DNA of 46,300 bases from Octopus sinensis (Eukaryota). The notes under the pieces were generated by a model. That model was not told where the DNA came from. It saw nothing but the letters and a program-made list of their open reading frames with translations, and ran no database searches. Positions 1-46,300 of the stretch are shown piece by piece; position 1 is the stretch's first letter, and each line of letters starts with the position of its first letter. Location: contig NW_021834571.1 in assembly GCF_006345805.1 (NCBI RefSeq), positions 1 to 46,300 on the forward strand, written 5' to 3'. Position numbers and translations under genes: made by a program.

Positions 1-12665: not shown

Positions 12666-13099
12666 ACATACATACATACATACATACATACATACATACA
12701 TACATACATACATACATACATACAAAGATACATACATATAGAGACAGACAGACAGACATGCTTGCCCACACACATACATACTTTAACGCAAAGACCTAGA
12801 AATGCTAGTATTTCTGAGAAAGAACAAAAGAAATTGGTGCGCATCCTTCAGATCAACTCCATCAGTGGCACAGTGAATATTTGTAAGATATTCCAAAGAT
12901 TCTCTGTCTGAGATTCTTTTAACTAATATATGCACACATTTGGTTTTATGCTTCTATAAAAATACATCTGTAAAAAGTAATCATCCGCACATGCAAAAAA
13001 ACACACACACACACACATACACGCACACACACACACTCCAGTATTAAAGAGACAAGTTCTCACAGAACATAAGTGCAGGAGTATACATCAACATATATG

Positions 13100-13600
13100 A
13101 TGTATGCACAGACTAATCAACCACGTATTTCCAAATCTCAGGAAGTGTCTTATCTGAAAAAATCTTGACATATTGTTAGAGACCGGCTTGAACTCAACAA
13201 ACAAGGACTGAAACAAATCTCAAAGAAAAGCTTCCATCAATGCATTCATCGATCCATTCATGCATAAATGATAAGACAACTGATGCCGTCTTTGACATTG
13301 AGGATGTCACGTACATGAAAAATATCTGCCCGCAAATGGCTTCACAGTTCTGCCTACATATGAGACGTGCCTATAATGAAATATCTAAAAAGGATAACAC
13401 TGAGGAGACATTTATAGAAACTACAGTGATTGACTGGGCATAATCTCTCATAATATAAAAGAATAATGGTGACTCTACTCGTCAAAGCTTCAATAAAATG
13501 CAAGCATAATAGACCAGACATTATAATCTGGGATACAGATAAGTAGCTTTAAGTGCTGTATTTGAAACCAGTTACCCAGAAAATGACTACATAATGTTAA
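13100..13600 (+). mobile_element. Old RLE-type retrotransposon remnant
   Basis: IEDVTYMKNICPQMASQFCLHMR (degenerate knuckle) and KHNRPDIIIWDTDK (RLE PD motif, about 13500-13545), in different frames. Confidence 0.5.
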
Positions 13601-14625
13601 CAGTTCTTTGGAAAGAAAACATTTAAGCGAAGCTGATCAGAAATTTGCTGTTTCTCCATTCGAACTTCAGTTTTTATCTACTGGCACTCCATACAACTTG
13701 AACGTGAGTGCAGAGATGATTATATCACTTAGACATTGTTTGTTTGCATTGTTCGAATAAATAATTTTGAAAAATGTTGTAAAAACATTAATGAGATACA
13801 AAATATAATAGCATGTAGTGGAAAAGAATACTAGATTTTAGTAATATTGACAAATGGGAGAATGGAGAAGGGATGCTTTCAAAAGGAATTTATGTTAACT
13901 GTCTGTAAAATATAATAAGAGGGAGTGCAGTTTAGCCAAGCGGTGCAGGGACAAAAATATATTAAAAAATTGACTAATTAAAACTGTTTAGTGTCGTGAC
14001 TAGAAGGAGATCAAAGGAATTGAACGTTATGGTAGAAGAAAGACAAAAGAAAAAAAATTACAATGTAAATATTTAGAAATATGCCTGTGGGAACTTAGAA
14101 TTTGGATATTTCGTTTAATACAACATGCTACAATGGCTTGAATTATAAAAACCGTCATCTACTGTATAATGTTTAATTTTATTTTAATCGCAACCGCGCC
14201 GCCAGATTCTTTCAGGAATCAAACGAACTTAAAAAATGTTGTTGTGTATCACTTTCCCCGCGTATTTCAAAGAAATTATACATCAAAGCATGACTTAAAT
14301 TTGTTCTCAGTTAACCCGGCCTAAGTTTTATATTTTGATCAGATGTCTGTGTGTACCTCAGTCTAATAAAATTATTTTGAAAGGTAATTGTTACTAACGA
14401 TATCCAGATCAATACAGATACAGGTAAGAAGAGATGTGGTTTTATTTCATCTGTTTTGTATTGAAGTTTTTTATAGAACAAGCAACTTATCTCTCCCTCC
14501 TTCTCTCTCTCCCTCTCTCTGTTTATCAATCTATCTATCAGCCACTTCAATGAGATAAAGTATATTGAATTTCTTTTGAAAAGCCAATATTAATTAAAAC
14601 CTTATAATCGTAATGAAATGCAGAC

Positions 14626-14913
14626 GTGAAGGCACGGGACTTAGTGGTAAGGGTATTCACCTACCGATTGTGAGGCTGCGAGATGGATACCCGTCGCTGC
14701 GTTCTCTCCTTGAGCAAGACACTTTATCTCACGTTGCTCCAATCCACTCAGCTGGCAAAAATGAGTAGTACTTGTATTTCAAAGGGGCTAGCCTTGTCAC
14801 ATTCTGTACGCGTGTCTGTGGAGTGCTCATCCACTTGCACGGTAATTTCACGAGCAGGCTGTTCCCTTGACCGGATCAACTAGAATACTCGTCGTCGTAA
14901 CCGACGGATTACC
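14626..14913 (+). mobile_element. SINE with a different head but the family C tail
   Basis: Head and CORE-like ccttgagcaagacacttt differ from 11109, while the tail gtatttcaaaggggctagccttgtcac..gtcgtaaccgacgga is shared. Confidence 0.8.
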
Positions 14914-15344
14914 AATTATTGCAGTAATGAGAAGCACACTGTTAAAGGAATTATTTTTTTTAAGTGATACATTCAGCAAGAATAATGAAGGGATACACTT
15001 ATTAATACAAAGAATTAAAATTCATAGAACTGCGTGATTGGAATTCTTATTGCTGTACAATAATTATTCGATTGGTTTCCGATAAAATCACAATTTATTC
15101 CTTTTTAAGATTAAATTGAAACAGAGAAGTTAACTACACTAAGACTGGTAGAAAGTGTGTTTCTTAAATTTATAAGACAGAAAAATTAGGAGAACGTTTG
15201 CTAGTCAATCTAATACTTGGTCATTCATATTATGCGCTATTGCGAGCCCATCATCTCTATAAATACCCTAAAGCAAGGATATTTTTATGCAAACATTTCA
15301 AAGGTAGAGTCCACCTAATTTCTTCCTCTCTACACTTCCAAATA

Positions 15345-15560
15345 CTCTTTTCAAACTTTGACACAACGCCAGCAATTTCAGAGCGGCGGCTAGTCAATTA
15401 CATTGACCCATAGTGCTCAACGTGTACTTATTTTATGGGCCTGAAAGGATGAAAAGCAAAGTCGACCACTGCGGGATTTGAACTCAGAACGTAAAGACGG
15501 ATAAAATACCCGCTAAACATTTTACCCGGCGTGCTAATGATTCTGCTAGGTCACCGCCTT
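15345..15560 (-). mobile_element. SINE family A
   Basis: Reverse complement of the family A head and core. Confidence 0.8.
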
Positions 15561-15761
15561 CCCAATTCCAAATACCAGAAATTATCTGGATCTTTGTGTT
15601 ATCTTCCCTAAATCGGAAGCCAAAATTCCAATCGTAGATTTTACATTATACTTATTTTATCGCTTTTTAGGTATTCAAATTCATTTACAAAATTTCTTCC
15701 GCCAACTATCCTTGCCAACTTCCTTTCAATCTTATTTTCTTTCTCCCTTCGCATTCATATA

Positions 15762-16710
15762 GTAGGTTGTTCCGAAAATAATGGCCGATTTCAGAAACAT
15801 AATTTTATTCAGGAAAATTAACAATAGAAATGCTTTGATTAGTCAAAGTATGAGCCGTAGACATCTATGCATCTCTGCCATCGATTAACGAGATTATTCA
15901 TGCCCCGTTGATAAAAACTTATTGGCTTTGATGCTAAGAAATCTTTGAATATTATGTCTACCTTTGGTTTGGACCTGAAAGTTTTATCACTTACAATCGT
16001 GTTTAAATGCTTTAAAAATGATATTCAGTGGGTGAAAGATCAGGAGAATATGGAGGCTGTGGTAACGTCTACTATTCTAAATCTGTGAGTTTCTGCAGCG
16101 TCATTCTTGCAACATGTAGCTTTGCATTATCGTGGAGTAGAATTGGGCCACGCCGATTCATCAATGCAGGTCTCCTTTTTGCAAGTGAACATGCATTTCA
16201 GTGCATTGATTGCAGCAAACGTTTGTTGTAATGTCTTAATTGGTTTCCAGAAATCTGTAATGGACAACACCAATTGCAGAACACCAGACAGTCACCATAA
16301 TCTTTTGCTGATGCAACTTTGGCTTTGAGAAATGTTTGGGGAACTCATCATGGTCAAGCCATTGACCTGATCGTTTATGGTTATCAAAAAGGACCCACTT
16401 TTCGTCCCAAGTGACCATTCGGTCAAGAAAAAGTGTTTCATTGGTGTTTCGCAGAAAGAGCATCGAGCACACTTCAAAACGCCTAACTTTTTGATTTTCA
16501 TTAAGCTCATGCGGTACCCACTTATCGAGCTTTTCACCTTACCAATCTTCTACAGATTGCGTGAGACCGTTGCAATACCGACACCAACTGCCTGAGACAT
16601 TTCTCTGACACTTTGACGTAGGTTTTTGTTCAACAACTACTTTCAGCTGTTCATTGTCAAGGCTGCATAACCGTTCTCTACCTTCTTCATCTATGCTTGA
16701 AGGATGTTTG
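15762..16710 (-). mobile_element. Mariner DNA transposon remnant (transposase pseudogene with one terminal inverted repeat)
   Basis: Minus strand reads KLDKWVPHELNENQKVRRFEVCSMLFLRN..VTWDEKWVLFDN..LLHDNA..LPQPPYSPDLSPTEYHF..RWQRCIDVYGSYFD*, with the stop at 15839-15841. 34 residues separate the HDN Asp from the third catalytic position. Internal stops and frameshifts are present. Hsmar1-like TIR GTAGGTTGTTCCGAAAATAATGGCCGATTT at 15762, next to a TA; the other end is missing. Confidence 0.93.
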
Positions 16711-17106
16711 ATTCCTTATTCCATTCTCTTCTATTATTTTCACTTTTATTTATTTATTAATTTTTAGTACAACGGTTATCAATATATCATTAAACAATAA
16801 GAGTCTTGTACTTCGACAATTTATCCAATCAAACTTTATCAATCAATTCAAAGTGCTCGGCTGTCTTAGCTTCTATTTCTTAAAATTGCCCTAAAATCGG
16901 AACGAAGAAGCTTGAAGTAGCGATTGGCGAAAATTCAGATTTTAACATAGTAATACATTACTCTATTAAATTCATTACAGGGTAATTAATTTTTTCCACT
17001 TAGTTTACACTCAAGTATTTGCATGCGCGCGCGCGTGTACACATTATTGGTTTCAAATTTTGACACAAGGTCAGCAATTTCAGAAGAAGGGGTTATCTAT
17101 CACAAG

Positions 17107-17631
17107 AGTGGCTTCTGATCTTAACTGATTGGAAGTGTTATCATGTACATTGTTTTGTCTTGGCATAAAAGATGGGGTACAGCAAATATTCTGCTCAATA
17201 CCACAGATTTGCTTGTCAGTTGTTTGACCTTAACCTGTTGACCATGTCCCTAAGTGGCTGACGATATGTGCATCCCTGATCACGAGCAGAAGTAGTGGGG
17301 GAGCATCATAGCCATGTGTTGAAAGGCATTCTTAGAGGTTTGGATAATTCACCTTTGGAAACATGGGTGGTTCGTTCAACATCCTTAAACAATCCTTATT
17401 CAGGGACCTTTGAGTGGGATGGGCTACTCGACCTCAAGAAAATTCTTACTGGGCCCCACCTACAAGGTCATGCAATATTTATTTTGATATGGGATCCCTA
17501 TATCGCGCACATATGATTATGATGCATGTGCCTGGTGTACCCTTATCAGACAGGTAGTCATAATGGGTATACTAGGCTTCGTATATTTTAACCCTAGTGT
17601 CATTTTGATTGCATGCACTGCTCTCTCACTC
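17107..17631 (+). mobile_element. Family D element, slightly 5'-truncated, followed by (TAA)n and Dong-like fragments
   Basis: Colinear with 36560-37087; ends gcactgctctctcactc, then (AAT)n. Confidence 0.88.
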
Positions 17632-17679
<48 letters not shown>

Positions 17680-17711
17680 TATTATTATTATTAATAATAA
17701 TAATAATAATA

Positions 17712-17779
<68 letters not shown>

Positions 17780-17781
<2 letters not shown>

Positions 17782-18073
17782 GAAATAGAGGTAACCAGAA
17801 TGTGGAATCTAAAAACAGAAACAATTCCTATCATAGTAGGTGCATTAGGCATGATAAAAAAATATTCAGACAAATACATAACAAAAACACCAGGACTTAC
17901 AAACACATATAACATACAGAAAATTGCACTACTAGGCACTGCACACATCCTACGCAGAACACTTTCCATACAATAACCATCAGAGCATCACAACAAATCA
18001 CAGCACATACCCAAGGCACACAGAGCTGCGCACGGTAGTGAAGTGAAAGCACGCTATAAAAGTAAAACTACTG
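17780..18073 (+). mobile_element. R4/Dong-like 3' fragment in (TAA)n
   Basis: Encodes EIEVTRMWNLKTETIPIIVGALG...QKIALLGTAHILRRTLSIQ plus the same 3'UTR as the 34541 and 36502 copies; (TAA)n on both sides. Confidence 0.92.
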
Positions 18074-18095
18074 AATAATAATAATAATAATAATA

Positions 18096-18127
<32 letters not shown>

Positions 18128-18209
18128 TAATAATAATAATAATGATAATATAATAATAATAATAATAATAATATAATAATAATAATAATAATATAATAAT
18201 ATAATAATG

Positions 18210-18240
<31 letters not shown>

Positions 18241-18242
<2 letters not shown>

Positions 18243-18535
18243 GAAATAGAGGTAGGTAACCAGAATGTGGAATCTAAAAACAGAAACAATTCCTATCATA
18301 GTAGGTGCATTAGGCATGATAAAAAAATATTCAGACAAATACATAACAAAAACACCAGGACTTACAAACACATATAACATACAGAAAATTGCACTACTAG
18401 GCACTGCACACATCCTACGCAGAACACTTTCCATACAATAACCATCAGAGCATCACAACAAATCACAGCACATACCCAAGGCACACAGAGCTGCGCACGG
18501 TAGTGAAGTGAAAGCACGCTATAAAAGTAAAACTA

Positions 18536-18538
<3 letters not shown>
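18241..18538 (+). mobile_element. Tandem near-identical duplicate of the 17780-18073 Dong-like fragment
   Basis: Same 5' truncation point (tggaaatagag) and the same private variants (ctgcgcacgg, ataaaagtaaaac); differs by a 4-bp ggta duplication. Confidence 0.92.
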
Positions 18539-18593
<55 letters not shown>

Positions 18594-18637
18594 TAATAAT
18601 AATAATAATAATGATAATAATAATAATAATAATAATA

Positions 18638-18679
<42 letters not shown>

Positions 18680-18681
<2 letters not shown>

Positions 18682-18818
18682 AGGAAGAATTTGGAGCATG
18701 AGAGCATTAAGGGTCGTGCCTATAATAATTGGTGCGTTGGGAACAGTAAGCCAAAATATAGACCATTGGTTGAGGGAGATTGAAATAGAATGCCCGGTAG
18801 AGCTCCTACAAAATAATT
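18680..18818 (+). mobile_element. 3' fragment of a second RLE retrotransposon family, after (TAA)n
   Basis: [44 protein letters not shown], a typical RLE C-terminus; cut off by a SINE on the right. Confidence 0.8.
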
Positions 18819-18837
18819 GCCTCTTACTTGATTCAGT

Positions 18838-19205
18838 TAGTTGACTGCGGCCATGCTGGAGCACCGCCTTTAGTCGAGAAAATCGAACCCAGGTTTTATT
18901 ATTTGTAAGCCTAGTACTTATTCTATCGGTTTCTTTTGCCGAACTGCTAAGTTACGGGGACGTAAACACACCACCATCGGTTGTCAAGCGATGTTGGGAA
19001 GATAAACACAGACACACGAACATATACACACGCATTCATATATAGATACATATATACGACGAGCTTCTTTCAGTTTCCGTCTACCAAATCCACTCACAAG
19101 GCTTTAGTCGGCTTGATGCTATAGTAGAAGACACTTGCCCAAGGAGCCACGCAGTGGGACTGAACCCGGAACCATGTGTTTGGTAAGCAAGCGACTTACA
19201 ATACA
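18838..19205 (-). mobile_element. SINE family B
   Basis: Colinear with 6571-6950. Confidence 0.9.
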
Positions 19206-19210
19206 GCATG

Positions 19211-19265
<55 letters not shown>

Positions 19266-19624
19266 ATATATGTATATATGGACAGATATACAGAGATAAT
19301 AGATAGATAGGAAGGAAGGGAAAATAGAGAGACAGGGAGACAGGGAGAGAGAGACAGGAAGAGAGAGAGAGAGAGAGAGAGAGAGGAAGAGAGAGAGAGA
19401 GAGACAGGAAGAGAGAGAGAGAGGAGAGCAGGAGAGCTTTTAGCGCCTACAGTTCTTCTTGTGAAACCTCAAGTGTATCCTATTCGTTTCGCAATCGTGT
19501 CATCAAACCAAATTCCTATCTTGTCAGCGACAGAAGACAGTTGGTAGCTGTTGCTGCAGCAACGGCAACGGTAGCAGCAGTAGCAGCAGTTGTAGCCGTA
19601 GCGGCGACAATGACATGCACCAGT

Positions 19625-20460
19625 TACATCATCACCGCAGCCACCACCACCACCACCACCACACCACCACCACCACCACCACCACCACCACCACCTTCAG
19701 TCGAATGTTTATGATCCTCATTGTTACCAACATCCCCCGCCACCACTAACACTACCACCACCACCACCAGCATCAGCCCCACCACCAGCACCACCGCCAC
19801 CACCAGCACCACCGCCACCACCAGCACCAGCACCACCACCAGCACACCACCACCACCACCACCACCACCACCACCACACCACCAACCACCACCACCTTCA
19901 GTCGAATGTTTATGATCCTCGTTGTTACCAACATCCCCCGCCACCACTAACACTACCACCACCACCACCACCAGCATCAGCCCCACCACCAGCACCACCG
20001 CCACCACCAGCACCAGCACCACCATCACCACCACCACCACCACCACCACCACCTTCAGTCGAATGTTTATGATCCTCATTGTTACCAACATCACCCGCCA
20101 CCACTAACACTACCACCACCACCACCACCAGCATCAGCCCCACCACCAGCACCACCGCCACCACCAGCACCAGCACCACCACCAGCACCACCAGCACCAC
20201 CATCACCACCATCACCACCATCACCACCACCTTCAGTCGAATGTTTATGATCCTCATTGTTACCAACATCCCCCGCCACCACTAACACTACCACCACCAC
20301 CACCACCAGCATCAGCCCAACCACCAGCACCACCGCCACCACCAGCACCAGCATCAGCACCAGCACCACCATCACCACCACCACCACCACCACCACCACC
20401 TTCAGTAGAATGTTCATCATCCTCATTGTTACCAGCATCCACCGCCACCACTAACACTTA
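19625..20460. repeat. Compound tandem repeat, 5 units of about 157-201 bp on a (CCA)n backbone
   Basis: The unique anchor ttcagtcgaatgtttatgatcctcattgttaccaacatcccccgccaccactaacact recurs at 19696, 19897, 20054, 20232 and 20401. Confidence 0.92.
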
Positions 20461-20831
20461 TCACAAGCACCACCATCAGTACCGCCGCCGACACCTCCAT
20501 CACCATAAGCACAACCGCTACCCCCGTCCACCCCACAACCACAACTACCCCCCCCCCAACACACCCACCACCACCGCCGCCACCATCACAACTGCCACCA
20601 CCGCTTCCATTTGTGGCAAAGGAACCGATATTTGTATTTCTTTTATCATGTGGTTATTGTTGTTATCACTGACTGCTGCTACTGCTGCCATTACCACTGT
20701 TCTTGCAGTTACTGCTGCTACTGGTGGTGGTGGTCACGGTTCTATTGTCTTTCACCTGAGAAATATACTAATTTCTATTGAGTTTTCATTCACGAAGTGA
20801 TTCGCTTTTAAGTTCACCTCAGTAACAAGCA

Positions 20832-20908
20832 CACGGTGTCCATAAATTATCTTTACAACTTCCGCGCCTTCTTACTTTAAATTGTAAAGATAATTTATGG
20901 ATATTGTG
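20832..20908. mobile_element. Tc1/mariner-like mini-MITE (77 bp, 27-bp TIRs)
   Basis: cacggtgtccataaattatctttacaa pairs with ttgtaaagataatttatggatattgtg (3 mismatches); TA at 20909-20910, CA on the left. Confidence 0.7.
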
Positions 20909-21314
20909 TACATATAGGAATCAATGACGTAACCACAACATGGTCATTCGTCTCGATATGCTAAAACTACCAGCCAAAATTTTCCAAACTCATACCATGT
21001 TGCCTTTAAAAAGTAGGAACTCATTTCATGAGTGGAATAAAAATCAAAGAGTAAAAGAAAAAATAACCGGCATGTACTGAACTTGAATGTCATGGAATCA
21101 TTAAATATAATTGAGTATGATGGCAGAATCGTTAGAGCGTCAGAAAAAATACTTTGCTACGTTTGTTCCGTTACATTATGTTCTGAGATCAAATCCCGCT
21201 TTTCAGTTCATATTTTGCTTTCTTTTTACAGAATGGAGGGTTTAATGATGTTTAGATTTATCTTTTACTTTATATTTTTTTTGGTTTTTCAACATTGAGT
21301 TTTTCCTTTATTCA

Positions 21315-21525
21315 TTTCAAATTTTGGCACAAGGCCAGCAATTTCGGGGGTATGGTAAGCTGATTACAAAGACACCAGTGTTCAACTGATACTTATTTCA
21401 TCGATCCCGAAAGAATGAAAGACAAGATCGACCTCGGAGGAATTTGAGCTCAAAGCATAAGGACGGACGAAATGCCGCTAAGCATTTTATCCGGAGTTCT
21501 AACGATTCTGCCAATTCGCTGCCCC
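21315..21525 (-). mobile_element. SINE family A (a partial + copy lies at about 21115-21200)
   Basis: Reverse complement of the family A head and core. Confidence 0.8.
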
Positions 21526-21678
21526 ATAGTTTTATCTTTATTAACAGCATTATCATCCAGTGAACGATATTTCGACATCTAGTGTGTCTTCAACAGGTTC
21601 AAAAAATTAATTCGTCAATCTACTTAATTTTGGTTAATATATATCTTCTGGAGGAGTTACCTCAATCCTATATATATC

Positions 21679-21746
<68 letters not shown>

Positions 21747-21748
21747 CA

Positions 21749-21935
21749 GGAAGAATTTGGAGTATGAGAGTAGTAAGGGTCGTGCCTATAATAATTGGTG
21801 CGTTGGGAACAGTAAGCCAAAATATAGACAAGTGGCTGAGGGAGAATGAAATAGAGCTCCTACAAAAAGTTTGTCCCTTAGGGAGAGTAAGGATTATCAG
21901 GCTGGTTCTAAGACTGCCGAAAACGTATAGATAGC
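21749..21935 (+). mobile_element. Second copy of the second RLE family, 3' fragment after (TAA)n
   Basis: [54 protein letters not shown]; homologous to 18680-18818. Confidence 0.8.
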
Positions 21936-23063
21936 TAAGGCTACATTAAAAGTATAAAATATCAAATTATTGAGAAAAAAGACCTAGAAGTAAGGAAACC
22001 AAGAAAACAAAAGAAAAGAAGAAAAATGGGTGGGAATTAAGCAGCAGAAGATGGTTGCGGGGGAGTAAGGTGTTGTAACCCCAGAACAAATGGCGTGTTT
22101 AGCCGTGCCACGCAGACATGATTATAAAGGCATTGGCGCAGAGAATGGCCAGCGACACTCGTTGTAACAGTCACCCAACCAAGTGGAGCTAATTTCTTGC
22201 TACAGTGTTGCTGATTTTGCAGAGGAAATCAACAGAGAAGGTCGAAAAATAGATACAGAAAAATATTCATTAAATCTAACAAGTTTCCATTATTAGCCGT
22301 CTAATGATGATAGATGACGGTACTTTTGTTTTTTATTGTTTGGTCCCAGATCAAACCGGATCAAATCTACCATGAAAGTCATTTCGGCTGTGGCTGCATC
22401 ATCTTTTTTCCTAGGCCAAGCATACCTATAGTTATATCATGTGACAAGATCTTCTTTTCTAAGAATATAGAACGTGTTTTTAAAGAGATTTGGCTGTTTT
22501 TTCTTGCAGGCTCCCACGACCATCTCCTAAATTTTCTGGCCTTCTGATTACACAAGAAAGCATTATATAAAGGTTGGTAGGTTGGCAGAGTCGTTGCGGT
22601 GTTTGTTCCGATTTATTACTTTCTCAGTTCAAATCCTGTCAATGTCAATTAAGCTTTTCACCACCCGGACTCGGGTGGGGGGGGGGGGTCAATAAAATTG
22701 AGATCGATAGAATCATGAATCATCCTACCTTATGCTAAACTTAGAAGCCGTTATGAAAAGGATGGCAAGGTACCAGTTAAATACAGGGATTTGTGGGACT
22801 GACCGATTCCCTGTCCACAAAACTGTCGGGCTTCTTACTAAATTGGAAACCATGATATTTGTGATTTCTGGTTCCGGACTGACCTGGAGCTAGAACAACA
22901 ACAGCAGTAGTGCAGCAGTGGTGGCAGCAACAGTGGTAGCAGCAGCAGCATTAGTGGTAGCAGCAGCGGTGGTGATAGCAGCAGCAGTGGCAGTGGCAGC
23001 AGCATCAACAACTATAACAACAACAGCAACAGCAACAACAACAGCAACAACAACAGCAGCAGT

Positions 23064-23258
23064 GGAGATGCAATGGCCCAGTGGTTAGGGCAGCGGACTC
23101 GCGGTCGTAAGAACGCGGTTTCGATTCTCAGACCGGGCATTGTGAGTGTTTAATGAGCAAAAACACCTAAACTCCAAGACGCTCCGGCGGGGGTTGGGTG
23201 GTGAATCCCGATGTATTCTTTCACCTCAACTTTCTCTCACTCTTTCTTCCTACTTCTG
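23064..23258 (+). mobile_element. SINE family C 5' half
   Basis: ggagatgcaatggcccagtggttagggcagcgg..ctttctctcactctttcttcct, homologous to 11109-11300. Confidence 0.85.
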
Positions 23259-23618
23259 CCACAAAGCAGAGGAACCATGGTGTAACCCACTATGGTGTGG
23301 TAAACTTTCAGACCCTCATCTAGATTGCGAATCCTCTGTACCCCAGGATGGTTCAGCTCTCCACCCGTTAAAAGGCACCGTTTACGGAATGAGGATAACA
23401 ACGTAGCTTTCGCACCCGTGCAACCGCCAGTCTGTCGCGTGTGGTGGGTGGATCTTCAAGTTGCCACACGCATTCTTAGTAGCTTAGAGTAGGCTCGAAT
23501 TAGAGATTATTCTTTGTGGCTAATGGCTTGAGTCCTGATAGGAAGAAGAAGAAGAAGAAGAAGAAGAAAAGAAGAAGAAGAAGAAGAAGAAGAAGAAGAA
23601 GAAGAAGAAGAAGAAGAA
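23259..23618 (+). mobile_element. Unclassified retroelement 3' end or UTR with a (GAA)n tail, fused behind a SINE head
   Basis: About 283 bp of unique sequence replaces the tail seen in the homologous SINE at 11109-11490 and runs straight into (GAA)n at 23542-23618. Confidence 0.4.
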
Positions 23619-24622
23619 ACAGCAGCAACAACAACTGGTACTGATCGACATTTCTCCCCTATTCCACTCACACGTGAAAACGGTTCGATTGGATTTATTT
23701 CGCTGCAATCTAAATTCACATTTGAGAATGAAATTAACAGTTGTATTATAATTTGTTCAGCGCCCTGTTTTCTCGTCCAATATCTTCAAGGACAATATCC
23801 TCCACCGACCACCACCAATGCTAATGGAATTACTACAACTATCGCCCCGCGAAGCTGTCCCCAACATTATCACAAAGATCATTGACCGGTCACTCAACCT
23901 ACAAGAATTACAATAGCAGCTGATTTTTCTTTAACAAACTGCTTCTGGGGAATTTCGCCGTAAACAAAAATTCGCCATAAAAAAATTAAATTTCAAAGAA
24001 TCCAACAAAATTAGCTGTTTTCTTAAAATGGCAACTTCATCAACTATCCTACCAATTAGAGAAAGGTGATTTCTTTACAATGAGTTCGTGTACGTATTTA
24101 CGGCTTGCTTGTGTGCCTCCTTTGCGAGGAAATTTTCCACGGCAAATTTTCCGGTGAAAAAAATGTTTGCGGCAGATATTTCGAACACGCAAATAACCAT
24201 CTACCATCTTTGGACAATGAAGATTATGAAGTAATCAAACTAGGAAAGCTCACGGCTGGAACGTCTTTGATTATAGACACCTTCGATCAAAAAAGTCCTG
24301 CGACTAAATAACATAAAAGTGATATTAAACGGTCGTTAGTTGTGCTAAAACTAGCAGAGAAATTTTCTTAAAATCATACACTACCGTCTTAAAAAATGAA
24401 GGACCCATCACAGGATGGTCATATCCGCAAAGGCGTTGGTTTAAAGTCTGCTTAATGAGGACTGTTCTGGAGCTAAACAAAACCGACAGTAACTGGTTGT
24501 TTATTAATCAAATACGGATTATTGAAAAGTAAAGCCGTCTGCAACGATATTTGACGTTGATATTTAAGAATTCCCATGTATGCATGTATATCTACATATA
24601 TATGTCGGTATGTACATATATG

Positions 24623-24857
24623 CGAAGGCGGCAAGATGGCAGAATCGTTAGCGCGCTGGACGAAATGTTTAACGGTATTTCGTCTGCCGTTGCGTTCTGA
24701 GTTCAAATTCCGCCGAGGTGGACTTTGCCTTTCATCCTTTCCGAGTCGATAAATTAAGTACCAGTTACGCACTGGGGTCGATATAATCGACGTAATCCGT
24801 TTGTCTGTCTTTATTTGTCGCCTCTGTGTTTAGCCCCTTGTGGGTAGTAAAGAAATA
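24623..24857 (+). mobile_element. tRNA-derived SINE family A, monomer with a 16-bp TSD
   Basis: A box TGGCAGAATCG, B box GAGTTCAAATTCC; flanked by ggtatgtacatatatg at 24607-24622 and 24858-24873. Confidence 0.92.
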
Positions 24858-36531: not shown

Positions 36532-37087
36532 ATGCCCTGATGCAGTACCAGGCAGTGTCTCTCATGGCTGCTTATCTTAACTGATTGGATGTGTTATCAT
36601 TTACATTGTTTTGCTTTGGTATAAAAGATGGGCTACAGCAAATATTCTGATCAATACCACAAATTTGCCTGTCAGTCGTTTGACCATAACCAGTTGAGCA
36701 TGTCCCTTAGTGGCTTACGATATGTGCATCTCTGATCACAAGCAGAAGTAGTGGGGGAGCATCATAGTCATTTGTTGAAAGGAATTCTTAGAGGTTTGGA
36801 TAATTCACCTTTGGAAACATGGGTGGTTCGTTCAACACCCTTAAGCAATCCTTATTCAGGGACCTTTTGAGTGGGATGGGCTACTCGAGCAGAAGAAAAT
36901 TCCAACTGGGCCCCACCTGCAGGGTCATGTGCTGTTTATCTTGATATGAGATCACCATGTCGCGCACGTCTGGTTGTAATGTATATGCCTGGTGTACCCT
37001 TATCACACGGGTAGTCATGATGGGTATACTGGGCTTCGTATATTTTACCTCAGTGTCACTTTGATGACATGCCCTGCTCTCTCACTC
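36532..37087 (+). mobile_element. About 555-bp non-coding interspersed element embedded in (TAA)n (family D), full-length copy
   Basis: Starts atgccctgatgcagtaccaggcag and ends gccctgctctctcactc, then (AAT)n. Homologous along its length to 17107-17631 (+) and 45309-45842 (-). Confidence 0.88.
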
Positions 37088-37144
<57 letters not shown>

Positions 37145-37148
<4 letters not shown>

Positions 37149-37290
37149 TTCTTTCTACTATAGGCACAAGGCCTGAAATTTGTGTGGATGGGATCAAGCG
37201 ATGACATTGTCCTCAAAATTCAACTGCTACTTATTTCATTGACCTCAAAAGGATGAAAAGCAAAAGTGCAACCCGGCGGATTGCGTACTC
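37145..37290 (-). mobile_element. SINE family A, degenerate
   Basis: ttctttctactataggcacaaggcctgaaattt...aaaggatgaaaagcaaaagt. Confidence 0.7.
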
Positions 37291-37389
37291 AGAAACAGAA
37301 TTAATAATTATAGTATAATTCCATATTTTGCTACAAGGCAGATCATTTCGAGCGGTGGAGTTTAGTAGAGGCTATGGACACCAGTGTTT

Positions 37390-38017
37390 TGTCTGGTACA
37401 ATATTTTATTGACCCCGGTGTGAAGAAGAAGGCAAAGTTGATCTCGGCGAATTAAAACCTTGTAAATCATGAAGCTGTGGTGATGAGGATAAACGGTGAC
37501 GACGACGGCGGCGGTGGTGGTGATGACGATGATGATGATGATGATGATGATAGGAGTAGTAGTGGTGGTAGATCTGATGGTAAAGACGGTGATGTTGATG
37601 ATGATGACGATGACGACGATGTTGATGGTGATGATGATGATGATGATGATGATGATGACGATGATTATAGTTATGGTGGTAACAATGATGGCCATGAAAG
37701 TGATGCTGGTGACCAAGATGACGGCGACGACGACGATGTTCATGATGATGATGACGACGATGATGATGATGATGATGATAATGATGCAACAACACCAGGT
37801 TTTATCCTTCAGCCATTACCTCTACAACTCGACCACCCCCCTAACTCCACCTCCACGTCCGACCTCTACCTCCTCCTCTTCTGAAATAACCCCGATTCCC
37901 TTCCTCTTCAGCACTTGTTATGATGGTCTGCACCCTGGTTACAACAGCAACACACCACCACCCTCCACCACTCACGCAACAACAACAACAAAAACAAAAA
38001 CAAAAAACTACTACTAT

Positions 38018-38059
<42 letters not shown>

Positions 38060-39000
38060 ATCCACCACCGCCACCACATACTACTACTACCACAGCAACT
38101 ACTACTACTATTGCGATAGCAACAACAATGATAATAACAATAACGAGAAGAACAAGAACAACAACAATTACACTACCACCACCATCACCACCACTCCTAC
38201 TACTACTGCTGCTACTACTTTTATTACTCCCGCCACCCCCACTTTTAACGCTCATCACTCGCATCACTTTCATTCACGCCAACATACACACACATACTCA
38301 CTCATATATTCTCAACCTCATTTATATATTCACACACATACCCTCATACACACATACATACGCATTCGGCTCCCACCCACTTACGCATAAACAAGTGCGC
38401 GCACACATACACACACACACACAAATACACACACATTCGGCCCCCTCCTTACTCATAAACACACGCGCACACATGCTCACACGCGCTCACCAATACACAC
38501 ACTCTCTGTCTCTCACACATTCTCATAAACACGCGCGGATTCGCACACACATGCACACACTCCCACACACGGACTTCTAAACGCGCGAATATACACTCAT
38601 ATACTCACACGCACTTACACACACATACACACATACACATATACGCACACACACACACACACACACACACACCACACACACTCTGTCATACATAAACATT
38701 CATACACACGCGCGGATGCACACACAACCTCTTTCTCTCTCATACACACACTCACAAACTCTCTCACACACGCACTTTTAAACACGCGCGCATACACACA
38801 CACATACTCACACGTAGTCATCTACACACACACCACACACACACTCTTTCTCTCTCGATCTCTCGCACACACATACACATGCGCATACACACACACTCTC
38901 TCTCTCATGCACATATTCGTAAACACGCACCTATACACACGCACAGTCACCGATAAACAGACACACACACGCACTCACACACACATTTACTTACACAAGT
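37390..39000. repeat. (GAT)n, (CTA)n and (CA)n low-complexity block
   Basis: Seen directly. Confidence 0.9.
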
Positions 39001-39004
39001 AGAC

Positions 39005-39130
39005 CCTCCCCTCCTCCCCCGCCTCACTCCCATTCCGCCCTCCCCCGCCTTGCTTACTCCAATACGTAACGGTTCTGTGGCGGCCTCCACCAAAATAGCA
39101 TTCAACTGGTTGCCACGGTTCCAGTGAGCA
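39005..39130 (+). promoter_or_regulatory. Candidate promoter patch (GC boxes, CCAAT, RFX half-site), possibly for the InaF gene
   Basis: Island of unique GC-rich sequence between microsatellites: CCCCGCC/CCGCCC boxes at about 39017, 39035 and 39043; CCAAT at 39059-39063; GTTGCCACGG (X-box half-site) at 39109-39118; a possible weak donor cca|GTGAGC at 39124. Motif inspection only. Confidence 0.35.
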
Positions 39131-39324
39131 ACGCGTGTTGGCGCTTTGTCCTTATTGCACCTTACAAATCGTTGTTGTATTGTTTAAGATTCGAACCAAA
39201 CATAATATTTTATGGTCCGATTCCACCACTCAGAACAAACAATCAAAATAAGGGAACCAACTGGATTTTTTTAACCACACGAAACTTTCCATATCTAATC
39301 AATACTTCTTTCAGTATCTATCTA

Positions 39325-39377
<53 letters not shown>

Positions 39378-39713
39378 GTCTATCTATCTATTTGTCTGTT
39401 TGTCTGTCTATCTGTCTGCCTGCCTGACTGACTGTGTGTCCCTCTCTCTCTCTCTCTCCGTCTCTCTATTTGTCATTGTGTCTGCCTGTCAGTCTGTCTG
39501 TTTACCTACGTGCCTACCTACCTACCTACATACCTACCTAACTATCTATTTATCTATCGTTCGATCGATCTACCTGTCTGTCTACCTGTCTATCGGTCTG
39601 TCTGTGTGTCGGTCTGTTTACCTTTCTCCTTCTCCCCACCTACATATCTCCATACCTACCTATCACCTTTTCTGTCTATCTACTTATCTATCTATCCATC
39701 AGTCTGTCAGTCA

Positions 39714-39769
<56 letters not shown>

Positions 39770-41044
39770 GTCTATCTATCTGTCTATCTATCTATCTATC
39801 TATCTACCAACCAACATACCTACCTAACACATACACATACACACACACACACACATATATATATAATGTACACGAATTGTTCATGAGTGTATACACACTC
39901 ACACACGCACGCAAGTATATTTACAAAATTACGCTGTTTCCGTCTACTTTCACTTTCCCATCTATTAATTTCGTCTTCGTTTCTTCGTCTTTTATTCCGA
40001 TTGTTGCGTTTAATTATCTATCTTTCATCGTTCTTTCCCAATCTTTTCTCCCCCCCCTTTCCTTTCTTCATTCATTCATTCATTTATTTGTTCCTTTCAT
40101 TTTTTTCACTCTTTCTTTCCTTATCATCAGAATTTATATATAAAAAAAAGATAACTCTCCCCAAAACAAAAACATTCTTCTTTCATTTTGTTTTTATTTT
40201 TTCGTTTCTTACATCTTATTGTTGCTGTTGTTTACACCAGCGCAATAGCTCTGATCGAGCAGATCTGTGATCAAAACCGTTCCTATCGTGGCCAACTATT
40301 CTCATACCATTTTAGGAGTGTATAGAACTGCATCAACTAATGTGTTTTTCCTTGTAAAAAGCAGAACAAAAACCACTAGAGTGTTACGAATTACAGAAAT
40401 TTGGCTGCTCTTTCTAACAAGTTGATTAACCACATAGCGGCATAGTTGGTTTGCGTTAGCGTTGTTGTTTACATACATATTTACGTAAGTACATACATAC
40501 ATATATATACATATGTACATACATTTATATATATAAACATATATCTATGTACATCCGTACATACATATAAACGTACATACATACATATACACATTTTTAC
40601 ATATTTACAAATATATATATATATACATACACACATACATACACACTTATTATACACATACGCATAAATACATCTATACACACACCCACGTACACACATA
40701 CACACACATACACATACATACATATATATATATATATATTCCCTCGCTCCAAGTTTTTGTCATAGTGTCTTCTTTACATCAATAATTTTTTAAAAATCTA
40801 GAGAGAGAAAATAAAAGAATTCCAACTTAGATATAAGACACCAAATTTTAGGGGCAGTTATACAGTCTCTTATGACGACCCCTGTAATTGCTTGAAACTT
40901 ATTCAAGCTCCCTCTAAGTCCAAACCCTTACAGCAGACCCCAGCAAGATTTGAATTCGGAACGTAAAGGGCACTAAAATATTTTGTAAACATTGACACAA
41001 GGATTATAAATTTCATAGAAACATCACACACATCGTTCATCCTT

Positions 41045-41086
<42 letters not shown>

Positions 41087-41116
41087 AATAATAATAGTAA
41101 TAATAATAATAATAAT

Positions 41117-41176
<60 letters not shown>

Positions 41177-41471
41177 TATTAATAAAGTACATTTACAATT
41201 TAGTATATGCTGTTTGGCTCCTTCCTCTCACCTTCCCCAGTTCCTCGTTAAGGGTTTTGCTTTTTTTTCTTTCTTTTTTTCTCTTCTTCCGCTCGCTTAC
41301 TAGTTTCTTCCCCCTCCCTTGCACATTACCCTCAAACCACCACCACCACCACCACCACTACCATTGCCTTGATTCATTCATTCAGAAACCGCTTTCACCC
41401 GTAAAAAAATCACCAAAACGGCACCATTTAAAACGAAATCCTACACAACGGCAGCAACACGGAACAAACGC

Positions 41472-41726
41472 ATGGAGAAACGTGAACACGACATGTCGGC
41501 AGCTTCGCAATACTTTACGGATACTGTTGTAACTTTGAAATTTGAAGAGAAGATTTCGGCCAAGACAAAACGAACGATGACAAGGCTGGCCACTGTCATT
41601 GCTTACATTTGCTCCGTGTCTTTACCGGCATTTATTCTAGCCGTTTACTATATTTCGTTTTGGAACCACGAATACCCGGAGCGTATTGCTCGAAGACCAC
41701 CCGAGCCTTCGACGACAACTTTGTAA
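41472..41726 (+). CDS. inaF: InaF-motif single-pass membrane microprotein (84 aa), InaF/INAFM1/INAFM2 family
   Basis: ATG at 41472, TAA at 41724-41726, no low-complexity sequence, in-frame TGA upstream at 41370. The segment [38 protein letters not shown] matches the InaF motif as I recall it from INAFM2 ([38 protein letters not shown]): a basic juxtamembrane stretch, one hydrophobic helix, then YY..W. The family is recognised; exact orthology is not established. Confidence 0.9.
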
Positions 41727-41757
41727 AATTAATTTTGAAAGAAGATTGCTGTGAAGG

Positions 41758-41789
<32 letters not shown>

Positions 41790-41940
41790 GTATATATATA
41801 TATGTATATGAAGAAAAGAATATGAAATAGCCACTTATATATATATACATATATACATATATATATACATACATATGTTTAAGTATATGTATATATGTAT
41901 ATATATATACATACATATATACTTACATACATACACACAC

Positions 41941-41990
<50 letters not shown>

Positions 41991-42450
41991 GTGTGTGTGT
42001 GTGTATATGTATATATGTTTGGGGTCCGTGAAGGAAACCTGATAGTTTTTAAGTGAATATACTTTAAAAACCAGTGAGTTTCCCTGTTGGACGCTATATA
42101 CACATACATACATACATACATACATACATACATACATACATGCATACATACATACATGCATGCATACATACATACATACATACATACATATACATGCATA
42201 CATAAACACAAACATATTCATACATTTATATAAATGCATATACACACATCTACATATTCATAAGTATGTGTTTTGTGTGTGTGTGTGTGGGCACATAGTT
42301 TTATTGATATTGAGCAGAAGTAACAGAGTGACTCAAAGGCCAAACTCTCGGTCCTTGGGTCACTCTGTTACTTCTGCTAAATATTAATAAAAATATATAT
42401 ATACTCATATTTTGAGTTCTATTATCCCTGTTTGCAGAGACACCTATACT

Positions 42451-42487
<37 letters not shown>

Positions 42488-42560
42488 AAACATACATACA
42501 TACATGCACTCAGACACTCACAGACACACATATATACATACATTCACACAAACACAAAGC

Positions 42561-42618
<58 letters not shown>

Positions 42619-42709
42619 TATATGTATAACATATCTTGCAAATACCAAACATAACAAAAGGAACAAAAAACAAATGAAAACAAATATATATATAACCATA
42701 TATGATATA

Positions 42710-42747
<38 letters not shown>

Positions 42748-42938
42748 TATGTGTGTGTGTGGTGTTGTATATATATATATATGAATGTATATATATGTAC
42801 ATATATATACATATATAATAACTAAAGAAAAGTATTTTGCTGTTTACCCGGATAGTAAGACTCACTAAGACACACGTAAACTTTCACTTTGGTTAATTCC
42901 TTCAACAACTGACATTGGACTATCAGGAATAGAACACC

Positions 42939-43004
<66 letters not shown>

Positions 43005-44649
43005 CCACATATAGATATTTCATATATAAGGTAAGTAATATTTTCAAATATATTTTCATCGTCGGCGCTATAACAGTTTATGTGGTTGTTTATTGCAATT
43101 AATGATATAATTAATTTTATGTTTGTTTTTATTGTTGATTGGTTCCTCACTCCCGCGGAATCGAGATTGTTAAGTAGGATTGTTATGATGGAGGACGTTC
43201 CATCCGTGACCAAACCGCCATAAGAAATGATTATATCTTAAAGTTTTAGAGTACAGTAAACAACGTCTTATTTCTTCTTTCCATTTTTTTTGGTATATTT
43301 TGTTTTTGGTCTTGAAGACGTTAATATCTAAGGGAAATTTGGCTGCTGTTTTTAGCATGTACACTCAGTACTTCGATTTCCTCGTGTATTCATTCTTGTT
43401 GTTGTTGTTTTTGTTTGTGGTGGTGGTGGTGGTGGTTATGGTAGTGGTGATTGTGGTGGTAGTCGTGGTTGTGTTGGTGTTTTTTTATGATGATGGTGGT
43501 TGTGGTTGTGATGGTGGTGATGGTGATGGTGATGGTGGTTGTTTGTGGTAGTAGTGGTGGTGGTGGTGGTGGTGGTGGTAGTGGTGGTGGTAGTGATAGT
43601 GTTGGTGGTGGTTGCGGTGATGATGGTGGTGATAGCGGGAGTGATGGTGGTGATGGTGGTGGTAGTGGTGTTTAAGTTCGGTCAAACCTGATCGAGCAGA
43701 CTTCGGTATCCTAACCGGAAGTATCTAGGAGTATGCAGGACGACCCTTACTCTAACCTCTGTTTGAGGACAACGAGGTGTAATATGGAGGACCCTTGGCT
43801 GCTTTTTCTAGGTTCTGAGAGCGTTATTGTTATTATTGTTATCATCTAGACTCAGCTTAATCTTCACCAAAGCCATTCCAACCATGACCATCTCGCTTTC
43901 TCTAAAGCGCATGATACCCAGGTCACATTATTTAACGTGGACATTTTAAAGACGATAGGTTGTCATTTGATGACAATTTAACTGCTATTTCAAGCAGACT
44001 TAGCGATACGCCTGCGGCACCTTCACTGGCTCCATACAGACCCCTAAACGTTTGAAGCAGAGGTGTTCGTTGGTATGGTGTTCGTTGGTATGGTGATGCG
44101 TTTGGTTTTGGTAGATGTGATTTATAACACTACACGTAATGCTAGCTTGCTAGACTAAGCCGGATTAAATGTCTTCATCTCGTTTGTTATGCCCCTTTAC
44201 GTTCCAATTTCAAAACCTGTTGCTATCGACTGTGGCTTAGCACTCTGCGGGGTTTCTTCAACTAGGTCACTGTTACATGGTTCTAATCGTTTCAGACACC
44301 AACATCCGTTCTTTATGTGACTTTTTTATCGAGTGGCTACGGCGAAATTTGCTGTGACATAGCGGACGAGATTGAATGGAATCGAATTAAGTCAGATATT
44401 TTTCTCTTCAAGTCCCACTTTAACAGGAAAGTGAAACAAAGATAAAGAGGTGTTACCCTCCAATAAATTTACAAGTTGTGAACTTAGCCTGAGCGAATGA
44501 ACCAAATCTCACCATGCGTTTGTAGGTCGGAAAGGTCAACAGAAAGAAGGGTACTTGCACTTGCTAATCATAATGCCCTACAATGTGTAGGTCTCTTTGA
44601 TTGTTTCCATACAGTAGTCCTCTACTCTTGGGACTTTATCACACCTTTG

Positions 44650-44870
44650 TATACTGTGTACACCTATTTGTCTCATTTTCTTCTTTTTCTTTCTCCACTA
44701 CTACACTTTGGATTCTTGCAGAATACAGGGCTGCACTTTTCTGCAGGTGTTCAATGCGAATCTGAATTCCAATATTCTTCAGCCTCTTTGGGTCCATCAC
44801 ACTCCTATTGTCATTTTGCGAACATTTTCTCCTAATCGCTGCAACTGTATTTAGATCACAACCAGGTCCG
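44650..44870 (-). mobile_element. Old RLE-type retrotransposon 3' remnant
   Basis: LKNIGIQIRIEHLQKSAALYSARIQSVV resembles the RLE terminal motif LQKxxLLGTARILRxVL. Confidence 0.4.
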
Positions 44871-45039
44871 TCTGCTGCACGGTGAGACACTTCCCACGTA
44901 AAACACCTTTACTCGGGGGTCCATTCTCATCAACGTATTTGGGATAACAAGGGCTGTGGTATTGAAGGGTCACAACTACCGGTATTTTTATCGAGACACT
45001 ATCACTGATGGGATGACAGCCAAGGTTAAAGAGTCTAGT

Positions 45040-45240
45040 TCCCATAAAGCGATCAGTTCGCCAGGCAAAATGGTTAGCGGTATTTGGTCCGTCCTTACAT
45101 TCTGGGTTCAAATTCCGCAGAGGTCGACTTTGTCTTTCATCCTTTCGGGGTCGATAAAATAAGTACCAGTTATGCACTAGGGTCGATGTAATCGACTATC
45201 CCCCTCCCTAAATTTCAGGCCGATTGCCTATAGCCGAGAA
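45040..45240 (+). mobile_element. SINE family A ending in (ATT)n
   Basis: gggttcaaattccgcagaggtcgactttg...aaatttcaggccgattgcctatag, then (ATT)n. Confidence 0.85.
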
Positions 45241-45252
45241 TTATTATTATTA

Positions 45253-45308
<56 letters not shown>

Positions 45309-45842
45309 GAGTGAGAGAGCAGTGCATATCATCAAAGTGACACTGGGGTAAAATATACAAAGCCCAGTATACCCATCATGACTACCCATCTGATAAGGTT
45401 ACACTAGGCACATGCATCACAACCATATGTGCGCGTCATGGTGATCTCATATAAAGATAAACAGCGCATGACCTTGCAGGTGGGGCCTAGTTAGAATTTT
45501 CTTCTGGTCGAGTAACCCATCCCTGAATAAGAGCTGTTTAAGAATCTTGAACAACGCATCCATGTTTCCAGATCCATGTATCCAAATCCTAAAGAATTCA
45601 TTTCAACACACGGCTATGATGCTCCCACACTATTTCTGCTCATGGTCAGGGATGCACATATCGCCAGCCACCAAGAGACATGTTCAACTGGTTATGGTCA
45701 AACAACTGACAAGCAAATTTCTGGTATCGAGCAGAATACTTACTGTAGCCCATATTTTATACCAAGACAAAACATGATAACACTTCCGATTAGTTGAGAT
45801 GAGAAGCCATGAGAGCCTCTGCCTGGTACTGCACCAGGGCAT
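45309..45842 (-). mobile_element. Family D element, full-length antisense copy in (TTA)n
   Basis: Reverse complement of 36532-37087 with the same two ends; (TTA)n on both sides. Confidence 0.88.
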
Positions 45843-45894
45843 TTTATTTTATTATTATTATTATTATTATATTATTATTATTATTATTATTGTC

Positions 45895-45942
<48 letters not shown>

Positions 45943-45944
<2 letters not shown>

Positions 45945-46300
45945 GGCGACGATATGACAGAAACGTTAGCACGCCGGGCAAAATGCTTCGCGGCATTTCG
46001 TCCGCCTTTATGTTCCAAGTTAAAAATTCAGCTGAGGTCGACTTTGCCTTCCATTCTTTCGAGGTCGATAGAATAAGCATCAGTTGAGCGCTTGGCTCGA
46101 TGTAATCGACCTGCCTCCTCCCTCAAAATTTCAGGCTTTATGCCTATAGTAGAAACAATTATGATTATGCAGTCCAAAATCTCTTCAAGATCAACTTTGC
46201 TTTCCATCATTCCAGAGTCAATATGACCGGCAAAGAAAGGCGGCAAGCTGGCAGAATCGTTAGCACGCCGGCAGAAAGGTTTAGCGTTATTTCGTCTACC
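45943..46300 (+). mobile_element. Two SINE family A copies (45943-46155, and 46237 to the window end)
   Basis: aaggcgacgatatgacagaaacgttagcacg and aaggcggcaagctggcagaatcgttagcacg heads. Confidence 0.85.

What the first reader, a model, noticed from the sequence alone, without database searches (positions are those of the whole stretch)
41472..41726. A lone InaF-family microprotein gene: candidate TRP-channel partner for cephalopod phototransduction
Seen: an intact, non-repetitive 84-aa ORF with a full InaF motif, the only clear host gene in 46 kb. Established: Drosophila InaF proteins bind TRP and are needed for normal TRP levels in rhabdomeric photoreceptors, and cephalopod eyes are also rhabdomeric with a Gq/PLC/TRP cascade. 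Inference: this may be an uncharacterised TRP regulator in the retina or in dermal light sensing. It is small enough to be missed by annotation. The cytosolic stretch before the helix ([13 protein letters not shown]) diverges from the NKKWVRLAT form I recall for vertebrate INAFM2.
Basis: partly seen in the sequence, partly recalled or inferred. Interest (0 to 1): 0.72.

Follow-up and report, generated by a model that had tools for sequence, protein, structure and literature searches.

The report
Conserved cephalopod InaF-motif microprotein gene
The 84-codon reading frame is a real gene, kept under strong purifying selection, for a tiny single-pass membrane protein of the known InaF/INAFM family; its proposed role as a TRP-channel partner in cephalopod vision is plausible but untested.

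Summary
Window 41472..41726 (+) is an intact ATG-to-TAA ORF of 84 codons. It matches Pfam PF15018 (InaF-motif, "TRP-interacting helix") at E = 4.8e-15, 55.7 bits against a cutoff of 21.8.

It is a real gene. The cuttlefish Acanthosepion (Sepia) pharaonis has a co-linear 85-codon ortholog with the same MEK start and the same stop position.
- 69 of 84 residues are identical.
- Differences by codon position are 10, 11 and 47.
- Synonymous sites are saturated (pS 0.78) and pN is 0.11, falling to 0.024 over residues 15-69.
- DNA similarity between the two loci is confined to the CDS.

The protein is predicted to have a basic cytosolic N-terminal part, one membrane helix (about residues 40-58) and a 26-residue tail. 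All nine family-invariant residues are present. There is one copy in the window.

The TRP and phototransduction role rests only on homology: Drosophila INAF-B, 81 aa, binds and stabilises TRP. Vertebrate INAFM2/ROME has other roles, and eyeless nematodes carry the family. No expression or interaction data could be obtained.

Verdict: a new, unannotated or mis-modelled member of a known family. Interest is modest.

The parts
41472..41726 (+). Complete coding sequence of the InaF-motif microprotein: 84 codons plus a TAA stop, uninterrupted.
   Evidence: ORF listing and sequence. Pfam PF15018 at E = 4.8e-15. Co-linear 85-codon ortholog in S. pharaonis at L001:11431-11688, with 69 of 84 residues identical, codon-position differences of 10/11/47, pN 0.114 against pS 0.775, and 0 of 1000 permutations as low.
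41472..41588 (+). Predicted cytosolic N-terminal part (aa 1-39). Residues 1-14 are variable. Residues 15-39 ([25 protein letters not shown]) form a conserved, basic juxtamembrane box.
   Evidence: Residues 15-39 are identical in the cuttlefish except K27R. There are 5 K/R in the 15 residues before the helix and 1 in the 15 after it, which favours N-in by the positive-inside rule. Human INAFM2/ROME is described as N-terminus-in (PMC13012068).
41580..41672 (+). InaF motif as matched by Pfam (aa 37-67).
   Evidence: The family-invariant residues T41, V42, Y45, V49, A53, L56, Y59, Y60 and W64 are all present.
41589..41645 (+). Predicted transmembrane helix (aa 40-58, [19 protein letters not shown]).
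   Evidence: This is the best 19-residue Kyte-Doolittle segment, mean 2.16. The AlphaFold2 model has a helix over residues 13-63, with pLDDT about 90 for residues 41-60 and low confidence elsewhere.
41646..41723 (+). Short C-terminal tail, predicted extracellular or lumenal (aa 59-84). It includes the conserved [11 protein letters not shown] and contains no N-X-S/T sequon.
   Evidence: Read directly from the sequence. Residues 59-69 are identical in the cuttlefish and residues 70-84 are variable.
41370..41372 (+). Nearest upstream in-frame stop (TGA). It limits any N-terminal extension within this exon.
   Evidence: The 285 nt upstream are no more similar to the cuttlefish locus than shuffled sequence is.
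41186..41757 (.). Non-repetitive island that holds the gene, bounded by (AAC)n/(AAT)n at 41045-41185 and (AT)n from 41758.
42386..42391 (+). First canonical AATAAA after the stop, 660 nt downstream. A weak candidate poly(A) signal.
   Evidence: Pattern search only. It is not conserved: in the cuttlefish ATTAAA and AATAAA lie 12-20 nt after the stop.

Best explanation
This is a functional gene with a single coding exon. It encodes an 84-aa single-pass membrane microprotein of the InaF/INAFM family, orthologous to an 85-aa protein of the cuttlefish S. pharaonis.

Shown here:
- the intact frame;
- the family match;
- strong purifying selection, with conservation confined to the CDS.

Predicted here: one hydrophobic helix carrying the InaF motif, with a basic N-terminal flank.

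Inferred mechanism: the protein inserts with its N-terminus in the cytosol. Its InaF-motif helix packs against the transmembrane domain of a TRPC-class channel. It acts as a small auxiliary or chaperone-like subunit that stabilises the channel protein, as Drosophila INAF-B (81 aa) does for TRP. The most obvious candidate partner in a cephalopod is the eye-enriched alpha-TRPC.

My estimates: about 0.95 that it is a real, selected InaF-family gene; about 0.45 that it is a TRP(C)-channel partner; about 0.2 that its main role is in phototransduction.
For: Gene reality:
- ORF.
- PF15018 at 55.7 bits against a cutoff of 21.8.
- The only substantial blastn match between the 21.7-kb cuttlefish locus and the 46.3-kb window is the CDS, 227 nt ungapped at 76% identity.
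- A translated comparison finds no other conserved exon.
- 69 of 84 aa are identical, with the same MEK start and stop position and one 1-codon indel. Differences by codon position are 10/11/47. pS is 0.775 (saturated) and pN 0.114; for residues 15-69 pN is 0.024. None of 1000 random-substitution replicates reached so low a pN/pS.
- CDS identity is 0.75 against a shuffled expectation of 0.55 +/- 0.02, while both flanks sit at the shuffled level.

Architecture:
- Helix at residues 40-58 and the charge bias.
- AF2 helix with pLDDT about 90 over residues 41-60.
- All nine invariant family residues present.

Mechanism by homology:
- INAF-B is an 81-aa single-pass membrane protein. It colocalises and interacts with TRP, the two need each other for stability, and null mutants keep only 5-10% of TRP protein with unchanged mRNA (PMC3433705).
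- Mouse INAFM2 was reported in a TRP interactome (cited in PMC13012068).
- Cephalopods have alpha-TRPC, the clade that contains Drosophila TRPC sequences (TRP-gamma is the one named) and vertebrate TRPC1/4/5. [quoted passage not shown]
Against: - No expression, translation or interaction evidence was obtainable. The exact protein is not in the 15-billion-sequence collection.
- No other cephalopod sequence was available, so selection is measured on a single species pair.
- Two positions that are conserved in at least 90% of aligned family members are changed: W36M and P66H. The basic KK before the helix is partly lost through K35T. This could alter partner binding.
- The family is not specific to vision. 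It is widespread in nematodes, and vertebrate INAFM2/ROME is reported to bind beta-catenin and to affect development and metastasis.
- No promoter, transcript ends or conserved poly(A) signal could be defined.
Confidence: 0.5

Rival explanations
1. It is a real InaF-family gene, but its main role has nothing to do with TRP channels or vision. It would act like vertebrate INAFM2/ROME, as a small plasma-membrane protein that modulates developmental or adhesion signalling such as Wnt/beta-catenin. Alternatively it would be a general membrane-protein assembly factor expressed broadly.
For: - phmmer alignments to named vertebrate INAFM2 start around residues 23-25, upstream of the Pfam motif. K27, A30, K31 and T32 are shared with the vertebrate [10 protein letters not shown] box.
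- The CDS is uninterrupted, like the single-exon human gene.
- ROME is reported to bind beta-catenin and to be needed for zebrafish development (PMC13012068).
- The family is common in nematodes, which have no rhabdomeric TRP-based eyes.
Against: - Human ROME has a glycosylated extracellular domain of about 97 aa. This protein has only 26 residues after the helix and no N-X-S/T sequon.
- In size and layout it is much closer to the 81-aa INAF-B.
- The part of ROME that binds beta-catenin is not known to me, so homology of that surface could not be tested.
Confidence: 0.3
2. The ORF is only the last coding exon of a larger protein, as the 282-aa S. pharaonis gene model (CAE1324301.1) implies.
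For: - The cuttlefish annotation joins the InaF ORF to upstream exons.
- In the cuttlefish the frame stays open upstream of the ATG, from L001:11086.
- A pyrimidine-rich tract ending in AG lies about 85 nt upstream of the window's ATG, so a 5' intron is possible.
Against: - In the window an in-frame TGA lies 99 nt upstream.
- The first 197 residues of the cuttlefish model are low-complexity, including translated (TCTA)n, with no Pfam domain.
- Nothing upstream of the shared ATG is conserved at the DNA or protein level.
- Homology begins exactly at the shared M-E-K.
- Other family members are also small proteins with the motif near the N-terminus.
Confidence: 0.05
3. It is a chance ORF, or a recently dead or processed pseudogene copy that happens to remain open.
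For: - The window is full of long spurious ORFs made by microsatellites.
- The gene sits alone among transposon debris.
- No transcript evidence was found.
Against: - Pfam E = 4.8e-15.
- Synonymous sites against the cuttlefish are saturated while the protein core is about 96% identical. Third-position differences dominate, 47 against 10 and 11. None of 1000 permutations came as low.
- Flanks are fully randomised while the CDS is retained from start to stop.
Confidence: 0.02

Closest known systems
Drosophila INAF-B, with INAF-A and INAF-C of the inaF locus
   Same: Both are very small single-pass membrane proteins (81 aa against 84 aa). Both have the InaF motif forming the transmembrane helix and short tails on each side.
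   Different: - The Drosophila locus encodes several InaF-motif proteins (PMC13012068). Here there is one copy in 46 kb.
- Sequence similarity is limited to the motif.
- TRP binding, INAD binding and eye enrichment are shown for the fly protein and are untested here.
- I did not align a fly sequence directly, because none was available among the named hits.
Vertebrate INAFM2 (ROME) and INAFM1
   Same: - The Pfam family is the same.
- The coding sequence is uninterrupted.
- A basic juxtamembrane box precedes the helix: AK..AKT in both.
- Topology is N-in, predicted here and described for ROME.
- phmmer E-values are about 1e-6 to 1e-4.
   Different: - Vertebrate proteins are 100-300 aa with a long glycosylated extracellular tail. 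This one has 26 residues after the helix and no sequon.
- NKKWVR is replaced by KRTMTR.
- P66, in the vertebrate W-x-P, is H here.
S. pharaonis CAE1324301.1 (UniRef A0A812EHY0), 'unnamed protein product'
   Same: It is the ortholog. The last 85 residues are 82% identical to the window protein, with the same start and stop.
   Different: It is annotated as a 282-aa spliced protein whose first 197 residues are low-complexity sequence with no homology. This is probably a mis-model.
Nematode InaF-motif proteins (Trichuris, Trichinella, Romanomermis and others; many named 'Transmembrane protein INAFM2')
   Same: They share the P52 variant (S/C-L/M-P-A) and the F-W-[ND]-x-x-Y segment after the helix. 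Identity over the motif is 56-58%.
   Different: They retain W36 and V37, have longer C-terminal tails, and show no similarity outside the motif.

Membership tests
InaF-motif family (Pfam PF15018, 'TRP-interacting helix') | Match to the family HMM above the curated gathering score. | tested here: met
   55.7 bits against 21.8, E = 4.8e-15, covering 31 of 35 profile positions.
InaF-motif family (Pfam PF15018, 'TRP-interacting helix') | The motif forms the single transmembrane helix of a small single-pass protein. | tested here: met
   There is one hydrophobic segment, residues 40-58, inside the motif at 37-67. AF2 gives a helix with pLDDT about 90 for residues 41-60. This is a prediction only.
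InaF-motif family (Pfam PF15018, 'TRP-interacting helix') | Family-invariant residues of the motif. | tested here: met
   T41, V42, Y45, V49, A53, L56, Y59, Y60 and W64 are invariant in a 44-sequence alignment and all are present. They are also seen in 92 motif instances, where R38-V42 and Y45 were imposed by my selection pattern. Two positions conserved in at least 90% of sequences are not kept: W36M and P66H.
InaF-motif family (Pfam PF15018, 'TRP-interacting helix') | Physical association with a TRP/TRPC channel and mutual stabilisation, the functional definition from Drosophila INAF-B. | not testable with these tools
   This needs co-IP, co-expression or a knockout. No multimer prediction tool or TRP sequence of this species was available.
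InaF-motif family (Pfam PF15018, 'TRP-interacting helix') | Photoreceptor or eye-enriched expression, as for Drosophila inaF. | not testable with these tools
   No transcriptome of the source species was accessible. 'inaf' is absent from the text and supplements of the cephalopod papers searched.
INAFM2 (ROME) orthology group | Conserved pre-helix box, ...[17 protein letters not shown]. | tested here: inconclusive
   K27, A30, K31, T32 and R38-V42 are shared. N33K, K34R, K35T, W36M and V37T differ.
INAFM2 (ROME) orthology group | Long glycosylated extracellular C-terminal domain, about 97 aa in human. | tested here: not met
   Only 26 residues follow the helix and there is no N-X-S/T sequon. 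The ROME description is from PMC13012068.
INAFM2 (ROME) orthology group | Uninterrupted (single-exon) coding sequence. | tested here: met
   The CDS is contiguous in both the window and the cuttlefish. Introns in the UTRs cannot be excluded.

The most novel reading that the evidence does not exclude
This microprotein is the obligatory auxiliary subunit of the light-activated, eye-enriched alpha-TRPC channel of cephalopod rhabdomeric photoreceptors, and perhaps of dermal light sensing. The shared juxtamembrane changes (K35T, W36M, V37T, P66H) would then be lineage-specific co-adaptation to that channel. Adding the protein might be what is needed to express cephalopod light-gated TRP channels functionally in heterologous cells.
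Probability: 0.15. Interest if true: 0.6.

Novelty: new member of a known kind. Interest (0 to 1): 0.3.

Why it matters
It adds a well-supported but unannotated or mis-annotated microprotein gene to cephalopod gene sets, and it corrects a probable mis-model in S. pharaonis.

If the protein does partner with TRPC channels, it gives a concrete, very small candidate to test in cephalopod phototransduction and in heterologous expression of invertebrate TRP channels.

Apart from that it is an expected finding. [quoted passage not shown]

Tried and rejected
- **Mis-registered comparison.** My first codon comparison paired the two ORFs without the 1-codon indel and gave a meaningless dN/dS near 1. 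It was discarded and redone correctly.
- **Single-sequence word-indexed search.** It found nothing. The full HMMER scan and a profile query were needed.
- **Solved structures.** There is no significant match; the best E-value is 0.37 and unrelated.
- **Host species.**
  - Relatives of the retrotransposon ORF are unnamed: a Logan contig from SRR7158634 at 89% identity and a contig of GCA_024449705.1 at 75%.
  - Neither accession appears in the paper library.
  - No window ORF is on record in the gene-position collection.
The 82% identity to a cuttlefish, extending outside the motif, makes a coleoid cephalopod the reasonable inference.
- **Other lophotrochozoan InaF proteins.** None carries a name. 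The named relatives are insects, nematodes, amphioxus and vertebrates.
- **Extra InaF copies or a complex locus like the one in Drosophila.** None found.
- **Synteny or neighbouring conserved exons with the cuttlefish locus.** None found; the remaining hits are microsatellite-derived.
- **C-terminal PDZ ligand.** I considered this because INAF-B binds INAD. The window protein ends in TTL, which would fit a class I ligand. The cuttlefish protein ends in VTH, and the tail is predicted to be extracellular, so I rejected the idea.
- **Bacterial-type promoter and terminator scan.** It is not informative for a eukaryote.
- **Rfam and tRNA scans of the window.** Nothing found.
- **Fold search of a single helix.** Judged meaningless and not run.

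Full report
**1. The observation**

Window 41472..41726 on the + strand is an intact ORF, from ATG to TAA, of 84 codons. The nearest upstream in-frame stop is TGA at 41370-41372, and 41472 is the first possible start after it.

The ORF sits in a non-repetitive island of about 570 bp (about 41186-41757). The island is bounded by (AAC)n/(AAT)n upstream and by long (AT)n and (ACAT)n arrays downstream.

ORF length alone is not evidence in this window, because microsatellites generate many longer spurious ORFs. The family match is evidence. Pfam PF15018 (InaF-motif, 'TRP-interacting helix') scores 55.7 bits against a gathering score of 21.8. E is 4.8e-15, and residues 37-67 cover profile positions 4-34 of 35.

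**2. Is it a real gene?**

A full HMMER scan of 1.84 billion representative proteins gave 101 hits at E <= 1e-3. The best hit, P0001 (E = 2.9e-35, 82% identity), is CAE1324301.1, an 'unnamed protein product' of the cuttlefish Acanthosepion (Sepia) pharaonis.

It is annotated as a 282-aa spliced protein. Its first 197 residues are low-complexity sequence, including a translated (TCTA)n microsatellite. The last 85 residues begin with M-E-K and run to the stop.

I fetched its DNA as L001, from assembly GCA_903632075.3. PMC13402157 confirms that this accession is A. pharaonis.

*DNA similarity is confined to the CDS.*
- The only substantial blastn match between the 21.7-kb cuttlefish locus and the 46.3-kb window is the ORF itself: L001 11449-11675 against window 41487-41713, 76% identity, ungapped.
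- A translated comparison finds no other conserved exon.
- In global alignments the CDS is 0.75 identical against a shuffled expectation of 0.55 +/- 0.02. The 285 nt upstream and 100 nt downstream are indistinguishable from shuffled sequence.

*The substitution pattern is that of a protein under selection.*
- A first, mis-registered comparison is void. The correct codon alignment has one 1-codon indel near the N-terminus.
- 69 of 84 residues are identical.
- Differences by codon position are 10, 11 and 47.
- pS is 0.775, which is saturated, against pN of 0.114.
- In the core, residues 15-69, pN is 0.024: three nonsynonymous differences (Nd 3.0) in 55 codons.
- None of 1000 random-substitution replicates reached so low a pN/pS.

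The start codon, the stop position and the frame are all conserved across a divergence deep enough to randomise synonymous sites and flanks. This is strong evidence for a functional protein-coding gene whose CDS is complete in this one exon.

**3. Anatomy of the protein**

- The best hydrophobic 19-mer is residues 40-58, [19 protein letters not shown], with a Kyte-Doolittle mean of 2.16.
- The 15 residues before it carry 5 K/R and the 15 after it carry 1. This favours the N-terminus in the cytosol, as described for human INAFM2/ROME (PMC13012068).
- An AlphaFold2 model built on a 44-sequence alignment gives one long helix. It is confident only for about residues 35-62, with pLDDT about 90 for 41-60 and low-confidence tails. 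Mean pLDDT is 64.
- After the helix only 26 residues remain, and they contain no N-glycosylation sequon.
- Between the two cephalopods the conserved block runs from F15 to P69. It therefore includes a juxtamembrane box, [12 protein letters not shown][K/R][11 protein letters not shown], well upstream of the Pfam motif.

**4. Family comparison**

- All nine residues that are invariant in the 44-sequence alignment are present: T41, V42, Y45, V49, A53, L56, Y59, Y60 and W64.
- In a larger set of 92 motif instances, V49, A53, L56, Y59, Y60 and W64 are again invariant. In that set R38-V42 and Y45 were imposed by my selection pattern, so they do not count as a test.
Sequences named INAFM2 read ...[17 protein letters not shown].
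- Both cephalopods have K35T, W36M and V37T, plus I54F and P66H. They share A52P with the trichinellid and mermithid nematodes.
- The sample is dominated by vertebrate INAFM2, so the percentages overstate how universal W36 is. The insect two-motif proteins P0002 and P0003 also lack it.

**5. Copy number and surroundings**

A six-frame scan with a family profile finds only this copy in the window (E = 2.5e-23) and one in the cuttlefish locus.

The other recognisable ORFs and features in the window are:
- a mariner transposase fragment at 16236-16472 on the minus strand (PF01359);
- a zf-RVT retrotransposon fragment at 35627-36136;
- repeated SINE-like units;
- microsatellites and minisatellites.

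There are no Rfam families or tRNAs. 'The only clear host gene in 46 kb' is therefore fair.

**6. Annotation status and host**

- The exact protein is not in the 15-billion-sequence collection.
- A profile search of the 5.8-billion-cluster collection returned 70 PF15018 proteins. They are nematodes, vertebrates and a few unnamed sequences. The only cephalopod among them is the mis-modelled S. pharaonis entry.
- Further look-ups named insects and amphioxus but no mollusc.
- No paper in the library mentions inaF together with cephalopods. The supplements of the Euprymna visual-system atlas do not contain the term.
- This is consistent with the gene being generally missed. I could not check the window's own genome annotation, because that assembly does not seem to be in the collection.
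- I also could not confirm 'octopus' by name. A coleoid cephalopod other than S. pharaonis is the reasonable inference from the 82% identity that extends outside the motif.

**7. Function**

*Established.* Drosophila INAF-B is an 81-aa single-pass membrane protein. It colocalises and interacts with TRP, the two proteins depend on each other for stability, and null mutants retain 5-10% of TRP protein with unchanged mRNA. [quoted passage not shown]

Cephalopods have an alpha-TRPC, in the same clade as Drosophila TRPC sequences (TRP-gamma is the one named) and vertebrate TRPC1/4/5. It is eye-enriched in Sepia officinalis and Octopus maya (PMC13402157).

*Inferred.* The most likely mechanism is that the InaF helix binds the transmembrane domain of a TRPC-class channel and stabilises it.

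*Against over-reading.* The family is widespread in nematodes. Vertebrate INAFM2/ROME is reported as a plasma-membrane glycoprotein that binds beta-catenin and affects development and metastasis. Family membership therefore does not predict a visual role.

My estimates are:
- real, selected InaF-family gene: about 0.95;
- TRP(C) partner: about 0.45;
- mainly phototransduction: about 0.2.

**8. Verdict**

This is a new, unannotated or mis-modelled member of a known family. It is not a new kind of system, and its interest is modest. It is a useful annotation correction and a compact, testable candidate for cephalopod TRP-channel biology.

Noticed in passing
L001:10001-11430 (S. pharaonis CAHIKZ030005407.1, gene model CAE1324301.1): The annotated 282-aa cuttlefish protein joins the genuine 85-aa InaF ORF to 197 residues of low-complexity sequence, including a translated (TCTA)n microsatellite. 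That part has no homology or domain, so it is probably an ab initio mis-model.
   Followed up: partly
window 16236-16472 (-): A fragment of a mariner-type transposase (PF01359 Transposase_1, E = 3.5e-14). It is truncated and not an intact element.
   Followed up: partly
window 35627-36136 (+), also 34946-35401 and the tail of 32278-32739: Pieces of a non-LTR retrotransposon. They include a zf-RVT domain (PF13966) and an RT-like 'GIFQGDTLSPLLF' stretch. The closest relatives are unnamed contigs (89% in Logan SRR7158634, 75% in GCA_024449705.1). More distant relatives, 50-58% identical, are in corals, sea anemones and a sea cucumber.
   Followed up: partly
window 3822-4043, 9044-9262, 24473-24772 (all -): Three copies of a short interspersed repeat. 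Its minus-strand translation reads ...RNW[CY]LIYR.(R/G)KDERQS.PRRNLNS.RNGRRNT.KHF... It looks like a SINE-like family. ARAGORN detects no tRNA in it.
   Followed up: no
window 17691-17969 and 18054-18434 (-); 17746-17976 and 18611-18844 (+): A duplicated segment. Two ORFs begin with the same 59 residues, MESVLRRMCAVPSSAIFCML... The opposite strand encodes ...IPIIVGALG(M/T)..., which resembles the C-terminal tail of retrotransposon ORFs. The copies are separated by homopolymer-codon microsatellites.
   Followed up: no
window 19624-20438 (-): A minisatellite. Three overlapping ORFs repeat the unit ...LVVAGDVGNNEDHKHSTEGGGG... with a period of roughly 170-340 nt.
   Followed up: no
window 38001-42000: A strong negative GC skew, -0.57 at 38-40 kb. 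It comes from strand-asymmetric TCTA/TCTATC-type microsatellites, which translate as SIYLSIYL. The same repeat type lies just upstream of the cuttlefish ortholog (L001 about 11190-11220).
   Followed up: no
P0002 (Phyllotreta striolata, 320 aa) and P0003 (Hylaeus anthracinus, 589 aa): These are the best non-cephalopod hits. They are insect proteins that each carry two InaF motifs in one polypeptide, a different architecture from the single-motif microproteins.
   Followed up: no
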